A DNA stretch of 64,000 nt, from IMG/VR virus record IMGVR_UViG_3300026549_000045, positions 1-64,000 of that record; one strand, written 5' to 3'. Positions 1 to 64,000 of the stretch are shown here, one piece after another. The position numbers and the translations under genes are program-made. The notes under the pieces were generated by a model. The model saw nothing but the letters and a program-made list of their open reading frames with translations, did no database searches and was not told the origin of the DNA. The first letter of the stretch is position 1; every line of letters starts with the position of its first letter. This stretch comes from a virus. Taxonomy: Duplodnaviria; Caudoviricetes.

Positions 1-1212
1 TTCACGACGAGCGGTATAGCAACGATGTAGCTTCTTAGGCTCCGAAGAGCGGTCGTCCACCAGAGGTTGCTCCACAGGCGTAACTTTCCTTCGTACCGAA
101 GGTAGGGTCTCGTTGTCACAGAGACCAAAGTGTTTGATGTTGATGGCTGCGTTCAAGTCGCGGTCGTGGTGTGTACCACACTCAGGACACGTCCACTCAC
201 GCTCGCTTAATGTCAGCCCTTTGTAGATGTGGCCACAATGGCTGCATCGCTTAGACGATGGCGCAAAGCGGTCAATCTTTATCAAGTTCTTACCAGCCCA
301 GGCGCACTTGTATTCCAGTTGGCGGTAGAACTCACCAATGGCTGCATCCTGTACGCTATAGGCCAGATGCTTGTTTCTTGCCATACCTTTCACATTCAGG
401 TCTTCCACACAGATCGTCGTTGCTTGGTTCTCGCTGGCGAGATAGTGTGTCAGTTTGTGGATGCGGTCGGTACGGCGGTTGGCTACACGCTCATGTAGCC
501 TGGCTATGCGACGCTTCAAGATGCGGAACTGTCGGCTGCCTTTCTCCTTTTTTGAAAGTTGGCGTTGCAGCAGCTTTAGTTTGCGCTTCTCATGCTTGGC
601 CTCGCGAGTAGGTTCGTAGGTCTGCCCATCGCTCAGAACGGAAAAGTGCATCAGGCCGGTATCTATACCCAGCGTCTTCTCGGGGTCGATGGTTGCCTTC
701 TCAGGCAGAGCATGACCGTCATCAACGAGGATGCTGATGCGATACTTACCAGACGGCAGCAGCTCTACACCTACCTGCTTGATGCGTCCACTAAAACGGC
801 GGTGGAACACGCAGGGTATATCTTTTATCTTAGGGATGGTAATCAGCCCATGCTTGAAGTCGGCTTTTATAGCCCCTCTGTCGTGATAACTCTGCCGATG
901 ATGCTTGCTGCGGAAGTTCGGATATCTGGCATGGCCCGCAAAGAAATTATCGTATGCACGGTAGAGGTCGGCAATGGCAAACTCAACGGCCTTAGAACTT
1001 ACCTCTGCCAACCACGGCGCAACTTCCCTCAACTCATGCACGGAACGGCTCTTCATATCAAACTCACTGATATTCTCGCCACCTTCCTTATAGGCTTTCT
1101 CCCTGAGACTACGCGCCCAGTTATACACATAGCGGCAGCAGCCGAAGGTCTTGGCAAGCATGACCTTCTGCTCCTCTGTCGGGTAGATGCGATATTTATA
1201 GGCGCGTAACAT
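1..1212 (-). CDS. tnpB: TnpB RNA-guided endonuclease (IS200/IS605 family), 3' end runs off the window
   Basis: Manual minus-strand translation from ATG at 1212: MLRAYKYRIYPTEEQ; RuvC-I LGIDTG, RuvC-II ICVEDLNVKGM, Zn finger CSHCG...WTCPECG, RuvC-III HDRDLNAAINI. There is no stop before position 1, so it is missing from the ORF track. Confidence 0.95.
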   Translation of the reverse strand, partial: MLRAYKYRIYPTEEQKVMLAKTFGCCRYVYNWARSLREKAYKEGGENISEFDMKSRSVHELREVAPWLAEVSSKAVEFAIADLYRAYDNFFAGHARYPNFRSKHHRQSYHDRGAIKADFKHGLITIPKIKDIPCVFHRRFSGRIKQVGVELLPSGKYRISILVDDGHALPEKATIDPEKTLGIDTGLMHFSVLSDGQTYEPTREAKHEKRKLKLLQRQLSKKEKGSRQFRILKRRIARLHERVANRRTDRIHKLTHYLASENQATTICVEDLNVKGMARNKHLAYSVQDAAIGEFYRQLEYKCAWAGKNLIKIDRFAPSSKRCSHCGHIYKGLTLSEREWTCPECGTHHDRDLNAAINIKHFGLCDNETLPSVRRKVTPVEQPLVDDRSSEPKKLHRCYTARRE

Positions 1213-1225
1213 TATAATCTTTTGA

Positions 1226-1507
1226 TTATCCTACCATCTGTGCAAATGGTTTCAGCATGTGAAGGTACTCCCGAATGGTTTGCATGAACATTGTGATGTC
1301 GTCGGTCTTGAAGGACAGCTCATCCTTGCCGTGACTGTTAACCATCTGTCGCTTGGCTAACTCCATCAGACCAACGATCTGCGTCTGGGCGCTGAACATC
1401 AGTTCCAGGTCGTCCTCATAACTCACTCCCTCAAAGTAGTCAGTAATGGACTTGACCGCCTCATTAATCTTTTGCTGGCTTTCCAGCATACCTTTCATGT
1501 TACTCAT
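1226..1507 (-). CDS. Hypothetical 93-aa helical protein, co-oriented 13 nt upstream of tnpB
   Basis: ORF lies downstream of a promoter and leader; no HUH or serine-recombinase motif. Confidence 0.7.
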   Translation of the reverse strand: MSNMKGMLESQQKINEAVKSITDYFEGVSYEDDLELMFSAQTQIVGLMELAKRQMVNSHGKDELSFKTDDITMFMQTIREYLHMLKPFAQMVG

Positions 1508-1530
1508 ATCTTAGAAGTTTTGTCAAATAT

Positions 1531-1609
1531 GGGACAGCACTTCGCGTTGACATGGCCTTCTAAGCAAAGCCACCTGGGCCTTTCGGCTACCAGACACGGT
1601 TACTGCCCC
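1531..1609 (-). ncRNA. C4/CI-like antisense RNA in the leader of the 93-aa/tnpB operon
   Basis: Minus strand folds GGGGCAG...CUGUCCC around a GAAA-tetraloop hairpin and a hairpin exposing GCUUAG. It is complementary to the 15-bp direct repeats at 1510-1524 and 1676-1690. Confidence 0.6.
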
Positions 1610-1694
1610 AATGGGTTTTATTCCTCAATGTGTGGATACAAAAATAGCCGCACGGCGGCGGCAACTCTCGTACCGCTTAGAAGTTTTGTCGATG

Positions 1695-1726
1695 CAAAGA
1701 TAAGCATTATTCTTGATTCCACCAAA
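1695..1726 (-). promoter_or_regulatory. Bacteroidetes sigma70 promoter for the 93-aa/tnpB operon
   Basis: TTTG (-33) and TATCTTTG (-7) on the minus strand. Confidence 0.75.
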
Positions 1727-1766
1727 CATTTTCACCATTTTTTTTGCAAATAGGGTAGGGCAGTCG

Positions 1767-2301
1767 GTCGAAGATTCCCAACTTGCGGTCGAAGAAACCC
1801 AACTCGCTTGGAAGCGTTTATCAAAATTTAATCCTTTCATGGTACCGAAATAACAAATCTCTCCAGGCTTGATACGAATCTTCGACCGGAAAATGGCTGA
1901 TATCCTACTGCCTATGGGCGTTCCCGACATATATACACTCTAACTTCTTCTTTATCAGTCGGAAAAAACCAACTCACAAAGATTATTTGTTTGTTGGTTT
2001 TCCTCATTTACAAGAACCAATTAAATAGAGTATTTATATATTTACGGATGGCGAAACCGCCTAACACACAATAAGTTACGTTTTATTTCGGTCGAACAAT
2101 AACAACAACCAGTCGAAGAAACCCAACTTAGTGGTCGAACATTCCCAACTTGCAGTCGGAGATATCCAACAGAAAGTCGGGCAAAACCAACTTTTAGTCG
2201 AAGAAACACAACTCGGTCGGAGATTTACAACTCGCAGTCGGAAAAAACCAAGTCCTTTACTTTGGTCGGAAAAACCCAACTTGCGGTCGAAGAAACCCAA
2301 C
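1767..2301 (+). repeat. Iteron array / plasmid-type replication origin
   Basis: 13 copies of GTCG-N8-CAA(C) (consensus GTCGRAGAAACCCAAC) starting at 1767, 1788, 1958, 2091, 2112, 2134, 2155, 2176, 2197, 2216, 2237, 2265, 2286. Spacing is mostly 21 bp, there is an AT-rich tract at ~1975-2045, and the array lies upstream of rep. Confidence 0.85.
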
Positions 2302-2336
2302 ATTACGCATTTTTAACGCATCTTTTTCCGAAAACA

Positions 2337-2368
2337 TTTGGAACTTTCAGAAATAATTCTTACCTTTG
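2337..2368 (+). promoter_or_regulatory. rep promoter
   Basis: TTTG...TACCTTTG Bacteroidetes consensus next to the iterons. Confidence 0.75.
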
Positions 2369-2563
2369 CCCTCGCTACAAACATAATGTTAAACCTCTCT
2401 GTGTGACGTGGACGGACTGTAACTCCATCGTATCATACATCGAATAAAGATAGGCGGCAGCCTGTTTCCCCACTGTCAGCAGAGGTCGAAGTGTTTGTAG
2501 CAGAACGCATAAGGGCTGCCGCCTTTGTTCTGCTGCGACCTCCGACATAAAGATTGCAAGACA

Positions 2564-3478
2564 ATGGAAGAAAAGAAACAAACCACCCAGAGTCAGCCGA
2601 CGGCACAGCCCGCCGACGCGAAGAACCTGCCCATGCGCTACATCAGGCAGCCGTACCCCATCTCGGCTATCCAGGCCGATCTCTCCACTCAGCAGATACG
2701 TATTCTCGTCGGCATGATGCAGAGCGTGCAGGATGGCGTGCAGGCCATGTTCGAGCGCGGGCCCGTAGACGGTCAGCTGCAGTTGTTTCCCGACATGCAG
2801 GACGACCGTGTTAACATCGACTTTAAGTTCAGCGACGTCGTTGATCGTCCTGATGCCTATCGCGATGTGGAGCGCGTGGCTAAGAAGTTCATGGAGATGG
2901 TCTTCCGCTACGAAGACAAGCAGAAGGGCGAAGTAAGCCTGTCGCACTTTGTCGACGAAATCACCTATCCCTCCCGTGGAAGCAAGCGCGACAAGATTCG
3001 CTTCACCTTCACCAAGAAGCAAGCCCAGGCCGTCTTCAACTTCACCATGTACAGCCGCTATCTCCTGCCCGTAGTCACCTCTTCCAAGAGCAAGCACACC
3101 GCCCGTCTCTACATGCTTATTACCTCCGCACGTGGGTTCGAGCGAGACGACTCCGGCATCTTCCACTGGTATGTAACCTACGAAGAGCTGCGCCGTATTC
3201 TCGGCTGTGACGACAAGGACGAGCACGATCGCTGGTACCGCAAGTCTCAGAAGCTCTACAAGCATTTCAAGTCCGATGTGCTGCGTACCGCCCAGCGTGA
3301 ATTGAAAGCCCTTGCAGATGAAGGGAAGAGCGACTGTTGGTTTGACTTCACCGAACTGCCGGAAGGTTTCGACGGTGAACCTCTTCGCTTCGACTTCCTC
3401 GTACATCTGAACGATGTCAAGAAGCCCATCGAGAAGAAAGAGCCTGAGCAGGAAACAATGCCAATGTGGGGAGAGTAG
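2564..3478 (+). CDS. Rep_3-family (RepB-type) replication initiator
   Basis: Motifs SKSKHTARLYMLI, YEELRRILG and YKHFKSDVLRTAQREL..DCWFDF, typical of Bacteroidales winged-helix Rep proteins; adjacent iterons. Confidence 0.85.
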   Translation: MEEKKQTTQSQPTAQPADAKNLPMRYIRQPYPISAIQADLSTQQIRILVGMMQSVQDGVQAMFERGPVDGQLQLFPDMQDDRVNIDFKFSDVVDRPDAYRDVERVAKKFMEMVFRYEDKQKGEVSLSHFVDEITYPSRGSKRDKIRFTFTKKQAQAVFNFTMYSRYLLPVVTSSKSKHTARLYMLITSARGFERDDSGIFHWYVTYEELRRILGCDDKDEHDRWYRKSQKLYKHFKSDVLRTAQRELKALADEGKSDCWFDFTELPEGFDGEPLRFDFLVHLNDVKKPIEKKEPEQETMPMWGE

Positions 3479-3481
3479 GTT

Positions 3482-4387
3482 ATGGAAAACGATTATAGCA
3501 AACTTTGGGAAGACAGCCTCGCGATGATCCGCGAGAAGTACGGCGACAAGTTCCGGCAGTGGTTCGACGTATGGTTTGGTGATGTGCGCTTCGAGAGCTA
3601 CGCCCCCGACACGCACGTGCTGCTTATTCAGGTGCCGTCAAAGTACGTCTATGAGTTTCAGGAGATGAACGGTGCCAAGGATATCCGCTGGGCCACGAAG
3701 GAAGTCTTTAAGACTGACATCATACTGAAGTACCGTATTCTGGAGCCACGACGCGAGCCTGACTTTGCACAGGTTGCAGATTACCTGCGCCAGCAGGGAT
3801 GCACCGTTGGTACCGAACGTCCACACTTCAGGATTGCCGATGCTGAGAAGCGAATGCGCGACGGCCTGCGTTATTTCCTGGGCCACGACGGCCAATGGTT
3901 GCCAGCTTACGACAAGGTGGCCACCTGGCTCTCCGACAACAAGGGTAGGGGATTGGTCTGCATCGGTTACAGCGGTACGGGTAAGACGCTGTTGTGTACC
4001 AAGGTGCTGCCTGTCATCCTCGGCTATAAGAGCATCGTACAGTGTCCCGCCAAAGAAATGACGTTACGCAATGGCAATGTAGAGCGCATCGACGAGCTGC
4101 TGAAGGCGAAGTGTATCATCATCGACGGACTGGGCACTGAGTCTGTCGAGACCAACTACTACGGTCGCCGCCGCCGTCCTTTCGAGGAATTGTGTGACGC
4201 AGCAGAGCACGATGGCAAGCTGCTTATCATCACCACCAACTGCCTCTCTACGAAACCCATGCCCGACACGTGGGCTGGTAAGTCGCAGTTCCCCACATCC
4301 TTTGAGGAATACTATGGCCAGAACGTCATCAACCGCTTGAAGTCCATCACCACCACCGTCCTCTTCTCAGGACCCAATCTCTGGTAA
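3482..4387 (+). CDS. DnaA N-terminal-like domain fused to a DnaC/IstB-like AAA+ ATPase (helicase loader)
   Basis: N-terminus LWEDSLAMIRE..WFDVWF..LLIQVPSKYVYE resembles DnaA domain I; Walker A GYSGTGKT, Walker B IIIDGLGTE, IITTN, NRL. Confidence 0.75.
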   Translation: MENDYSKLWEDSLAMIREKYGDKFRQWFDVWFGDVRFESYAPDTHVLLIQVPSKYVYEFQEMNGAKDIRWATKEVFKTDIILKYRILEPRREPDFAQVADYLRQQGCTVGTERPHFRIADAEKRMRDGLRYFLGHDGQWLPAYDKVATWLSDNKGRGLVCIGYSGTGKTLLCTKVLPVILGYKSIVQCPAKEMTLRNGNVERIDELLKAKCIIIDGLGTESVETNYYGRRRRPFEELCDAAEHDGKLLIITTNCLSTKPMPDTWAGKSQFPTSFEEYYGQNVINRLKSITTTVLFSGPNLW

Positions 4388-4987
4388 TCACTTCTCGCGC
4401 AGCAAGCGACGCTGCCACTCACGGCGCATGGGCTCTGCATAGACGTCGGGCGTGTCGGTGTCACGGCAGAACGCCTCTATCATGTCTATCTGGGCGTACT
4501 TCTCGTCACGGTGCTCTCTGGCATATCTGTCGGCATAGTCGCTGACGGCCTGCCAGAACGCCTCTCTCAGGATGCGCTGTATGACCTTCGCCTGCTTCAT
4601 GCCGAAGTTCACGTCCAGCGTCCACGGACGCAGCACGCCGCTCCTGGTCATGCACAGCCTGGGACACTCGATGGGCAAGTACTGCAGCAGACTTTCCTTT
4701 GTCGCTCCGTAGCTCTCCTCTATCGCCGTTGGATCAATCCTCATGCCGGCATCCAGCGCATTGCGGAACGTGGCCGAGATGGAGTTGCCAATAGGTCCGT
4801 TCCCCATCGGCTCGTTGGCCGTCTCCAGGCGCAGCGCACGTCTGGCTCCCGGCAGGTGCTGAATGCTCACCACCTTCCAGTCCTTCACCATTGCGCCACC
4901 GCCGAGTTCGTGCTGAACCCAACCTTGGATAAAGTCCGTTACTTTCAGCCAGCAGATAGCCGGTGCTCTGTATTGCCGTTCGCTCAT
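4388..4987 (-). CDS. Hypothetical protein
   Basis: ~200-aa ORF convergent with the loader gene; TAATTTTG -7 box at 5021-5014. Confidence 0.7.
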   Translation of the reverse strand: MSERQYRAPAICWLKVTDFIQGWVQHELGGGAMVKDWKVVSIQHLPGARRALRLETANEPMGNGPIGNSISATFRNALDAGMRIDPTAIEESYGATKESLLQYLPIECPRLCMTRSGVLRPWTLDVNFGMKQAKVIQRILREAFWQAVSDYADRYAREHRDEKYAQIDMIEAFCRDTDTPDVYAEPMRREWQRRLLREK

Positions 4988-5611
4988 TATCAATCCATTA
5001 CGCCTTCACGGTGCAAAATTACGAAATTTCAGCGAGCAAAAAGAAACTTTCGCCATTTATCAGAAATCACCCGAATTTCCCTGTTTTCACCTCAAAAAAA
5101 TAACTGTTCTGATAAATTTACGAAACTGGTGAGTATCAGTAAGTTAGCAGCCAAAACACAGCGAAAAACAGCCCTCCGAGTTATTTTCTTCCTGATAACT
5201 TGCAACCGCCTGACATTCAAGTCGTTGCGAAGTCGAAAAAGTGTATTTATCAAAAAATCGCGTTTTTCGGCGAAACTCAGAAATTTTTCTAAAACTCTCT
5301 GAAATTCCTGTATTCTTTCTCATTCATCAAGCAACGCGCACGTCTCTCCCTTACACCCACAATAAGTAAAACAAATATATACAAATAAAATAAATGACTG
5401 ATAATCAATAAATTATATATTATATATAGCTCGTTATTTTTCTTTTTTGGAACACTTATCCCACCAAGGAAATCAAAAATAACCCCGATTTTTTCGGATA
5501 AATAATTGATAATCAGCGCGTTAGGAGTTTATAAATGATTTTGCAACTATCTGATAACCTGATAACTCCTTAACAAAATTTTTTGCCGCCGCGCAGATAA
5601 CTCCCTCAAAA

Positions 5612-5643
5612 TTTGCACGTTACGCGAAAATCACCTAACTTTG
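5612..5643 (+). promoter_or_regulatory. Promoter of the intergenic sRNA
   Basis: TTTG...TAACTTTG with no ORF before the terminator at 5837-5883. Confidence 0.7.
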
Positions 5644-5649
5644 CGCCGG

Positions 5650-5883
5650 ATTTAGTGGTCTGATAACTGAAAAGCTTTTTTCATACGGCGTCGCGATGAC
5701 GAAAGGTACGAGCCGTGAGGCGTACAGGTTTCAATTTTTTGATTTGTTTTAGTAGATTAGTTTTTAAGTAGTTTGTTTTTAAACAGAAGAAACTGCAGGT
5801 TATACATCCCTGCACTGGGTGTTTACTTACTCACCCGCACCGTCGTCCCGTTGTAGCTTTGTGGGTGGCGGTGCTTCTTTTTA
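5650..5883 (+). ncRNA. Putative trans-acting antisense sRNA (~230 nt)
   Basis: Bounded by a promoter and an intrinsic terminator; contains several hairpins; terminator loop GUUGUAGCUUUGU is complementary to four gene starts. Confidence 0.7.
5837..5883 (+). terminator. Intrinsic terminator
   Basis: GCACCGTCGTCCC / GGGTGGCGGTGC stem followed by TTCTTTTT. Confidence 0.75.
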
Positions 5884-5953
5884 TGTTCCAACCAACATTT
5901 GCCCTTGATGCGGCGAGCGGCAAATATTATCTTTGTATCAAAACCCAATAGTT

Positions 5954-6697
5954 ATGATGAGACCATTCTACTTTGATCCTCTCGACCCAATGGGCCAGTA
6001 TTATTACGACCCGCTGCCTGAGCACCCGACGAAAGAAGAGCTGGAGGAGTACCAGCGCATGACGATGAAGATGCTACGCAACACCATCATCGGCTTCTTC
6101 GTTCTGCTTGCGGCCTTTGCCATTTGTTCGGTGTTCAGTTCCTGCGCCACGCAGAAGCAGGAGCATCAGGAGCAGACCCATGTTGTCGTTACCGATTCTG
6201 GCGCTACCGAGCATAGCCAGGCCGTACATGTCAGCAATCAGACTGTCAACATCGACTCCATTATTACTGCCGTCATGCAGCGCACACGCGAGGAGTTCGC
6301 CCGTCAGGAACAGGAGCATGAGATCGTGACAGAGACGCTGACGGAGACCGTCGATTCGCTGGGCCGTGTGGTCCGCCAGCAGCAGAAGACCACCGACCGC
6401 ACTCTCTCGCGCCAGGAGCAGCAGCGCATCGAGCGTCTGGAGCAGACCTTCGAGCAGCAGATCCACCTTGCCATCCGTGAGCACGACTCCATCTGGCAGG
6501 ACCGCTTTGCCCAGTACGAGGCCACGATGACCGACTCCCTGCAGTCCGTGCGCGACATGCAGCGTCAGACCAGCGCCACCAACCCCCTCACATGGTGGCA
6601 GCAGTTCCGTCTGCATCTGGTCAACATCGCCCTCTACGCCCTCATTATCATTGGCGTCATCTGGCTCATCCGCAAGAAATTTGGCAAATCCGTGTAA
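5954..6697 (+). CDS. Lipoprotein with C-terminal TM helix (unimolecular-spanin-like architecture)
   Basis: Hydrophobic segment ending in lipobox VFSS-C, coiled-coil middle, C-terminal TM IALYALIIIGVIWLI-RKK. A -7 box at 5928-5935 argues against the TTG start at 5933. Confidence 0.6.
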   Translation: MMRPFYFDPLDPMGQYYYDPLPEHPTKEELEEYQRMTMKMLRNTIIGFFVLLAAFAICSVFSSCATQKQEHQEQTHVVVTDSGATEHSQAVHVSNQTVNIDSIITAVMQRTREEFARQEQEHEIVTETLTETVDSLGRVVRQQQKTTDRTLSRQEQQRIERLEQTFEQQIHLAIREHDSIWQDRFAQYEATMTDSLQSVRDMQRQTSATNPLTWWQQFRLHLVNIALYALIIIGVIWLIRKKFGKSV

Positions 6698-6700
6698 TCC

Positions 6701-7024
6701 GTGAAATCCGTGGTCAAGCAATTAGCCCTTTCCGAGCTCCGACGTGTCGCCGAGAAGACGCGCCTTGTCAAGGTCAAGGTGCCCGACGGCAAAGGCGGCT
6801 TCACGCTGAAGGAGGTGCTGGAGCGCGTCCCTTGGCGCGTGTGGTACGTCGCTTCCCAGAATGGCGACGTCATCCGTGGGCTGGAGTGTGTCACCCTGGC
6901 TGTCGATGTCGATGGCCCCGGTGCCTATCCCTCGCGCCTGGTGCAGTTCATCGCCAGCGGCCAGACCCGCCGCCTGCGCGACTGCTGCATCCTACAGGCA
7001 GACGACTTCAAGTTAGTGATATAA
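6701..7024 (+). CDS. Hypothetical phage protein
   Basis: Tightly packed ORF in the operon. Confidence 0.7.
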   Translation: MKSVVKQLALSELRRVAEKTRLVKVKVPDGKGGFTLKEVLERVPWRVWYVASQNGDVIRGLECVTLAVDVDGPGAYPSRLVQFIASGQTRRLRDCCILQADDFKLVI

Positions 7025-7034
7025 AGTTTCAGGT

Positions 7035-7517
7035 ATGTTTCCACAACAGTATCTCAAGAAAATAGCTTCTGCCGTATCCAAGCGTTCCGGCATCTGTCAG
7101 GCCACCGTAGAGCAGGTGCTGCCTGCCTTCATCGACGAGGTACGCTTCCAGCTCACCGAAGGCAAGCTCAGTGTACCCATCGACAGTTTCGGCACCTTTG
7201 CCCTCATCGACATTCCCGAGCGTCAGCATCTCTATACGTACAAGGGAGCCAACGAGTTGCGCACCCTGCCGCCCAAGAAGAAGCTGAAGTTTGCCCCAGC
7301 CCGCAGCTTCCGTCGTGAACTGGAGGCCGGTGTCTTCGATGCCAGTCGCAAGTCGTTCTGTCGTCACCCCAAAGACCCCATCCTGCGCAACCGCGCCCAG
7401 ATGGCTTATCGTGCCGACCGCAAGGACCAGATCAATAAAGGTGCTACCAAATTTTTGAAGCCCACCACAGATGACACGGATGACACGGATGACGAGGACA
7501 TGAAACATGAACTCTGA
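7035..7517 (+). CDS. HU/IHF-family DNA-binding protein
   Basis: IASAVSKRSGI..VEQVL..FIDEV..SFGTF..LPPKKKLKFAP. Confidence 0.8.
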   Translation: MFPQQYLKKIASAVSKRSGICQATVEQVLPAFIDEVRFQLTEGKLSVPIDSFGTFALIDIPERQHLYTYKGANELRTLPPKKKLKFAPARSFRRELEAGVFDASRKSFCRHPKDPILRNRAQMAYRADRKDQINKGATKFLKPTTDDTDDTDDEDMKHEL

Positions 7518-7705
7518 ACCCTGAAACCGCCCGTTAGGGCATTTACCGCTTATTTGTCCCAAAGTTTTAGCAAACATTAACAATAATAGATTTTGTGTTT
7601 CTCATACCCGCTAAACAGCACCATCAACCTCAGTGTGGTTTCCGTTGAGAACAAGCGCATGAACTAAACAACCATTCCATATATTAAGCCTTGTGCCATT
7701 TGTCA

Positions 7706-7745
7706 CGGCCTGGCAGTTCGTATGACTGTCGGGCTGTTTCTTTTT
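7706..7745 (+). terminator. Intrinsic terminator
   Basis: CGGCCTGGCAGT / ACTGTCGGGCTG stem followed by TTTCTTTTT. Confidence 0.65.
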
Positions 7746-7782
7746 GCGAGGTAACAAAGAAAGTATAATAAATCTTAAAACA

Positions 7783-7814
7783 TTTGGTAGTAACAAAAAT
7801 AATAATTACTTTTG
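7783..7814 (+). promoter_or_regulatory. Promoter
   Basis: TTTG...TACTTTTG. Confidence 0.7.
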
Positions 7815-7847
7815 CGTCAGATTTCAAACAAAGCTACACGTTAGAAT

Positions 7848-8354
7848 ATGGAAAAAGTAAAAGTCACTCAGGACGTTGTTTATCAGTTTATCACCGATCA
7901 CAATGTCAATCTCTCGGGTATCGCCCGCGAGATGCAGGCCAACCCTACGCTTGTTGCCGGATGCTTCAAGCGCAATGCCGACCGCAACGGTCGTCCTCGC
8001 CACTTCACCGCTCAGACACTGCCCCGTCTGAACGAAGCCCTCGATAAGTTTGCTGCTAACATGCGCCAGAGTGTTGTGGCCTTTGGTAGCGAGCAGACCT
8101 ACACCAACAACCGTGGTGTGACATACGACCCTGGCACCATACCTGCCGTCAAGCAGTTGTCTCAGTACTTCAACCTCACCCAGTTCATTGTGCGCATCCT
8201 CGGCTGGACAGAGAACAAGAAGAACCTGACATTCTCGTCGCCAACGGCTAAGATGTTCGGCTGCATCAGTCAGGATGATGTCAACCGTATCAATGCCGAA
8301 CTGCTTGCCGTGTCTGGAGTGCTCTCCAGCTATGAGGTAGTTGAAGATAGGTAA
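7848..8354 (+). CDS. Putative HTH DNA-binding protein
   Basis: VNLSGIAREMQANPTLVAGCF helix-turn-helix-like segment. Confidence 0.55.
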   Translation: MEKVKVTQDVVYQFITDHNVNLSGIAREMQANPTLVAGCFKRNADRNGRPRHFTAQTLPRLNEALDKFAANMRQSVVAFGSEQTYTNNRGVTYDPGTIPAVKQLSQYFNLTQFIVRILGWTENKKNLTFSSPTAKMFGCISQDDVNRINAELLAVSGVLSSYEVVEDR

Positions 8355-8562
8355 TATTTAGCTTCACGTTTGATGCTTTAAAGCAATCAGCAATAACCCA
8401 GTGCGGGAATATTTGCTGATTGTTTTTTTTTGATTTCTCTACGAAAACATACATTCCAACAAATATTTTTTTTTTGATTCATGCACCTATCGCGACGCGC
8501 ACCCCGCGCCTCGCTGGGCGGCGGAGCCTGCGGATCCGCCGTTCGGACTGGCTGCAAATATG

Positions 8563-8604
8563 CTGCAAAGGGTGCAAAGGTGCAAAGGGTGCAAAGGTGC
8601 AAAA
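8563..8604 (+). repeat. Tandem (G)GTGCAAAG repeats
   Basis: CTGCAAAGGGTGCAAAGGTGCAAAGGGTGCAAAGGTGCAAAA, five TGCAAA cores. Confidence 0.85.
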
Positions 8605-8699
8605 ATAGGAAAGCCCACCAACACCCGCACGATTATAAATAAGGTACGCGATGGAAAGCACAAAAAATGCTGCAAATAACAAAAAAAGTAGTTCATAAA

Positions 8700-8731
8700 T
8701 TTGGAAAGTAACAAAAAAAGTAGTATCTTTG
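8700..8731 (+). promoter_or_regulatory. Promoter at the head of the early region
   Basis: TTTG...TATCTTTG. Confidence 0.75.
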
Positions 8732-8875
8732 CCAATGTCAGAACGACACAAGAACGGAAACAAACACTGACAAAGAGTTCTTTAACATACTGATACACCG
8801 CACCGCACAAACCGCAAATATCTTTGCAAGTTAGTGTGAAGAGCACGAAAATTCTACCACTTAGTAGTGGGCACG

Positions 8876-9354
8876 TGTGCCCAAATCAGAAAAGCAAGAG
8901 GTCGTGTTGATATAGAACTTTGCCTACATTGGTATGGTTTGTAAGGTAGTCCTGCATTGGTGGGTAGGTGTATGAGTTGAACAACGGCTGCAACCTATGG
9001 ATGTAGTGTATAGGTACGCAAATGCCCGTAAAACGGCTTAAGCGGTAAAACGCTATCGTGTACCCAGTGCTATATCTGGCGGACTAATAATGTGGTCGGT
9101 TACAAACGAAAGGGAAATGCTATATAGCCGTATGCTATACAGCCCTGCGCCTGATGGGGCATAACGGAACGTATTGGATAGTTCCGGAGTGGGCATACGT
9201 ACAAAGTGGATAGGCCCGGGTAGGAACTATAGACGCCAGTCTATAGGTAGGTTTGGAATGAACGACTACCGGATTTATCCGGCGGAAACTATAGGCCTAT
9301 AGAGAAAGTGAGCACCATCAGGTGCAGGGAGTTCGGCACTCCCCTATGGGCACA
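8876..9354 (+). ncRNA. Large structured non-coding element (~480 nt)
   Basis: ORF-free. Nested helices 8876-8883/9347-9354, 8937-8944/9100-9107, 8947-8952/9081-9086, 8954-8960/9064-9070 and 9143-9157/9315-9329, plus local hairpins. Confidence 0.6.
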
Positions 9355-9392
9355 ATGATAGCAATGTCGCTATCAGGTAAAATCTTACAATT

Positions 9393-10022
9393 ATGGCAAA
9401 CAAGAAGAACGTTCCCGCACAGAACACAAACAGTGCAGAGTTATCAGTGAATTTCGACCTGTCGTTTACCGCTTTCAAGAAGGCACTCGGCGCAGTGTTT
9501 AACGAGACTTGCAAGTTCAAGCAGGCTTGCCGTGTGTTCGACGGCATGGGTGCTTTCCCCGTACCTACCGGTAAGAACTCCACTATCCGCTTCGACCAGC
9601 TTGTCGGCACTATCGGTGTGCAGTTCAAGGGCGGACGACTTGACCCCGAAAGTCTGAAGAGTGCATGGAAAGTCATGACCGCTGACAACTACATGGCTCT
9701 CTATAAGAGCGTACCAGGCTACGAGGCCGTAGAGGGCGATGAGGAGAAGTCACGCAAGGTCTATGTGTGGAATGAGGAGAAGTCGCAGTATGACGGCGTA
9801 TCAGTGACCCGCATCGTGGCCGTGGAGAAGTGGAACGCAAGCCTTATCCTTGAGGGTATCTTGCAGAGTGCTTTCACAGCCCGCTATATCGACGAGGCAG
9901 CTAAGAGTCAGAAAGCATGGGACGAGTTCGAGGGCGAACTCTATGTCTTCGACAAGGTGCAGGACAAGGACGGCATCACTAACAAGCGCCACATCATCCG
10001 CAAGACACAGGTGGAGTTCTAA
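9393..10022 (+). CDS. Hypothetical protein, first gene of the early region
   Basis: 209-aa ORF with A-rich start context. Confidence 0.8.
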   Translation: MANKKNVPAQNTNSAELSVNFDLSFTAFKKALGAVFNETCKFKQACRVFDGMGAFPVPTGKNSTIRFDQLVGTIGVQFKGGRLDPESLKSAWKVMTADNYMALYKSVPGYEAVEGDEEKSRKVYVWNEEKSQYDGVSVTRIVAVEKWNASLILEGILQSAFTARYIDEAAKSQKAWDEFEGELYVFDKVQDKDGITNKRHIIRKTQVEF

Positions 10023-10137
10023 GGAACTCCCACCTATCCCCATCGGAGCCTGACATAGAGTGGAAACATGGCTATGGCGGTGGACTTGTCGGTGTCCACC
10101 CAGGCACAAAGTATAACATCATAACATCGTGAAGACT

Positions 10138-10560
10138 ATGAGCGAAAGAACGACAGCGCAGATCTGCGCCCGCATGAGAGAAATCAGCGCAAGCAGAACG
10201 TTCCACCATCAGCGCAAGCAAAGGGTGGAGAAGTGTGAAACTATCTATGAGCAGACTATGGTGGTCAAGGGTGGGCGCAAACCCAAGCACTTTATGACCT
10301 CCAAGCAGCTTATCGAAGCCTATGAGCAGGTGGAGTGGGAGACAGAGAACCGCCACCAGATGTTCGAGGCTGGCAAGGGTACACGCTTCACTAAGCGCAC
10401 TCATGTGAACAACGGAGCCCACTATACGAAGAGTGGTGGAGTGACTACGACCAAGCGACCTACCGCTCAGGGCGAGGTGTGCAGCGTGGGACGTGTTATC
10501 ACGGTCAAGCGTTTCAGCAACAGTCGCCTGACGTGTGTATGCAAGAGCATCATGTATTAA
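10138..10560 (+). CDS. Hypothetical basic protein
   Basis: ORF. Confidence 0.65.
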   Translation: MSERTTAQICARMREISASRTFHHQRKQRVEKCETIYEQTMVVKGGRKPKHFMTSKQLIEAYEQVEWETENRHQMFEAGKGTRFTKRTHVNNGAHYTKSGGVTTTKRPTAQGEVCSVGRVITVKRFSNSRLTCVCKSIMY

Positions 10561-10724
10561 GCAACAACTAACCGGCACTATCAGTGACGGCTGAGAGCAC
10601 AGATATAGCCAGACACTTGAAAGCTCACCTCTATAGGACTAAGGCGAGGTGGTAAGCGGAACGTGCAGCGCGAGGATCGAGACGCTATCAGCAGGAAGCA
10701 GTGTGCCATAAAAGCAATAATCGT

Positions 10725-11135
10725 ATGAAGAACGTGAGATTTATCGCAGGCATCGTCCTGCTAAGTATCGGCGGCTGTGCAGTAGCTATGGCTGCTGGTG
10801 GTGCTAACGACGTGAACGTGACCTTTGGTCAGGCTCTGACTATGGTGGGTGGCGCGGCAGCTGCTATCGTTGGCAGCGCGTGGGTGCAAGGACTGACAGT
10901 GCGCCAGTTCATCGGACGCATACTCTCTGAGGAGCATGAGCCATCGAAGCACGAGACTATCAAGCATCGTATGGGTAGGCGGAACTATGGGCAGGCAGCC
11001 GTATTCATCGGAACGGCTTGCCTCTATATGGGCACACCGCAGCAATGTGACGAACTGTGCGATGACCTGTGGCATCATGGGCAGCAGGCACACGTACAGG
11101 TGCTGGACGGTAACGAGACATTCGACATTCTATAA
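10725..11135 (+). CDS. Hypothetical membrane protein
   Basis: Two N-terminal hydrophobic segments. Confidence 0.65.
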   Translation: MKNVRFIAGIVLLSIGGCAVAMAAGGANDVNVTFGQALTMVGGAAAAIVGSAWVQGLTVRQFIGRILSEEHEPSKHETIKHRMGRRNYGQAAVFIGTACLYMGTPQQCDELCDDLWHHGQQAHVQVLDGNETFDIL

Positions 11136-11156
11136 ATCAAATCAAATCTTACAATT

Positions 11157-11360
11157 ATGGCAACAAAGAGACAACAGGCGATGATTATCGCTATGGCCGC
11201 TATGGTCGGCACAAGTACGGACATCATCGACCGCAACGCAGCAGCCGCTGCCTTGCGAGACATGAGAAGTGACATCGGTCACGACAAGACCTGCAGCATA
11301 CAGGAAGACCCCTTCGACTTTTCCTATACGTGGGATCCTACGGACGGGGATGTTGCATAA
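11157..11360 (+). CDS. Hypothetical protein
   Basis: Start context AAATCTTACAATTATGGCAA is identical to that of the 9393 gene. Confidence 0.7.
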   Translation: MATKRQQAMIIAMAAMVGTSTDIIDRNAAAAALRDMRSDIGHDKTCSIQEDPFDFSYTWDPTDGDVA

Positions 11361-11380
11361 ACTATCGGGAGGACTGAACA

Positions 11381-11704
11381 ATGAAGAAGATTGAAGTATT
11401 GGAGTGGGGGTTGCAGCATATTGCAGCCAACTATAAGATGGGTGCAAGTACCGAGGATTTGCAGAGCGAGGCAGAGGGTTGCATCTATGTGACCGAAGAG
11501 CATCCAGACGTATCGCCCGCACCTGTGAACGACGTGCAGATGCTATGCGACGACCTGGGCATAGATCGTGCCTATATGAAGACTTCGGAGTTCGGCATCG
11601 AGGTTACGCTGGATTGGCAGTGGTCTGAGACTATCGGACAGGAAGAGTACACCCATACTGGGCATGAGATGTGGAAGCGCTTCGGCGTGGAGATTGGTTC
11701 TTAA
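11381..11704 (+). CDS. Hypothetical protein
   Basis: Packed ORF. Confidence 0.7.
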   Translation: MKKIEVLEWGLQHIAANYKMGASTEDLQSEAEGCIYVTEEHPDVSPAPVNDVQMLCDDLGIDRAYMKTSEFGIEVTLDWQWSETIGQEEYTHTGHEMWKRFGVEIGS

Positions 11705-11716
11705 TCGGCTATGACT

Positions 11717-12259
11717 ATGGCAACGAAGAAGCAGGCGGGGACTGAGCGCCCCTATACGTGGTACGAGTTCCTGAGCATCATCAGGAACATCGTGGAAGAA
11801 CAGAAGATTGTGATGCACGACGAGTTGGACTACTTTAATGCTAATTGGGAGCAGCAGGATAAGCCTATCGACATAGGTGTTTGGGACTGGCACCTTACCA
11901 CGAAGACGGACTTCGGTGGTTGTGAGGGTGTCTATACGGACTTCTATGCTCATGTGGACTACAACGACGTGCGCCATGTGTTTACAGCTAAAACGCTGGA
12001 CGGCAGCCGTGAGGCATACGTGAAGATGCACGAGTTTGCAGCCCGTGTGTGCCTGGTGGTACGTGACTATGTGAAGGAGCATGAGGACGAGTTCAACTGG
12101 ACTGGCTTTGATGTGGGCTATTACAAGGACGGGGAACGTGTGACCTATATGCTGGCCCACAAGCACGAGAACGCTATGAAGTATGCCTTGGAACTGAAGC
12201 AGAAAGACGAAAGGGCATGGATACGTGACAATGCAGAACGAAAGTATGAGGAGGTATGA
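11717..12259 (+). CDS. Hypothetical protein
   Basis: Packed ORF. Confidence 0.75.
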   Translation: MATKKQAGTERPYTWYEFLSIIRNIVEEQKIVMHDELDYFNANWEQQDKPIDIGVWDWHLTTKTDFGGCEGVYTDFYAHVDYNDVRHVFTAKTLDGSREAYVKMHEFAARVCLVVRDYVKEHEDEFNWTGFDVGYYKDGERVTYMLAHKHENAMKYALELKQKDERAWIRDNAERKYEEV

Positions 12260-12519
12260 AAAAAAGAATTTATCCCTACATGGCGGCTATGATGCTGGCT
12301 ATGGCGAGCGACCCGTATTTCTCTTTGGGACGCTCTAAGCGAACTATGAGCGAGGCAGAGCGCAAGCGTTACGAAGAGTATAAGCGCGAACGTGCTCACC
12401 GACTGAATCCTGTGGATATGTCGGAGCATGAGTTTATTATCAAGGGTGAGCGTATCATGGCGCATGACAAAAAGACCGCCAAGAAAATCTATGCTCGCCG
12501 ACATAGTGGTAAGAAGTGA
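12256..12519 (+). CDS. Hypothetical protein
   Basis: ATGA overlap with the previous gene. Confidence 0.7.
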   Translation: MKKRIYPYMAAMMLAMASDPYFSLGRSKRTMSEAERKRYEEYKRERAHRLNPVDMSEHEFIIKGERIMAHDKKTAKKIYARRHSGKK

Positions 12520-12549
12520 AACATTAACAACTTAAAACAACGTGGAATT

Positions 12550-12672
12550 ATGAAAGCAAGAACTATTAGCATGAAGAAAGTGCGCAAGGCCGTCAAGGTG
12601 GCCTATGGCGTGAGTGACAACGATGCTCGCGAAATGGCGGGTATGTTTATCAACATGAGAAAAGCAGCATAA
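12550..12672 (+). CDS. 40-aa small protein ending in -RKAA (not in the ORF track)
   Basis: MKARTISMKKVRKAVKVAYGVSDNDAREMAGMFINMRKAA; fills an intergenic gap. Confidence 0.6.
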   Translation: MKARTISMKKVRKAVKVAYGVSDNDAREMAGMFINMRKAA

Positions 12673-12704
12673 GTATTAACAGTCAAAATTCGGAGGACGA
12701 AAGT

Positions 12705-13631
12705 ATGACACAGAATTTACAGGGTGCCGACCTTATCGGCAAGACGATTGTAGTGAATGGCGGAAACGTCAAGTATGTAATCAAGTCAGTGGACGGCGAC
12801 AAGCTGATGACCGACTTCATCATGGGCGACCGCACTATGCCCTGCCCAGTGCCTATGAACCAGGTGGAGAGCATGGTGGAAGCAGGTAAGTGGACTATCG
12901 AGGGGAGTGAAGAGCCTACGGCTACCGAGACCAAGGCAGAGGACGTGAAGCCTGAAGCTACCGCTACCGAGGAAGCTACCGCCGAGGAGCCTACCGCAAC
13001 TGAGGAGGTGGAAGAGGTTATCGACGAGCCAGAGCCTGCGCCTGCTCAGACCGTCAAGATGAAGACGGAGATGCCGAAGGACAAGGCGGAGGAAAAGGCG
13101 ACGAAGAGCAAGCCGCAGAAGCCGCAGACCAAGGCGAAGTCAGACACCAGCCATCAGCACTCAGCCCTCAAGTATGAGACCTATACCACAAAGAAGGGCA
13201 AGACGGGTGCGAAGATCGTTGGCTTCAACGAGACGGATGCTGCCTATCTGGCTGGTCCCGAGCTGCACGGCTCTAAGGCGTGGGAAAACGACAAGCAGGG
13301 CAACAAGACGTTCTGCCTGCTGTTCAGCCATCGCTATGCCAAGGCTGCAGAGGACGTATGCAAGGCACTGAACGCTGGTAAGAGCGTGGCAGACTGCCAG
13401 GCTATCATTGACGGATGCACCGAGGAGCGTGCCCAGCGTCGCGAGGAATGGCGAGCAAGACGTGACGCACGCGACAATGCCGCTACCACCGAGGGCGAGG
13501 CTACCGCCAAGACTGAGAAGCTCTATACCGAGGCAGAGGTGCGCAAGGCGTTCGCTACACTGGCCGAGGCAAGCGGTGTGGACGTGAAAGAGTTTGAGCC
13601 TATCATCGAGGCTATGCGGGCAGCTGCATAG
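12705..13631 (+). CDS. Hypothetical protein with acidic, Thr/Ala-rich linker
   Basis: 308-aa ORF with EEPTATE repeats; ends -RAAA. Confidence 0.8.
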   Translation: MTQNLQGADLIGKTIVVNGGNVKYVIKSVDGDKLMTDFIMGDRTMPCPVPMNQVESMVEAGKWTIEGSEEPTATETKAEDVKPEATATEEATAEEPTATEEVEEVIDEPEPAPAQTVKMKTEMPKDKAEEKATKSKPQKPQTKAKSDTSHQHSALKYETYTTKKGKTGAKIVGFNETDAAYLAGPELHGSKAWENDKQGNKTFCLLFSHRYAKAAEDVCKALNAGKSVADCQAIIDGCTEERAQRREEWRARRDARDNAATTEGEATAKTEKLYTEAEVRKAFATLAEASGVDVKEFEPIIEAMRAAA

Positions 13632-13650
13632 CTATAACGACCACGGATTG

Positions 13651-13698
13651 CACGGATGACACGGATTGATATCTGTGTTGTCTGTGCTATCTGTGTGA
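13651..13698. repeat. REP-like inverted array of 9-bp CACRGAT units
   Basis: CCACGGATTGCACGGATGACACGGAT followed by ATCTGTGTTGTCTGTGCTATCTGTG; related copies near 6688, 7464, 14186 and 22053. Confidence 0.7.
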
Positions 13699-13737
13699 CA
13701 ACTAAGCAGAATTACAAACATCAAAAATCTTACGATT

Positions 13738-14184
13738 ATGGGACTGGATTTAAGTGCTATCAGAGCAGCTGCTGCAAAGATGAAGCAGGAGCAGGAACAG
13801 CCAAAGACGAACACGAATAGCACGAATAACACGAATAGTGCTAAAACAAAGGCTGAGCCTAAAGCTAAGGCTGCGCCTAAGAGTGCGCCGAAGACGGACA
13901 GCCCGAAGACTAAGGGCGGTGCGAAGTACGTTATCCCTGCCGAGTTCAAGCAGGCTATCGAAGACCACTTGAAGTCGAGGGCAGACATGAAGGAGAAACT
14001 ATCGAAGAAAGGCAAGTCGATTGACGGCTGCTGTGACTATATATTCGACGTGATGCGCAAGCGGGCTGAAAAGGAGCGCGGCGGCAAGAGCGCCGTGGGC
14101 CTCTATGCCAACCCTGACGAAATCTTCGGTCTGGCTTGTCACTACTATGACGAGACGGACGAAGCACTGAAAGCGGAGAAGTAA
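13738..14184 (+). CDS. PcfK-like (AcrIIA9-related family) protein
   Basis: FKQAIEDHL..KSIDGCCDYI..DEIFGLACHYYDE, immediately upstream of a PcfJ-like gene. Confidence 0.8.
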   Translation: MGLDLSAIRAAAAKMKQEQEQPKTNTNSTNNTNSAKTKAEPKAKAAPKSAPKTDSPKTKGGAKYVIPAEFKQAIEDHLKSRADMKEKLSKKGKSIDGCCDYIFDVMRKRAEKERGGKSAVGLYANPDEIFGLACHYYDETDEALKAEK

Positions 14185-14217
14185 ACCACAGATTTCACAG
14201 ATTAAACGGATTTGATT

Positions 14218-15534
14218 ATGGCAAACGTATCTTTTGAACAGCGTTGCATCGCTATCAACAACACGCTAAAAGGACTGCCTAAAGGGCGGACGGAGAAGGC
14301 CATATACCACCATGTGTTTGAGCCTGGACTTATCACCCGTATGTATCGCCGTCGCAAGGTGTTCTATTGCAGCGAGTGTGGCAGCGAAATCGGCGTATTG
14401 ACGCAAAAGGTGTGTCCTGTGTGTCATGCCAAGTGGAAGTCAGAGACTACCGAGGACAGAAAAGGAACAGAGCGTTACTACCACATGGAACTGGAAGCCA
14501 AGGGCGATATCCAGCTATGCCGCATCTACAGGGTGGAGCGTCACACATGGTATGGCAAGGCGGCCAGCATCAATGTGTGGGAAGTGGAGCGCATCATGTA
14601 TGCACCGACTGGCGAGCGCAGGGTGTTCTCACGTGGCATACAATGTATGTCGTGGTACTATGACGCTTTCTGCTATGGCCCTATCAAGTTGAAGCGTGAG
14701 TATCGGAACATGGGCAACAGTGCTGAACTGCGTTATAATCTTGACATGAGCAGCTGGCACATAAGGAGCCTGACGGAGCAATGGCGCTATAAGGACGTTC
14801 ACTCGCTGCTGAACCTCTTTCATGGCGACAGCAGTGTACTGCGTGTGATAGCCTATCCGTATGCCGAGACTATGCTAAAGACGGGACAGGAGAAGTTGTT
14901 TAAGTATCTGGTCAACGAGATACGGCTATTGCCCAGAGGTGCTGAGCACGCCATCAACATCTGCACCCGTAACCACTACAAGATTAACGACCCGTCGATG
15001 TGGCTCGACCATTTGGAGATGTTGTGCTATCTGCGACTCGACACGCACAATGCCCACTATGTATGCCCTGATGATCTGAGCAAGGCGCACAGTGAGTTGC
15101 TGGTGCGTAAGCGCAAGGTGGACGAGAAACGCAGGGCAGAACGAGAACTGAGGGCAAACCAACGGAAACTGAAGCGTATGGAGAAAGAGAAGCAAAGCTA
15201 TGCAGAGCGTTGGGGGAAAGCCCTGGAGATTTCACTAAAGGGCAAGAACCTGAGTGTAAGACCCCTGCAGTCGGTGGACGAGTTTGCAGCAGAGGGTGCA
15301 GCCATGCACCATTGTGTATTTGCCAACGAATACTACAAGAAGCCGAACATGATACTGTCTGCCAAGGATGGCGACGGCAACCGACTGGCGACTATCGAGT
15401 ATAATATCCGCAAGGGTACGATTGTACAATGCCGTGCGGCCTGCAATCAGGTGCCAGCACGTGACGCTGAAATCCGACGGCTGATAACAAGACATCGGAA
15501 CGACTTCCAGCGGCTGCTAAAGGCCGCAGCCTAA
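14218..15534 (+). CDS. PcfJ-like protein
   Basis: CSECG/CPVC Zn motif; WLDHLEML, CPDDLSKAH, EGAAMHHCVF, LATIE, VQCR. Confidence 0.85.
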   Translation: MANVSFEQRCIAINNTLKGLPKGRTEKAIYHHVFEPGLITRMYRRRKVFYCSECGSEIGVLTQKVCPVCHAKWKSETTEDRKGTERYYHMELEAKGDIQLCRIYRVERHTWYGKAASINVWEVERIMYAPTGERRVFSRGIQCMSWYYDAFCYGPIKLKREYRNMGNSAELRYNLDMSSWHIRSLTEQWRYKDVHSLLNLFHGDSSVLRVIAYPYAETMLKTGQEKLFKYLVNEIRLLPRGAEHAINICTRNHYKINDPSMWLDHLEMLCYLRLDTHNAHYVCPDDLSKAHSELLVRKRKVDEKRRAERELRANQRKLKRMEKEKQSYAERWGKALEISLKGKNLSVRPLQSVDEFAAEGAAMHHCVFANEYYKKPNMILSAKDGDGNRLATIEYNIRKGTIVQCRAACNQVPARDAEIRRLITRHRNDFQRLLKAAA

Positions 15535-15557
15535 TTGATAATTGATAATTGACAATT
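15533..15557 (+). repeat. 7-bp tandem repeat AATTGAY
   Basis: AATTGATAATTGATAATTGACAATT. Confidence 0.8.
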
Positions 15558-15572
15558 AAAACCGTTACAACA

Positions 15573-16619
15573 ATGGCAAAGAAACAATTTACTATGAACG
15601 ACTCGCAGAAGGAGAAGTATGCGGAGTTGTTCGAGGCTGAACTGAACGCTATGGAGCGTAGCGACTGGACGCAACCGTGGGTGTCGCCCAATATGGGTGC
15701 GCCGTGTAACCTGTACCGCCGCCGTCATCCCTATCAGAAGAGCAACGCTTTCTGGCTGGCTATGCTGATGCAGGTGAAGGGCTGGAGCACGCCCTACTTC
15801 CTGACGAAGACGGACTTGGTGAACGAGGACGGCAGCCGCAAGTATGACGGTCTGCAGGCTAACTGCACGATGGTGACTGACGAGAACGGTATGCCGAAGT
15901 TCGACGACAACGGCTGTCCAGTGATGGAGTACGAACGGAGATTCCCCGTATTCTTCTACAAGCCTATCTACAAGGACAAGGACGGTAACACCGTGAGTGA
16001 AGAGGACTATCGGGCCATGAGCGACGAGGAACGTCAGGAGTTGAAGGTGTTCTTCTACCGCACTCACTACCTGGTGTACAATCTGGACCAGACGAACTTC
16101 AAGGAACTCTATGCCGACGACTACGAGGCAATGGTGGCGGTGCCTGAGCACGACTACCAGACAGGCCAGCGTGACGAGGTGCTGGAGCGGATGATCGCTG
16201 GCGAGTGGATTTGTCCTATCCACTTTGGCGGTCACTCGGCTCACTACAGTCCTATGGAGCACCATATCCGACTGCCGGAGCGTTCGCAGTTCCTGGGCGA
16301 CGCGAAGTTCTATGCGGTGGCTCTGCATGAGATGGCGCACTCTACGAAGAAAGACCTGCGCCGTGAACTGGACGAGCCGTATGAGGAGTTCGTGGCAGAG
16401 CTGACGGCAGCGTGTGTATGCAGCCGTCTTGGTGTCGGCAAGTTGCTGGACGAGCAGCATATTGCCTATGTGGCCTCGTGGCGCAAGGCTCTCCGCGACG
16501 ACAAGGACTTCATCCCTCGCGTCATCGACCATGTGCAAATGGCCTCTAACTTCATCTTCAACCGCTACGATGCCGTGGCGAAGAAGATGGAAGGTCCGAA
16601 GCTGCTGCAAGCAGCGTAA
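15573..16619 (+). CDS. ArdC-like antirestriction protein (ssDNA-binding domain + zincin-like metallopeptidase)
   Basis: WTQPW..PCN..Y..SN, YLVYNLDQT, AHYSP..HIRLPERSQF, HEMAHST, YEEFVAEL, AYVASW. Confidence 0.85.
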   Translation: MAKKQFTMNDSQKEKYAELFEAELNAMERSDWTQPWVSPNMGAPCNLYRRRHPYQKSNAFWLAMLMQVKGWSTPYFLTKTDLVNEDGSRKYDGLQANCTMVTDENGMPKFDDNGCPVMEYERRFPVFFYKPIYKDKDGNTVSEEDYRAMSDEERQELKVFFYRTHYLVYNLDQTNFKELYADDYEAMVAVPEHDYQTGQRDEVLERMIAGEWICPIHFGGHSAHYSPMEHHIRLPERSQFLGDAKFYAVALHEMAHSTKKDLRRELDEPYEEFVAELTAACVCSRLGVGKLLDEQHIAYVASWRKALRDDKDFIPRVIDHVQMASNFIFNRYDAVAKKMEGPKLLQAA

Positions 16620-16677
16620 CACTATCGAGGGGTCGTCGCCTGACGGCTCCTCAAAATCTATCAAAAATAATCCGATT

Positions 16678-16935
16678 ATGAATGCGAAAGAACGCTATTG
16701 GATGACGAACCTGCTGCACGCCAAGGTAAAGAAGCATGGCAGGGAGTTTAACGTATTCCATAACCAGCACGACAAGGAGATGCACGTTTTGGAAACGGGA
16801 GTGAGAAAGACTATTGGTCGCCGCGAGTTCCGCAAGTGGATTAAACAACAGGGCGGCATCTGTCTCAAACCTCTGAAGACCGGCGAGTATATCGACGTGA
16901 ACGGAGAGCGACAGAAACTTTGGGGTATTGAATAA
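16678..16935 (+). CDS. Hypothetical protein
   Basis: ATG after a hairpin at 16627-16652. Confidence 0.65.
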   Translation: MNAKERYWMTNLLHAKVKKHGREFNVFHNQHDKEMHVLETGVRKTIGRREFRKWIKQQGGICLKPLKTGEYIDVNGERQKLWGIE

Positions 16936-16955
16936 ACTTAAAATGACATACGGCA

Positions 16956-17177
16956 ATGGCAAAACAAGAAAAAGAATTCTTCCCTATTACGAGTGTAAGC
17001 AGGGATGATTTAGAAGAAAGAGGCTTCGATACAAGTGAGGTGGACGATGACACTATGGAACGTCTTGCCTCGAAGATGAGCGATGACTACTGCGAACAGA
17101 TGTTCTGGACATCTATGGAGATTATTGCTGAGATTATGGGTATTCCCAAGAGAGAAAAGAAGGAGGACGAAGAATGA
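16956..17177 (+). CDS. Hypothetical acidic small protein
   Basis: Packed ORF. Confidence 0.7.
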   Translation: MAKQEKEFFPITSVSRDDLEERGFDTSEVDDDTMERLASKMSDDYCEQMFWTSMEIIAEIMGIPKREKKEDEE

Positions 17178-17815
17178 ATTATTATGTGATTGACGATGTG
17201 AAGACCAAGGTGTATAGCATCTTCGGGTCTTCGTATAAGAAGGTCCCTAACACTCCCGCTATTGTGGCCGTGAGCGACTACAACAAGAAGAATATTGAGA
17301 AAGGCTGTGAATTTACGACCGACGGCATTGTCTATGCAGACGGCACTTTCTGCTTCGGGCCGAGTAAGAGGATTGTTTCCTACGGTTCATGGAGAGAGGC
17401 AACACCTGAAGAGGTGCAACGGATGACCGACTGTGCGGCAAGTGTGAACCTGGCCTATATGACACTGGAGCAGGAGCACAAGAATATCTGGACTAAGCAG
17501 ACGTGGACTAAGACCTACGAGGCTCTGGCCTACATCTCAACGGAAGCTATGCGCTTCCGCTTGAATGGTGAGATTGTCGGCTGGAAAGAGGTTGAAGCCT
17601 ACGAGCCTGCAGAGGGTATGCACTTCGCCTGGTACCACGACAACGGTTATAGTTATTTGGGCGTTGATCCTGCGAAGAAAGAAGACTGGATAGCTGCTGT
17701 ACGCAAAATCAAGAAAGTGTGGTATGGCAATTTGTACGGCATCGTGTATCTGGAGAATGGCGTTATCGACGTTCGCCAGTGCAGCAAGAGATATAGTGAA
17801 GTGAGTAACACATAA
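17174..17815 (+). CDS. Hypothetical protein
   Basis: ATGA overlap with the previous gene. Confidence 0.75.
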   Translation: MNYYVIDDVKTKVYSIFGSSYKKVPNTPAIVAVSDYNKKNIEKGCEFTTDGIVYADGTFCFGPSKRIVSYGSWREATPEEVQRMTDCAASVNLAYMTLEQEHKNIWTKQTWTKTYEALAYISTEAMRFRLNGEIVGWKEVEAYEPAEGMHFAWYHDNGYSYLGVDPAKKEDWIAAVRKIKKVWYGNLYGIVYLENGVIDVRQCSKRYSEVSNT

Positions 17816-17828
17816 ACGAGTAACGACT

Positions 17829-18188
17829 ATGGCAAGAGTTGTTTATATACTCGACGTAAAGAACGAGTGGTATGAGCCTGGCAGCGACGTGAAGAACAAC
17901 AGAAACTCGCTGGCCTATCGCATCTTCGAGTCTGAGGATGTGGCAAAGGGTTATATGGAGAAGGTGATTGCATCCGCCATGAGTGGTGACAGTGAACTGG
18001 AGCCTACCGTGACGGAGAAGCGCGACAAGAAGGGTATGCGGAGTATTGAGGTGGAGTTCCCCTGTGGCAAGGACATTATCGCAGGGACTGAAACCTATAC
18101 GACGATATCCCTGAGTAGGAGAACGGCGCAGGACGATGTGCCGGAGGATCCGTTTGAAGACATCATGAACGAGATTTATATCGGATAG
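17829..18188 (+). CDS. Hypothetical protein
   Basis: Packed ORF. Confidence 0.7.
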   Translation: MARVVYILDVKNEWYEPGSDVKNNRNSLAYRIFESEDVAKGYMEKVIASAMSGDSELEPTVTEKRDKKGMRSIEVEFPCGKDIIAGTETYTTISLSRRTAQDDVPEDPFEDIMNEIYIG

Positions 18189-18191
18189 ACT

Positions 18192-18581
18192 ATGGGACAA
18201 TGCTATTCTATAGAAATCAAGGCGAGGTTCAGGGATGAGGATGGTGCAAAAAAGGCGCTGCAGGCCAAACTTGACAGGCATGAAGAGGAGCACGTTGCTT
18301 ACAATCTTCCACACTTCACGGAGGAACTCGGTATGTCAACAGACAACCTGCACGACCTGATGGGCATATTCTTCGGCGGCTGGAAGGGAAAGCTGGAACC
18401 TTCGACCACCGACGACTGGGAGTATGCCGACTTCGACGCCTCCTATGGCTGGGAGAGTCTTATGATGGATGCCTTCGAGACAATCGCACCTTATCTGGCT
18501 GACGGCTCTGAAATTAAAATCTGGCCCGATTCCGGCTGCGACCACGGAACGGTCAGGAACGGGAAATGCAAATGGGCATAA
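18192..18581 (+). CDS. Hypothetical protein
   Basis: Packed ORF. Confidence 0.7.
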   Translation: MGQCYSIEIKARFRDEDGAKKALQAKLDRHEEEHVAYNLPHFTEELGMSTDNLHDLMGIFFGGWKGKLEPSTTDDWEYADFDASYGWESLMMDAFETIAPYLADGSEIKIWPDSGCDHGTVRNGKCKWA

Positions 18582-18598
18582 CTAAAACGAATGAGACT

Positions 18599-18988
18599 AT
18601 GGAGAAGAAAGATTTCTATGGCGACATCAGGAATCTGCACAAGGAGATTGTGGCAGAGATTGTGAAGCTAATGGTGGAGCATGACGTGACAGAGGTTGAC
18701 CTGCTCGGTAGTAGTGCCGACCACGCTTACGTTATTGGCGCACCCTTCGACTGGGATGTGGACTACATGGAGGCCGAGGTCTCTAAGGTGTACTACGAGG
18801 ACGGGCAGTTGGTGCTCGACGTTTGCTGGGACATTGACACGTTCGAGTTGGCCGAGCAGAACGAGAATGGTGACATTGGCGATGCCTATACAGATGTAAA
18901 GGCCAATGACTTCACCTGCATCAAGCCCTGTGCTGGCATTGATTCGGTGTATGAGAGTGTATGGCAAGTGTTGGAACAAAACAAGTAA
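18599..18988 (+). CDS. Hypothetical acidic protein
   Basis: Packed ORF. Confidence 0.7.
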   Translation: MEKKDFYGDIRNLHKEIVAEIVKLMVEHDVTEVDLLGSSADHAYVIGAPFDWDVDYMEAEVSKVYYEDGQLVLDVCWDIDTFELAEQNENGDIGDAYTDVKANDFTCIKPCAGIDSVYESVWQVLEQNK

Positions 18989-18993
18989 CCACT

Positions 18994-20115
18994 ATGACAC
19001 AGAAAGAGTATATCCAGATGGTGAACGAAGCGAAGCAACGGAGCTTTGAGTATTATGTGCTGAGCAAGCCGACTATCAGCGACGCGACGTTCGATGCGAT
19101 GGTGGACTGCATAGAGCTGGCGGAGTTGGAGCATCCTGAGTGGACGCTACCTGACTCGCCGACGCAGTGCGTAGGAAGCGACCTGTCTGGTAACGGCAAG
19201 CGACTGGTGCGTCACCGCACACCGATGCTATCGTGCCAGAAGGCACAGACAACAGAGGCGGTTGAGAAATGGATTGCCGCTACGGAGAAGAAGTTGAAGA
19301 AGCAGGACGCTGGCATCTACTACGAACTGGAATGGAAGTTGGACGGCATCAGTTGTTCGCTGGTGTATCAGGACGGCACGCTGATCAGCGCCGCTACCCG
19401 TGGTGACGGCAAGCAGGGCAGCGACTTGATGGAGCACGTGAAGATGATACCGACGGTGCCTATCACGATTACTGAAATGGGTAGGGTAGAGGTGCGCGGC
19501 GAGATTGTATGTCCCAAGTCTCACCTGCCGTTTATGTCAGAGAGCTATGCCGACTGCAGAAGTGCAGCAAGTGGCATCTGTGGCAAGAACTATGTGACCG
19601 CCGACACGACGCTGCTGGAGTTTGTGGTGTGGCAGTTGGAAGGCGACGACATCGGCACAGAGGCTTGTGCTATCGACATAGCCGAGGACTTGGGCTTCAA
19701 GACCTGTGGCTATAAGGGCTGCTGGACGCCAAATGTTATCAAGCGTCTGGGTGAGTTCGCTATCGAGCGTGACGCGCTGGACTGGCCTACTGACGGTGTG
19801 GTGGTGAAGATAAATACCAAGCCGCTGGCTGAGAGGATGGGTTATACCGACCATCATCCGAAAGGCTGCATCGCCTACAAGTTCCCACCGCAGAAGACGA
19901 CGACCACGGTAAGGCGCATAGAGATAACCGTTGGTGCTACGGGCCGTCGTACCCCTGTCTGCTGGTTTGACCCTGTGACTATCATCGGACGAACGGTGGA
20001 GAAAGCGAGCCTTGGCAGTGAGGACACGATGGAGAAACTCGGCGTCTATGAGGGCTGCACCGTAGAAGTGGGCCTGAGCAACGATGTGACGCCGAAAGTG
20101 TACAGAGTAATCTAA
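18994..20115 (+). CDS. ligA: Minimal NAD+-dependent DNA ligase (Ia + adenylation + OB domains only)
   Basis: YYV..PTISDATFD, PDSPTQCVG, KLDG adenylation motif, ATRGDG, EVRGE, DGVVVK, IAYKFP, VGATGRRTPV; ends at motif VI SNDVTPKV. Confidence 0.9.
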   Translation: MTQKEYIQMVNEAKQRSFEYYVLSKPTISDATFDAMVDCIELAELEHPEWTLPDSPTQCVGSDLSGNGKRLVRHRTPMLSCQKAQTTEAVEKWIAATEKKLKKQDAGIYYELEWKLDGISCSLVYQDGTLISAATRGDGKQGSDLMEHVKMIPTVPITITEMGRVEVRGEIVCPKSHLPFMSESYADCRSAASGICGKNYVTADTTLLEFVVWQLEGDDIGTEACAIDIAEDLGFKTCGYKGCWTPNVIKRLGEFAIERDALDWPTDGVVVKINTKPLAERMGYTDHHPKGCIAYKFPPQKTTTTVRRIEITVGATGRRTPVCWFDPVTIIGRTVEKASLGSEDTMEKLGVYEGCTVEVGLSNDVTPKVYRVI

Positions 20116-20127
20116 AACGATACGACT

Positions 20128-20523
20128 ATGGAAAAGATTGATGCACCCATTGACAACAAAAACTTGATGGAAGACCCGTTCGAGGATGAGGTCTTCGGAG
20201 ATTTCTATGCAGGGCCTGACCATCGTAAGAATGGTGTACGGCATCTGGTTGGTTTGGCGGAAGTTTACGACGAGGAATTTCCTAAGTGCGTGAATTATTC
20301 GGCATACGTCGATGTGACTTGGACTTATGGTGCAAGTCATATCACTATCAAGGTGATTGGCGTTTCTGCCAGTGAGGACTTTGAGGAAACGAAAAACGAA
20401 GTCTTAGAGCACTACAAGAAGGTGTTCAAGGCTTGGGAGTGTGAAGACAATCCCGACCTAAAGGTAGAGTTCTATCAGCTGAACAATCAACTGAACGTGA
20501 TATTCTATTTCGAGTGTGAATGA
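20128..20523 (+). CDS. Hypothetical protein
   Basis: Packed ORF. Confidence 0.7.
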   Translation: MEKIDAPIDNKNLMEDPFEDEVFGDFYAGPDHRKNGVRHLVGLAEVYDEEFPKCVNYSAYVDVTWTYGASHITIKVIGVSASEDFEETKNEVLEHYKKVFKAWECEDNPDLKVEFYQLNNQLNVIFYFECE

Positions 20524-20557
20524 TAAACTTTGCACATATTGTAAGATTTTTGTTTCG

Positions 20558-20594
20558 GACTGGCCTGCTGTGACAGCACGCCGGTCCTCTTTTG
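20558..20594 (+). terminator. Possible terminator hairpin
   Basis: GGACTGGC..GCCGGTCC stem followed by TCTTTT. Confidence 0.45.
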
Positions 20595-20628
20595 GTGAGA
20601 AAATAATGTTTTAAAACACGATATAGCT

Positions 20629-22044
20629 ATGGAGTATTTTAAGAATTGCATGACCCAAGAGCAGCTGGAGCAGGAGCACCGCAAGTTGGTGATTAAGATG
20701 CACCCCGACCGCAACCCCGACAACCCTAACGCTACGGCTGAGTTTCAGGAGATGCAAAGCCAGTATGAGGAACGCAAGGCTGAACTGAACGGCGACTATA
20801 GCAAGGCCCGCAAGGGTAGGGAGCGCCGCGAACGTGAGGACAGGGAGCGACGGGAGCGTGAACGCCGTGAGCAGGAGCGCCGCAAGAAGGAGATGGCTAT
20901 CGATCAGGCTCGAAAGAACAAGCAGCGCAGCCACTTGGAATGGAAGCAGGGCGAGTATGTCTATGCCCGTATGGTGAACTTCACCCGCAGTATGTTCGAG
21001 TGGGATAACCTGAGTGGTGACGAGCTGCTGCATGTGGTGATCAAGATGGGCGTGAAGGAAGAGACGGTGGTAAGGATTGAGCACATCGTGGAGTGCCAGT
21101 CGTTCGATATCCTGAACGCCAGTCTGAGCAAGCTGCTGAATAGCATGGAGACCGGCTGCATCTATGGTGGCCGTGAGACGTTGCAGGATGCCGACCCCGC
21201 CAATGGCATCTATAAGAAGCAGACGGTGGGCAAGGTGGTGATGTTCCGTAGCGAACAGTACTGCGTGTTCGGCAATCCGATGGGCGACCAGACGATTTCC
21301 GACTACTATATGCCTGTAGGCTATGAGACGCTGTTTGGCAGTCAGATAGACCGCATCAAGGCGCACATTGCCTATGAGGAACAGGAGAAAGCACGATTGG
21401 AGGCTGAACGTATGGCCCGTATCGAGGCCGAGCAGCGTCCGATGATAGCGGAGTGGGAGCCGAAGCTGATAGCACTGAGTAGAGGACTGACGGCCAAGGA
21501 GCAGAAAGAGGTGGCTATGAGCAACCTGAAGACGATGCTCAAGGCGAAGTTCCCCGGTGCGAAGTTCACCGTGAAGAGTGACCGCTATGGCGACGTGGTG
21601 GTGCGCTGGGAGGATGGCCCGACATGGCAGGCCGTGCGTGAGGTGACAAAACTGTTTGATGCCTGGGAAGCTATCGACGCCAAGACCGGCAACCAGACGC
21701 TGACGCCGTGGATGGAGCACTACGGACGGATGTGTTTCTCAGTGACCGAGACGGAGCGCAAGATGTCGGTACTGACTAAGGCCCGCATCCTGCAGCAACT
21801 TGGTAGCGTGACCGAGGCTTTCACCACATCGGCTATCGACGACGAGGTGACGGTATCTGACTTCGACTGGCTGATGCTCCACTTGCTTGTCGGCATCGAG
21901 ATAGGCAAGGGCAACCAAGAGTGTATGAGTACGATACATGCCGACGGCAGGCGCACGGTAGCCATCAATGCGGCTGTGAACTTCATATTCAGCCACTCTG
22001 ACTATTGCAAGCAGACCAAGGCCAAAAAGGCCAAGTCTGCTTGA
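20629..22044 (+). CDS. J-domain protein with LPD29-like domain
   Basis: N-terminal HPDRNP..ATAEFQEM (J domain); LKAKFPGAKFTVKS..VRWEDGPT (LPD29-like). Confidence 0.75.
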   Translation: MEYFKNCMTQEQLEQEHRKLVIKMHPDRNPDNPNATAEFQEMQSQYEERKAELNGDYSKARKGRERREREDRERRERERREQERRKKEMAIDQARKNKQRSHLEWKQGEYVYARMVNFTRSMFEWDNLSGDELLHVVIKMGVKEETVVRIEHIVECQSFDILNASLSKLLNSMETGCIYGGRETLQDADPANGIYKKQTVGKVVMFRSEQYCVFGNPMGDQTISDYYMPVGYETLFGSQIDRIKAHIAYEEQEKARLEAERMARIEAEQRPMIAEWEPKLIALSRGLTAKEQKEVAMSNLKTMLKAKFPGAKFTVKSDRYGDVVVRWEDGPTWQAVREVTKLFDAWEAIDAKTGNQTLTPWMEHYGRMCFSVTETERKMSVLTKARILQQLGSVTEAFTTSAIDDEVTVSDFDWLMLHLLVGIEIGKGNQECMSTIHADGRRTVAINAAVNFIFSHSDYCKQTKAKKAKSA

Positions 22045-22093
22045 CTTTACGACCACGAATATAACGAATTGAACGAATTTAATATTTTACAAT

Positions 22094-25000
22094 ATGAGTA
22101 AGTTATCGAGACTGCGCGACAACATCGCGGCATTGCAGGAGGCTTTCGAGCCTAAGAATGGTGAGTACGACTACGAGGTGCTGGAGAAGTACAGTGGCTT
22201 CGGTGGTCTGGGGTTTGTGCTGAACCCACTGGACAAGAGCAAGTGGACGAAGACCGACCAGGACTGTTACGATGATACGGTACGGCTGCATGAGTTGCTG
22301 CACAAGTACAGCAACAGCGAGCAGGAGTATCAGAAGTGGATGCAGTCGTTGAAGGCATCGGTGCTGACAGCCTTCTATACCCCTAACGAACTGGTAAAGG
22401 CCATCTTCAATCCTATCTACCATGTGAAGTACGGTCGTAATCAGGTGTGCATTGCACCGAGCACAATCCTTGACCCTGCTGCCGGCAACGGTGTGTTTGC
22501 CTTCAATGCAGTGGGCTATGCGTCACTGGCTTGTCAGCGCTATAGCGTGACGGCAATTGAGAAGGACTTGCTGACGGGTCTGATGTTGGGCGCACAGAAA
22601 GGCCATGCCAAGATGCAGGTGTATGTGGATGGCTTCGAGCACTTTCCGAAAGACGAATTGGGAATGTATGACCTGGTGGCCACCAACGTGCCGTTTGGCG
22701 ACATCAACGTATTTGATGCTGCCTATAGCAAGAGCGACAATAAGGTGCGCAGGGATGCAGCTAAGATGATTCACAAGTATTACGTGCTGAAAGGTCTGGA
22801 CTGTCTGAGGGATGGCGGTATCGAGGCTTACATCATCACCTCGAACTATCTGAACCGCGACGGCGAGCAGTTGGCAGAGGTGCTGAAGCAAGCACGTCTG
22901 ATAGGTGCCTATAGACTGGCCAACAACCTGTTTAAGGATGCCGGCACTGAGGTAGGTACTGACCTGCTGGTGTTGCAGAAAGACAGCCACAAGCAAGGAC
23001 TGACGGCTGACGAGACATTCCTGATGACGCAGTATGAGGACTCAGGATGCCCCACCAACATGTACTTCCAGATGTATGAGGACCATGTGATTGCAACGTC
23101 GTGGACGGTTGACACCGATGCCTATGGCAAGCGTGGTTTTGTCTATATGCACAAGGATGGCGTGAAGGGTATTGCCAGCGATATGCAGAAGGCATTGGCA
23201 AAAGATATGGCTGCTAATCTGGATGTGGCGCTGTTTGAGAGTGACACAGCCACACATAAGACCGAGAGCGCCGAGAAGAAGGTGCAGCTGACGGCACAGC
23301 AGCTGACGATGCTGGCTATACACAAGACCTACGAGGAACTGTATGTGTACGAGGCTACGAAGTTCGAGGAGAACACGGCGTTGCGCCGCGACCTGAACGA
23401 GTTGTACGACACGTTCGTGGAGTCGTTCGGTGCGCTGAATAAGAGCGACAACGTAAAGGCGCTGAAGGCTATCAAGAATCACGGCAACCTGACGGAGTTG
23501 CTATCGCTGGAGGTGAGAGACGAGCGTGGCCGTTGGGAGAAAGCCGACATCTTCACGAAGCCGGTGGCTTTCGCTACCGACGATGTGCATGGTGCCGACA
23601 CACCGCAGGAGGCACTGGCTCAGTCGTTGAACGACTACGGTAAGGCTGACATGAAGTATATGAGTGCGCTTACTGGCATGAGCGAGGACGAACTGCTGGA
23701 TGCCCTGCATGGCGAGGTGTTCTATAACCCTCTGCCTGTAGGCAACCAGTACGAGATTAAGGCGCAGTTTATCTGTGGCAACGTCGTTGAGAAGCTGGAG
23801 CAGATCAAGCAGCTGTGGCCGAAGGTGGCAGAGTTGCTTGATGCAGGTTCCAAGGAGCAAGATGCAAGCCACCTGCCTGAGACCATCAAGGACCAAGAGG
23901 AACTGAGGGTGTATCAGAGTGCCAAGGCATTGCAGGAAGCTATCCCCGAGCCTATCCCCTTTGAAGAGTTGGACTTCAATCTGGGTGAGCGCTGGATTAA
24001 CGAGCGGGTGTATGGTGCTTTTGCTACGGAGTTCTTCAATGTGCCTGGTGAGCGTCCGTCGTGGCAGAGTGAGCCGTTTGCGGTAGAGGTGAAGTATGAC
24101 CCTATCATCGACCAGTTCACGGCATCGGCCAACTACGGATGGAACGAGAAGATAGGCACACAGTATGCCGTGAAGAGTGAGACCAAGCAGCGGTATGACG
24201 GAATGGAGCTTTTCATCCATGCCCTGCATAATACCTGTCCGAAGCTCTACAAGTATAAGCGTGACGTGAACGGCGACTACGTGTATAACGACAAGTGGGA
24301 GAAGGAGAAGGAGGAAGACCCCGAGAAGACCCAGCTTGCCAACACGAAGATTGAGGAGATTCGTCAGGGATTCGTTGACTGGCTGTTGCGTCAGCCCAAG
24401 CCGTTCCGCGACGAGTTGGCAGCTATCTATAACCGCCGCTTCAACTGTTTTGTGAAGCCGAAGTATGACGGCAGTCACCAGACATTCCCCGGTATTGACC
24501 TGAAGGGACTTGAAAAGAAGTACGGCATCAAGCATATCTACGGCAGTCAGAAGGACTGTGTGTGGATGCTTGTATTGAACGGCGGCGGCATTTGCGACCA
24601 CGAAGTAGGTAGCGGCAAGACGCTGATCATGTGTATGGCAGCACATGAGATGAAGCGCTTAGGATTGGTTCACAAGCCGATGATTATTGGCTTGAAGGCA
24701 AACGTGAGTGCCATTGCAGAAACGTATCGCACCGCCTATCCGCAGGCCAAGGTGCTGTATGCCGGTGCCAAGGACTACTCGGCCAAGGAGCGTGTGGACT
24801 TCTTCAACAAGATGAAGAACAACGACTGGGACTGTGTGATTATGTCGCACGACCAGTTCAGTCGTATTCCTCAGAGTCAGGACATCGAACTGGAAGTGAT
24901 GCAGGACGAAGTGCAGCAGCTGGAAGATGCGATGAACGCTATGGAAGGCTGGGACTGGGGCAACCGTAGCCGCATACAGAAGGGTTTGGAGCGCAGAAAG

Positions 25001-27145
25001 CGTAACCTGGAGGCGAAGATTGACGGACTTCTGGACGCTATCGGTGATACGAAGGACGACGTGGTTGACTTCAATCTGATGGGTATAGACCATATCTTTG
25101 TAGATGAAAGCCACATGTTCAAGAACCTGCAGTTCTCCACCCGTCACGACCGTGTGGCAGGTCTGGGTAACTCGGAGGGCTCGAAGCGTGCCTTTAACCT
25201 GCTGATGGCTATCCGCACGATACAGAAGCGTACAGGTAAGGACCTCGGTGCCACGTTCCTCTCAGGTACCACCGTCACGAATAGTTTGACGGAATTGTAT
25301 TCGCTGTTCAAGTATCTGCGTCCGAAGGCAATGGCCAAGCAGAACATCACCTGCTTTGATGCCTGGGCGGCTATCTTCACGAAGAAGAGTCAGGAATTTG
25401 AGTTCTCGATTACCAACCAGATTGTGTTGAAGGAACGTTTCCGTTACTTCATCAAAGTTCCGGAACTCGCTATGTTCTATAACGAGATAACGGACTTCCG
25501 CACGGCAGAGGATGTAGGTATTGAGCGTCCGGAGAAGCACGCCCGACTGCTGAACATCAAGCCGACGCCCGACCAAGAGGACTTTATCAAGACGCTGATG
25601 GAGTTTGCGAAGACCGGCGACTTCTCGCTGATAGGTATTAACGGAGCCACGGAGAAGCAGCAGATGGCAAAGATGCTGTATGCGACGGACATGGCCCGCA
25701 AGATGTCGCTGGATATGCGACTGATTGACCCAGGCTATCAGGATCACCCACGGAGCAAGGCTTCAAGATGTGCTTATCTGGTGAGTGAGTACTACAAGAA
25801 GTTCAACGACGTGAAGGGAACGCAGTTGGTATTCTCTGACCTCTCGGCCTACGACCCGAAGAAGTGGAATGTGTATGACGAGATCAAGCGTAAGCTGGTT
25901 GAGGAGTACGGCATCCCTGCCGACGAGATTCGCTTTATTCAGGAAGCGAAGTGTGAGTCGAAGAAGCAGAAGCTGATTGACGAGGTGAACGAAGGCAAGG
26001 TGAGAGTGCTGTTTGGTTCTACCCAGATGTTAGGCACGGGTGTCAATGCCCAGCAGCGTGTGGTGGCTGTGCATCATCTGGATACACCGTGGCGACCCTC
26101 TGACCTGGAGCAGCGCGACGGCAGAGCTATCCGCAAGGGTAACGAGATTGCCAAGTTGTACAACGACAACAAGGTGGAGATTATCATCTATGCCGTTGAG
26201 CGCAGTCTGGATAGCTATAAGTTCAACCTCCTGCACTGCAAGCAGACGTTTATCAATCAGCTGAAGCGCGGACAGTTGGCAAAGCGTACCCTTGACGAGG
26301 GTTCGATGGAAGAGAAGGGCATGAACTTCTCGGAGTATATGGCTATTCTCTCGGGTAACACCGACCTATTGGAGCGTGCCAAGCTGGAGAAGAAGATTGC
26401 TGGATTGGAGAGTGAGCGCAAGAACTTCTTGCGTGACCAGCGCGACCAGCAGGAGAAGATGAAGAGCCTGGAGGAAGACAACGAGCGCCACGAGCGCCAC
26501 ATCCGTTCGGCACAGGGTGACTATGACAAGTTCCTGCAGCGCAAGCGTCCCGACGAGAACGGCTTTGTGGTGAACGACCTGACGATTGACGGTTGGTCGA
26601 TGCCTGAACTGACAAAGGACGGCAAGCCTATGACCGCCGACGACAAGGCAAAGGCTCTGGGTGAGCGACTGTTGCAGATTGCCGCTACGGCCAAGACCTG
26701 CGACATCCACCTGCGCATCGGTGAAATCTACGGCTTCCCCGTTGTGGTGAAGTCTATCGAGAGAGGCTTTAACCTGATGGGTCAGATGGAGTACGACAAC
26801 CTGTTCTTTGTAGAGGGCACGACGTTGAAGTACAGCCATAACGGTGGCCGTCTGACAAAGGTGTCGGCACGCCAGTCGGCGGAGAATCCGCTGCAGGCTC
26901 TGATGTATATCCCCACACTCATTGAGCAGTGGCAGACGAAGATGGACGAGAACAACGCCCGTCTGGAGCAGCTGAAGTCTATCAAGTGTGAGGCATGGCC
27001 CAAGGAGGACGAGTTGCGCAATCTAAAGGCTGAACTCGGAAAGTTGGACCGCAAGATCAACGAGGAACTGAACGGCGGTAGCAAGAAGTCTGACAAGTCC
27101 GAGGGTAAGACCTCGGATGCGTCGGAACTTAGAAAGGCCGCATAA
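22094..27145 (+). CDS. N6-adenine methyltransferase / SNF2-type helicase fusion (DarB-like)
   Basis: AFYTP, ILDPAAGNGVF, TNVPFG; HEVGSGKT, FVDESHMFKN, LSGT, GTGVNAQ, WRPSDLEQRDGRAIRKGN. Confidence 0.9.
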   Translation: MSKLSRLRDNIAALQEAFEPKNGEYDYEVLEKYSGFGGLGFVLNPLDKSKWTKTDQDCYDDTVRLHELLHKYSNSEQEYQKWMQSLKASVLTAFYTPNELVKAIFNPIYHVKYGRNQVCIAPSTILDPAAGNGVFAFNAVGYASLACQRYSVTAIEKDLLTGLMLGAQKGHAKMQVYVDGFEHFPKDELGMYDLVATNVPFGDINVFDAAYSKSDNKVRRDAAKMIHKYYVLKGLDCLRDGGIEAYIITSNYLNRDGEQLAEVLKQARLIGAYRLANNLFKDAGTEVGTDLLVLQKDSHKQGLTADETFLMTQYEDSGCPTNMYFQMYEDHVIATSWTVDTDAYGKRGFVYMHKDGVKGIASDMQKALAKDMAANLDVALFESDTATHKTESAEKKVQLTAQQLTMLAIHKTYEELYVYEATKFEENTALRRDLNELYDTFVESFGALNKSDNVKALKAIKNHGNLTELLSLEVRDERGRWEKADIFTKPVAFATDDVHGADTPQEALAQSLNDYGKADMKYMSALTGMSEDELLDALHGEVFYNPLPVGNQYEIKAQFICGNVVEKLEQIKQLWPKVAELLDAGSKEQDASHLPETIKDQEELRVYQSAKALQEAIPEPIPFEELDFNLGERWINERVYGAFATEFFNVPGERPSWQSEPFAVEVKYDPIIDQFTASANYGWNEKIGTQYAVKSETKQRYDGMELFIHALHNTCPKLYKYKRDVNGDYVYNDKWEKEKEEDPEKTQLANTKIEEIRQGFVDWLLRQPKPFRDELAAIYNRRFNCFVKPKYDGSHQTFPGIDLKGLEKKYGIKHIYGSQKDCVWMLVLNGGGICDHEVGSGKTLIMCMAAHEMKRLGLVHKPMIIGLKANVSAIAETYRTAYPQAKVLYAGAKDYSAKERVDFFNKMKNNDWDCVIMSHDQFSRIPQSQDIELEVMQDEVQQLEDAMNAMEGWDWGNRSRIQKGLERRKRNLEAKIDGLLDAIGDTKDDVVDFNLMGIDHIFVDESHMFKNLQFSTRHDRVAGLGNSEGSKRAFNLLMAIRTIQKRTGKDLGATFLSGTTVTNSLTELYSLFKYLRPKAMAKQNITCFDAWAAIFTKKSQEFEFSITNQIVLKERFRYFIKVPELAMFYNEITDFRTAEDVGIERPEKHARLLNIKPTPDQEDFIKTLMEFAKTGDFSLIGINGATEKQQMAKMLYATDMARKMSLDMRLIDPGYQDHPRSKASRCAYLVSEYYKKFNDVKGTQLVFSDLSAYDPKKWNVYDEIKRKLVEEYGIPADEIRFIQEAKCESKKQKLIDEVNEGKVRVLFGSTQMLGTGVNAQQRVVAVHHLDTPWRPSDLEQRDGRAIRKGNEIAKLYNDNKVEIIIYAVERSLDSYKFNLLHCKQTFINQLKRGQLAKRTLDEGSMEEKGMNFSEYMAILSGNTDLLERAKLEKKIAGLESERKNFLRDQRDQQEKMKSLEEDNERHERHIRSAQGDYDKFLQRKRPDENGFVVNDLTIDGWSMPELTKDGKPMTADDKAKALGERLLQIAATAKTCDIHLRIGEIYGFPVVVKSIERGFNLMGQMEYDNLFFVEGTTLKYSHNGGRLTKVSARQSAENPLQALMYIPTLIEQWQTKMDENNARLEQLKSIKCEAWPKEDELRNLKAELGKLDRKINEELNGGSKKSDKSEGKTSDASELRKAA

Positions 27146-27158
27146 AACGTAAGATACA

Positions 27159-27395
27159 ATGAAACAGGAATTGAAGAAAGCGCTCGACTATGTTCGTGAG
27201 CAGATGGACGAAGACGATCTGGCTATTCTCCATGCTGAGATTAACAAGTGCTATAAGCAGCACCTTGTGCCTACCTTTACCCTCGTGGATGCTGACCAGG
27301 TTATTGAGTTGCTGGGTGAGTATGGCGAGGAAAACGACCTGCCGGAAGACTGGTGGGAAGACTACGACGATGACGATATTTTGTTGAACATCTAA
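27159..27395 (+). CDS. Hypothetical acidic small protein
   Basis: Packed ORF. Confidence 0.7.
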   Translation: MKQELKKALDYVREQMDEDDLAILHAEINKCYKQHLVPTFTLVDADQVIELLGEYGEENDLPEDWWEDYDDDDILLNI

Positions 27396-27407
27396 AACGA
27401 TACGACT

Positions 27408-27755
27408 ATGAGCAAGACAAAACGTATGCCGGCACCACTGGACGAGAAGAACGTGGTGAAGAATATTATTGAGTGCGATATCTTTCCGGAAGGATGTGCT
27501 CATCAGCAGAAAGGCAACCTACATATTTACCTGGGCTTCTACAAGGGACACCCGATGATGTTGTGGTTTACTCACGGCAAGAACTACTTGAAAGTCCATT
27601 TTATGAACAGGTTGCTTAACAACAAGCCCGTACTTCAGCAAATAGAAGACTACATGACGCAGGGTAACGACGACACAAACAACAATCAATACGTTATCAG
27701 TAGACGAGGTAACGATCTGGTGGAATTTAATTTCTTGTTTAAGTATAACAACTAA
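27408..27755 (+). CDS. Hypothetical protein
   Basis: Flanked by TAAA(A)CGATACGACTATG junctions. Confidence 0.7.
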   Translation: MSKTKRMPAPLDEKNVVKNIIECDIFPEGCAHQQKGNLHIYLGFYKGHPMMLWFTHGKNYLKVHFMNRLLNNKPVLQQIEDYMTQGNDDTNNNQYVISRRGNDLVEFNFLFKYNN

Positions 27756-27766
27756 ACGATACGACT

Positions 27767-28063
27767 ATGATTACGACAGCGTATGATGTAAAGCAGACGA
27801 CCGACATGATGGACCGTTGGGCAGGCTTCTGCTACAATCACCCGCCTTACGACGAGGTGATACTTTGGATGGTTGGTGGCTCGAAGACACACTACCTCTA
27901 CCAGCACTTCTGCTCGAAGTTCCTGCACCTCTGTGAGGACGTATGCGGCAACGACACCATGTCCGCATGGATGAAGTTCTACCGCACACTTGACCGCAAA
28001 TGGGCTGAGCGCCTGATGCAGTACGTCTATTGTGAGTGGAGAAAAGATAAGGCCAAGAACTAA
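27767..28063 (+). CDS. Hypothetical protein
   Basis: Packed ORF. Confidence 0.7.
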   Translation: MITTAYDVKQTTDMMDRWAGFCYNHPPYDEVILWMVGGSKTHYLYQHFCSKFLHLCEDVCGNDTMSAWMKFYRTLDRKWAERLMQYVYCEWRKDKAKN

Positions 28064-28075
28064 AACAACGAGATT

Positions 28076-28921
28076 ATGAGTTACACAATTCTTTATCGCA
28101 GTATGTTTGTCAAAATGAGTGATGGACGGTATATCCCACTTATTGAGAGCGGAAGTAATAATTGCACAGAAATTACTTGGAAAGGACGTGAGCGCCGTGA
28201 GCGCAGTTGGCACCAGTGTATGTTTGGCAATGGTAGTAAGTCTCTGGCTCGTACTCGTGATGAAATCATGCGTGATGTAGAGAGCGTCATCGACAAGGAA
28301 AAAGAGCGTGTCGGTAAACCTTATGCCTCCTATGAGAACAAAGAGGGTGTATATACTGAGCAGGAGATAGAAAAGCATTTCGGCTATTACTCTGGCATCG
28401 CCATCAGCGGCAATGGTCATTGCAATAACACGTCGGCACAACAGTTCCGCAACTTCTTCCTGAAAGGTTTTGAACAGGCTGTTACCTTCGACGAGTGTGA
28501 GGAACTGAAACTGACATGGTGTACTGGCTATCCCAACTACGAACGCTGCAACGTGAAGAGCGAAGAGGAGTTGATGACGGTGTACGAAGGGTTGACAATC
28601 CCTGGCTGTCATGTGACAGTGAGTTTCTGCAGATGGACGGAATATCTGTGGGATAAGCACCGAAAGCGGGCAGAGAAGAAACCGCAGGAGCCTAAGACTG
28701 TTGGCTTTGTGGTGCAGTTTGGTAGTCAGTATATCCACAAGTTATCTTCGCGCCACATGTGGCGAACCAGCTACCTCGACTCTGCCAAGAAATACGCATC
28801 GAGAGTATCGGCAGATAGAGCAGCCGAATGTCTGAACAAGAATTACGATAGCGTAACCCAAACAGCCTATACCGTTCCCGTCCGCATCAATAACGAGGGA
28901 CACTGGGAACAAGCAGCATAA
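28076..28921 (+). CDS. Hypothetical protein
   Basis: 281-aa ORF; ends -EQAA. Confidence 0.8.
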   Translation: MSYTILYRSMFVKMSDGRYIPLIESGSNNCTEITWKGRERRERSWHQCMFGNGSKSLARTRDEIMRDVESVIDKEKERVGKPYASYENKEGVYTEQEIEKHFGYYSGIAISGNGHCNNTSAQQFRNFFLKGFEQAVTFDECEELKLTWCTGYPNYERCNVKSEEELMTVYEGLTIPGCHVTVSFCRWTEYLWDKHRKRAEKKPQEPKTVGFVVQFGSQYIHKLSSRHMWRTSYLDSAKKYASRVSADRAAECLNKNYDSVTQTAYTVPVRINNEGHWEQAA

Positions 28922-28945
28922 GTGTAACCCTATAACTTTACGACT

Positions 28946-29854
28946 ATGACAAAGAAATTCTGGTGCCATTACATTGGCAGCGACGGCAATACGCCAAAGA
29001 GACGCAATATCGAACTGACAGACATTAGCGAACTATTGCCCAATGTGAGTAACGAGGGAGTGAAAACGCCCTTGTGGTTTGAGCGAGAAGAGGAAGATTA
29101 CGGCTATCGTATCTATACGCATTACCACCTCTACGTACAACTGAGCGACAAGGTGGCGACAATGGTTGACAGTATAAGCGACCAACTGGTAGAGCGTATG
29201 GTGAAGACTGACGAAGATATCAAGGCTCAAGGCGAGAAATGGATGAAGGACTTTCTGGAGCGCAATCCTAACGCCAGTGAGGAATATCGCAACCGAGAAG
29301 CAAAATGGAACGAAGAGAGCATGGAGGGCGCGAAGAAGGATCGTGACAATATGCTGCAAAGACTCGCTTTGTTCCTGGACTATGATACGGTGCTGCTTTC
29401 AGGTGATGCGTGGATTATGGCCTCTGTTATCAAAGCCTACGAGGAAGTGCAGTCGCCATACTTACCCGTCATACAAGAGCTACGCCGTCAAGCTATGGCC
29501 GAGCGTGAACACCGTGAGCAGGAGCGCAAGGAGGAACGCCGCAAGGCTGCTGAGGAAGAAGCCCGCAAGAAGGCTGAAGCCGAGCAGAAGGAGCAGGAGC
29601 GACTGACCCAGGAAGCCGAGAAGTTCAAGCAAGGCGAGAGTATCAGCGGTGAGGACGTGGTGGATCTGTGCCGTCGTTATGGCATCGCTATTCACTTGCG
29701 CACCGTACATAACCTGCAGCAGGTCATCTACGTCATCAACGGCAAGACTGGCACGTGCCAGTATTACCGCCAGTCGAAAGGCAAGCGTCGCCCACAACTC
29801 GACGGCTGCTATAAGACCGCCGGAGAATTATATCAATATCTGCAAACTCACTAA
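28946..29854 (+). CDS. Hypothetical coiled-coil protein
   Basis: 302-aa ORF. Confidence 0.8.
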   Translation: MTKKFWCHYIGSDGNTPKRRNIELTDISELLPNVSNEGVKTPLWFEREEEDYGYRIYTHYHLYVQLSDKVATMVDSISDQLVERMVKTDEDIKAQGEKWMKDFLERNPNASEEYRNREAKWNEESMEGAKKDRDNMLQRLALFLDYDTVLLSGDAWIMASVIKAYEEVQSPYLPVIQELRRQAMAEREHREQERKEERRKAAEEEARKKAEAEQKEQERLTQEAEKFKQGESISGEDVVDLCRRYGIAIHLRTVHNLQQVIYVINGKTGTCQYYRQSKGKRRPQLDGCYKTAGELYQYLQTH

Positions 29855-29960
29855 ACTTAAAAACAAGAAGCAACAAGACATGGAAATGTGGTTTATCGTC
29901 ATCCTTTTGGTCCTCTGCTGGCTGAAAGGATGAAGTCAGTAACTTTAAAACGAAACGGCA

Positions 29961-30362
29961 ATGACAGAGAACCAGCAAATAGCAAGTATCATTCTACAAC
30001 AACTTGGAGGTAGGCGTTTTGTGACTATGACGGGTGCAAGATGCCTTGTGGCCATTAACAACGGCCTGCGTTTCAGGATTGGACGGAACGGTAGCAAGGC
30101 GAACATGGTGAGTATCGTCCTTCGTGGCGATGACACATACACCATGACGTTTCTGTATGTAAGAAACCCGCCCAACCCATACTCTCTGCTGGCAAAATAC
30201 ATTGGCAGGGGCATGGATCCTGTGACTGCTGAACGAAAAATCAAACAACAGTCAGACCCCGACAAGATGGTGCAGACGCTTAAAGAATATAAGGGCATCT
30301 ATTGCGACCAACTTGAAGAACTCTTTCGTGACTATACGAAACTGAATACTCGATTACTTTAA
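29961..30362 (+). CDS. Hypothetical phage protein
   Basis: ILQQLGGRRFVTMTGA..DDTYTMTF..GIYCDQL. Confidence 0.75.
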   Translation: MTENQQIASIILQQLGGRRFVTMTGARCLVAINNGLRFRIGRNGSKANMVSIVLRGDDTYTMTFLYVRNPPNPYSLLAKYIGRGMDPVTAERKIKQQSDPDKMVQTLKEYKGIYCDQLEELFRDYTKLNTRLL

Positions 30363-30374
30363 AACGAAACGGCA

Positions 30375-30929
30375 ATGAGAACAATCAAAGTTAAACTCGA
30401 CAAAGACCTGTCTGCATATCGCGGACGTGACTATTACTTCTGCGAAGAAAGCGGCAGATATTATACGAAGATTGACGGTGAGTGGCATACCACCACCAAC
30501 AATTACTATCTGGAACCTGACTGCCATGTGGCTGACGATGTGGAGATTGTTGTTGTGGAGAAAACGAAGGAGTATCACGGTGGCGACACTGTGTACTCCA
30601 AGAAGCACGGCAAGAACATGGTCATCTTCATGGCGCACCGCACTCAGGAAGTAGGTGGCGAAGCGAAAGTCACCCACTATACGCTTATCGACATGACTAA
30701 CGTCACTCCCGACGATGTAGAGGACGCACATGCAATGGTAAAGACAATTAAAATCTGGAACAACCGGAAGAACTGCACGGAGTACCTTTACAGGCTTCGC
30801 CCGACGCGGTTCATCGAAGACAAGGCGCTATGCCTGAAGTTGGACGATGCGGAAGCAAAACGAGCAAGCGAGTGGCTGACCTTTATCGGCATCAACCACG
30901 AAGTAATCGAAGTAGAAGGGAATCACTAA
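30375..30929 (+). CDS. Hypothetical protein
   Basis: Packed ORF. Confidence 0.7.
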   Translation: MRTIKVKLDKDLSAYRGRDYYFCEESGRYYTKIDGEWHTTTNNYYLEPDCHVADDVEIVVVEKTKEYHGGDTVYSKKHGKNMVIFMAHRTQEVGGEAKVTHYTLIDMTNVTPDDVEDAHAMVKTIKIWNNRKNCTEYLYRLRPTRFIEDKALCLKLDDAEAKRASEWLTFIGINHEVIEVEGNH

Positions 30930-30942
30930 ACAACATACGACT

Positions 30943-31614
30943 ATGGCAAAGCAAGAATTTTCTGCACTTGTATTAGAGTGCCTTGGTGTGAATGAAAAGG
31001 TCATCGACAAACTCCAGGTTGAGTTAGATGTGACAGTCAGTGAGGATGCGGTTAAAAAAGCTATAAATCATTTTGCCCATTGGGGTAACAAGGACGATGT
31101 GCAGATGATGATAGTGCGTCATATCTTTCAGACCGTCATCGACCGCTATGAAGCCCGGCTTGACAAGAATAAGTTTAAGATGCACTTGCAGTTTGACGAC
31201 CCTGATCCACACCTCGAATATGACGGCAAGAGAATCCGTTATTATCAGAACCTCGATAATATCATCCGAGAGCAGAAGGAAATTGAGCAGTGGGAAGCAC
31301 AGAAGAACGCTCCGCGTGAGTTCCATCTGACCGCCGATGATAAGAAAATCCTGTTGGACTGGGGTAATAGCGAGGAAGATTTGGACCAGATAGAACTTGA
31401 GGCAAATGTATGCGAGTTTACACAATGCTACAAGTCGAAGCCAGACCGCAAGATTACCCGCGATGAAGCCATCAAGATTCTTGGTCGTAAACAATTTCTT
31501 TCCGGCATAGATCGCGCTGCCTTCCACTGGAACTGCGGACGTGAAAACGGCAACAGATACGTTCACTTTGAGAGTGGACTTGTCGGAAGACATGTGAACG
31601 AGTTTGTGTATTAA
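30943..31614 (+). CDS. Hypothetical protein
   Basis: Packed ORF. Confidence 0.75.
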   Translation: MAKQEFSALVLECLGVNEKVIDKLQVELDVTVSEDAVKKAINHFAHWGNKDDVQMMIVRHIFQTVIDRYEARLDKNKFKMHLQFDDPDPHLEYDGKRIRYYQNLDNIIREQKEIEQWEAQKNAPREFHLTADDKKILLDWGNSEEDLDQIELEANVCEFTQCYKSKPDRKITRDEAIKILGRKQFLSGIDRAAFHWNCGRENGNRYVHFESGLVGRHVNEFVY

Positions 31615-31632
31615 CCCCTAAACGATACGGAA

Positions 31633-32052
31633 ATGAAGAATGTGATTAAGTACAAAGGCTACACCATCGTAAGAAACGTGGCCGTGTTCGAGAATGGCGA
31701 GCCCATCGGCGAGTTTGACTCTATGGCAGACGCCAAGGCGTATTACAAGGATTGTGAAGGCTATGAGTTCAAGTATGCTGCCGCCGAGGAAATCAACGCC
31801 GACGGCGACGTGAACCCTTCTGTGTATGGTGACACTCTGAAAGAGGCGACGGATAAGCTCAAAGCGATACTGAGTCCCAGGAAGATGACTTGGAAGGAAC
31901 TTCGGCATGAATTTTTCTCTGCCACCCATGAACTGCGTGACGCTATGCTCAAAGAGTATAACCGTAACGGAGAAGAAACGAAAGTGCCTGAGTTCTGGCA
32001 GGACTTGCATAACCTCTGGACCAAGATGAATACATTGTGTGAGAAACTGTAA
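31633..32052 (+). CDS. Hypothetical protein
   Basis: Packed ORF. Confidence 0.7.
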   Translation: MKNVIKYKGYTIVRNVAVFENGEPIGEFDSMADAKAYYKDCEGYEFKYAAAEEINADGDVNPSVYGDTLKEATDKLKAILSPRKMTWKELRHEFFSATHELRDAMLKEYNRNGEETKVPEFWQDLHNLWTKMNTLCEKL

Positions 32053-32064
32053 AGCCGAACGGCA

Positions 32065-32631
32065 ATGAACGAGACATCAAAACAACTGACGGCCCTGATG
32101 GCTGCGATACATGCGGCGTATCAGAAGGGCGAATTTGCACCGCCTGAGTGTGAGGAAGACTGTGGCTTTGGGAGACAAGGGATGCTTTGGGTGCATGAGA
32201 TAGACAAAAATCAGGGTGTGAGCATCGACCTTTACGACCTCTTCGATGACGGACTGCCAGAGTTGGAGGGCATGGAGTTCGACAGCATGTGTCCGGCTGA
32301 CGGCAAACCCATCAGACAGAAGGCATACTGCATCAGTTACAACCCCGAATGGGAGGAACACCCAGTGCTGGTGCTCTGCAACGATGCAAGTGCTACTGAG
32401 TTTGATGATAGCTTCGATCTGACACTGGAGTACGTGCCGGAAGAGGTGCAACAGCGCATTTATGACTGGATAAAGAATCTGTGGCATCCTGTAGCCAACG
32501 TGTACCGGCTTGTGCTACGAGCACCAGACGGCAGGGAGCAGCGCACATTGGCCTGGTTTCCGACGGAAGAGGTGAAGAAGCAATACTATGACAAAGCCCA
32601 CAAACGTGGACTGGTGGTAGAGGAAGTGTGA
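32065..32631 (+). CDS. Hypothetical protein
   Basis: Last gene of the early block. Confidence 0.7.
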   Translation: MNETSKQLTALMAAIHAAYQKGEFAPPECEEDCGFGRQGMLWVHEIDKNQGVSIDLYDLFDDGLPELEGMEFDSMCPADGKPIRQKAYCISYNPEWEEHPVLVLCNDASATEFDDSFDLTLEYVPEEVQQRIYDWIKNLWHPVANVYRLVLRAPDGREQRTLAWFPTEEVKKQYYDKAHKRGLVVEEV

Positions 32632-32632
32632 C

Positions 32633-32716
32633 CATTTTCGTAACCTCACGAAAATGATACGACGCACACATATATAATATATACGCGCGAGGGCTGCAAT
32701 GGTCCTTGCGCGTTTT
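32633..32716. terminator. Hairpins between convergent genes
   Basis: CATTTTCGT/ACGAAAATG and ACGCGCGAGGGC/GTCCTTGCGCGT followed by TTT. Confidence 0.6.
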
Positions 32717-33473
32717 AAATCTTGTCTGGCCCCGGCTCTGTAGCCATGCCATCAGTGGTGCCGAAATACTGATTGAACTGTACTTCCATGCGGTTGTGCC
32801 TTTCAAGCAAAGCATTGTGCCGTTGAAGCAGATCCTTGTATTTGGCTGTGATGTCTGCGACGGTAGCGTTCAGTCCGTTGAGCCTTTTTGTCAGGGCAGC
32901 AACCTCTGCGCGGACGGCTTCGTTGTTGCCCGCTTGTGGCGCGACAGGCACGGCAGGTTTGCGCCCTTTGCCCTTGCTGCACTCTCGGTTCTCGTCAATG
33001 AGAAACTTAAACGGAGAGATGTTGAAGTAGCTGCAAGTATGAAGAAAGTCCGTTACCTTAAAACGTCGGCGCAGGGTGAAACGCTCGTGTGGTTTCTGTG
33101 AGCTGGCTTCCATAGCCACGGCCACATCTTTCCAGTAGATGCGCCCTTCGCCGTCGCCGAAAGTCTGCTCAACAGCTTGTGTGTTCCACTCGATAGGATG
33201 CCAGTAGTCGAGTGGGATAGTAGCGTCTTCACGATTAGGGATGACGAAATTGTTGTTCTCTGCCACAAAATAATATACTGGCATACGCAAAGAGTTGCAC
33301 AATTTTATCAGTATTTGCACCGATACAACAATTTCGTTTGTCGTATATCGGCTTAGTACCTGCTGTCTTAGTCCGCAACGGCGGGCAATTTCCGTGCCTG
33401 TGATGTCTAAAACATCTGATAGACTGCTGAATAGCGTCGTGTTGAATTTCCATCTGTCCATACCATTTGTCAT
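32715..33473 (-). CDS. XRE-like HTH repressor candidate with C-terminal coiled coil
   Basis: ITGTEIARRCGLRQQVLSRY..LIKLCNSL; the only leftward gene after 5 kb, divergent from the replication operon. Confidence 0.7.
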   Translation of the reverse strand: MTNGMDRWKFNTTLFSSLSDVLDITGTEIARRCGLRQQVLSRYTTNEIVVSVQILIKLCNSLRMPVYYFVAENNNFVIPNREDATIPLDYWHPIEWNTQAVEQTFGDGEGRIYWKDVAVAMEASSQKPHERFTLRRRFKVTDFLHTCSYFNISPFKFLIDENRECSKGKGRKPAVPVAPQAGNNEAVRAEVAALTKRLNGLNATVADITAKYKDLLQRHNALLERHNRMEVQFNQYFGTTDGMATEPGPDKI

Positions 33474-33544
33474 GCTTGCTTTAAAATTTTAACATTCACT
33501 TTTGGATAATTTTTCACCAATTCTGTTTGTTATTTCACAGAAAA

Positions 33545-33571
33545 GTTGTACCTTTGCCGCAAAGTTACAAC
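33545..33571. promoter_or_regulatory. Palindrome containing opposed -7 boxes (genetic switch)
   Basis: GTTGTACCTTTGCCGCAAAGTTACAAC: TACCTTTG (+, 33549-33556) and TAACTTTG (-, 33567-33560). Confidence 0.75.
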
Positions 33572-33584
33572 AATTTCGTGAAAT

Positions 33585-34034
33585 ATGAACGAAAATAAAG
33601 AGAAATTATCACTACGCATTAAACGTTATCTGAAGAACCTGGTGAAGGCTTTTTGTAGTCGCGATCCCTACCGTGAGGAGTTGGAAGAGACGAAGGAAAA
33701 GCTGGAGAAGTCTGCAGAGAATATGACGGCCATGCAGGACCAGTTGTACTCTGCGCTCGACAAGTGGAACGAGGTGGTGAAGACGTCGGAAGATCTGAGT
33801 AGTCAGGTTGAGAGTTGCGAGAAGTTGATTGAAAACCTGCGTGAACGTATCAACGAGAAGGACGAAGAACTGAAACAGCAGGGCAACGACTTCCGTGAGC
33901 GTATGGAGCGGATGAAAGGCGACTACCAGAAGCGATTGGACGAGTACAATAAGCTGGTGGACTTCATCCGTTCCAACAAGAATGTTCCCTACGAAATCGG
34001 TGTCATCATCGACAAACTGACCGAAAGAAGATAG
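33585..34034 (+). CDS. Coiled-coil hypothetical protein
   Basis: Heptad-rich ORF. Confidence 0.75.
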   Translation: MNENKEKLSLRIKRYLKNLVKAFCSRDPYREELEETKEKLEKSAENMTAMQDQLYSALDKWNEVVKTSEDLSSQVESCEKLIENLRERINEKDEELKQQGNDFRERMERMKGDYQKRLDEYNKLVDFIRSNKNVPYEIGVIIDKLTERR

Positions 34035-34047
34035 GAGGAGGAAAGCA

Positions 34048-34323
34048 ATGGATATAGGACAGGCAATCAAGGAACTTCGCACCAAGCGCGGCATGACCCA
34101 GGAGCAGCTTGCCGATAGCGTCGGCATGAGCATCAACGCTATCAGTTCATGGGAACTCGGCAAGACGATACCGCCAAAGGCGACCATCGAGAAGTTGTGT
34201 CGTGCGTTTGGCATACCTGTTTCGTACATGCTGCTGGCGGCTATCGACGAGCAGGATATCCCAGAAGAAAAGCGCGTGCTGTACCGTGCGCTTTTAGAGC
34301 CGCTGAAAAATGAGTTGTTGTAG
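34048..34323 (+). CDS. XRE/Cro-family HTH regulator
   Basis: IKELRTKRGMTQEQLADSVGMSINAISSWELGKTIP. Confidence 0.9.
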   Translation: MDIGQAIKELRTKRGMTQEQLADSVGMSINAISSWELGKTIPPKATIEKLCRAFGIPVSYMLLAAIDEQDIPEEKRVLYRALLEPLKNELL

Positions 34324-34335
34324 AAACAGTGATCA

Positions 34336-37300
34336 GTGAACGACGCTAACCTGAAGATATTGAATGGCATTCCTCTCGTGGAAGTGATGCGAGGATGGGG
34401 ATATGTACCGGTGCGCGAGGCGAGAAACGGCGCAACGGCATCGTATATCTGTCCTTGGCATGACGACCACCATCCATCGCTGGTGGTGGATAAGCAGTTG
34501 CGTGACGGTGCCGCCGACTTAGGCTTTAAGTGCTTCGCCTGCAAGCAGGAGGGGTACGGGGCCATACAGTTGGCTGCACGGCTCATGGGAGAGCCTGCCG
34601 GACAGTTATCAAACGGGGTGCTGAATCAGGTGATTCACGAATTGCTGACCCGTTGCAGCGTGGAGTTGGAGCCTGAAGAGGGCGACAAGCCGTGGCGCGA
34701 TAACCTCCGCATAAAAGTAGTTGGCTGGGACGAGTTCAAGCGTGATGAACCGCAATACCAGGACTGGACGGGCGACCAGCCCATCTTTGAGACTGGCGAG
34801 TGGACAGAGGAAGGACTACGCGCGCTGGGCTTGAAGGTGGAGGTGGCCACAAGGCGTGCGAAGAAGACCGACATACCCGCCGACGCGACGGGAACAACGG
34901 CAGAGGTGCGCATGGGCGACCTGCTGACACAGTTTGATCCCGACAGTGGCGAACCGTTGTATCGTTGCTCGTTCGGCAAGGACTTTTATCGTGGTCCGCA
35001 AAAGGCAGAGACCCGTACCATAGCCGCATGGGGCGAAGAGGTTGGGCGCGTGTTTGGCGTGACACCCATCAAACGTTTCTGCAAGCGCGATACACCGAAG
35101 CAGGGTGGGGCAGTGGTTCTGGTGGTGAATGCCACAAAGAACTACCCGATGTTTATCTTCCGCTATCGTTGGGGAATCAAGAAATACGAGCCGAAAGCCG
35201 GTTATGGCAGTACGAAGTGGACGTGGTGGGATGTGAAGGAGGATGCCGACCTGGACCACCAGTGGTATGCAGACGCTGCGCTGACCGAAGCGCTGGAAGG
35301 ATGCGTGCCACAGCAGGACGACCGCCATAAGTACGATGCTATGACTGACAAGGACGGCAAGCCGACAGGTAAGGTGAAGTTCCACCGTGTCGTGCTATGC
35401 TCTGGTCCAAGGGATGCGATAGCCGTTTATGCTCATAGCAATGCGCACGTCGTATGGCTTCACAGCGAGCAGGCCGGTTTCGACCATAAGGGCGGCAATG
35501 TCAGGCCGAACCGATGGCTCAGGGCTTTTCTGAGGAAGTTGCAGGGCATCACCATAGATGGCGGTCTTTACGTCTGCTACGATGAAGATGCGACGGGACT
35601 GGCTGCCAGCCAGGCGATAGCCCTGAACAGTCCGAACATTCATTGGCTCAGACTCCCCAAGGAACTGACGGAGATAGCCATTGGCAAGGAGGGCAAGCAC
35701 CTGAAGGATGTGACGGACTTTGTGACGCGCTTTCAGGAGGTAGAGGGCAGGATGCCTGCAGAGGTACAGCACGACGACCCCGTTGAGTGGTTCGATAATG
35801 CGCTGTTTGACACGCCCACCTGTCAGTTCTGGCAGTGGGAGAGTGAGCGTAAGGATGCCGACGGCACGGGCCGTGCAAGGTATAAGTTCGACCTAAGAAA
35901 CACGCCCGTATTCCTCAGAGCAAGAGGCATGGTGCGCCGCGTGATGCAGCAGGGCAAGACATCGTTCTCGCGCTTCTTCATCATGGGCAATGACAATACA
36001 TACACCGAGGCGTTCCCCGGTGAGAAGGGAAGCAACAAACTTGTGGCACAGGCCCGAGACCTGATGGCTGAATGGCTGCGTGCGCACAAGGAATTTAACG
36101 ATGAGAAGGGTGCGCTCAGTCGTGCCATCTGTTCGGCCAAGTTGGAACAGGGCACGTTGGAGAGCATCGAGACAATGGACTTCGACGAGAAAAGCTATGG
36201 TGAGGACTTCGATCATTTCTTCTTTGACAACACCGCTGTAAAGGTAACGAAAGACGGTATGGAACTGGTGCCATACAGTCGCATGAAGTGGTGGACCAAT
36301 ACAGAGGCGATACTTAACGGCACGTTTACGATGCAGAAGCAGGCGTGGCGTGTGGTGCTTAATCCGATGTATGCCCCTGAATTGGAGAAGCACGAGGAAA
36401 TCATGCGGACGGCACAGACATCCGACGAGCGCGCACAGGAGAACATGCGCTGGGATTCGTGGGCTTCGCTTTGGAAGTACCGCCTCATTATGGATAAGCC
36501 GCTTGATGAAATGCCGATGCACTTCCGTTTCCTCTACAACACATCCCGCATCTTCTGGGAAAAGGAGTCGGACAATACGGAGTTGAGCAAGACGGAGAAG
36601 CAGGTGCAGGATATGTACTTCATTGCCATGTTACATGCCATCGGATCGGCATTGGTGCGCCACCGTTCAGCCAACAGGCAGCAGTTCCTTCATATAACCG
36701 ATAACGGCACACGCCGCGAGGACCTGGCAAGTGGCGGTACTGGTAAGACAGCCATTCTCGAACTCTTAGGACTGATGCGCCGTGTGCTGAAAGTTGACGG
36801 CAAGGCTTTGGAGGGTGGTAACATCACGCTGACACAGGAACTGGATAAGATTGTGCCTGGTCTGCAGAACATTGTCGCCATTGACGAACTGCCACAAGGC
36901 TTTTCGCCCAAGACGCTCTATAACTATACGTTGTCGCTGACCTCGCGCGGCCTGTATCGTAGTAGTGTCGTGCTCGAAGGCGATGACCTGCCGAAGTTTG
37001 TCGTGGCATCCAACGAACAGTTGGATCTCAGTTCAGATTCAACCTCACGCCGTACCTATCAGGTGCTGGTCTCTGACTGGTATCATCCGAGAAGCATGGA
37101 CGGCAGCCGTCCGGCACATACGCCTGCAGATGACTTCCGTAAGGAGTACGGCATTAAGGAGGTAGCACGCAATCTGCCACCTGCATTGCTCAACGAGGCC
37201 CGTAATTTCCTGCTGGGATGTGTGCAGTTGTTCTTCCAATTCCCTGACGAGACTATCAGACCGCCACGTGACAGCCGTGCGTTGTTGCGTCAGGCTCTGG

Positions 37301-37800
37301 CAGCATCGAAGGACGAGCAGTTTACCCGTTGGATAGCAGGTTTCCTTTTGGATAAGCGTCACATTGGAGAGCCTATCGCCCAGCGTGAACTCGCTATCTC
37401 ATTGCTTGACTACTGTGGCATCACCGTAGGCGAGAAGACTATCAAGAGTGCATACAAGCGCATTCGTGACAATATGGACGATTACATCAGGACGAGTATC
37501 TATGTGGTTGACCCGCCTGTTGTATTGTCAACACCGACTGACCGCGAAAACGGCTTCCGTCGCTGCGCTGCATGGCAGCATCCAAAGGCCAGTGACGGCT
37601 ATAGCATCGCCACCGACTCTGACGGCAACCGTCTGCCAAGGGAGTTGGTGAAGAAAGCACCATACCCAAGGGTATATTACTTCTATCGCAAATCCAGGGT
37701 GCCACGCCACTTTTTTGACGAAGCGCACGTTGGAGATATGGACTACGTGCAGGGCGCCAGCGACATCGACCCGGAGACACAATCGAAAAGTGAGGACTAA
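34336..37800 (+). CDS. DNA primase-helicase (CHC2 Zn finger, TOPRIM, P-loop)
   Basis: CPWHDDHHPS..CFAC; VLCSGPRDA, CYDEDATG, KDVTDF; GGTGKT, VAIDEL, VASN. Confidence 0.85.
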   Translation: MNDANLKILNGIPLVEVMRGWGYVPVREARNGATASYICPWHDDHHPSLVVDKQLRDGAADLGFKCFACKQEGYGAIQLAARLMGEPAGQLSNGVLNQVIHELLTRCSVELEPEEGDKPWRDNLRIKVVGWDEFKRDEPQYQDWTGDQPIFETGEWTEEGLRALGLKVEVATRRAKKTDIPADATGTTAEVRMGDLLTQFDPDSGEPLYRCSFGKDFYRGPQKAETRTIAAWGEEVGRVFGVTPIKRFCKRDTPKQGGAVVLVVNATKNYPMFIFRYRWGIKKYEPKAGYGSTKWTWWDVKEDADLDHQWYADAALTEALEGCVPQQDDRHKYDAMTDKDGKPTGKVKFHRVVLCSGPRDAIAVYAHSNAHVVWLHSEQAGFDHKGGNVRPNRWLRAFLRKLQGITIDGGLYVCYDEDATGLAASQAIALNSPNIHWLRLPKELTEIAIGKEGKHLKDVTDFVTRFQEVEGRMPAEVQHDDPVEWFDNALFDTPTCQFWQWESERKDADGTGRARYKFDLRNTPVFLRARGMVRRVMQQGKTSFSRFFIMGNDNTYTEAFPGEKGSNKLVAQARDLMAEWLRAHKEFNDEKGALSRAICSAKLEQGTLESIETMDFDEKSYGEDFDHFFFDNTAVKVTKDGMELVPYSRMKWWTNTEAILNGTFTMQKQAWRVVLNPMYAPELEKHEEIMRTAQTSDERAQENMRWDSWASLWKYRLIMDKPLDEMPMHFRFLYNTSRIFWEKESDNTELSKTEKQVQDMYFIAMLHAIGSALVRHRSANRQQFLHITDNGTRREDLASGGTGKTAILELLGLMRRVLKVDGKALEGGNITLTQELDKIVPGLQNIVAIDELPQGFSPKTLYNYTLSLTSRGLYRSSVVLEGDDLPKFVVASNEQLDLSSDSTSRRTYQVLVSDWYHPRSMDGSRPAHTPADDFRKEYGIKEVARNLPPALLNEARNFLLGCVQLFFQFPDETIRPPRDSRALLRQALAASKDEQFTRWIAGFLLDKRHIGEPIAQRELAISLLDYCGITVGEKTIKSAYKRIRDNMDDYIRTSIYVVDPPVVLSTPTDRENGFRRCAAWQHPKASDGYSIATDSDGNRLPRELVKKAPYPRVYYFYRKSRVPRHFFDEAHVGDMDYVQGASDIDPETQSKSED

Positions 37801-37806
37801 GGCATT

Positions 37807-38214
37807 ATGAAGAAACGTCGTTCTGTTACCGTCATCCTCCGTTCCTGTCTGACTGGCAAGGTCGTGTGGATATACAGAGGTCCTTCGCAGGAGGCTGCAA
37901 GGAAAGCATACTTCCGTGCTTGCAAGAAAGAGATAGAGCATGTTCGCAGCTGGGCTGAACGTATGGCTCAACGCACAGCCTCCATTACACGGCTGCTGAC
38001 GAATTGCCTGGCCGACAAGCCCATTGACGCAGAGCTGACACCAGAACAGCAGGAAGCCGCCAAGGAACTGCAAGCCATCAGCAAAAAGCAGTTGGAGTGT
38101 CACAGCGAGTTTTATGATCACATCATGGAAGAGCGCCGCCGCCGGGAAGAAGACCGTGAGATACGCCGCAAGATGCGTGAAAATGTTGCCAAAAAAGAAG
38201 TCGAAGAAAAATAA
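37807..38214 (+). CDS. Hypothetical protein
   Basis: Packed ORF. Confidence 0.7.
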   Translation: MKKRRSVTVILRSCLTGKVVWIYRGPSQEAARKAYFRACKKEIEHVRSWAERMAQRTASITRLLTNCLADKPIDAELTPEQQEAAKELQAISKKQLECHSEFYDHIMEERRRREEDREIRRKMRENVAKKEVEEK

Positions 38215-38226
38215 CAAATAATAATT

Positions 38227-38844
38227 ATGATAAATAAAGAGTCAGGTCAGGACGTGGAGTCCATCGAATACGGCATCGACAGCGAGGCCATACGACAGCA
38301 GGCAGAAGCAAACCTGCAGAACGGCAACCGCGAGTACCGCAAGCTGAAACAAGAGCTTGACGGGCTTGACTTCAGGCGTGACTTCGTGAAGATCAACCTT
38401 GTGAAGACGAAGATGAAGCACATGGTAAACGTGGAGACCAACCGCCTGTGGATGCTGGAAATGGAAAAGCGCAAGAGCGTGAAAGACCTCAGCGACCTGC
38501 TCCTGAAGAAAGACCGTGCCGAATATGAACACTTCCAGGAACTGATGGCCGGACTGTCGCTGTTGCTTGACATGACGGACAACATATTCTTCGATATCAA
38601 TAAGCTGCTGAACCGTAACAACATCGGCATTGAGATGAACAACTTCCCAGAACTGAAGGCTGCAAAGAAGACTGTGCAGGATATGGCAATCAAGGAGCAG
38701 TACGGGATGGCACGCTACAAGGAAGACCTATGGAACGACGAGTCAGAGCGCATATACAAGTACCTGCTTGAGCGCTGCGCCACCTACCGTCGTAAGGTTG
38801 ACCGCATAGAGTCAAAGATGAAGAAAACTGAAAATAAAGGATAG
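38227..38844 (+). CDS. Hypothetical helical protein
   Basis: Packed ORF. Confidence 0.75.
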   Translation: MINKESGQDVESIEYGIDSEAIRQQAEANLQNGNREYRKLKQELDGLDFRRDFVKINLVKTKMKHMVNVETNRLWMLEMEKRKSVKDLSDLLLKKDRAEYEHFQELMAGLSLLLDMTDNIFFDINKLLNRNNIGIEMNNFPELKAAKKTVQDMAIKEQYGMARYKEDLWNDESERIYKYLLERCATYRRKVDRIESKMKKTENKG

Positions 38845-38851
38845 AGACGAT

Positions 38852-39538
38852 ATGAAACATCTGGATATTACAATAGACTTTGAGACCTGCGCCATGACAG
38901 CCAACGCGGCTGTGATGCAGGTTGCAATGGTGCCTTGGCTGAGAGACAACGATGCAGACCCATTCTCGTTTGACGATATGGATATATATGAAGGTTGCGT
39001 GGATCTGAGGACATGCGTGGTGGATGGCTTTGACTTTGACCCAGAGACTATCAAGTGGTGGTCAGAGAGAAACCTAAAGGCAAAGGAGGCGGTGACGAAG
39101 GGAGAACCGAAAGCTGTTGACGACGTGTTGATTGGCATGCTGAACTACATCCGCGAACTCAAAGAGAAGCATGCGCTGACAAGCATCTTTGTATGGTGTC
39201 AGGGCATGGACTTTGACATTGCGATACTGAGGAACCTGTGTCGTAAGTATGGCGTGAAACTTGAAGAGAACATACCGCACACGTCGTTCAGGGATTGCCG
39301 CACGGTGATACTGGAAGCTGCACTGATAGAGGCCAGTCGCAGTCTGAACGGAAAGAGTACACGTGCTAACGGCATCATACTGCCCGAGCAGATACTTGCA
39401 GGCAGCTACGATGTTTACAAGATGTTTGATCCCCTGCCAGAACGCTATTCTGCAGGAAGCGAGGCTCACGACGCACTCTACGATGCCTTGCGCTCAAGTT
39501 GGAACACCTGGCAGGCACTGAAATGGTTGAACGCTTAA
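38852..39538 (+). CDS. DEDDh 3'-5' exonuclease (Rv2179c/DUF5051-like)
   Basis: IDFET, TIKWW, VWCQGMDFDIAIL, RDCRT, HDALYDA. Confidence 0.85.
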   Translation: MKHLDITIDFETCAMTANAAVMQVAMVPWLRDNDADPFSFDDMDIYEGCVDLRTCVVDGFDFDPETIKWWSERNLKAKEAVTKGEPKAVDDVLIGMLNYIRELKEKHALTSIFVWCQGMDFDIAILRNLCRKYGVKLEENIPHTSFRDCRTVILEAALIEASRSLNGKSTRANGIILPEQILAGSYDVYKMFDPLPERYSAGSEAHDALYDALRSSWNTWQALKWLNA

Positions 39539-39551
39539 CAAAAGGAAACGA

Positions 39552-39989
39552 ATGATGAACAATACTATATACATCAGCGGGCCTATCAGCGACCCGACTA
39601 CGAGCCAGCCGAGGACTGGATGGCAGAAGGAATTTCTGGAGGCCGAGGCGAAGTTGCGCCGGATGGGCTTTTCAGTAATGAACCCGGTTGACATTGCGCG
39701 TGATGTGGAGGAAGCCTTCAGGCAGGAGCCAACACGTGCGGACTATATTCTGGCTTGTTTGGAGCGGATGAAAGTGGCACAAGAGACAGGCATACTGCAC
39801 GGCGTGTACCTTATCGGTGATATCGACGCATGCAAAGATTCGCATGGTGTACAGATGGAACTTCACTTGGCAGAGATATTGGGCATCCCGGTATTTGCAG
39901 AGTTCCGCGCTGACAATGAGATATGGACTGACAGTTTCTATCTGAAGTCGGAAAGAACTATAGAAGGGCTGCTGGAAGATAAAGCGTAA
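39552..39989 (+). CDS. DUF4406-like (nucleoside deoxyribosyltransferase-like) protein
   Basis: IYISGPIS, F..AEAKL..GF.VMNP, SHGVQME..A..LGIPV. Confidence 0.75.
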   Translation: MMNNTIYISGPISDPTTSQPRTGWQKEFLEAEAKLRRMGFSVMNPVDIARDVEEAFRQEPTRADYILACLERMKVAQETGILHGVYLIGDIDACKDSHGVQMELHLAEILGIPVFAEFRADNEIWTDSFYLKSERTIEGLLEDKA

Positions 39990-40010
39990 TATTCACTATA
40001 AGATATAAAG

Positions 40011-41018
40011 ATGATGGCAACCCCAGTTCTACCCTCTCTCCCACACTCTTGGAGCGAACTGACATGGCAGCAGCTGTGCCAGTGCTGGAGTGTAAAGATG
40101 CGCTACGGTGGCAACGCTGATGTTGCACGGGTGGCTGCATTGCTTACACTATGCCATCTTGACGAGGTAGACAGTACCACGATCCGTACCAATTCGGGAG
40201 AGACGTTGTACAGGCTTCGTGATACAGACGGATGCCTGTGGACGGTGACAGCCCGCGAGGCGGCACATCTGGCAAAGGTAGCACTGCCTTGGTTTGATTT
40301 CCCTTATGGTGATACTGGTGATAAAGAGGAGACGGACGATGATGGTAATATCATCAGGGAACACCGGGAGGGTGTCAGCGGTTATGTCTGTCCTGAATGG
40401 AAAGACGCCATGATTCTGCCGCAAGATACCTTGAAGACAGGTGGTCATTATTATGCTCTGCCGCAGGTGGCCTGCAACAATATCACTTGGCAGCAGTATC
40501 GCTCGTTACAATCCATAGCTCCACAACTCTTTCAAGAGGATGTCAGCGAAGAGCAGGCCAAGATGCTGCAGGCGCAATTCATGGCACATTGCCTTGTTCC
40601 CCGATCGCGGTCCTTGCTTGATAGCAACGGCAAGACCATCAAGATACGTCCGCACTATGTCTATGAGTACGATGCAGACCAGGCAGAAGGACAGGTGAAG
40701 TATTGGCAGAAGCGTTTGGAACAGGAGGACGCCATCATCCTGTTCCATATCTGCTTCCAAGTATATCAGACGGCGCTGAGCTACTATGCGAAGTCGTATC
40801 CTGAACTCTTTGATGACTCGGGCAAGAAAGACCCCTTACGTGATGCGCTGACCGGAGAGGTGGGCACCATCAACACCATTATGAAGTATGCCGGTTATGC
40901 AGAACAGCAGCAGGTGTATGACAGCAACCTTCCCTTTGTGTTAGACATTCTGAATACAATGACTAAGGAAGCTCGGGAGATTGAGAGGATGAATAGTAAA
41001 ATCAAAAATAAGAACTGA
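40011..41018 (+). CDS. Hypothetical phage protein
   Basis: 335-aa ORF starting LPHSWSELTWQQ. Confidence 0.75.
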   Translation: MMATPVLPSLPHSWSELTWQQLCQCWSVKMRYGGNADVARVAALLTLCHLDEVDSTTIRTNSGETLYRLRDTDGCLWTVTAREAAHLAKVALPWFDFPYGDTGDKEETDDDGNIIREHREGVSGYVCPEWKDAMILPQDTLKTGGHYYALPQVACNNITWQQYRSLQSIAPQLFQEDVSEEQAKMLQAQFMAHCLVPRSRSLLDSNGKTIKIRPHYVYEYDADQAEGQVKYWQKRLEQEDAIILFHICFQVYQTALSYYAKSYPELFDDSGKKDPLRDALTGEVGTINTIMKYAGYAEQQQVYDSNLPFVLDILNTMTKEAREIERMNSKIKNKN

Positions 41019-41024
41019 TAAGGT

Positions 41025-42179
41025 ATGAAAGCAGATTACATTTACTTTGGCGACGCTGGCATGACCAGCACCAGTGCCAACCATGCGGCGAACATGGCGA
41101 AAGAGAGTGTGAGACACCTGATGGACGAACTGGCAGGTGTGAGTTTCTATGGTACTACGGTGAGCCTATTGAGCAGCGGTGCAGGCGCCAAGCAGAGCAA
41201 GGTCGGCAACACGGCTGAGCAGCTTGACGGCACATATGACAAGCTGAAAACCATCGGCGAGGCCCATGCGCTGATAGCCTGGCTGCGTGAAGCCATCAAG
41301 GCCCGTGAGCGACTGTTGGCAGAGGTGAAGAACATGACGCTGGCAGGGTATTGCAAGACGGTGTTAGGCGGTGTTGAAGTGCCAAAGGCAGACACGAACA
41401 TCGTGGACTGGATGAAGGAGAAGGGTTATACCAAGCCAGACATCAACGGTGAGTTTCCTGATGTGGAGCATAAGCGTATCATTGGCATACCGGTTGCCCC
41501 ATTGGAATTGTTCTGCAAGAAGTTCGGACTGAAGATGCCCGATGCGGTGAAGAAGCAGGAGCCGATGACAGTCGATGACTATATGGCCGGACTGAGTGTA
41601 AAGGATCGTAACCGCATGTTGTTGTTGGAAGCCAAAGCCGCCGTGATTGGCAAGTTCATCCATGAGGATGGAAAACTCGACAAGGAGCGTAAGTCGCTGC
41701 GTGAGGTGCTGTCGCATCCCGTCGGAACACATGGCGAGGGACAGAACATGCTCCTATACCAGTTTGAGCCCACAGTGACGCAGGAGTATGTTGATGGTAT
41801 GTTCTTCCGTCTGGCTGCAGAGCATCGTGCCCTACAGGCAGAGTTGAACGGTATGCTGGCCGAGCGTGACCGTACCATCGAGGCCGACAAGCAGGCTAAG
41901 GCAGCAGAGTTTCAGAAGGCATCTGCAGACTTCTCGCGTGAAATGAGTGTGTTGCAGGATAAGTTGTCGGCATATCTCGTGGAAGAGCAGAGCAAGCTGA
42001 GCAAGATGCAGGACGAATACAATGCCTGGTCTATGGACCAGAAGAACCGCCATCAGGAGTTGTGCGCAAACATGGAGACATGGAAGCTGGCAGAAGCCAA
42101 GCGTATTGCTGGGCTGGGCATCATCATCCCGAACGAGTTGCGTGACATCTATGAGTGGGTGAACGGACTGGGTAAATAG
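41025..42179 (+). CDS. Unknown coiled-coil protein immediately upstream of a structured ncRNA
   Basis: N-terminal FGDAGMTSTSANHAANMAKE, AWLREAIKARE, C-terminal LGIIIPNELRDIYE. Confidence 0.85.
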   Translation: MKADYIYFGDAGMTSTSANHAANMAKESVRHLMDELAGVSFYGTTVSLLSSGAGAKQSKVGNTAEQLDGTYDKLKTIGEAHALIAWLREAIKARERLLAEVKNMTLAGYCKTVLGGVEVPKADTNIVDWMKEKGYTKPDINGEFPDVEHKRIIGIPVAPLELFCKKFGLKMPDAVKKQEPMTVDDYMAGLSVKDRNRMLLLEAKAAVIGKFIHEDGKLDKERKSLREVLSHPVGTHGEGQNMLLYQFEPTVTQEYVDGMFFRLAAEHRALQAELNGMLAERDRTIEADKQAKAAEFQKASADFSREMSVLQDKLSAYLVEEQSKLSKMQDEYNAWSMDQKNRHQELCANMETWKLAEAKRIAGLGIIIPNELRDIYEWVNGLGK

Positions 42180-42204
42180 TCCATTGGATTTCTTTGACTT
42201 ATTG

Positions 42205-42641
42205 AGACACAGGTAGCCGCAGACTGAATGGATTTCCTGCGAAACTGCGGCGCACCGACAGCGGAGGGTGGTCTTGTTTATAGCACGTGCCAACATTTAC
42301 GGGCTATCGGCAAGTATCAAAAGACAGTTCAGAAGGTCGCGGGTTCGATTCCCGCCTTGCGTGCTAAGCAAGTAGTTCAGCTGGTTAGAACGTTTGAAGG
42401 TTGCAAAAGTTTGCAGGTTCGAGCCCTGCCCCGTCTTGGACGGGTGGCGGAAGTGGTAGACGCGGGTCTTTTTGGTAGATCTACTTATCGCAAAACAAAA
42501 AATGACGTTGCCGCACGACACTCATACGGAGAGGCCGTCGCCTCCCGAGAAGGATCTTGCTCTTGCTGAGTGTGGCAATGGTTCTTGCTTTTGTTCATGC
42601 CTTTGTCGCTGAAATCATCTGCCGTCGCCGGGCCTGTGTCT
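42205..42641 (+). ncRNA. ~440-nt structured RNA with two circularly permuted tRNA-like modules
   Basis: Closing helices AGACACAGG/CCTGTGTCT, GCAGA/TCTGC and GATTTC..GCGA/TCGC.GAAATC; T-arm > acceptor hairpin > D-arm modules at 42328-42398 and 42413-42464. Confidence 0.8.
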
Positions 42642-42682
42642 TTTCATAGAATACGAATATTGACAAATACAAAGCTACAATT

Positions 42683-43549
42683 ATGTCAAATACAACTTCA
42701 GACTTAAAACCTATAAAGGGTAAGTGTATCTACACAACCAAAGGTGCCGCACGAGAGTATGGCCGTATAGGCTGTAACTTCTTCAAGGGATGCCCGCATG
42801 AGTGTGAATACTGCTACCTTAAACGTGGTGCGCCATCGGCAGAACTGGGTGGTAATACTGCTGTGCTGAAGAAATGTCTTGTCAACGAAGACAAGGCACT
42901 TGAGATATTCTGCAAGGAGGCACGGAAGCATATTGAAGTGCTTAAAAAGTATGGTGTATTCTTATCGTTCTCAACAGACCCGATGCTGACGGAGACCAGA
43001 GACCTGACGTTCTCTGCCATCAACTTCTGCATCAGTAATGACATCCATGTGAAGGTGCTTACCAAAAATGCGGATTTCATTCTCTACGACCGAATGAAAA
43101 ACCTGTGTGGCTCTACTGTAGCCAGGGACTATGTGGAGTTTGGCTTTACGTTGACAGGGCGTGACGATATGGAACCCAAGGCTTCATCAAACCACGACCG
43201 CATCGAGGCTATGAGGCTGTTGTATCAGCGTGGATTCAAGACTTTTGCCAGTATTGAGCCGGTCATCGACTGGACGCACTCAAAGATGGTTATAGACCTT
43301 TCGCTTGACTGCTGCAACCATTACAAGATCGGGCTTCGCTCTGGTGTGAAGAAAGACTATTATTCCGTATTGCGAAGCGGCATGGCCATTCAGGAAATGG
43401 TGGAGAAGATCGTGGCAGCAGGACGTACAGTCTACCTGAAGGAGAGCACCCGTGCCTTATTGCGCAGATGCTATATAGAAGAAGAGAGTGAGCGCATATT
43501 GAGTAAGACGCTTGACATTGACGGCAATCCATACAAAACAATTAAATAA
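42683..43549 (+). CDS. Radical SAM protein
   Basis: GCPHECEYCY (CxxxCxxC), FSTDP, VLTKN, ASIEP. Confidence 0.85.
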   Translation: MSNTTSDLKPIKGKCIYTTKGAAREYGRIGCNFFKGCPHECEYCYLKRGAPSAELGGNTAVLKKCLVNEDKALEIFCKEARKHIEVLKKYGVFLSFSTDPMLTETRDLTFSAINFCISNDIHVKVLTKNADFILYDRMKNLCGSTVARDYVEFGFTLTGRDDMEPKASSNHDRIEAMRLLYQRGFKTFASIEPVIDWTHSKMVIDLSLDCCNHYKIGLRSGVKKDYYSVLRSGMAIQEMVEKIVAAGRTVYLKESTRALLRRCYIEEESERILSKTLDIDGNPYKTIK

Positions 43550-43556
43550 AAAAAGT

Positions 43557-44267
43557 ATGCAAGACCAAAGATATGACCAGCTCCGCGAGATTCTGGGAGC
43601 GAATGCCGAAAAGGGCATTGACGAAAGATTCAAAGAACTGTTGCGTAATAATGAACGTGACTTTGATGAAATGATGGAGGTACAGCGTGATTTGGAACCT
43701 AAGTACGTCATTGTGAAGGAAGGTGAGCTGTACAGGTTCCGTGCCAGGTACGTAGACATGCACCGCACGTTGCTCTCGCAGAACGAGATACGCCAGCGTC
43801 TGTGTGACGGTGGTGGTTTCTGGGGCGTTGACGGCGAGAAGCGGCTGGTGACGCTCTATGACAGCAGCTCTGACTTCGGATTTCCAAAGCATATTGAGGA
43901 AGCTATCCACATGGACGGATGGCACCTGCTGGAGATACTTGGCCGGGTGTGTGACAAAAAAGGTGGACTGGTTGACCTCTCGGGTTATCAGATCTCCTAT
44001 ATGGACCGTCAGCATGAGCGTCACTATGTGGACTATCTGAGCAAGGAGGAAGCCGAGGTACTGGAGTACGGCACAAAAGTACAACCTCGTGACATCCGCG
44101 ATAACGACAATCCCGAAGCAGTTGAGCGCATGAAACGACTGTCACGCGAGGACTACGAGAGATTCGGTCGTTGTACGAACTATACACCTCCCAGCACTGT
44201 GAACAAGAAGAAGCGCAAGGCAAAGAACCGTCAGCAGAAGCAGTCACGTAAACGTTCAAGAAGATGA
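43557..44267 (+). CDS. Hypothetical protein
   Basis: ORF with basic C-terminal tail. Confidence 0.75.
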   Translation: MQDQRYDQLREILGANAEKGIDERFKELLRNNERDFDEMMEVQRDLEPKYVIVKEGELYRFRARYVDMHRTLLSQNEIRQRLCDGGGFWGVDGEKRLVTLYDSSSDFGFPKHIEEAIHMDGWHLLEILGRVCDKKGGLVDLSGYQISYMDRQHERHYVDYLSKEEAEVLEYGTKVQPRDIRDNDNPEAVERMKRLSREDYERFGRCTNYTPPSTVNKKKRKAKNRQQKQSRKRSRR

Positions 44268-44375
44268 ATGACTATATAGAAAGAGCAGTTGCAGACATTG
44301 CACGGAAATGCCATGTCAAGCAAGATGAAGTCTGGGTAGCAATGAAAGAATTGTCAAATTTAAAATGTAAAAACA

Positions 44376-45125
44376 ATGGATAAAGCTCAGGAATTAAAGA
44401 TGCAACTCTTGAAAGAGTTTGGCATTATTGACGAAAAGAAAAGCGTGGACTTCTGCCGTGAAGCCTACAAGTTCCTAACCGAAGGTGAGCAGAATGATAC
44501 ACCTTCAGCCGCTCCGGCAGTATCCAGTGAAGAAGCCATTGCCGTAGATATGGGCCTTCCGTCAGGCACGCTATGGTGTGACCGTAATGTGGGTGCAAAA
44601 TCCCCCGAAGACTACGGTGCTTTCTTCTCTTGGGGCAATACCGATCCGCATTATCCAAACCGTGACAATATGGACTGGGGCGATGATGACGATGGCTTTG
44701 ACTATAGCTTTGACAGCGATACCTATGAAAAGACAGCGGGTTACAAACTGGAAGATAACATTGATATGGCCCATGATGCAGCCCGTGTCAATATGGGTGA
44801 ACCCTGGCAGATGCCTACGGAAGAACAGATTAAGGAGCTATTTGATAATTGCGACTGGGTGCGTAAAACCATCAATGGCGTCAACGGCTATCTGGTTACT
44901 TCTAAGATTAACGGTAACGTTATTTTCTTCCGTGCTTCCGGCGGCGGCTACGGGGCGACGTGGAACAATCGCGGTGCCATCGGTTACTACTGGTCATCGT
45001 CTTGGTACTCTGCCCGCAACGCTCGGAACTTGTTCTTCTTCTCTGATGGTGTGTACCCGCAGTACACGGGCGATCGGTTCGACGGTTTTGCGGTTCGTCC
45101 GGTCCAGTTATCTCACCAGAAATAA
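44376..45125 (+). CDS. C-type-lectin-fold protein (DUF1566/Fib_succ_major-like), DGR target-like
   Basis: AVDMGLPSGTLWCDRNVGA, FSWG, DAAR..WQMPT..ELF, YWSSS..GFAVRPV. Confidence 0.85.
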   Translation: MDKAQELKMQLLKEFGIIDEKKSVDFCREAYKFLTEGEQNDTPSAAPAVSSEEAIAVDMGLPSGTLWCDRNVGAKSPEDYGAFFSWGNTDPHYPNRDNMDWGDDDDGFDYSFDSDTYEKTAGYKLEDNIDMAHDAARVNMGEPWQMPTEEQIKELFDNCDWVRKTINGVNGYLVTSKINGNVIFFRASGGGYGATWNNRGAIGYYWSSSWYSARNARNLFFFSDGVYPQYTGDRFDGFAVRPVQLSHQK

Positions 45126-45178
45126 ACCATAAGTCAGGGACAGCCACCAGCCGCTCCACCAAGAGCGGCACAAGGCTG
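44925..45178 (+). other. Putative DGR variable region plus downstream hairpin
   Basis: C-terminal codons are dominated by NNC/NNT; GC-rich end GCGGTTCGTCCGGTCCAG; hairpin GCCGCTC-CACCAA-GAGCGGC at 45150-45169. Confidence 0.55.
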
Positions 45179-45220
45179 GAACTGATAAACAAGTCACAAA
45201 CCTACAAATAGCGTAAGACA

Positions 45221-45889
45221 ATGGCAAGAATGGCACGAAGAGAGCGAGGCGTGTATGCTTTCCTGCAGAAGCCGTCAGAAATGCGACTGATGCCGGCTAA
45301 GTTCCGTTTGCTGATGGAGCAAGGTCGCGTGGCAGAAGCCATGCAGCCTGTGAACGATGCACTGGAACTGCTGGGTTACGGTAACTACATGCCAGACTAC
45401 CGCATCTTCTATGCCGACTTGTCGCCACAAGCCTCGCATCGTATGGACGAGAAGGAGCGCTGTTGTAGGCGTAATCCCTGGCTTGGCGAGTACATTGAGA
45501 ACTTTACTTCCACTCGCTTGCTCCGTAAGGCAGAGCGTGTCGCTGAGCACTTTGGCATGGAATATATCAAAGAAAAGTTCTGCCCTGTCTGCTGGGGTCG
45601 TCCGCAGTGTGTCAGCGAGAAGGAGATGGTGGATAAGATCGGATACATCGCCTCGCAGTCAGGTTCGGAACTCAGGCCGTCGATACAGCTTTACAATATT
45701 GCCGTTACTGACGAGTCGTACCGGCTGTATCACATGTCTATGCCTGTTGTATGGATGCGATACTCCTATCTTCGGCGTTTCCGTTCAGGGCAGGACATTA
45801 TCAACGTCTACCGCATGATGAAGGGTTCAGAGAAAGTTTACGACATCCCTCTGTTTCCATACCAGGGAGTGCCTGACTTTATGATATAA
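45221..45889 (+). CDS. Hypothetical protein
   Basis: ORF. Confidence 0.75.
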   Translation: MARMARRERGVYAFLQKPSEMRLMPAKFRLLMEQGRVAEAMQPVNDALELLGYGNYMPDYRIFYADLSPQASHRMDEKERCCRRNPWLGEYIENFTSTRLLRKAERVAEHFGMEYIKEKFCPVCWGRPQCVSEKEMVDKIGYIASQSGSELRPSIQLYNIAVTDESYRLYHMSMPVVWMRYSYLRRFRSGQDIINVYRMMKGSEKVYDIPLFPYQGVPDFMI

Positions 45890-45914
45890 GATTTAACCAA
45901 AACAAAATGTAATT

Positions 45915-47630
45915 ATGGCAGGACTACACGACATCGACAAAAAGGACTGGGAGAGGCTGTTGAAAGACAACGGATTCCAATTCGAGCGGGCGGGTAAGCA
46001 CCATATCTGGAAGCATGAGGACGGCAGGATTATACCTGTGCCTATGGGTCCTAAGATAAGTGCTCCTGTAGCCCGCAGGATGGTGAAGGAGAACAAGCTG
46101 GAGGGTGCCCCCTTCGGATGGAGCGACCTGTGGAAGAACGCCGATGCAAAGGCTCAGGCTATTGAGCAGCAGCGCAAGGAAGAAGAGGAGCGCCGCCTGC
46201 AGGAAAAGGCAGAGCGAGAAGCCAAGGAGCGTGAGGCAGAAGAGCGTCGCCAGAAGGAGGCCGAGCGTCTGAGGAAAAGAGCCGAGGATGCCCGCCGTGA
46301 GAAGGAACAGCGTCAGATAGCAGCTGATGCCGCCAACCGCGAAGCATTGGAGAAAGCCAAGGCTGCACTTGCGGATACTGACGAACAGCAGCCTACAGCA
46401 TCGACAATCCCCACCACTACACCTGTGGCAAAAGCAGCACCAGTTGCCAAGCCTACTGAAACATCAAGCAATTTAACCCCTAAAGCAGTGATTTATATGA
46501 ACGAAAAAAGATTGGAGAACTTCCACGAATACCTCTGTGCGGTCGTGGACTACTATCACAAGAACGGCAAGATCCTAAAGAATTTCTCTTTCCTTGCCAA
46601 GCAGTACAGGGTGAAAGGTATCACCCAAGAAATCTTTAAGAAATACAAGTTGGGCGACCTGAAACCCGGAGAGAAACCCTCACGCAAGCTGTCGGACACC
46701 ATCCGTTTGGAAATGGCCGAGCAGGACATGAAGGCCAGAGAACAGATGCTGGCAGCCTACCAGAAGTCGCAGGACGAAAAGGAGGCCGAACAGCAGCAGG
46801 AGCCTGAGCACGAGCAGACACTGGAGGAACGTATCGACACCTTCGAGGCACGCTTTGACCTGCTTGGCCCTATGTTCGCACAAATAAGCAGTCAGCTGGC
46901 CGAAAGCTACAAGAAGAATTTCGGTCCTCACGCCGACGATTTGCTGGGTAAGGACACATGGCAGGTGCGTCTTTCTCCAGAGCCTTATCTGAACGAGTGG
47001 GCAAACAATGTGGAGTTTGACCTGACAAGGATTGTGTTTGACAATGCCGAACCCGAAGAGGTGAAGATGCTGTTGCCAAAGTGGAACGACAAGATTCTCC
47101 ATGCCTACCTGACGTGGCTCTATGGCGGCAAGGACGGTACGCAGATTAAGCTGGACTTCGACGAGCGCGGCAAGGCTGACTCACAGAACGATGCTCTGAT
47201 AGACCTGTTGCGCGACCAGGGCTTGCTCGACCAGATGATGTTTGTGAAGATAGAGTCGTGGAAAGGCAATGCCCATTGTGTAGCCGTCTATAAGGATGCA
47301 CCCGACATTCTGATGGTCATTGGTGAGGGCGCAACGGACTTCTACACCGTAGCCGATGATATCTGGTACTCTTATTGTGGCGATACGGTACTCTGTCCAG
47401 AGCGTAACTTCAGCTTCGGTGGCTGGGGAACACGTAGCATGGTAGGCTTCTGCCTGCGCCAGATGCTCTCTGAGGATAATCACAAGGCAGCCTTGAAGGA
47501 GCAGCAGAATGTGAGCAAGCAGATGCACGGCAAGCTGATGGACGACATCAATAACTACCGCGACATCTGGCAGATGTATCACGACGACTTCAACAAGCAG
47601 CAGCGTAAGAACATGGTTGATTTTGGATAA
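45915..47630 (+). CDS. HicA-like domain fused to a coiled coil and an unknown C-terminal domain
   Basis: WERLLKDNGFQFERAGKHHIWKHEDGRIIPVP. Confidence 0.7.
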   Translation: MAGLHDIDKKDWERLLKDNGFQFERAGKHHIWKHEDGRIIPVPMGPKISAPVARRMVKENKLEGAPFGWSDLWKNADAKAQAIEQQRKEEEERRLQEKAEREAKEREAEERRQKEAERLRKRAEDARREKEQRQIAADAANREALEKAKAALADTDEQQPTASTIPTTTPVAKAAPVAKPTETSSNLTPKAVIYMNEKRLENFHEYLCAVVDYYHKNGKILKNFSFLAKQYRVKGITQEIFKKYKLGDLKPGEKPSRKLSDTIRLEMAEQDMKAREQMLAAYQKSQDEKEAEQQQEPEHEQTLEERIDTFEARFDLLGPMFAQISSQLAESYKKNFGPHADDLLGKDTWQVRLSPEPYLNEWANNVEFDLTRIVFDNAEPEEVKMLLPKWNDKILHAYLTWLYGGKDGTQIKLDFDERGKADSQNDALIDLLRDQGLLDQMMFVKIESWKGNAHCVAVYKDAPDILMVIGEGATDFYTVADDIWYSYCGDTVLCPERNFSFGGWGTRSMVGFCLRQMLSEDNHKAALKEQQNVSKQMHGKLMDDINNYRDIWQMYHDDFNKQQRKNMVDFG

Positions 47631-47642
47631 AGGAGTACGGCT

Positions 47643-48401
47643 ATGGGAGGATTGAAGAAATTCGTGTTGCAGGGTATGCAAACAGATGTAGAGACCATCG
47701 AGGCGAGGGTGAAGCGCTTGAAGAGCGCCATCCTCCCCGGTGTGATACATACTTCGCTCGACCTGTACTATAACGACCTGAAGGGCGAGAGCGAGGCTTA
47801 TACCGCCCGACTGGAACTATGGCAGGAAGATACCGTCAGCTATCGCACCATACATGCCCGCTGTGGTTCTTTCGATGAAGCGCTGAAGAAGATACAGGAG
47901 TACGAGGCATGTCTGATTGCAGGTAAGAAGACGGATGGTTTTGAGGTTTATAATGGTAAGAAACGTTACGAGGAAGAACTCAGCGACGAGCCAGATACGA
48001 ACGGCCCCTTCGAGACAAGGGCTGAGTTTACCACATGGACGGATGTACTGAACAAGCACATGAGATCCGACAAGAATGGAGAAATCAGCGACGAACCGCG
48101 TACTGTCGCCGAACTGCCTCGTCTGAGTCACGGCATGGCGGTAGTGGTGCCTATCCCCCAAAAGGACGGAAAGATTCGCTGGTACATCGACTGGTTTGAC
48201 TATGCCATTTATAAAAAGGACACAAAGGATGTCTGTTTCGTCTGCATCCACGACGAGCACGATGGAATCTTTCCGCTTGATCCATACATCAGCCATGCCC
48301 TTAATGTAGGACACCCGGTACCACAAGCCTATACGCTGTGGTTGAAGAAGACCATCGGTGACATCAAGGCTACATTAAAAAATAATAAGGAGTATAGATA
48401 A
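47643..48401 (+). CDS. Hypothetical protein
   Basis: Packed ORF. Confidence 0.75.
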   Translation: MGGLKKFVLQGMQTDVETIEARVKRLKSAILPGVIHTSLDLYYNDLKGESEAYTARLELWQEDTVSYRTIHARCGSFDEALKKIQEYEACLIAGKKTDGFEVYNGKKRYEEELSDEPDTNGPFETRAEFTTWTDVLNKHMRSDKNGEISDEPRTVAELPRLSHGMAVVVPIPQKDGKIRWYIDWFDYAIYKKDTKDVCFVCIHDEHDGIFPLDPYISHALNVGHPVPQAYTLWLKKTIGDIKATLKNNKEYR

Positions 48402-48418
48402 ACATTAAAAGAAAAATT

Positions 48419-48976
48419 ATGGAACAGAACAAGATTCAAGAAGCTGCCAGACAGTTGGCAGAACGCAGTAAGAACCCTGTAGGCAACAAGTCAGAAGGAC
48501 GCAAGGGTTGTCTCGTAGTAATAGACGGCAAGCCACCCGTGGGCGACAATACCACGCTGATGCTATATACTGTAAAATTCCGTGCCGTTGACGAGAAGAA
48601 GCCTACCGCCTATTTCTCACTTGAAGAGTCAAACCAGCAGGTGGTCAATCGGCTCATTGCCATTATTACTGGCATTGACCTACAGAAGATAACCGACGGC
48701 ACGCTGAGCGAGGACGAGTGGCTGCTGCTGGACGAGAAACTGCCTATGCTGATAGATGCTCCGCTCTACATCGACGACACCCCTGCCCTATCGTTGGCCA
48801 ACCTGAAGCGTCGCGTGACAAACCTCGCAAAAGACAACGGCGTGCGCCTGGTGGTAGTGAACCATCTGAACGAGCTGACCGACGACGGAACGCCTACCAA
48901 TGCTCACCGTATCGAGGCCAACCTGAAATCTATTGCCGAAGAGCTGGGTATCACCATTATTGCTGTACAGGACTAA
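48419..48976 (+). CDS. Truncated, degenerate DnaB-like helicase C-terminal domain
   Basis: YFSLEES..QVVNRL, APLYIDDTPALS, GVRLVVVNHL, LKSIAEELGITIIAVQ; Walker A is degenerate. Confidence 0.8.
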   Translation: MEQNKIQEAARQLAERSKNPVGNKSEGRKGCLVVIDGKPPVGDNTTLMLYTVKFRAVDEKKPTAYFSLEESNQQVVNRLIAIITGIDLQKITDGTLSEDEWLLLDEKLPMLIDAPLYIDDTPALSLANLKRRVTNLAKDNGVRLVVVNHLNELTDDGTPTNAHRIEANLKSIAEELGITIIAVQD

Positions 48977-48982
48977 TACATT

Positions 48983-49444
48983 ATGACCGAACAACAATTC
49001 CTGCAGCAAGTGTGGCGCCCATACGACAGTATTACCACCGACACGGGCATCAAGGGTCGCGTACAAAATGTATGCTTCCCTACCCGCTCGGTGCGGATCA
49101 AGATGCCAGACGGCCTGCCTGAGTGGTTCCGTTGTGAACAGATTGTTACCCATACTTCTGCCAGCGGTGAGACTACAGACCTTGATATCATCAGGGAGCA
49201 GCAGCAAATCATTAAGAACCTCGAAGCGCAGAACGCCCGTATATCAGAGGCAAAGCGCAATACAGAGGAGAAGCTGCATGAGGTGCGACAGAAACTTGAA
49301 GAGCGGATGCGTACTCCCGTAACCGCTGACCTGTTGAAGCAACTCAATGTCATCCTAAACCTGGTTCGCGAGAAGAAAGCAAGAGCCGAGAAACTGGAGG
49401 ACTGTATGGAGCAAGTGAGTGAGTTCTTAGAGAAAATGAAATAA
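48983..49444 (+). CDS. Hypothetical coiled-coil protein
   Basis: Packed ORF. Confidence 0.7.
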   Translation: MTEQQFLQQVWRPYDSITTDTGIKGRVQNVCFPTRSVRIKMPDGLPEWFRCEQIVTHTSASGETTDLDIIREQQQIIKNLEAQNARISEAKRNTEEKLHEVRQKLEERMRTPVTADLLKQLNVILNLVREKKARAEKLEDCMEQVSEFLEKMK

Positions 49445-49452
49445 GACGAATT

Positions 49453-50037
49453 ATGATAGAGATACCGAAATATTCCATTGGAACCTTTAATCCGAATGCG
49501 CTGGAAGATAACCGTCGCACGGATTTCACACGCCGCATACCAACGGGCCTTTCAGACAAGCAGATGGCACGCGACTCAAAGATTGCCATGCAGATTATCC
49601 GTGCAGCAGAAGGCGGTACCGACGGTGGTGGAGAACAGCGTGTACTTGATTTGTTCTTCCGCAAGGCAAAGTTGCTGAGCAACCCACGCTATTGGGAGTT
49701 GATGCGCACGGTGTGGGTAGCCGCTGGTTCTACTGAGACGGCACAGAAGTTCCGAACACTGATGAAGTCTGGTCGTCCCTGCCGCTCATGGTTTATGACA
49801 CCAGAGGATGCAGAAGCGCTCGACAAGATGGAGTTTCCGATTACCGTCTGGCGGGCCTACGATGCTGTGCGCTACCCGATGCTGGACCCCGGCATATCAT
49901 GGACGCTTGACCGAGAGTGGTGCGAAGGATATGCCAAGAGCAAAGGACGTATCGTCAAACAGCGTGAGGTTTACCGCGATGAGGTCTTTGCCTACATCAC
50001 CCGTCGCAGTGAGGAAGAGATTATTATCCTGGACTAA
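49453..50037 (+). CDS. Hypothetical protein (weak ART-like R-S-E pattern)
   Basis: ITVWRA..GISWTLD..RSEEEII. Confidence 0.6.
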   Translation: MIEIPKYSIGTFNPNALEDNRRTDFTRRIPTGLSDKQMARDSKIAMQIIRAAEGGTDGGGEQRVLDLFFRKAKLLSNPRYWELMRTVWVAAGSTETAQKFRTLMKSGRPCRSWFMTPEDAEALDKMEFPITVWRAYDAVRYPMLDPGISWTLDREWCEGYAKSKGRIVKQREVYRDEVFAYITRRSEEEIIILD

Positions 50038-50052
50038 TTCAAAACCAAAAAC

Positions 50053-50298
50053 ATGGGAGTAAAAATAAGTAAAGCTGCAAAAATGGGGGGGGGTAAATCT
50101 CCATTTGCTGGCAACGGCTTATCACGCACGGCGATGCTGTTCAAAATAGCACTGGTAGCAGGCCACAAACTGACCGTGACAGAGATGAATAAATTCAAGG
50201 ATGTAAATCCACGGAGTCTTGAACAAGTGTACAACGAAGTGGTGCGCGTCGGCGATCCAGGCAATGCACTTTTCGCACTGAAACTAATTTTAAAGTAA
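50053..50298 (+). CDS. Hypothetical protein
   Basis: Packed ORF. Confidence 0.65.
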   Translation: MGVKISKAAKMGGGKSPFAGNGLSRTAMLFKIALVAGHKLTVTEMNKFKDVNPRSLEQVYNEVVRVGDPGNALFALKLILK

Positions 50299-50490
50299 CT
50301 ATATTATGACAAAAGAAACAAAATCAGGTATGACAGGCGACATTAACATTCCAGAAATCTGGTATTCGTAAGGAAATAGGGGCGGGAGTAAGAACTCGGA
50401 TAATGGCCCGAGTGGGTTTTTGTTTTTCTTTGACCCAGCCAGCGCCGTTCCTGTCCCTTATATTTATAAAACATTAACAGATAACAAGAT

Positions 50491-51192
50491 ATGCAGAAGA
50501 TAATGTTTGAGCACCGCAGATTCGGGTTGGAACAGGCGGTGATAGACAGACTGAAAGGAATGACGCGGCGCACGGCAAAGTTGCCAGATGGACTTGAACC
50601 AAGCGACGTGTGGAATCCTGTAATGGGAATTGACAGCAAAGGCAGGGTGTATTTTACGGTGGACTGCATAGACGGTAAGCAACGCGACCTGTACCCACGA
50701 TACCAGATAGGCGAAGAAGTTGCTGTGGCGCAGAGCTATCTCGACATCAAGGGACGTAAGAAGCTCTTCGACCCAAAAGACTGGTGGGAGATAGAAGCAG
50801 CGCATAACAAGCCAATGCACGCCATCAAGGGAGTCGATAATAAAATGTATGTCAAAGCCGACCTGATGCCCCACCGCATCAAGATTACGAACATCAAGCT
50901 GGAGCGGATGCAGGACATATCGGACGAGGACTGCCGCAAGGAAGGTATCATCTATGTGAAGTGGCGACAATATCCAGAGCCGTTCAGTGATCGCTATGTT
51001 GACCACGACCTGTGGACGCTTCCTAAATACGAGCAGCAATTTACCGACGCATGGTCGGACGATGACCCTGACGCATGGGCTGCCGAAAGTCCAAAAACCG
51101 CCTTCACCGTGCTTATTCGCAAGATGTGTGGAAAGAAAGCATGGGACTCGAATCCTTGGGTATTCGTGTATCAATTTGAACTGATTAAATAA
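50491..51192 (+). CDS. ASCH/PUA-like phage protein
   Basis: IMF..AVI..KGMTRR, PRYQIGE, IKITNIKLERMQDISDEDCRKEG, WDSNPWVFVYQF. Confidence 0.75.
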   Translation: MQKIMFEHRRFGLEQAVIDRLKGMTRRTAKLPDGLEPSDVWNPVMGIDSKGRVYFTVDCIDGKQRDLYPRYQIGEEVAVAQSYLDIKGRKKLFDPKDWWEIEAAHNKPMHAIKGVDNKMYVKADLMPHRIKITNIKLERMQDISDEDCRKEGIIYVKWRQYPEPFSDRYVDHDLWTLPKYEQQFTDAWSDDDPDAWAAESPKTAFTVLIRKMCGKKAWDSNPWVFVYQFELIK

Positions 51193-51212
51193 TAATTTAA
51201 AGCTACAACATT

Positions 51213-51353
51213 ATGAAGACAAACGAAATTATTGAAAAGAAAGTCATCGCCCTGCACAAAGAGGGTTGGCAAGTACCTAACATCGCCAGCATTGCCCGTG
51301 TAAAACCAGACGTGGTAAAGCAGATATTGAGAGAGAAGAACCTGCTGATGTAA
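51213..51353 (+). CDS. 46-aa HTH-like small protein (not in the ORF track)
   Basis: MKTNEIIEKKVIALHKEGWQVPNIASIARVKPDVVKQILREKNLLM. Confidence 0.65.
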   Translation: MKTNEIIEKKVIALHKEGWQVPNIASIARVKPDVVKQILREKNLLM

Positions 51354-51361
51354 TACAGGCT

Positions 51362-51868
51362 ATGGCAAAACATGGATTAACAGTAGCAAAGGCTACTAAG
51401 GAAGAGTTCAAGCGTGTTTGGGATTGGCTTCATACAATGGAGGCGCTGTTTGACGGGCGCGGCATGTTCAGCACAGAAGAAGATTGGCGTGAGTGGGATG
51501 ACGATGAGCCTGCAAAGAAACAGCTGCTGCAGATAGAAAAGGAAGTTATCGAAAGCGATGGTGCTATGTGGGATGGAAAGGCTGATAACGATCGCGTGCT
51601 TTTCCTGTGGATGAAGCGGTCTTTTCTGAAAGCGAATAAATCAGGGAGTATAGGGCGCATACTCTTCGATTGTGAGACACTGATAGAGAATGCCTGCGAC
51701 CCGAAGTTGGACTATTTGGAGTTTAAACCCAGCATAATGTATGCTGAACGTAACGCTTTGGAGAAGGTAAATAAAATCATTAGCCGTGGCGAACTGAAAG
51801 GGCGGAACCCGCAGAAGATAATTGCATCCATCAAGAAACTGATCGAGAAATCAAAAAAGGAGGATTGA
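51362..51868 (+). CDS. Hypothetical protein
   Basis: Packed ORF. Confidence 0.7.
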   Translation: MAKHGLTVAKATKEEFKRVWDWLHTMEALFDGRGMFSTEEDWREWDDDEPAKKQLLQIEKEVIESDGAMWDGKADNDRVLFLWMKRSFLKANKSGSIGRILFDCETLIENACDPKLDYLEFKPSIMYAERNALEKVNKIISRGELKGRNPQKIIASIKKLIEKSKKED

Positions 51869-51871
51869 ACA

Positions 51872-52294
51872 ATGGCAAATGAAGTAGTTTGTAACTCGTT
51901 TCACGATACGCTGAATTGTGGTATGCGTGAAATTCATAAAATTGAGTTGGCAGCCATCGAAGATATCTTGCGCCATCATATCGAGAATCCAATAGAAGGA
52001 GAACTGACACGTGAGAAAGTAAAACGTGCTGGAGTCCGTTGTATAGTGTACGACGCTGACATGAACGGAGAGTATATGCCGGATATGAAATGGGAGGATG
52101 GCAACTTGAAATTAGAGATCACGAGTCCGCTACTTGGTATAGCACAGGGTGAATGGCTGATTGGACGTAACGGCATCCGTCGCAGGTTGACAGAGAAAGA
52201 AGAGGCATACCTGTCAAGACTGGAGCAGGAAGAATGGATGGAAGAAATGGGATTAAACAAGAATAGAGAACTGAGCAATGAAACCGATACTTGA
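51872..52294 (+). CDS. Hypothetical protein
   Basis: Packed ORF. Confidence 0.7.
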   Translation: MANEVVCNSFHDTLNCGMREIHKIELAAIEDILRHHIENPIEGELTREKVKRAGVRCIVYDADMNGEYMPDMKWEDGNLKLEITSPLLGIAQGEWLIGRNGIRRRLTEKEEAYLSRLEQEEWMEEMGLNKNRELSNETDT

Positions 52295-52784
52295 TGCCTG
52301 TTGCGGCGGTAAGATGTTCTACTTCGACAAGGACGATCCACGTGTATTGTTCCAAGATGTTCGCTGCATTGAAACGAAGTTGAAGGACAGAGGGAAACTC
52401 AGAACTTTCTCTGTTAGCCCAGATGTGCAGGCCGACTTTACGTCTATGCCGCATGCCGACAATATGTTTCGTATGGTCGTTTTTGACCCCCCCCATTTGA
52501 AATACACGGGCTCAAAGAAGGAGGCTCAGAACTGGCAGATGGTGAAGTACGGTTGGTTGCCTGCTCATGGCTGGAAGGATATCTTGCGTAAGGGATTCGC
52601 TGAGTGCTTTCGTGTATTACAGCCAGGTGGCTTCCTTATCTTTAAGTGGAACGAGACAGACATCAAAGTCTCTGAGGTGTTGGAATTGACAGAACATAAG
52701 CCAATCTTCGGTCATATCAGCGGCAAACGTGCCAACACCCATTGGATATGTTTTATGAAACCAGAAGAAAGTATTGACAAATAA
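52278..52784 (+). CDS. Phage SAM-dependent (amino-DNA) methyltransferase
   Basis: ILDACCGGKMF, VVFDPPH, ECFRVL..LIFKWNE. Confidence 0.85.
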   Translation: MKPILDACCGGKMFYFDKDDPRVLFQDVRCIETKLKDRGKLRTFSVSPDVQADFTSMPHADNMFRMVVFDPPHLKYTGSKKEAQNWQMVKYGWLPAHGWKDILRKGFAECFRVLQPGGFLIFKWNETDIKVSEVLELTEHKPIFGHISGKRANTHWICFMKPEESIDK

Positions 52785-52793
52785 ATAACGACT

Positions 52794-53162
52794 ATGCAGA
52801 CATTACAGATTATCACTACGCTAATGAGCATCATGTGTTATGGCGCGATGACATTTTTAGCCAGTTTTGCTTTCGTCAGGCTCCGCAGGCTAAGCAATGA
52901 GGTTGGCAGACTTCACCACGATGTACATACAACGCTGTGCATCACGATGGGCGAGCACATCCGCAACAACGTTGATGAACTGAACAATATGAAGGAACGC
53001 CTTGAAGAGCTGCTGGAAGATGAGCGCTTTGAGGATGCCGGAAGGTTGAAGAAAATCATCGAACATCAGGAACATCTGATAGAACAGTCAATAGCCAGAT
53101 TCAAAAATGTTTTTGGTGAGGATGCCGTGAGAGTTGAGATGACGAAGTTTAGAGTGAATTAA
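52794..53162 (+). CDS. Membrane-anchored protein with UVR-like motif
   Basis: N-terminal TM segment; LEELLEDERFEDAGRLKKII. Confidence 0.6.
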   Translation: MQTLQIITTLMSIMCYGAMTFLASFAFVRLRRLSNEVGRLHHDVHTTLCITMGEHIRNNVDELNNMKERLEELLEDERFEDAGRLKKIIEHQEHLIEQSIARFKNVFGEDAVRVEMTKFRVN

Positions 53163-53172
53163 GTTTGAAACT

Positions 53173-53655
53173 ATGGCAAAAGAATATGTAAACCATCCTG
53201 CACATTACAATCAGCATCCTGCTGGTATTGAATGTATCGACATCATCAGACATTATACCTGTGATATCGCTAATGCTATCAAATATCTGTGGAGAGCTGG
53301 GCTAAAACCTGAAATGGGGAAACAGGATGCAGAGAAAGAGATAGAAGATTTGCACAAGGCCCTATGGTATATCACGGACTATATGACAATGTGCGCAACA
53401 CTTGGCAGACAGCACCGATACTTGGGGTGCGCTGCCAGTGTGGTACTACTTCGACTGACCGGACATGGCATTGACGATGTTGTCAATGGCTACGAGGAGA
53501 ATGTGGCCACCGCAATGAGTGGACTGCTACGTATTGGTATTATCAGCGAAAATACTGTCTATGCTGTTATGGAATGGGAGTTTTGGATTGATAAAGCTCA
53601 GAAAGCCATCATACAGCGTATTGACGATATTGAGGAGCAAATGAATGAGGGCTGA
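53173..53655 (+). CDS. DUF3310-like phage protein
   Basis: VNHPAHY..IECIDII..NAIKYLWRAG.K..EDLHKALWY. Confidence 0.85.
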   Translation: MAKEYVNHPAHYNQHPAGIECIDIIRHYTCDIANAIKYLWRAGLKPEMGKQDAEKEIEDLHKALWYITDYMTMCATLGRQHRYLGCAASVVLLRLTGHGIDDVVNGYEENVATAMSGLLRIGIISENTVYAVMEWEFWIDKAQKAIIQRIDDIEEQMNEG

Positions 53656-54094
53656 ACGTATGGACGACAACTGGAAAGAACTGCCTGCAGACAAGTCGCT
53701 TATGTCTCAGCAAGAAGGTGAGCATGTACCCATTGGGAATATCATTGTCACCAGTGAGATTGACGAGAAGTTGAGAGCTGCTGCAGATGCCTATCTGAAA
53801 GAGCAACTCCCAGACTGTAAGATAAAACGCTGGATTGACGACGTGGTACTGGAACGACTGAAGGAACAGGAGAACTGGCCAAAGGGTACGGAGGTGATTA
53901 TCTACTGCCATAACGAGGATCGTGATGCGATAAAGGCCGAGGTGGAGTGCAAGGGATATAAGATTGCGGGCTATGTGTCTTGCAACGAAGACTGGTTTCT
54001 CGCTGATGCTATCAAGAAAGGACAATATGTGATGACGAAGAAGGAGGTTGTCCAATGGAATCCCAATCCAAGCACCCTCATTACGCTCGTATGA
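53645..54094 (+). CDS. Hypothetical protein
   Basis: Packed ORF. Confidence 0.7.
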   Translation: MRAERMDDNWKELPADKSLMSQQEGEHVPIGNIIVTSEIDEKLRAAADAYLKEQLPDCKIKRWIDDVVLERLKEQENWPKGTEVIIYCHNEDRDAIKAEVECKGYKIAGYVSCNEDWFLADAIKKGQYVMTKKEVVQWNPNPSTLITLV

Positions 54095-54164
54095 ACTTTT
54101 GAAAACAAAAATAAAGAAGGACTGAATATGATTAATAAGAATAACAAATAAAAGCTACAACATT

Positions 54165-54527
54165 ATGACAAAAAATGATTTCAAGAAACTGGTGCCTGAC
54201 GTAATGTGTCAGGACTTGGTAGTAACGACTGACAACCCTGCAACATTGAGCGAAAAGGCTCGTAACGTGGCCGACATGATGGAGACGGGTCTGATAGCAT
54301 ACGACTTTACTGGAACTGCAAAGGGCTACCGTCTGAAAGTGTTCACCAGTTATGCCTTTAAGACGTTTCTCGACGCATTGAAGCCAGGTGAAAAGGTGAC
54401 TAATGCGCGTGGCCGTGAGTTCACTATTGAGAGTGAGCCTTATGTTGAAAACCTCAGAATGTGTGTCCGTGCCAATGGAGACTCATGGTTTTGTGATACA
54501 ATTTACGATAAAGATAAGGAGTATTAG
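54165..54527 (+). CDS. Hypothetical protein
   Basis: ORF preceded by AAAGCTACAAC. Confidence 0.7.
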   Translation: MTKNDFKKLVPDVMCQDLVVTTDNPATLSEKARNVADMMETGLIAYDFTGTAKGYRLKVFTSYAFKTFLDALKPGEKVTNARGREFTIESEPYVENLRMCVRANGDSWFCDTIYDKDKEY

Positions 54528-54529
54528 TT

Positions 54530-54853
54530 ATGGCTTACGGAGTATGTAAAGTATGTGGATGCACAGACAAAGATCCGTGTCACAATCCTGAACACGGTAA
54601 CTGTTGGTGGGTAGACGACACGCATGAGTTATGTAGCCATTGTGCAGACCCTGAGATTGCGAACCATCCTGCCACCCAGCATCGTATTAACAGTAATGGA
54701 TTCGACCCATACCCAGGTATTGAACGTAAAGACCTTGCATCATTGGGATGTCCATACCCCGATGATGATGGTGAGATGTGTTCTGAATGTTCTCATTATA
54801 ACTCCTCCAGTGTTTTTACGGGAGAGTGTGATTTAGGAATTAAAATAGTATGA
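54530..54853 (+). CDS. Cys-rich Zn-binding small protein
   Basis: CKVCGCT..PC..CWWVD..LCSHC. Confidence 0.7.
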   Translation: MAYGVCKVCGCTDKDPCHNPEHGNCWWVDDTHELCSHCADPEIANHPATQHRINSNGFDPYPGIERKDLASLGCPYPDDDGEMCSECSHYNSSSVFTGECDLGIKIV

Positions 54854-54875
54854 TGAAAAATAAAGGCATAACATT

Positions 54876-55604
54876 ATGAGACTGAAACACATTACATTTA
54901 CCGGCATTGATGCAAAGACTGACATCAAGTCTCTACAGGAGATTCAGAAAGAGTATCCTATAGCAGAGTTCGGAGTGTTGACAAGTTACCACTGGTACGA
55001 GAATGGAAATCGCTATCCCGACTTGCGAGAAATGAAGCCTTGGCTGAAATACCACGGGCTGAACCTTGCGCTGCACCTGTGTGGCTCGGCGGCCCACGAT
55101 GCTGCCTATGGGAGTTATGACGATATCCACTTCCTGACCTATGGCATGTATCCTTACTTCCAGCGCATACAACTGAACATTGCCAACCGCAGCGACAACC
55201 CGAAGCAGGTGGCAGCTGCTGACTACGGACAGGAAATCATTGTGCAACAGCGCGACATCGAAAGCCTGACACTCTTCAATGATACGTTGGAGAAGTGGAA
55301 GCCTTATCTTGGCGATGTGTCGGTATTGCTCGACGCATCGGGCGGTCAGGGTATCGACACACCCATCAAGGTGTTGCCGAATGCAGGAAAGCCGTTCAAG
55401 GTTGGCTATGCCGGAGGCTTCAATCCCGAAAACGTAGCCGACAAGCTACACTATCTGCTGACCAACGACGAGGTGGGTGACTTCTGGATTGATATGGAGA
55501 GCGGTGTACGCACAGATGACTGGTTTGATCTGGACAAAGTGAGACGTGTGCTTGCTATTTGCAACGAAGTGATTAGAGACTTACACATTGAGGAAGACGT
55601 ATGA
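54876..55604 (+). CDS. TrpF-like TIM-barrel phage protein
   Basis: ITFTGID, LHLCG, RIQLN, LLDASGGQG, GYAGG, FWIDMESGVR. Confidence 0.75.
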   Translation: MRLKHITFTGIDAKTDIKSLQEIQKEYPIAEFGVLTSYHWYENGNRYPDLREMKPWLKYHGLNLALHLCGSAAHDAAYGSYDDIHFLTYGMYPYFQRIQLNIANRSDNPKQVAAADYGQEIIVQQRDIESLTLFNDTLEKWKPYLGDVSVLLDASGGQGIDTPIKVLPNAGKPFKVGYAGGFNPENVADKLHYLLTNDEVGDFWIDMESGVRTDDWFDLDKVRRVLAICNEVIRDLHIEEDV

Positions 55605-56071
55605 TTCTGCACAGATTTATGTCGAAGCGTGAGTACGATGCGTTGATGGCTGGTAAGCAGTTGGTGAATACCATCGACCACGGAGCACAAGGCGAGAGAT
55701 CAAGCAGCATAGGCTTCTGCTTTTTCCCGGAAGAACCAAGCGAGGCAATCCACTGGTTGTCGTTCATAGTTGATGCAGACTTTTGTGTCACAATGGAGAT
55801 ACCAGGTCATTTGGTTACGGCATCGAAGGGACGCTATCGTGATGTGGAAAAAGATAAAGGTAACGGATTGTTTGACGAGCCGCCGATGCTATGGCGAACG
55901 GAATACTGCGCTACGGAGTATAGTCTTCAACAGGTGCAAGTGCTTCACGTTACCGAAGAATACCGACTTTACGGTCGCATACCTGAGAACGCATCATTCT
56001 GGGAGCGCATCGAGCGCTGCAGACTGATTGGAGAAATGGAGAATAAACGTAGAAAGAACTGCAATGGATAA
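55601..56071 (+). CDS. Hypothetical protein
   Basis: ATGA overlap with the previous gene. Confidence 0.7.
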   Translation: MILHRFMSKREYDALMAGKQLVNTIDHGAQGERSSSIGFCFFPEEPSEAIHWLSFIVDADFCVTMEIPGHLVTASKGRYRDVEKDKGNGLFDEPPMLWRTEYCATEYSLQQVQVLHVTEEYRLYGRIPENASFWERIERCRLIGEMENKRRKNCNG

Positions 56072-56549
56072 ACGACAACAGCATAACAAGGTAGTATCGT
56101 CCGACGAGTGGTACACGCCACGGTGGATCATTGACGAACTGGGACCATTCGACCTTGACCCATGCTCGCCAATAGTAAAGCCCTACGAGATAGCACCCGT
56201 GTCGTACACCAAGGAGGACAACGGTCTGGCGAACGACTGGCACGGCACGGTATGGATGAATCCGCCGTATAGCCGCGTGCTACTGCGAGCTTTCTGCGAG
56301 AAGATGGCCGAGCACAATGACGGCATCGCCCTGCTGGTGAACCGCCAGGACAACCTGCTATGGCAGGAAGTCATCTTCCCAACCGCAAAGTCGATGATAT
56401 TCATGCGGCACCGTGTGAAATTCATCCATCCGGAAGGTAGAAGCTCGTCACCATTCACAGGGAGCTGTCTCGTGGCGTGTGGCGACAAATGTGACCGCCG
56501 ATTGCGTGAGAGTAAGATTGAAGGAAAGTATGTGGTATTAAACAGATAA
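56064..56549 (+). CDS. Phage Dam-family N6-adenine methyltransferase
   Basis: DEWYTP, FDLDPC, DNGL..W, VWMNPPYS. Confidence 0.9.
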   Translation: MDKRQQHNKVVSSDEWYTPRWIIDELGPFDLDPCSPIVKPYEIAPVSYTKEDNGLANDWHGTVWMNPPYSRVLLRAFCEKMAEHNDGIALLVNRQDNLLWQEVIFPTAKSMIFMRHRVKFIHPEGRSSSPFTGSCLVACGDKCDRRLRESKIEGKYVVLNR

Positions 56550-56555
56550 CAAATT

Positions 56556-56861
56556 ATGAAAAAAGCAATGTTTTACATCCTGTCAGCATTGACACTGATG
56601 TTTCTCGGCTTGAAGTTGGCCGACAAGATTGATTGGAGTTGGTGGTGGGTATTCTCGCCAGTATGGGTTCCAGTAGTGGCTTATGTTTTTATGACGGTGG
56701 CAAGCCAGTGCTACCTGATATATCAGTATAAGCACAACGAGCATTTCCGTAAAATCATGGACGACTATAGGGCAGTTAGAAAGCAATCGAAAACGACCCT
56801 TGCCGACAGATTGAAGGAGATGAAGGAGCAAAGAGCAAAGTTTGGAAACAAGGCGGATTGA
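56556..56861 (+). CDS. Small membrane protein
   Basis: LKL..IDWSWWWVFSPVW. Confidence 0.75.
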   Translation: MKKAMFYILSALTLMFLGLKLADKIDWSWWWVFSPVWVPVVAYVFMTVASQCYLIYQYKHNEHFRKIMDDYRAVRKQSKTTLADRLKEMKEQRAKFGNKAD

Positions 56862-56863
56862 CT

Positions 56864-57097
56864 ATGACAGGTATTATAGTAATTCTGACTTCATATTTCA
56901 CAGTCTCCCTGTTTGCATTCTTTGGTATATGGAAGGAACTGGAAAATGACTATGACCGCTTCTGGGAACTGCCGAGAGCCGGCAGGATTCTTTGTCGGAC
57001 GTTTGCTATTCTGTTCTGGCCGATATACGTTATTCCATGTGCGGTGCAGTTGATATACATTCTTATGAGACGATTTTACGAATCATTTACTGAATAA
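56864..57097 (+). CDS. Small membrane protein
   Basis: Two TM segments. Confidence 0.65.
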   Translation: MTGIIVILTSYFTVSLFAFFGIWKELENDYDRFWELPRAGRILCRTFAILFWPIYVIPCAVQLIYILMRRFYESFTE

Positions 57098-57105
57098 GAA
57101 AAACT

Positions 57106-58716
57106 ATGAACAAGATCGAACTACTTTACATTGACCTCTTCTGCGGTGCTGGCGGTACATCAAGCGGTGTAGAGTATGCCCGCGTGGACGGCAAAAAGTG
57201 CGCCGAGGTCATAGCGTGCGTGAATCACGACAAGAATGCAATTCTTTCGCACCAGGCCAACCATCCGCACACGCTCCACTTTACCGAAGATATACGGACG
57301 CTGGAGTTGAGCCCAATGGTTGAGCACCTGCAGAAGATGAAAAAGAAGTACCCCAAGGCAAAGGTCGTACTGTGGGCCTCATTGGAATGTACGAACTTCT
57401 CAAAGGCAAAGGGAGGTCAGCCACGAGATGCTGACAGCCGCACATTGGCAGAGCATCTGTTTCGATACATTGAAGCCATTGATCCAGACTATATCCAGAT
57501 TGAGAACGTGGAGGAATTTATGTGCTGGGGAGCCTTGGATGAAAACGGCAAGCCTGTAAGCAAGGACCAAGGCAGCGACTATATGCGGTGGGTGAAGAAT
57601 GTTTGCAACTATGGTTACGATTTTGATTGGCGCATCCTGAATGCAGCAGACTTCGGAGCTTACACAAGCCGCAAGCGTTTCTTTGGGCAGTTTGCCCGTA
57701 AGGGTCTTCCTATTGCCTTCCCCATTCAGACATTTGCAAAGAATGGTGATGACGGTGGTATGTTCAAGATGTATAGCAAGTGGCGTGCTGTTCGTGACGT
57801 GCTTGACCTTGATGATGATGGCACAAGCATCTTTACTAAAAAGAAGCCGCTGTGTGAGAAGACACTGGAGCGCATCTATGCCGGGCTTGTAAAGTTTGTG
57901 GCGGGTGGCAAGAAGCAGCATGAAGCGTGGATCCTGAAGTACAACTCCATGAACAAGGACAATCATCACAATGCTCCATCGCTTGACGAGCCGTGTCCTA
58001 CGGTAGCTTGCCAGAATCGCCTTGGACTTGTAAAGTGCCAGTTCCTCTCGAAGCAGTTCAGTGGTGACCCGTCCGGCAAGAACATCGACATTGAACAGCC
58101 GGCAGGCACCGTCACCTGCAAGGACCACCATGCTTTTGTCACTGCATATTACGGCAACGGATTTAACAGTAGCATCGACGAGCCGTCTCCAACAATCACC
58201 ACTAAGGACAGAATTTCTCTGGTTTCGACAAAGTTTGTGGCTAACGAGTACAGTGGTGGCGGTCAGATATCTGACATCAACGACCCTTGCCCTGCTGTGC
58301 TGACCACACCAAAGCAGAAGATAGTATCGGCGCAGTATCTGATGAACCCCTATTCGTTCAAGAGCGACGGCGGCAGCATCGACAAGCCGTGCTTTACACT
58401 CATAGCCCGCATGGATAAGATGCCGCCATATCTGATTACTACCAAAGAAGGAGTCGTTGGTATTGCCATCTATGAGACGGACAGTCCTTGGACTCGCAAG
58501 GTGAAAGAGTTTATGGCCATGTACGGTATTGTGGATATCTGCATGCGTATGCTGAAAATTGACGAACTGAAACGCATCATGGGATTTCCGTCAGATTATG
58601 TGCTTGTCGGTACCCAGGCTGAGCAGAAGAAATATATAGGTAATGCTGTCGAGGTAAACATGAGTCGCGTACTATGCGAGGCTCTTTGCAAGAAACTTAA
58701 AAACATGGAGATATAA
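57106..58716 (+). CDS. DNA cytosine-5 methyltransferase
   Basis: IDLFCGAGG, WASLECTNFS, IENVEEF, T.RKRFF, MGFP.DY, IGNAV. Confidence 0.92.
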   Translation: MNKIELLYIDLFCGAGGTSSGVEYARVDGKKCAEVIACVNHDKNAILSHQANHPHTLHFTEDIRTLELSPMVEHLQKMKKKYPKAKVVLWASLECTNFSKAKGGQPRDADSRTLAEHLFRYIEAIDPDYIQIENVEEFMCWGALDENGKPVSKDQGSDYMRWVKNVCNYGYDFDWRILNAADFGAYTSRKRFFGQFARKGLPIAFPIQTFAKNGDDGGMFKMYSKWRAVRDVLDLDDDGTSIFTKKKPLCEKTLERIYAGLVKFVAGGKKQHEAWILKYNSMNKDNHHNAPSLDEPCPTVACQNRLGLVKCQFLSKQFSGDPSGKNIDIEQPAGTVTCKDHHAFVTAYYGNGFNSSIDEPSPTITTKDRISLVSTKFVANEYSGGGQISDINDPCPAVLTTPKQKIVSAQYLMNPYSFKSDGGSIDKPCFTLIARMDKMPPYLITTKEGVVGIAIYETDSPWTRKVKEFMAMYGIVDICMRMLKIDELKRIMGFPSDYVLVGTQAEQKKYIGNAVEVNMSRVLCEALCKKLKNMEI

Positions 58717-58718
58717 TT

Positions 58719-59360
58719 ATGATGAAACTATTTAAACGAATCCTTGACTTCTTCAACATCCATCCTGATAAGAACCAGCGATGGACGCTATCAACAGTAT
58801 TTGTCGTCGGTTTGCTCTATACATACGTGCAGCCGGCCATCACTAAGGCGTGGGTGTCAGAGCTTCCTGCAGAGTGGATAGCCTTTCAGTCGCTGGCCTA
58901 TTCCATTTGCGGTTTGCTCATCGGCATGATCTGGAAAGGATGGGTTCGCCGCAAGGCTATTCAGTGGTTTACCATCCTCTGCATCATTGAGTCGGCGGCA
59001 GGCTTCTTTGTAGGTATGTGGCTCAGCTTTGTGGAGTACAATGTGTGGGTGTTGGCTATCGCCTGCCTGTTGTACGGTACGCTTATTTCGGAGTTTGTCG
59101 GCAAGTGTCTGATGACATTCCGTCCGAAGTTGTGGAACGAGCATGAGCGCGAGGTGTACGACAATAACAACGACGTGGTGTGTGGCATCTACTGTATTGT
59201 TGGCTATGCCTGTTCGTTGCTGTTCATGCCGTCGCTTCAGGTCGCCATGTTCGTATGGGGTCTTACGTGTGCTCTTGATAATATCGGATGGCTTGTGGTG
59301 TACCATAAGAACCGCGACAAGTTCAGGGAGATAGAGAACGAAACAACCAAAGAGAAGTGA
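58719..59360 (+). CDS. Multi-pass membrane protein (half-MFS-like)
   Basis: About six hydrophobic segments. Confidence 0.65.
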   Translation: MMKLFKRILDFFNIHPDKNQRWTLSTVFVVGLLYTYVQPAITKAWVSELPAEWIAFQSLAYSICGLLIGMIWKGWVRRKAIQWFTILCIIESAAGFFVGMWLSFVEYNVWVLAIACLLYGTLISEFVGKCLMTFRPKLWNEHEREVYDNNNDVVCGIYCIVGYACSLLFMPSLQVAMFVWGLTCALDNIGWLVVYHKNRDKFREIENETTKEK

Positions 59361-59361
59361 T

Positions 59362-59610
59362 ATGGGTCTGAATGAGAAAATGCTGCCTTTAGGCAAGACG
59401 AAGCAACACCGTACAGGTGACTGGCTCTACACTATGGAAGTGGTCGGCTGGAACGAGAAACTGAAATGCAACGTGTGGGCCGAGAAGTCGAAGAAATATT
59501 CTCCTGTTCCTCGTGTTAATACCTACCAGCTCGTTGAAGCCATGAAGGAGTCTGAAGACTGGGAGCATACAAGAAATATGGCAAAACGTATTCATAACGC
59601 AGCGAAGTAA
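59362..59610 (+). CDS. Hypothetical protein
   Basis: Packed ORF. Confidence 0.65.
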   Translation: MGLNEKMLPLGKTKQHRTGDWLYTMEVVGWNEKLKCNVWAEKSKKYSPVPRVNTYQLVEAMKESEDWEHTRNMAKRIHNAAK

Positions 59611-59625
59611 TAAAAACAAACGATT

Positions 59626-60150
59626 ATGCTGGTAAAACGAGAATTTCACAATATTGAGTGCGACTGTTGCGGACAGTTGCTTGATGAAGAAACGTGGTGG
59701 GATGATCAGGACGCGCTCACGACAACTATACTCCCTGAGTGCGGATGGATTGAGTGTGAGGGTGGTCGCCACTATTGCGACGAGTGCTGGACGCGCGACG
59801 ATGACGACAACATCGTGACTAAGGACGGGCGCAAGTGGGATGATTACGACCATAAGGAAATCAAGTCGTACCGCATGAACTATCTCGATCTGAGCGACGA
59901 CATGACGCTGACGCAGTTCCGCATGGAGCTGATAAAGGGCAAGGCGCTTTGCAATTCGATGGTCGGCACGCTCTACAAAGGTATGCTCATTGATGACCTC
60001 GCCGTCGGCAAGGAATGGTTTGAGAAACTGCTCACCGCCCGCAAGGGTACAGCAGAGTTCGACTGTTACTACACGTTCATGTCGCATGGCATCTTCCGCC
60101 TGGCGCAGAACGATGCTTACGAAAGAATGTATAACCACAACAAACAATAG
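59626..60150 (+). CDS. Zn-finger-containing hypothetical protein
   Basis: CDCCG..HYCDEC. Confidence 0.7.
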   Translation: MLVKREFHNIECDCCGQLLDEETWWDDQDALTTTILPECGWIECEGGRHYCDECWTRDDDDNIVTKDGRKWDDYDHKEIKSYRMNYLDLSDDMTLTQFRMELIKGKALCNSMVGTLYKGMLIDDLAVGKEWFEKLLTARKGTAEFDCYYTFMSHGIFRLAQNDAYERMYNHNKQ

Positions 60151-60258
60151 ACAAATGAAGGAACTAATTAGAAGATTGGGTCAATATATCAATAATCATC
60201 ATGACCTAATAGTAGAAGCAATTTATTATAAACTTTGCGAAATTTATTATAAATAATT

Positions 60259-60561
60259 ATGGCAGAATGGCATTGGCATTATACTGACGAGGAACTGCCA
60301 GCGATAACGAGCGGAGACGGGACGAGCGACTACGTGCTTGCGTTCCCAGGTAGCGGATGTCTGCCGAAGGTGGTGAAATACTCCGACGGAAGCTATACAA
60401 AGCGCGGCTGGTGGACAACCGATTCCCGCCACCTCTCAATGCGGGAGTGTGGTCGCTATCGTTCGCGGCAGAGATTCCCCTTCTGGGCGAACATCGAGCA
60501 GCCGACATTCGAGAAACTATTGGAACAAGAAAAAGTAAATAACGACTATGCGAGAGATTAA
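60259..60561 (+). CDS. Hypothetical protein
   Basis: ORF. Confidence 0.6.
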   Translation: MAEWHWHYTDEELPAITSGDGTSDYVLAFPGSGCLPKVVKYSDGSYTKRGWWTTDSRHLSMRECGRYRSRQRFPFWANIEQPTFEKLLEQEKVNNDYARD

Positions 60562-60925
60562 ATTCAGAGCGAAAGACATTGCAAGCAACAAGTGGTTGTT
60601 TGGTGACCTTCGCCACCACAAGGACGATGTTTGCATCTTCGATCAAGGAGGCACGAAGGGTGAACAAGTGAAACGTGAGACCGTCGGTCAGTTCACAGGA
60701 CTGCGCGACATCAACGGCAAGGACATCTACGAGGGTGACATCCTCGATGTGAGCTATGCCGACGAGGAGAGTTATCTGGAGGTGCGCTTCGTTCGCGGCG
60801 TGTTCGCCTTCCTGTGGAACGGCGACCTCGACGACGAGTTCCCCTGCAACGCTCCCACCCATGAATGGGCTAAGGTTATCGGCAACATCTACGACAATCC
60901 TGAACTATTAAACAAGGAGGACTGA
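60548..60925 (+). CDS. YopX-family phage protein
   Basis: MREIKFRAK..TVGQFTGLRDINGKDIYEGDIL..VIGNIYDNPELL. Confidence 0.92.
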   Translation: MREIKFRAKDIASNKWLFGDLRHHKDDVCIFDQGGTKGEQVKRETVGQFTGLRDINGKDIYEGDILDVSYADEESYLEVRFVRGVFAFLWNGDLDDEFPCNAPTHEWAKVIGNIYDNPELLNKED

Positions 60926-60928
60926 ATT

Positions 60929-61264
60929 ATGGCACAGATGAATGACAACGACATTGTAAATCTGCTGAAAGACCGCACGAGGCTGGAGCAGTACTTACTT
61001 GACATGATAACGTCAAGCGATAAGTTCAGTGAGAACCTGCCGCAGCTGCGCGACAAGGGGTGGAGCGAGAAGGGAATGCTTGACAAGGTGCTGGAGATTT
61101 CGTCCATCCAGTCGCAGCAGATTAAGCACCTGGCACTGATAGCTCTACTGTTGGTACACTCCAAGGAATTCGACTCGATTATCGCCCACACGATGATGGA
61201 GATGGGGCGCGGTCAGGAGGCTCTGCAGGAGATGTTGCGAAGAAAAATGAATAGAGGGTATTAA
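60929..61264 (+). CDS. Hypothetical protein
   Basis: Packed ORF. Confidence 0.7.
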   Translation: MAQMNDNDIVNLLKDRTRLEQYLLDMITSSDKFSENLPQLRDKGWSEKGMLDKVLEISSIQSQQIKHLALIALLLVHSKEFDSIIAHTMMEMGRGQEALQEMLRRKMNRGY

Positions 61265-61279
61265 GATGGAGGGCTGACT

Positions 61280-61837
61280 ATGGACGATTATCGGTTTATC
61301 GACACCAAAAAGTTTCGGGAGTGGATTAAGCGGTGCAAGTGCATCGAGCGCTACGAATGGTATAAGCGCGACCTGCGGCGCAAGCGTCCCAACCGCAAGA
61401 AAGGGCGCGACCTATACCACGGCATACAGGCCTACCGTCGGCGCGTCGGTCAGCATGAAGACAGACTGTACTTCCGTGGTGTGGCTGAGATGTACGACAA
61501 GCTACGCATAAAGGTCATCCGCCAGCATCCCGAACTGGCCGAGAAGATTCCAGACCTCTATATACGATTCCTCAGTCTGCGCTTCCCGCATCACGAGTTC
61601 GAGGCACAGCTCTACGCTAAGCCGAAGTCGCTAACCGAGTCGATAATGGACAGGTTCTACCACGACCTCAAAGACATGCGGATAAAGGTGTCGCCAATAA
61701 TGGCCGGGGAGTTAGCCAGGACGTTCGACGGCAAGGACGCGGTATTGGATCGGGTGAAAGAAGTAGAACCTACGGACGCGATAGTATCGTTTGCTTTGGC
61801 GATGTTAAGAGACGAAGAAAAGAGTAGTAACAAATAA
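61280..61837 (+). CDS. Hypothetical basic protein
   Basis: Packed ORF. Confidence 0.7.
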   Translation: MDDYRFIDTKKFREWIKRCKCIERYEWYKRDLRRKRPNRKKGRDLYHGIQAYRRRVGQHEDRLYFRGVAEMYDKLRIKVIRQHPELAEKIPDLYIRFLSLRFPHHEFEAQLYAKPKSLTESIMDRFYHDLKDMRIKVSPIMAGELARTFDGKDAVLDRVKEVEPTDAIVSFALAMLRDEEKSSNK

Positions 61838-61849
61838 TGCTTTGGCGAT

Positions 61850-62221
61850 ATGAACAGAGAAGAAATGATTAACAAGATGGCCAATGCCATCAAGAAGATG
61901 AAGGAAGAGACCAACAAGGGAGTAATCAAAGACCACATGATCAACTCCGTAATAAATTGGAAAACGGGAAAGGAAACAGGACAAGGCGCTGTACTGACCT
62001 GTGGTACGAAGTTCGAGTACACCGAGGAAGTGCTGGACCATTGGAAAGAACAACTCGGAGCTGACGAGTTTCGCATCAAGGTGAGCGGTACACGGCTGTA
62101 TATCACGTTTATTGCCTATTACGAAGAGGATAAGCGCGAGGCCGACAGAAAGAAACTGATTCGGGCCATCAACGGTGAACTTGCTAAAGACGGCTTGCAC
62201 ATACCAATCAAGGAGGACTGA
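61850..62221 (+). CDS. Hypothetical protein
   Basis: Packed ORF. Confidence 0.7.
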   Translation: MNREEMINKMANAIKKMKEETNKGVIKDHMINSVINWKTGKETGQGAVLTCGTKFEYTEEVLDHWKEQLGADEFRIKVSGTRLYITFIAYYEEDKREADRKKLIRAINGELAKDGLHIPIKED

Positions 62222-62223
62222 CT

Positions 62224-62583
62224 ATGAAAGTATGTCTGATTGGCTACATCGACAACACGCCTGAGAATAAGCAGATGCTCGATACCTACGAACTGCGAAA
62301 CGACTTCTGGGCTGAGAACTTCAAGTTTCGTCGCCGTGACGGTAAGAAGGTGACGGAGGACGAATTAAAACAAGTGTCTGCATGGATCGACCGAGAGATT
62401 GTGAAGAAGCACCGCACGAACTGGCTCAGCGAGAAGAACCCTGAGTACATCGACGTGACCGATCCAGCTGTCATCAAGAAATACTATTCGTGGATGACCG
62501 ATGAGGAAATACAAGAACGACTGGAGGCGGAGCGGCGACAGAAAAAGTTTGAAGATTTAAGAAATAAAATTTTAGCGATATGA
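62224..62583 (+). CDS. Hypothetical protein
   Basis: Packed ORF. Confidence 0.7.
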   Translation: MKVCLIGYIDNTPENKQMLDTYELRNDFWAENFKFRRRDGKKVTEDELKQVSAWIDREIVKKHRTNWLSEKNPEYIDVTDPAVIKKYYSWMTDEEIQERLEAERRQKKFEDLRNKILAI

Positions 62584-63335
62584 GAACAATACAGATTTCA
62601 GAAGAGGACTACGAGTTCTTGAAGGACTTGCAGCATGAGTTGAACACTCAGACAAACGACGGCAATGCCGATCCCGTTTATTGGGGAGTGATGGAACACA
62701 GGATGGAGCCTGCGCCAGAAGGTTGCGGCGATGCTATCATCTACATGGGCGACGGAGCCACGATGACTACCGAGGAAGCCGTGGAGTACATCAATGAGAA
62801 TATTGCTGACTACAGCGAGGACGTGCAAGATGAATGGAAGGAAAAGGACGACTTCGACCGCAGCGACATGCCTACGGTTGTCGATTTCCTTCACGACACG
62901 ATGCAACTATATGAGTGCCGCATCGTATGGGAGGAGGAGAAAGACTTCATCAGCCGAGAGACGGGAGCCTTCATCACCAAGCGGGCTTGCAAGGAGTACA
63001 TCGAGAAATGCCACTACAACCACTCGAAGCCGCACACCTACGCCATGACCGCCTATCGTAACTACGAACTTGGGCGACTGCTGAAGATACTGCGCAATGG
63101 GTTGGACTTTACACCAGCCACGGATAGCATCTGGCACTCTATCGACGAGAAGGCCGACAGCAGCAAGTTCGTGGTGCTCTACGATGTGGAAGGCGGATAC
63201 ATGAGTCCCGCAAGCAGATGTATTCTCGGTTTCGATTCAATGTTCATCAATGCAATGAACAAGAAATACGGGGCCAATTACACGATGTGGGCTTACATGG
63301 ACGACTTGGCACCAAAGAAGGAGGCAGACGTATGA
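62580..63335 (+). CDS. Hypothetical phage protein
   Basis: FLKDLQHELNTQ..ADP.YW..NHSKPHTYAMTAYRN. Confidence 0.75.
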   Translation: MRTIQISEEDYEFLKDLQHELNTQTNDGNADPVYWGVMEHRMEPAPEGCGDAIIYMGDGATMTTEEAVEYINENIADYSEDVQDEWKEKDDFDRSDMPTVVDFLHDTMQLYECRIVWEEEKDFISRETGAFITKRACKEYIEKCHYNHSKPHTYAMTAYRNYELGRLLKILRNGLDFTPATDSIWHSIDEKADSSKFVVLYDVEGGYMSPASRCILGFDSMFINAMNKKYGANYTMWAYMDDLAPKKEADV

Positions 63336-63580
63336 AAACGGAACTGACTTGTGAGATACTGGAGCGTAACGGTTTTGTGCATAGCCTGGAGACGAAATCG
63401 CTGACGATTACGCATAAGCTGCACTATCAGCAAGAGTCGGTACGCATCCTTGCCTGCTTCGACTACTTCAATGACAAGTGGATGATATACGCACTGTCAT
63501 TCTTGGGTTATGCTCGCACGGTGCAAGACATGAACAAGTTGTTGAAACGAAATAATATTGATAAGGAGATAAAGGCATGA
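63332..63580 (+). CDS. Hypothetical protein
   Basis: ATGA overlap with the previous gene. Confidence 0.65.
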   Translation: MKTELTCEILERNGFVHSLETKSLTITHKLHYQQESVRILACFDYFNDKWMIYALSFLGYARTVQDMNKLLKRNNIDKEIKA

Positions 63581-63795
63581 CGAGATACACAGTTTTTCTA
63601 CTACAGCAGGCATATCCCGACCAAATCGAGATATTGAAACATAAGCAAGATGACGGCATTTATATCGAGTGCTGGCTGCTCAACGAGGACAAGACTCCGC
63701 ACATGATGTTGTTTGATGGCGGTCCGTTCCAGAATGAACTTGCGATAGATAATACTATTGACAAGCTATTGAAGATTAAACTTGAAGAGAACTGA
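63577..63795 (+). CDS. Hypothetical protein
   Basis: ATGA overlap with the previous gene. Confidence 0.65.
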   Translation: MTRYTVFLLQQAYPDQIEILKHKQDDGIYIECWLLNEDKTPHMMLFDGGPFQNELAIDNTIDKLLKIKLEEN

Positions 63796-63797
63796 TT

Positions 63798-64000
63798 ATG
63801 ACAAAGGAAGAGTTAGAGAAGATTGGGACCTCGATGACGAAGGAGCAAATCATTGAGCGTGCGAAGACGCTGCGACCAGTGGCTGAGTTTAGGAGAGTTG
63901 GCGGCATGATGTTCTGGGTGGATGGTGGCAGGATTCATACGTGGTCCTATACATGGGATTTGAAACGCCTGAAGCCGACGGGATTTCTGCGAGAGTTGGG
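63798..64000 (+). CDS. Partial hypothetical protein (runs off the window)
   Basis: MTKEELEKIG..., open to the window end. Confidence 0.6.
   Translation, partial: MTKEELEKIGTSMTKEQIIERAKTLRPVAEFRRVGGMMFWVDGGRIHTWSYTWDLKRLKPTGFLREL

Follow-up and report, generated by a model that had tools for sequence, protein, structure and literature searches.

A candidate trans-acting antisense RNA of a Bacteroidales phage-plasmid with its seed in the terminator loop

The unit at positions 5649–5882 of a 135,134-bp virus record, judging from its sequence and from those of its relatives, probably encodes a trans-acting antisense small RNA (sRNA) whose seed lies in the loop of its own terminator. We read the sRNA as a trans-acting antisense regulator because its loop is complementary to the leaders of genes elsewhere on the element and because loop and targets change together between lineages. 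The window analysed here comprises the first 64 kb (64,000 nt) of the record; positions beyond it are given in record coordinates and marked G000. A sequence-only reading of the window had proposed an independent sRNA with the terminator loop serving as antisense seed for several gene starts, and this proposal has held up: the loop is conserved on many different stems, it changes in concert with its targets, and the matching sites show a strand bias.

Promoter, body and terminator of the predicted sRNA

The predicted sRNA is about 234 nt long and is encoded on the plus strand (5649–5882), its 5′-end being placed by a –7 box and its 3′-end by a U tract. The promoter on the same strand (5612–5643) consists of a –33 element TTTG (5612–5615), a 20-nt spacer and a –7 box of the TAnnTTTG type (5636–5643), a consensus that matches the one described for Bacteroides (PMC7366714). 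These elements are invariant in close relatives, and the same architecture is found in distant lineages. At the other end of the unit, a plus-strand terminator hairpin (5837–5874) is formed by pairing of 5837–5850 with 5862–5874 and is followed by the U tract at 5875–5883. The hairpin folds at –20.4 kcal/mol with an 11-nt apical loop at 5851–5861 (RNAfold), and one of its C-G pairs is replaced by U-A in a compensatory change in the relative L002. The seed, a 13-nt loop region at 5850–5862 (plus strand), contains a core 8-mer, GUUGUAGC, that is common to all lineages.

No ATG-initiated ORF was found within 5649–5882; together with the –33 and –7 elements and the hairpin with its U tract, this bears out the earlier description of an ORF-free unit bounded by a promoter and a terminator. 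The unit thus has the general attributes of a trans-encoded sRNA, namely its own promoter, a Rho-independent terminator and no conserved ORF. Folding of the whole unit gave a z-score of –2.2. A search of Rfam 15 at gathering and permissive thresholds returned no family for the sRNA, with nothing better than E = 6 in the region 5400–6000, and BLAST of the unit against phage and plasmid collections revealed no similar DNA. A minus-strand small ORF was considered as the source of the loop motif and rejected: no ATG lies within reach, and a 44-aa GTG-initiated ORF begins 35 nt off.

Upstream of the promoter, GATAAC boxes are repeated on the plus strand (5551–5604), starting with a tandem CTGATAAC at 5551–5566 and ending with a box at 5594–5604, just before the –33 element. 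Repeated boxes precede the sRNA promoter in all lineages, with one of this type directly 5′ of the –33 element in L058, L061, L062, L064 and L065; a regulator of this promoter may bind to them. In several of the RNAs, the 5′ hairpin contains a GAUAAC-like sequence as well, which could form a second functional loop. Downstream of the terminator (5898–5935) there is TGCCCTTGA, with a –7 box about 20 nt further on; the same arrangement follows the terminators in L014, L017, L061 and L062, and in some lineages a structured, GC-rich block of about 100 nt, itself conserved, is inserted in this region.

The loop complement is enriched in front of start codons

The reverse complement of the loop 13-mer was found where the sequence-only reading had located it, with 12 nt matched at 42669–42680 and 11 nt at each of 7828–7838, 51199–51209 and 54151–54161. 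As had been reported, these matches end 2, 9, 3 and 3 nt before the ATGs at 42683, 7848, 51213 and 54165, respectively, and the copy inside a coding sequence near 46903 was confirmed as well. Allowing for up to two mismatches, the window contains 11 matches to the loop complement compared to 1.4 expected, a number reached in none of 100 shuffles. A genome-wide scan of the motif against start codons gave the same picture: five out of six plus-strand copies of the 9-nt core stand directly before ATGs, while chance would give about 0.5 copies per strand. When all 9-mers in the 25 nt preceding gene starts of the 135-kb record are ranked by recurrence, the loop-core complement comes first, above Shine-Dalgarno-like words.

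Among 153 start regions, defined with a simple and crude ORF caller, six contain a match of at least 9 nt to the loop, compared to 0.23% of random windows, and the loop is equalled by only 0.13% of random 13-mers from the genome. Since RNAduplex predictions with the whole sRNA were swamped by long spurious duplexes, pairing energies were calculated for the loop alone. Eight start regions pair with it at –14 kcal/mol or better; for shuffled loops, the mean is 0.45 and the maximum four. Both sub-types of site, extended on the 5′ or on the 3′ side, are matched by the loop. None of the 9-mers of the sRNA outside the loop has its complement in more than two start regions. Therefore, the earlier suggestion that U-rich tracts of the RNA complement A-rich starts is not supported: enrichment is confined to the loop, and other parts of the RNA have none. 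Overall, the sRNA possesses a conserved accessible seed, and sites complementary to it are enriched in target leaders.

Predicted target sites in the window and beyond it

All sites in the window described below are on the plus strand. The 12-nt site at 42669–42680 (–16.8 kcal/mol) precedes the gene of a radical-SAM protein (42683–43549). About 240 nt upstream of this site lies a tRNA-like element (42372–42430; Rfam tRNA, 32 bits, model positions 7–64 only), which is the only Rfam hit of the whole window.

The 7828–7838 site (–15.2 kcal/mol) belongs to the leader of a gene (7848–8354) for a 168-aa HTH-like protein, for which database look-up provided weak HTH or CII-like leads only. The site is kept upstream of the orthologous gene in most lineages. 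In the close relatives G001 and G003, this gene starts 6 nt earlier, with an ATG 4 nt past the motif; in the present genome the earlier ATG reads AGA and the next ATG is used (7839–7850).

The 51199–51209 site, in front of the gene of a 46-aa HTH-like protein (51213–51353), is operon-internal with no promoter nearby, and it is kept in G001 despite a differing upstream flank. The 54151–54161 site, in front of the gene of a 120-aa protein (54165–54527), is likewise kept in G001, across a module boundary. Database look-up of the latter protein gave no lead. The same gene is one of four, including those at 38227 and 61850, that are preceded by the 10-mer TAACAAATAA, and these are all four copies of this 10-mer in the record.

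Two further candidates are located at predicted mRNA 5′-ends. The site at 33559–33571 pairs with the loop over 13 of 13 positions (two of them G:U) and has the best energy of all start regions (–17.7 kcal/mol). It coincides with the 5′-end of the rightward transcript in a divergent switch region (gene 33585–34034, then primase-helicase), and it is the least certain target because it overlaps an opposite-strand –7 box. The divergent promoters of this region have nearly abutting –7 boxes that form an inverted repeat (33545–33571), and they are situated between a repressor-like gene on the minus strand (32715–33473) and the primase-helicase operon. A weak candidate is found at 2361–2382, where a –7 box is followed by a near-copy of the 8-mer with one extra A at the start of a Rep_3 leader (ORF 2525–3478; Rep3_N, E = 7e-11). 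In this leader (2361–2406), the promoter and the near-copy are followed by a 6-codon upstream ORF, and the Rep_3 frame opens only at 2525, with TTG.

Beyond the window, the motif occurs in the leader of a gene for a ParA-type partition ATPase (G000 128747; sites 128733–128743 and 128703–128710) and at the start of the leader of a replication-initiator gene, rep (132836; site 132813–132821), which is followed by a gene for a DnaC-like loader. If the genome is circular, this parA/rep end of the record adjoins the sRNA. Two positions of the motif recur: an 8-mer version 4–8 nt past a –7 box, that is, at the predicted mRNA 5′-end, and an 11-mer version before the AUG. The spacing between motif and AUG is 2–9 nt, mostly 3–5 nt, and this is also the case at operon-internal sites with no promoter. 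The parA leader holds both versions, and the 13-nt loop covers both.

The leaders of this record have other recurrent features. At least seven genes are preceded by Shine-Dalgarno-like words of the AAGGAGGA type, often followed by CTGA(C)TATG (for example, at 17174, 34048, 51872, 60929 and 62224), which is unexpected for a phage of Bacteroidota, since mRNAs of this phylum are said to do without Shine-Dalgarno sequences. Between 9393 and 32065 and elsewhere, many unrelated early genes share a stop-to-start junction consisting of TAAAAC, a few bases, TACGAC or TACAAC, one or two bases and ATGGCA.

The same loop core is carried by RNAs with unrelated bodies

In close relatives (G001–G003 and metagenome contigs L013–L019), the RNA is kept at 78–97% identity (seven variants). 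Modular indels of 75 nt and about 31 nt distinguish these RNAs, and no reading frame is preserved among them. A GNRA-capped hairpin has been swapped and two stems carry compensatory changes, while the loop and its closing pairs are invariant. Variation in this set is low, and consensus folding scored one double-sided change. The 75-nt insertion in the L001 sRNA (3700–3775) has a homologue, in reverse-complement orientation, in the 5′ part of the G004 RNA (L004 2540–2605) and resembles a palindrome-like structured module that occurs in either orientation. In non-homologous replacement modules of the relatives, other genes are again found 3′ of the 11-mer, including a second, unrelated ParA type and another Rep.

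Sequence-based homologue scans returned only near-identical loops, so scans with Rep and ParA protein alignments were used to look for covariation. About 20 related rumen phage-plasmid contigs carry an equivalent RNA of 95–400 nt with the same promoter type, a few kb from rep and parA; one of the contigs from the Rep and ParA scans is part of a water-buffalo rumen MAG classified as Bacteroidaceae. The bodies of these RNAs are largely unrelated. Each RNA ends in a 3′ GC-rich hairpin with a U tail, built on at least 12 different stem sequences, and the apical loops begin with the same 8-mer, GUUGUA(G/A)C. The shortest version, of about 95 nt in L065, is the hairpin and little else. L129 has the entire unit in the opposite orientation with respect to parA, the hairpin, the U tail and the sense of the loop having moved together.

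Some sequences were set aside. Extra hits of an exact 18-mer scan of viral contigs (L007, L008, L011 and L012) fall in unrelated coding DNA and are chance matches. G005 (L054), which encodes a 49%-identity relative of the downstream gene, was tried for comparison and has neither motif nor RNA, with a different repeated element upstream. In this unrelated phage fragment (100–7600), an upstream element of about 60 nt is present in six copies, each before a different gene; each copy ends with ATAGGAGATA, and an ATG follows a few bases on.

Loop and targets change in concert

Loop position 7 is A instead of G in four contigs (L062/L103, L064/L105, L104 and L114). The parA leader motif has U in place of C in exactly these four contigs, and C in all contigs with the G loop. 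The rep motif was compared in two A-loop contigs, L062 and L064, and reads U for C in both. Loop and target thus covary in related phages as the proposed antisense seed should: G/C and A/U are perfectly associated over 20 contigs, many of which are close relatives of one another, with at least two to three independent co-changes. Mapped on the ParA tree, the loop switches state three times, two of these on supported branches, and every switch is accompanied by one in the target; on the Rep tree, L064 with its A loop is the sister of L058 with its G loop. Because there are only two to three independent co-changes, a formal sign test is not significant.

Other sites and positions follow the same trend. 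The third target, the orthologue of the 7848 gene, likewise has U in L114. In L101 a further loop position has changed from U to A, which is matched by a change from A to U in the site of the same gene, and the variant in the parA leader of L136 is compatible with G:U pairing. There are two exceptions: the 7848 orthologue of L064 keeps C despite the A loop, and a mismatch other than a wobble pair occurs at one rep site of L058.

Alternative explanations

Co-variation of seed and target is also predicted by a double-stranded DNA site for a protein of changed specificity. According to this explanation, the motif is an operator for a regulator of the element, the copy in the hairpin is another operator, and no RNA–RNA pairing takes place. 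Several copies are indeed located at +1 to +10 of promoters, the classic operator position, and a change in protein specificity would alter all copies, in both orientations, at once. However, we consider an operator improbable. The inverted copy always occupies the apical loop of a U-tailed GC-rich hairpin, of which at least 12 different stems occur, and in L129 it inverts along with the hairpin. Copies at genes are almost always in the mRNA sense: over 21 contigs (540 kb), start regions contain 70 sense and six antisense copies, whereas the 61 copies elsewhere are near chance expectation, and 25 copies lie in hairpin loops. The spacing to the AUG, mostly 3–5 nt also at promoterless operon-internal sites, and the gap between two copies in one leader, which varies from 17 to 40 nt, both argue against an operator, as does the lack of a palindrome in the site. 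Finally, the iterons of both replicons were considered as a source of the motif and rejected, since their sequences differ from it.

Pairing could also occur with a different outcome, either activation or stabilisation of the mRNA or titration of the sRNA by leaders acting as sponges; in our estimation, this has a low probability. The parA and rep sites at the extreme 5′-end are 19–35 nt from the AUG, where a duplex might just as well protect the 5′-end as occlude the start, and lineages with the A loop show only 5′-end sites. Most sites in this genome, however, lie right at the start codon, and a duplex there should interfere with initiation. Against activation or stabilisation, too, known pairings of Bacteroides sRNAs with the translation initiation region repress (PMC7366714).

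It is very improbable that the RNA is real but uses its loop for another purpose (protein binding or termination), the leader motif being an independent cis element or an opposite-strand –7 box with incidental complementarity: junctions of this phage are stereotyped and A-rich, ending ACAAC or ACGAC before many ATGs, a frame that the loop complement fits, and the 11-mer includes the reverse complement of the –7 box (TAnnTTTG), yet any one loop would match the top start-region 9-mer by chance with a probability of about 2e-5, matching flanks not yet counted, the 51199 and 54151 sites lack the final –7-box base and keep 11 complementary nt, the opposite strand, by reading of the sites, has no –33 element at the required distance, and loop and leader motifs change together in separate lineages. 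Nor is the loop complement well explained as a mere generic start context: the motif resembles the A-rich junction and yet is a distinct, top-ranked sub-motif that tracks the loop variant.

Proposed mechanism and role

We return to the reading of the unit as a trans-acting antisense sRNA. From the patterns described above, we infer that the sRNA is transcribed, that it pairs with mRNAs, that the direction of its effect is repression and what its biological role is; transcription start sites follow from the –7 boxes. In the proposed mechanism, the sRNA of this Bacteroidales phage-plasmid would act through the apical loop of its terminator, pairing over 8–13 nt with the 5′ leaders of the element's own mRNAs. 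The 8-nt loop core would nucleate the pairing, which would then be extended to 11–13 nt in a lineage-specific way; a full helix of 12–13 bp inside the 11-nt loop requires some opening of the stem. Predicted partners are the leaders of parA, rep and the HTH-like gene at 7848 and, in this genome, those of three further genes. They would fall into two classes, with sites at the 5′-end just past the –7 box (parA and rep) and sites close to the AUG (parA, the 7848 gene, the radical-SAM gene, the small HTH gene and gene 54165). A duplex adjoining the start codon would presumably keep the 30S subunit off leaders that have no Shine-Dalgarno sequence (PMC7366714) and so lower translation; one at the 5′-end might act on ribosome loading or on the stability of the mRNA. 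The G and A variants of the loop, with their matching targets, may represent specificity types that underlie incompatibility or immunity.

The sequence-only reading had linked the regulon to the enforcement of lysogeny. With parA, rep and one HTH-like gene as the conserved core of the targets, control of copy number, partition or incompatibility is at least as much indicated as control of lysogeny. A more far-reaching reading, which we put forward as tentative and rather doubtful, is that the loop 8-mer serves as a programmable address with which one sRNA ties together replication, partition and phage genes, the G and A types being incompatibility or immunity groups through which related elements could live side by side in the rumen or shut each other out. 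If this were true, it would be the first described sRNA-based circuit for maintenance and immunity in Bacteroidota mobile elements.

Riboregulation in Bacteroidota is poorly known. In the literature we found no description of such an RNA in phages or phage-plasmids of Bacteroidota, nor a phage- or plasmid-borne sRNA regulon in this phylum. What the comparison supports is a compact code between seed and target, built on an 8-nt loop core that has natural specificity variants and on three or more conserved target genes. If pairing takes place as proposed, it would explain how copy number and partition are coupled to phage genes in large rumen phage-plasmids, and it could explain what sets their incompatibility or immunity types. 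It would also mean that a terminator loop can be the seed where mRNAs lack Shine-Dalgarno sequences.

Comparison with known regulatory RNAs

GibS and other trans-encoded sRNAs of Bacteroides thetaiotaomicron come from the same phylum and share with the present RNA the promoter/terminator layout and pairing at starts devoid of Shine-Dalgarno sequences (PMC7366714). GibS, however, has a single-stranded 5′ seed and chromosomal metabolic targets, whereas the RNA described here has a terminator-loop seed and targets on a mobile element. The Rfam search revealed no homology between the two.

RNAIII of Staphylococcus aureus is a chromosomal quorum-sensing effector whose C-rich loops bind Shine-Dalgarno sequences. 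Its 3′ hairpins, including the terminator hairpin H14, resemble the present RNA in that apical loops act as the seeds with which several mRNAs are bound at their start regions; sequence and context are unrelated.

CopA of R1, RNA I of ColE1, Inc RNA of IncB/I1 and RNA II of pLS1 are copy-control countertranscripts, which are encoded antisense in the rep leader and are fully complementary to it. The likeness to these RNAs consists in a hairpin-loop seed, a target at the leader or start of rep and a loop that sets specificity, that is, incompatibility. The present sRNA differs from a countertranscript in that its gene is 3–8 kb away from rep and parA and in most contigs shares their strand, and in that complementarity extends over only 8–13 nt; parA and phage genes are also among its predicted targets.

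In P1 and P7, heteroimmunity results from matched differences in c4 and c4 targets, to which the G and A loop types are parallel. The c4 antisense RNA of these phage-plasmids (immI operon) is described as trans-acting and as pairing near the ribosome-binding region of an mRNA of the same element (PMC8546580, citing Citron and Schuster 1992). On this account, c4 and the present RNA are alike as small trans-acting antisense RNAs encoded by phage-plasmids, with short sites near the ribosome-binding region. While c4 is processed from the operon transcript that it controls and acts with two short recognition elements on one target operon (icd/ant), the RNA described here is flanked by a promoter and a terminator of its own, carries a single loop seed, is predicted to address several unlinked targets, parA and rep among them, and shares no sequence similarity with c4. 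It also departs from P1 c4 and P4 CI, which are processed from the transcript of the regulated operon and have their targets on either side of them in that transcript, in that its targets are 2–70 kb away. By analogy, the sRNA would work most like P1/P7 c4 and the plasmid copy-control RNAs with hairpin loops, and it is a member of neither family.

Follow-up and report, generated by a model that had tools for sequence, protein, structure and literature searches.

A candidate family of large structured non-coding RNA at the head of the early operon of rumen Prevotellaceae phage-plasmids

The first part of an early transcript in a rumen phage-plasmid probably encodes a new family of large (approximately 600 nt), multi-domain structured non-coding RNA, which would act as RNA and may be matured at a tRNA-like end; we assign this reading a probability of roughly 0.55. 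We prefer it because of the conservation pattern, the covariation, the coverage by contigs from RNA libraries, the lack of an expression platform and the dispensability of the element in relatives. The DNA analysed (hereafter the window) comprises the initial 64 kb of an IMG/VR virus record with a length of 135,134 bp. From promoter to tail, the element spans approximately 600–620 nt, which is longer than the ~480 nt proposed by an earlier, sequence-only reading of this DNA; all of the sequence features named in that reading could be read from the window. The longest ORF on the + strand between 8737 and 9392 does not exceed 42 aa, in agreement with the ORF-free stretch claimed earlier, and the indels between clades are not multiples of three. 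The proposal of a novel large phage RNA was likewise borne out, there being no Rfam match, a covarying structure and RNA-library contigs that span the element. Large, intricately folded RNAs of bacteria and phages are rare, and the known ones include ribozymes, RNA-only cages and RNP scaffolds. The present element is new in sequence and fold, and it heads the early operon in a phage-plasmid whose host genus is ecologically dominant in the rumen.

The promoter (8700–8731, + strand) consists of a −33 TTTG box at 8700–8703, a 20-nt spacer and a −7 box, TATCTTTG, at 8724–8731. As read from the sequence, the consensus promoter noticed earlier is of the Bacteroidota type and not of the sigma-70 type, and both boxes are invariant in all relatives. 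Directly after the RNA, in every locus recovered, lies the first early gene (9393–10022, + strand), encoding a 209-aa protein that belongs to no Pfam or PHROG family. The AlphaFold2 model of this protein (pLDDT 81) gave no lead when compared with the PDB by Foldseek (best E 0.38), by VIA-align (best Z 3.5) or with the ESM Atlas (scores ≤0.80). Further genes downstream of the element code for a PcfJ-like protein and for one that matches a PHROG with the name 'anti-restriction protein'. Situated directly after the promoter, the element makes up the opening ~620 nt of the early operon, several genes of which are named or read as anti-restriction; that this promoter drives it is judged from where the RNA-library contigs start.

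Searches of IMG/VR, JGI metagenomes and GTDB genomes with the downstream protein and with DNA patterns of conserved blocks recovered homologues in three clades only, a set that leaves out contigs encoding divergent relatives of the protein (P0003–P0018; down to 51% identity). Clade A comprises the window, L002, L003 and L027; clade B comprises L004, L006 and L017, with an adjacent protein ~62% identical to that of clade A; and clade C consists of L018, a recombinant with an A-like 3′ part, a diverged 5′ half and an insertion of ~100 nt. All recovered homologues share the position of the element, with this promoter on one side and the 209-aa gene on the other. Pattern scans of IMG/VR with four different conserved blocks returned the same five contigs and otherwise chance matches only, the metagenome pattern scan added only clade C and duplicates, and protein-guided scans added one Prevotellaceae MAG contig. 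An uncultured rumen Prevotellaceae MAG has, among the contigs binned with it, one that carries a near-identical copy of the element; when ~800 sampled genomes from the family and genus of this MAG were searched with the core by BLAST, the MAG itself was the only one to match. No match was obtained by blastn of 8600–9400 against public phage records. The sequencing runs that contain the stretch are all from cattle or sheep gut or rumen material. The carrier is a narrow lineage of rumen Prevotellaceae phage-plasmids of cattle and sheep. A possible second copy of the element near 103.5 kb was rejected, the 11-nt match at 103561 being without other similarity around it.

Read from 5′ to 3′ on the + strand, the element begins with P1, a 5′-terminal hairpin (8736–8741/8767–8772) with a conserved A/C-rich loop of 25 nt, followed by D1, a clade-specific 5′ domain (8786–8979) with a long-range closing helix (8786–8799/8967–8979) and an inner helix (8842–8848/8902–8908). 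The 5′ half of the conserved core (8980–9113) holds invariant blocks across the clades. It is opened by the core junction ACAACGGC..CAA (8981–8993), after which come P2 (8994–8998/9010–9014), which pairs in all three clades, and P3 (9015–9019/9058–9062), which closes a three-way junction; inside this junction sit two invariant hairpins, the twins P3a (loop CGUAAAAC) and P3b (loop GUAAAA). P4 (9082–9085/9094–9097; loop AAUAAUGU) is followed on its 3′ side by the junction AAACGAAAGG (9104–9113). In the middle region (9114–9212), which holds the 5′ strand (9143–9157) of a 15-bp helix, clades A and C exceed clade B by ~55 nt (97 nt in A versus 43–44 nt in B). The invariant junction GG.CCGGGUAGG (9213–9224) lies 5′ of the hairpin P5 (9227–9234/9239–9246; 8 bp, loop GCCA), and beyond P5 a variable linker (9247–9294) contains the hairpin P6 (9269–9273/9278–9282; loop UUUA). 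At the P6 site, clade B carries a different hairpin, CCGCCA-GCAA-UGGCGG, and the insertion of clade C lies in this linker. The 3′ three-way junction (9295–9351) is composed of P7 (9295–9302/9344–9351; 8 bp), the junction AGAAAGUGA, the local hairpin P8 (9312–9316/9321–9325), which is kept in all sequences, and P9 (9327–9331/9339–9343; 5 bp, loop UUCGGCA), with 0 nt between P9 and the 3′ strand of P7. The tail (9352–9392) contains ACAAUGA, in which CAAUGA is invariant, the hairpin P10 (9356–9362/9369–9375), replaced in clade B by a shorter hairpin of other sequence in the same place, and an A/U-rich spacer to the start codon.

The blocks conserved at 100% are ACAACGGC..CAAC; GCCCGUAAAACGGC..AAGCGGUAAAACGCU; GGACU.AUAAUG..GUCGGU...AAACGAAAG; GG.CCGGGUAGG; AAGUGAGC; and GUGCAGGG.G.UCGGCAC.CCCCUAUGGGC.CAAUGA. 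Invariant blocks next to a protein with only ~62% identity, together with re-paired helices between the blocks, form a pattern that is typical of a functional RNA.

Covariation was present in P1, P3, P5, P9 and the D1 helices; the helices that we regard as supported across the clades are P1, P3, P5, P6 and the P7–P8–P9 junction. In the 3′ part, aligned with MAFFT, 26 pairs were 99.4% paired, versus 19–53% with slid partners; four pairs showed two-sided changes, and the covariation score was reached by one of 500 shuffles. The hairpin CTATAGAC-GCCA-GTCTATAG (9227–9246), singled out in the sequence-only reading and identical with P5, was confirmed with compensatory changes: three of its eight base pairs are changed on both sides, one of these within clade B, and all cells are paired. 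In P7, P8 and P9, 18 of 18 pairs are kept, with changes from A-U to G-C in P9, from U-G to C-G in P7, and from A-U to G-U and from C-G to U-G in P8. A covariance model of this 3′ junction found a single site in the window at 93.7 bits, the next best scoring 12.6. The stems of P1 read UGUCAG/CUGACA in clade A, GUUCC/GGAAC in clade B and UGUCACC/GGUGACA in clade C, every pair being kept, and anchored shuffles reached this at ~0.017 per clade. P3 pairs in every clade despite different sequence, with 5–7 bp in A, 9 bp in B and 6 bp in C (anchored shuffles 0.02, 0.006 and 0.04). P2 is paired in the three clades, yet no better than shuffles. The same was found for P11, a tentative long-range helix between a segment after P3 and a segment before P6, which pairs in all clades and exceeded shuffles only in clade C (10 bp; 19 of 5000 shuffles).

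The D1 domain is unalignable between clades. Within clade A, its 28 variable columns include three two-sided compensations, at 8790/8976 (C-G to U-A), 8811/8938 (A-U to G-C) and 8848/8902 (A-U to G-C), together with three wobble changes. The long-range pairs checked in D1 were all recovered (four of four) in the single-sequence MFE structure of L003, without alignment information, and in the ensemble of the window three of the four had P = 0.7–0.8, with 8811/8938 at 0.20. The variant with G at 8848 and C at 8902 co-occurs in RNA contigs of two other studies. The covariation rests on few independent events because there are only three clades, one of them a recombinant. We regard the comparative data as decisive for a real structured RNA.

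Folding energy on its own is weak evidence, barely above shuffles and not strand-specific. The MFE z-score of the window was −3.5 on the + strand and −2.1 on the − strand with 20 shuffles; with 40 shuffles, the + and − strands gave −2.4 and −2.3 in the window, −1.3 and −1.1 in clade B, and −2.7 and −2.8 in clade C. On the + strand, the advantage over shuffles (z −1.3 to −3.5) is thus slight and shared by the − strand. That reading had also offered a Frpo- or ssi-like element, which would fold in transferred single-stranded DNA as a promoter or priming site. The better-than-shuffled fold of the minus strand is in keeping with such an element, as is the context, which resembles a plasmid leading region with the PcfJ-like gene and the PHROG-named anti-restriction gene downstream. 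However, the element follows a normal double-stranded promoter and is then covered by RNA-library contigs, and its fold is multi-branched with invariant loops, whereas such an element would form a single long hairpin in which the −35 and −10 boxes lie. Moreover, G-U pairs, or changes that pass through G-U, are present on the + strand in P7, P8, P3 and D1; since a conserved G-U pair of the sense strand becomes an A-C mismatch on the template strand, this fits an RNA of the + strand. We consequently dismissed the single-stranded DNA element as scarcely credible.

A search of Rfam 15 with cmscan, covering families that include GOLLD, OLE, HEARO, raiA, RNase P, group I/II introns, tmRNA and riboswitches, found nothing in the region at gathering score. 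At E ≤ 10, cmscan of 8500–9600 against all 4227 Rfam families gave four weak matches, none of them credible: RefA9 and TCV_Pr, both upstream of the element start; DUF2693, at 13.8 bits against a cutoff of 81.3; and RNase_MRP, on the minus strand. The lack of a recognisable family noted by the sequence-only reading thus held. The match to the DUF2693 RNA motif (8777–8857; 13.8 bits, E 6.8) rests on ~20 nt, GUUCUUUAACAUACUGAUAC, which are partly conserved in clade B as well; probably, mobile elements of Bacteroidales have this leader or promoter-like string in common.

ROOL and GOLLD are structured RNAs of phages and prophages, ~600–800 nt long, located next to tRNAs and without known function, and ROOL was first found in cow rumen (PMC5737381; 10.1101/2024.12.08.627333). 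The element resembles ROOL (RF03087; RNA of ~580 nt) in size, in its occurrence in phages or prophages and in the rumen origin of all its carriers, a resemblance in kind only; and the tRNA adjacency of ROOL and GOLLD has a parallel in the tRNA-like junction in which the element ends. In contrast to both, the element has no sequence or structure match with them, belongs to the host phylum Bacteroidota, is found in three clades only and is the leader of a protein-coding early operon rather than part of a tRNA island. When searched alone at E ≤ 10, the ROOL model (gathering score 99.1 bits) had no match in the 135-kb genome; control genomes likewise gave none, so that the sensitivity of this negative is unproven. 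Strong divergence from a known large class, such as ROOL, GOLLD, RNase P RNA or group I/II introns, is a very improbable explanation for the element: its length of ~600 nt, its rumen phage source and its conserved 3′ and variable 5′ parts recall ROOL and GOLLD (PMC5737381; 10.1101/2024.12.08.627333), but no credible cmscan match emerged from the 4227 families, and neither did any from the ROOL model run on the whole genome. The element also interrupts no gene. In favour of a diverged known class, it contains CCGGGUAGG, which we take to be a string of E. coli M1 RNA. The RNA could have an unnamed entry in bulk catalogues of candidate viral structured RNAs (PMC10690425).

When Logan contigs from four rumen metatranscriptome runs (four studies) were placed on 7800–10800, each run had a contig with its start at 8747, 8749, 8753 or 8760, which is 16–29 nt downstream of the −7 box. 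These RNA contigs cover the element, and three stop within the 3′ junction, at 9337, 9316 and 9315, where no loose ends are seen. Assembled contigs cannot show RNA ends, strand or level, and we read these positions as a weak but consistent hint at a transcript that begins at the predicted promoter and takes in the element as a whole. No RNA contig lies on 8352–8746 or 9338–9384, and such holes in contig cover prove nothing about transcript limits; contig depths of 37 versus 5.8–7.9 (X15) and of 13.4 versus 5.3 (X17) are no proof of abundance. A second perfect TATCTTTG box is present at 8819–8826, inside the RNA and in clade A only, with no TTTG at the proper distance, and the RNA contigs start upstream of this box.

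A plainer possibility is that the RNA is no more than a long, stable 5′ UTR. A cis-regulatory leader is a serious rival, although we hold it to be rather doubtful: this riboregulator would sense a ligand, a protein or the host state and set read-through or translation of the 209-aa gene and of the genes behind it that are named or read as anti-restriction, perhaps via alternative pairings. It would explain why the element is always directly upstream of the same gene, on the same strand and with no terminator between them. The lack of a terminator also speaks against it: no intrinsic terminator was found on the + strand within 8300–9600, and no expression platform, either as a terminator or as a conserved sequestration of the start region, was detected, the spacer and start region not being conserved between the clades. 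A riboregulator is further favoured by mutually exclusive pairings. The 15-bp helix 9143–9157/9315–9329, reported earlier with one G-U pair, is present in the window and competes with P8 and P9, and GUGCCC segments can pair either within P3 or with GGGCAC of the 3′ tail. The end-to-end helix of the sequence-only reading exists in the window as TGTGCCCA (8876–8883) with TGGGCACA (9347–9354); its 5′ strand is without a positional counterpart in clades B and C, where the sole GUGCCC segment is the 5′ strand of P3. Nor is the 15-bp helix conserved: clade B lacks it, and a 3-nt deletion truncates it in L003; it is retained in clade C, with the G-U becoming A-U, and the competing hairpin P8 is kept in all sequences. 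That the switch helices are not conserved counts against a riboregulator, as does the length, 600 nt far exceeding known leaders. The alternative pairings could act as a switch, but the comparative data call for none.

Relatives that lack the RNA bear on the same question. G794 and G795 are complete phage-plasmid records that carry a homologue of the upstream gene (46% and 29% identity, respectively). Their order matches that of the window, with a repeat array, an A/T-rich stretch, a promoter and a first gene of 207–210 aa, and their leaders are only ~50–100 nt long. Neither the RNA nor the 209-aa protein family was found in G794 or G795, and searching them with the 3′-junction covariance model produced no significant match. 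Because G794 and G795 keep the layout with short leaders and no RNA, the RNA is best described as a lineage-specific insert in the leader. Relatives thus run the same operon with leaders of 50–100 nt, which argues against a riboregulator; since they do so without the RNA, the latter is an added module that is not needed for basic control of the operon. In G794 (L052 1440–1500, minus strand), a CGGGGG-AUCGUUA-CCCCCG hairpin with the flanks AGGGGA/UCCCCU lies right after the stop codon of the first gene. This GC hairpin was considered as a counterpart of P9 within P7 and was rejected, scoring only 10.8 bits (E 0.73).

As claimed earlier, a T-arm-like GGGAG-TTCGGCA-CTCCC (9327–9343) abuts the closing strand (9344–9351), and all pairs of P9 are kept. 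P7 (8 bp) is stacked on P9 (5 bp, 7-nt loop) with no junction nucleotide between them, an arrangement like that of an acceptor stem and a T-arm in which all pairs are conserved. The tRNA-like processing end that the sequence-only reading proposed is plausible, judging from this stacked shape, but other marks of a tRNA are missing. In clades A and C the loop of P9 reads UUCGGCA, and in clade B AUCGGCA; with G at position 58 and a varying position 54, it departs from the T-loop consensus (U54 U55 C56 R57 A58), and the 3′ tail is ACAA or GCAA and not NCCA. ARAGORN found no tRNA or tmRNA gene in 8600–9500, and the Rfam tRNA and tmRNA models had no match in the element with cmscan at E ≤ 10. Elsewhere in the window and far from the element, an Rfam tRNA match of 32.1 bits is located at 42372–42430.

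Known tRNA-like structures include the tRNA-like domain of tmRNA, the YrlA Y-RNA-like RNAs and the mascRNA of MALAT1. Like these, the element has an acceptor-like helix with a 5-bp arm, capped by a 7-nt loop, stacked immediately upon it, and, as in MALAT1 with mascRNA, the tRNA-like domain is at the 3′ end of a long RNA. Unlike these, it is without the T-loop consensus and the CCA end, and no tRNA, tmRNA or YrlA model detects the domain. The element may be the second example of a long RNA with an end defined by a tRNA mimic. The c4 and CI immunity RNAs of phage-plasmids and satellites (P1/P7 and P4, respectively) are derived from leaders, are ~70–80 nt long and work as antisense RNAs whose targets lie on the transcript they come from. 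The element shares with c4 and CI its place in the 5′ leader of a phage-plasmid early operon and a tRNA-like shape, which is a candidate RNase P site, and differs from them in its length of ~600 nt. Complements of the conserved loops were searched in the genome, and only chance-level matches of 8–9 nt were present, with one 11-nt match at 103561.

Considering these results, we propose the following scenario. Host enzymes that process tRNAs may cut the RNA from the downstream mRNA, either at the tRNA-like junction or just beyond it, and the RNA may be released or stabilised through this 3′ junction. By analogy with ROOL and GOLLD, it would then work in its own right and in trans, as a stable scaffold, a decoy or a self-assembling RNA. 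It would act early after entry or in the plasmid state and would not be a simple on/off leader. A bolder form of this scenario, which we consider unlikely, is that the element is the first ornate large RNA of Bacteroidota phages, either a self-assembling particle like ROOL and GOLLD or a decoy or sponge against host defence, which the early operon would deliver before any other product and which host tRNA-processing enzymes would free at its tRNA-like end. The element is in any case a testable candidate for an RNA-based function in early infection or maintenance in Bacteroidota phages.

The region upstream of the promoter suggests a further role for the transcript. Two long T tracts (~8425–8475), a GC-rich palindromic block (~8487–8550) and five tandem TGCAAAG(G) repeats (~8558–8605) lie there, and 8400–8610 is a candidate origin, packaging site or operator array. 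At the same upstream position, G794 and G795 hold other repeat arrays, of the GACACCC type and of the CCGACC type with many short palindromes, and the IMG/VR contigs of both break inside the repeat arrays. Cumulative GC skew is lowest over a flat zone at 8.2–8.9 kb and highest near 72 kb, on roughly the opposite side of the 135-kb genome, and this pattern holds although the long ORFs taken as genes on either side of 8.5 kb are on the + strand. ColE1 RNA II is a structured transcript of ~550–600 nt beside an origin, and the element is of similar size and next to a putative origin. It could accordingly be a replication transcript, that is, a structured pre-primer or an origin-activating RNA as in ColE1 RNA II or the R-loop origins of phage T4, as the skew minimum and the repeats, T tracts and palindrome just upstream would allow. 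However, the skew switches at or upstream of the 5′ end of the RNA and not at its 3′ end as for RNA II, the skew minimum in relatives lies 1.2–2.3 kb upstream of the ATG, and relatives with the same layout of repeats and promoter lack the RNA. Unlike in ColE1, no antisense regulator similar to RNA I was seen, and an operon follows. A role as a replication transcript is thus improbable.

In addition, CTAT is strongly enriched on the + strand in 9000–20000 of the window, at 8–17 per kb versus 1–5 per kb before 9 kb, and ATAG is not enriched there (0–9 per kb). The enrichment of CTAT runs on through coding DNA well past the RNA, which itself contains four copies of CTATAG.

What the first reader, a model, noticed from the sequence alone, without database searches (positions are those of the whole stretch)
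41025..42641. Candidate new ribonucleoprotein system: unknown coiled-coil protein plus ~440-nt scaffold RNA
Seen: 25 nt after the stop of the 384-aa TSTSANH protein begins an RNA closed by a long interrupted helix (42205-42243 with 42606-42641). It has a second domain (AACAAAA/TTTTGTT, CGTTGCC/GGCAATG, ACACTCA/TGAGTGT, GAGGC/GCCTC) and the permuted tRNA cassette as an inserted arm. A 500-nt gap is exceptional in this densely packed operon. The next gene is a radical SAM enzyme whose start matches the 5650 sRNA loop. Inference: protein and RNA form a dedicated pair, and the radical SAM protein might modify the RNA.
Basis: partly seen in the sequence, partly recalled or inferred. Interest (0 to 1): 0.85.

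Follow-up and report, generated by a model that had tools for sequence, protein, structure and literature searches.

The report
New phage RNA with partner protein
A previously undescribed, highly structured 240-450-nt RNA always follows the gene of an equally undescribed helical protein in hundreds of gut and rumen Bacteroidales phages, often inside their tRNA islands, so the pair is a good candidate for a new viral RNA-protein machine of unknown function.

Summary
The RNA is real. Window 42205-42644 (+) folds into a closing helix P1, a three-way junction with hairpin P2 (conserved ACUGAA/GAAA internal loop), a long helix P3, an inner domain (P4, P5) with single-stranded 6-nt-periodic U-rich repeats, and a U-run.

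- **Structure:** 90-94% of cells pair, and 34/44 and 46/81 pairs show compensatory changes.
- **tRNA-like modules:** two YrlA-type permuted modules sit in a variable linker. Relatives carry 0, 1 or 2 of them, in different order.
- **Linkage to the protein:** the upstream protein (at least 1171 clusters, no Pfam family, no known fold) is followed by this RNA in nearly every locus examined. Nothing else in the neighbourhood is conserved.
- **Context:** tRNA genes, a tmRNA gene or RtcB are often adjacent.
- **Expression:** rumen metatranscriptome contigs cover the RNA at 4-20 times the depth of the ORF and stop at the U-run.
- **Known families:** no Rfam family matches. No Ro60 gene was found in the phage or in five MAGs that carry such contigs.

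The gene pairing is strongly supported. Physical binding is inferred, not shown. The radical-SAM link and the "5650 sRNA" match are not supported. First readers of this scan noted the same module in another genome.

The parts
41025..42179 (+). Gene of the 384-aa helical protein (N-terminal GxTSTSANHxANMAKE motif, WLREAIK, GKxIH, RxxQAExN, IIIPN...VNGL C-terminus). It is the conserved partner gene of the RNA.
   Evidence: ORF. No Pfam or PHROG match. At least 1171 homologous clusters, all named hypothetical. AF2 model pLDDT 86.7. No PDB fold match.
42205..42644 (+). The whole structured RNA, from the 5' strand of P1 to the U-run.
   Evidence: Consensus structure with covariation. RNA-library contigs cover 42105/42210/42245 to 42628/42634/42667.
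42205..42214 (+). P1 5' strand (AGACACAGGU). It pairs with 42632-42641.
   Evidence: In the no-tRNA group 6 of 9 P1 pairs show compensatory change.
42216..42251 (+). P2 hairpin: stem 42216-42222 / 42245-42251, internal loop ACUGAA (42223-42228) opposite GAAA (42241-42244), small apical stem P2a.
   Evidence: 23 sequences: 93% paired, 6 of 7 pairs compensatory, covariation score 0.79 against at most 0.17 when slid. GACUGA and GAAA are invariant.
42255..42272 (+). P3 5' strand (segments a, b, c). It pairs with 42614-42631. A42258 opposite C42628 is a mismatch in this genome.
   Evidence: 13 of 16 pairs compensatory. The A42258G variant in three RNA runs restores the pair.
42331..42399 (+). Permuted tRNA-like module 1: T arm 42339-42355, closed acceptor hairpin 42356-42372, D arm 42375-42391.
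   Evidence: Rfam YrlA partial match 37.9 bits, model positions 23-89. Helices covary.
42411..42463 (+). Permuted tRNA-like module 2: T arm 42413-42429, closed acceptor hairpin 42430-42444, Leu/Ser-type D arm 42447-42463.
   Evidence: Rfam YrlA partial match 27 bits. All 7 acceptor-hairpin pairs are compensatory.
42506..42580 (+). Inner domain: P4 (42506-42516 / 42570-42580) encloses P5 (42530-42545) and the first unpaired hexamer tract (about 42552-42569, GAUCUUGCUCUUGC).
   Evidence: P4: 7 of 11 pairs compensatory.
42580..42611 (+). Second unpaired hexamer tract (GGUUCUUGCUUUUGUUCAUGCCUUUGUCGCUG), with NUG every 6 nt.
   Evidence: Unpaired in both consensus folds. Lag-6 identity 0.51 here, and 0.377 against 0.276 shuffled over 47 RNAs.
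42614..42644 (+). 3' strands of P3 (42614-42631) and P1 (42632-42641), then U-run 42641-42644. Likely transcript 3' end.
   Evidence: RNA contigs of two studies stop at 42628 and 42634, and no laid run covers 42668-43365.

Best explanation
Window 42205-42644 encodes a member of a previously undescribed class of large structured phage RNA. It is genetically coupled to the preceding gene, which belongs to an undescribed all-helical protein family.

**Shown**
- The RNA fold (P1/P2/P3 three-way junction, P4/P5 inner domain) is kept by compensatory changes.
- The RNA lies 20-75 nt after the protein's stop codon, on the same strand, in almost every homologous locus.
- It is the only conserved neighbour of the protein gene.
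- It is transcribed. It accumulates above the level of the ORF and appears to end at the U-run.

**Inferred**
- The RNA is made as the 3' end of the protein's mRNA and persists as a stable species.
- It assembles with its cognate protein into an RNP. The two unpaired tracts of 6-nt repeats (2 plus about 5 units) are the likeliest multivalent protein-binding platform.
- The particle works in the phage's tRNA and RNA-repair sphere. The module sits in tRNA/tmRNA islands and is sometimes followed by RtcB.
- Some lineages, this window's among them, have grafted one or two YrlA-style closed-acceptor tRNA mimics onto the variable linker. This would let the particle engage host or phage factors that recognise the tRNA elbow and acceptor.
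For: **Structure**
- P2: 93% paired, 6 of 7 pairs compensatory.
- No-tRNA group: 90% paired, 34 of 44 pairs compensatory; slid controls reach 47% at most.
- Window clade: 94% paired, 46 of 81 pairs compensatory.
- G-U pairs occur only on the + strand reading.

**Linkage**
- The RNA lies downstream in all 20 IMG/VR contigs that carry the protein.
- About 92 of 107 unique loci are positive by nhmmer.
- No other gene is conserved in 31 diverse loci.
- The 5'-domain model R1 gives one hit per whole phage genome, and in 385 kb of loci its only hits at E<=0.011 lie just after the protein gene on the + strand (one chance partial hit in L029 at E 0.056).

**Expression**
- RNA-library contigs from four studies cover the RNA.
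- Depth is 55.6 against 2.5-2.7 in one run, and 26 against 2.8-6.8 in another.
- Two contigs end at 42628 and 42634, and nothing follows the U-run.

**Repeats**
- Lag-6 periodicity is the top lag in 33 of 47 RNAs.
- The tracts are unpaired in both consensus folds.
- The repeat word switches from UUG to AUC or ACG only in the most divergent protein clade.

**Context**
- tRNA genes lie within about 2 kb in 14 of 39 loci.
- tmRNA genes lie just upstream in L082 and L107.
- RtcB directly follows the RNA in two distant clades.

**tRNA mimics**
- Rfam YrlA partial hits.
- The module helices covary.
- Relatives carry 0, 1 or 2 modules, and the order is swapped in L002 and L057.
Against: - No binding data exist.
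- The protein family is acidic (median pI 5.6) and has no recognisable RNA-binding domain or known fold.
- Strict synteny is equally expected for a cis-acting 3' UTR element.
- The repeat-word switch that coincides with protein divergence amounts to only one or two events.
- Contig depth is a per-contig mean, and DNA carry-over in RNA libraries cannot be excluded.
- Most family members lack tRNA-like modules, so any tRNA-related role of the core RNA rests on gene context alone.
- The consensus structures were derived from the same alignments on which the pairs were then counted.
Confidence: 0.45

Rival explanations
1. An RNA-only 'ornate' phage RNA in the manner of ROOL or GOLLD. The RNA acts or self-assembles without a dedicated protein. 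The upstream gene is merely the transcription unit it rides on, or a transient chaperone.
For: - Phage-encoded, large and intricately folded.
- Found near tRNA islands, with tRNA-like units in a variable linker. ROOL and GOLLD are described the same way (PMC12286853).
- The protein is acidic and has no RNA-binding signature.
Against: - ROOL and GOLLD have no conserved protein neighbour. Here the protein is the only invariant neighbour across 27-99% identity.
- There is no Rfam match to ROOL or GOLLD even at E<=10.
- At 240-450 nt the RNA is smaller than those classes.
Confidence: 0.2
2. A cis-acting 3' UTR. The structure serves as an elaborate terminator and exonuclease block that stabilises or autoregulates the mRNA of the upstream protein, and has no function in trans.
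For: - Fixed position 20-75 nt after the stop codon, on the same strand.
- The closing helix is followed by a U-run.
- RNA contigs run from within the ORF into the RNA (X2 41860-42634).
Against: - A stabiliser does not need 240-450 nt with invariant loop nucleotides, a hexamer periodicity and grafted tRNA mimics.
- RNA-containing contigs are 4-20 times deeper than ORF contigs.
- In L100 a further ORF of about 590 nt separates the gene from the RNA.
- In L008 the RNA lacks the U-run and abuts a tRNA gene instead.
Confidence: 0.2
3. A true Y RNA (YrlA family) that binds a host Ro60/Rsr protein, as in the rsr-yrlA-rtcBA operons.
For: - Two modules have the YrlA topology: T arm, closed acceptor, D arm.
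- RtcB lies next to the RNA in some relatives.
- Bacteroides thetaiotaomicron has a TROVE protein (control).
Against: - Scores of 37.9 and 27 bits fall below the gathering score of 69, and only the tRNA-like part matches.
- No TROVE gene is found in the complete 135-kb phage or in five MAGs that carry such contigs (these MAGs are incomplete).
- The GNCGAAN0-1G motif is absent; the RNA has GACUGAA instead.
- Most family members have no tRNA-like module at all.
Confidence: 0.05
4. Not an RNA gene. The region would be a small hydrophobic peptide ORF in the T-rich repeats, or a DNA-level element (iterons or an origin) bound by the upstream protein.
For: - The window has an ATG-initiated 23-codon frame from 42578.
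- The repeats have a 6-nt period.
- Initiator genes often sit beside their repeats.
Against: - The ATG lies in the covarying P4 3' strand and is ACG, ATC or GTG in relatives.
- Stop positions differ, and L064 carries a 23-nt insertion that breaks the frame.
- The 113-aa ORF 42228-42569 recurs only in the near-identical (98-99%) loci L043, L044 and L046.
- Strand-specific G-U pairing and uneven RNA-library depth point to RNA.
Confidence: 0.04
5. The downstream radical SAM enzyme modifies the RNA, making a three-part system.
For: It is adjacent in this window.
Against: - Homologues occur in only 3 of 31 loci. One lies upstream, and two of the three are the window and a near-identical contig.
- Downstream genes differ among the closest relatives.
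Confidence: 0.02

Closest known systems
YrlA / bacterial Y RNAs (Rfam RF02553; Chen et al. 2014, PMC4201824)
   Same: - The two inserted modules share YrlA's permuted tRNA mimic: T arm, loop-closed acceptor stem, then D arm.
- The 5' and 3' ends of the RNA pair.
- RtcB is a neighbour in some relatives.
   Different: - No Ro60/TROVE gene is found.
- No GNCGAAN0-1G motif is present.
- Scores fall below the Rfam gathering score.
- The modules are an optional graft on a much larger conserved core that has no YrlA counterpart.
- The partner gene is an unrelated helical protein.
ROOL (RF03087) and GOLLD (RF01998) ornate phage RNAs (PMC12286853, PMC5737381)
   Same: - Large, intricately folded phage RNAs of unknown function.
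- Often found at tRNA islands.
- GOLLD can carry tRNAs in a variable linker.
   Different: - No sequence or structure match.
- Smaller in size.
- Has an invariant adjacent protein gene, which ROOL and GOLLD lack.
- Restricted so far to Bacteroidales phages.
TRAP- or HutP-type recognition of short repeats (own knowledge)
   Same: Unpaired triplets recur at a fixed short spacing (NUG every 6 nt, 2 plus about 5 copies), as in RNAs bound by oligomeric proteins.
   Different: - No relation to those proteins was found.
- Binding has not been tested.
- The repeats sit inside a large scaffold, not in a leader.
Candidate structured RNAs from viral metagenomes (PMC10690425)
   Same: Same data source (IMG/VR) and the same kind of evidence (covariation).
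   Different: - Those candidates are at most 151 nt long (mean 67).
- I could not check whether a fragment of this RNA is among the 10,006 candidates.
- No description of this RNA-protein pair was found there.

Membership tests
YrlA (RF02553) | Reaches Rfam's gathering score (69 bits) over the whole model. | tested here: not met
   37.9 and 27 bits. Only model positions 23-89 and 29-81 matched. No hit at the gathering threshold.
YrlA (RF02553) | tRNA-like domain in the order T arm, closed acceptor stem-loop, D arm. | tested here: met
   alignments. The helices covary in 8 relatives.
YrlA (RF02553) | GNCGAAN0-1G motif near the 5' end (PMC4201824). | tested here: not met
   Read directly from the sequence. 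The 5' region has GCCGCAGACUGAAUGG, and the nearest word, GACUGAA, carries an extra U.
YrlA (RF02553) | Encoded within about 4 kb of a Ro60/TROVE gene on the same strand. | tested here: not met
   No PF05731 match in the complete 135-kb phage record, and none in five MAGs holding related contigs (the MAGs are incomplete).
tRNA (RF00005) | Full cloverleaf with acceptor stem and anticodon arm. | tested here: not met
   The Rfam hit 42372-42430 spans model positions 7-64 only, at 32 bits. ARAGORN finds no tRNA. The anticodon-like hairpin is missing in L003.
ROOL / GOLLD | Match to the Rfam covariance models. | tested here: not met
   No hit even at E<=10 on 42000-42800. None at gathering threshold in 14 related loci.
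ROOL / GOLLD | Phage-encoded, near tRNA islands, no protein partner. | tested here: inconclusive
   Phage origin and tRNA neighbourhood are met. 'No protein partner' is contradicted by the invariant upstream gene.
Any Pfam / PHROG / PDB family (protein) | Significant sequence or fold match. | tested here: inconclusive
   No Pfam or PHROG hit. PDB profile search E>=0.4. Foldseek PDB E>=0.3. VIA-align Z<=6.6 on helical fragments. The only matches are uncharacterised viral proteins.

The most novel reading that the evidence does not exclude
The helical protein and the RNA form a new kind of phage ribonucleoprotein. The RNA's 6-nt repeat tracts hold several copies of the protein. Its variable arm displays tRNA mimics or other cargo. 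The particle would then intercept, protect or help repair tRNA-related molecules during infection, for example by engaging RtcB, RNase P or defence nucleases that read the tRNA elbow. That would make it a functional analogue of Ro60-Y RNA particles built from unrelated parts.
Probability: 0.3. Interest if true: 0.9.

Novelty: categorically new. Interest (0 to 1): 0.82.

Why it matters
- Large structured bacterial and phage RNAs are rare. Each class found so far (RNase P, tmRNA, OLE, ROOL, GOLLD, Y RNAs) has opened new biology.
- This one is abundant in gut and rumen Bacteroidales phages, whose partner protein has at least 1171 clusters, yet it is absent from Rfam.
- Its partner protein is absent from Pfam and has no known fold.
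- The fixed gene pair gives an immediate experimental handle: co-expression, pull-down, cryo-EM.
- The optional, shuffled tRNA mimics show how phages graft tRNA-like modules onto other RNAs.
- The tRNA-island and RtcB context ties it to the currently active question of how phages cope with tRNA-targeting host defences.
- It also corrects annotation: deposited genomes call small hypothetical ORFs over this RNA.

Tried and rejected
- **Protein homodimer prediction**: no verdict, not used.
- **ESM Atlas feature search**: no usable hit.
- **blastn of the RNA against the phage collection**: no match.
- **Loose pattern scan:** found one chance hit inside an IS66 transposase (L029).
- **Closing-helix finder:** my automatic search failed or mis-called about half of the divergent loci. 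I therefore relied on alignments of the clear subset and on nhmmer for presence.
- **Model R1:** does not detect the Muribaculaceae-type, L066-type and L082-type 5' domains. Those RNAs are recognised only by the 3' domain or by eye, and their 5' architecture was not resolved.
- **Hammerhead reading of CUGA...GAAA:** rejected. The flanking strands pair with each other, and the GA after N7 is missing.
- **K-turn reading:** rejected. The residue opposite is A, not G.
- **HEPN Rx4-6H reading of RLAAEH:** rejected. R262 and H267 are not conserved in the L010 clade.
- **Further RNA runs:** about nine more hold roughly 0.12-0.14 of the sampled words.
- **Careful maximum-likelihood tree:** did not finish. 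The quick tree is cited instead.

Full report
**What is there.** The window belongs to a complete 135-kb IMG/VR virus record. ORF 41025-42179 encodes a 384-aa protein with no Pfam or PHROG family. The next ORF starts at 42683. The 503-nt gap is the only large one in a string of genes otherwise spaced by -38 to 108 nt. ARAGORN calls no tRNA in the window. Rfam gives a truncated tRNA hit at 42372-42430 (model positions 7-64). At relaxed threshold it gives two partial YrlA hits at 42331-42399 (37.9 bits) and 42411-42463 (27 bits), against a gathering score of 69. Both cover only the tRNA-like part of that model.

**The RNA is conserved far beyond this phage.**
- Protein homologues of 63-72% identity in four viral contigs all carry the RNA downstream.
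- A profile search found a second group, about 30% identical and about 297 aa, in 16 more viral contigs. It also found 272 metagenome stretches (80 kept) and 19 contigs binned into Bacteroidales MAGs: Prevotella, Muribaculaceae, Bacteroidaceae and Porphyromonadaceae.
- In these, 20-75 nt after the stop codon, the same architecture recurs.
- An nhmmer profile of the 3' domain hits the downstream region in about 92 of 107 unique loci. The remainder are AT-rich variants recognisable by eye, or truncated contigs.
- A pattern scan for the P2 motif in IMG/VR returned exactly the 20 protein-bearing contigs plus one chance hit in an IS66 gene.
- A covariance model of the 5' domain gives one hit per whole phage genome, at the expected place. 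In 385 kb of loci it gives hits only just after the protein gene, on the same strand.
- Across 31 diverse loci no other gene is conserved next to the pair.
- The protein family has at least 1171 clusters at 90% identity. All are unnamed or called hypothetical.

**Structure.**
- P2: 7 bp, 93% of cells paired, 6 pairs with compensatory change, covariation score 0.79 against at most 0.17 for slid partners.
- RNAalifold on 11 RNAs without tRNA modules gives P1 (9 bp), P2/P2a, a 16-bp interrupted P3, then P4 and P5. 90% of cells pair and 34 of 44 pairs are compensatory.
- Eight RNAs of the window's clade give the same core plus two tRNA-like modules. 94% of cells pair and 46 of 81 pairs are compensatory.
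- Caveat: the structures were derived from these same alignments. Even so, the margins over both controls are large.
- Window coordinates are listed under parts.
P2 branches off as a local hairpin at a three-way junction.
The other two are not.

**Conserved unpaired features.**
- The P2 internal loop is G-ACUGA(A/C) opposite (N)GAAA-C. GACUGA and GAAA are invariant in 23 diverse sequences.
- I could not assign the loop to a known motif. The hammerhead and K-turn readings fail.
- The 3' domain holds two unpaired tracts with a 6-nt period. Mean identity at lag 6 is 0.377, against 0.276 (sd 0.007) for shuffles.
- Lag 6 is the top lag in 33 of 47 RNAs. Lag 3 is barely raised.
- The repeated word is NUG/YUUG in most lineages. 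It is AUC(AC) or ACG in the clade whose proteins are most divergent.
- A coding reading is unlikely. The window's ATG lies in the covarying P4 strand and is not conserved. Stops differ, and one relative has a 23-nt insertion.

**tRNA-like modules.**
- Each module has a T arm, an acceptor stem closed by a loop, U8/R9 and a D arm. This is the YrlA topology (PMC4201824).
- Module 2 has a class II (Leu-type) D arm.
- On a quick protein tree the window clade (8 rows, support 100) has two modules. The L139/L010/L019 clade (support 99) has one. All others have none.
- In L002 and L057 the two module types are in the opposite order.
- The anticodon-like hairpin between the modules, which produces the Rfam tRNA hit, is absent in L003.
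- The cassette is therefore an optional, shuffled graft in the variable linker between P3 and P4.

**Not a Y RNA proper.** There is no TROVE gene in the phage or in five MAGs carrying such contigs (the MAGs are incomplete). The GNCGAAN0-1G motif is absent.

**Expression.** Contigs were laid from four rumen and gut metatranscriptome studies.
- X2: one 775-nt contig covers 41860-42634 at depth 55.6. Contigs over the ORF have depth 2.5-2.7.
- X4: a contig covers 42105-42628 at depth 26, against 2.8 and 6.8 upstream.
- X6: a contig covers 42245-42667.
- X8: a contig covers 42210-42380.
- No laid run covers 42668-43365.
- This fits co-transcription with the ORF, a 3' end at the U-run and accumulation of the RNA part.
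- Contig depths are means, and DNA carry-over cannot be ruled out, so this is supportive and not conclusive.
- Three runs carry G at 42258, which turns the A-C mismatch in P3a into a G-C pair.

**Protein.**
- The AF2 model is confident (pLDDT 86.7). It shows long helices with two small sheets.
- No PDB fold match was found.
- The only matches are uncharacterised viral proteins.
- The family is acidic (median pI 5.6). It keeps a set of invariant Arg, Lys and His residues and the TSTSANH motif.

**Context.**
- tRNA genes lie within about 2 kb in 14 of 39 loci, often directly flanking the pair.
- Phage tmRNA genes lie just upstream in L082 and L107.
- RtcB directly follows the RNA in L003 and in the unrelated L084/L097/L120 lineage, 4 of 94 unique loci in all.
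- Radical SAM homologues occur in 3 of 31 loci at varying positions.
- The claimed match of the radical-SAM start to the 5650 region is 6 nt, which is chance level.

**Interpretation.**
- Firmly supported: a new, widespread, expressed, structured RNA class that is genetically locked to a new protein family.
- Best mechanistic reading, about 45%: a dedicated RNP that acts in trans in tRNA-related processes of infection.
- Rivals: an RNA-only ornate RNA, and a purely cis 3' UTR element, about 20% each.

**Novelty.** No Rfam 15 family matches in this window or in 14 diverse relatives. Full-text searches found no description. First readers of this scan noted the same module, with RtcB, in another genome. 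Those notes were unchecked, and I tested their main points here.

Noticed in passing
L082:2174-2557 and L107:2204-2588: Phage-encoded tmRNA genes (Rfam 70.9 and 61.7 bits), with tRNA genes, lie about 450 nt upstream of the protein-RNA pair in these relatives.
   Followed up: partly
L003:4642-5865; L084:4170-5513; L120:4160-5515: RtcB RNA ligase genes (Pfam E 1e-58 to 1e-62) start right after the RNA in two distant lineages of the family. The window's own phage has no RtcB.
   Followed up: yes
window 42258: The window has A opposite C42628 in P3a. Three metatranscriptome runs and near-identical contigs have G there, which restores the base pair.
   Followed up: partly
L004 (PQ006092.1) 4933-5109: In the deposited bajarodcaudo virus 1 genome a 58-aa 'hypothetical protein' is annotated over the region that matches the RNA's 3' domain. 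This is probably a mis-call.
   Followed up: partly
window 42228-42569: A 113-aa ATG ORF lies inside the RNA. It recurs only in the near-identical (98-99%) loci L043, L044 and L046, so it is very likely spurious.
   Followed up: yes
L100:3853-4440: One relative has an extra ORF of about 590 nt between the protein gene and the RNA. It is the only clear exception to direct adjacency.
   Followed up: no
window 42190-42204 and the same place in L001, L002, L003, L008, L055: A conserved word, CTTTGA(C/A)ATATTGA, lies just 5' of P1 in the window clade. It could be a promoter remnant, a processing site or part of the RNA.
   Followed up: no
window 38852-39989: Upstream neighbours are an Rv2179c-like 3'-5' exoribonuclease (PF16473, E 6e-18) and a DUF4406 / nucleoside 2-deoxyribosyltransferase-like protein. 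Both are shared only with the near-identical contig L043 among the 31 loci compared.
   Followed up: partly
BFVD A0A6J5N6M1: A 303-aa uncharacterised protein of an uncultured Caudovirales phage shares the fold at 15% identity (Foldseek E 1.6e-12, TM 0.61/0.76). The protein family may therefore reach beyond Bacteroidales phages.
   Followed up: no
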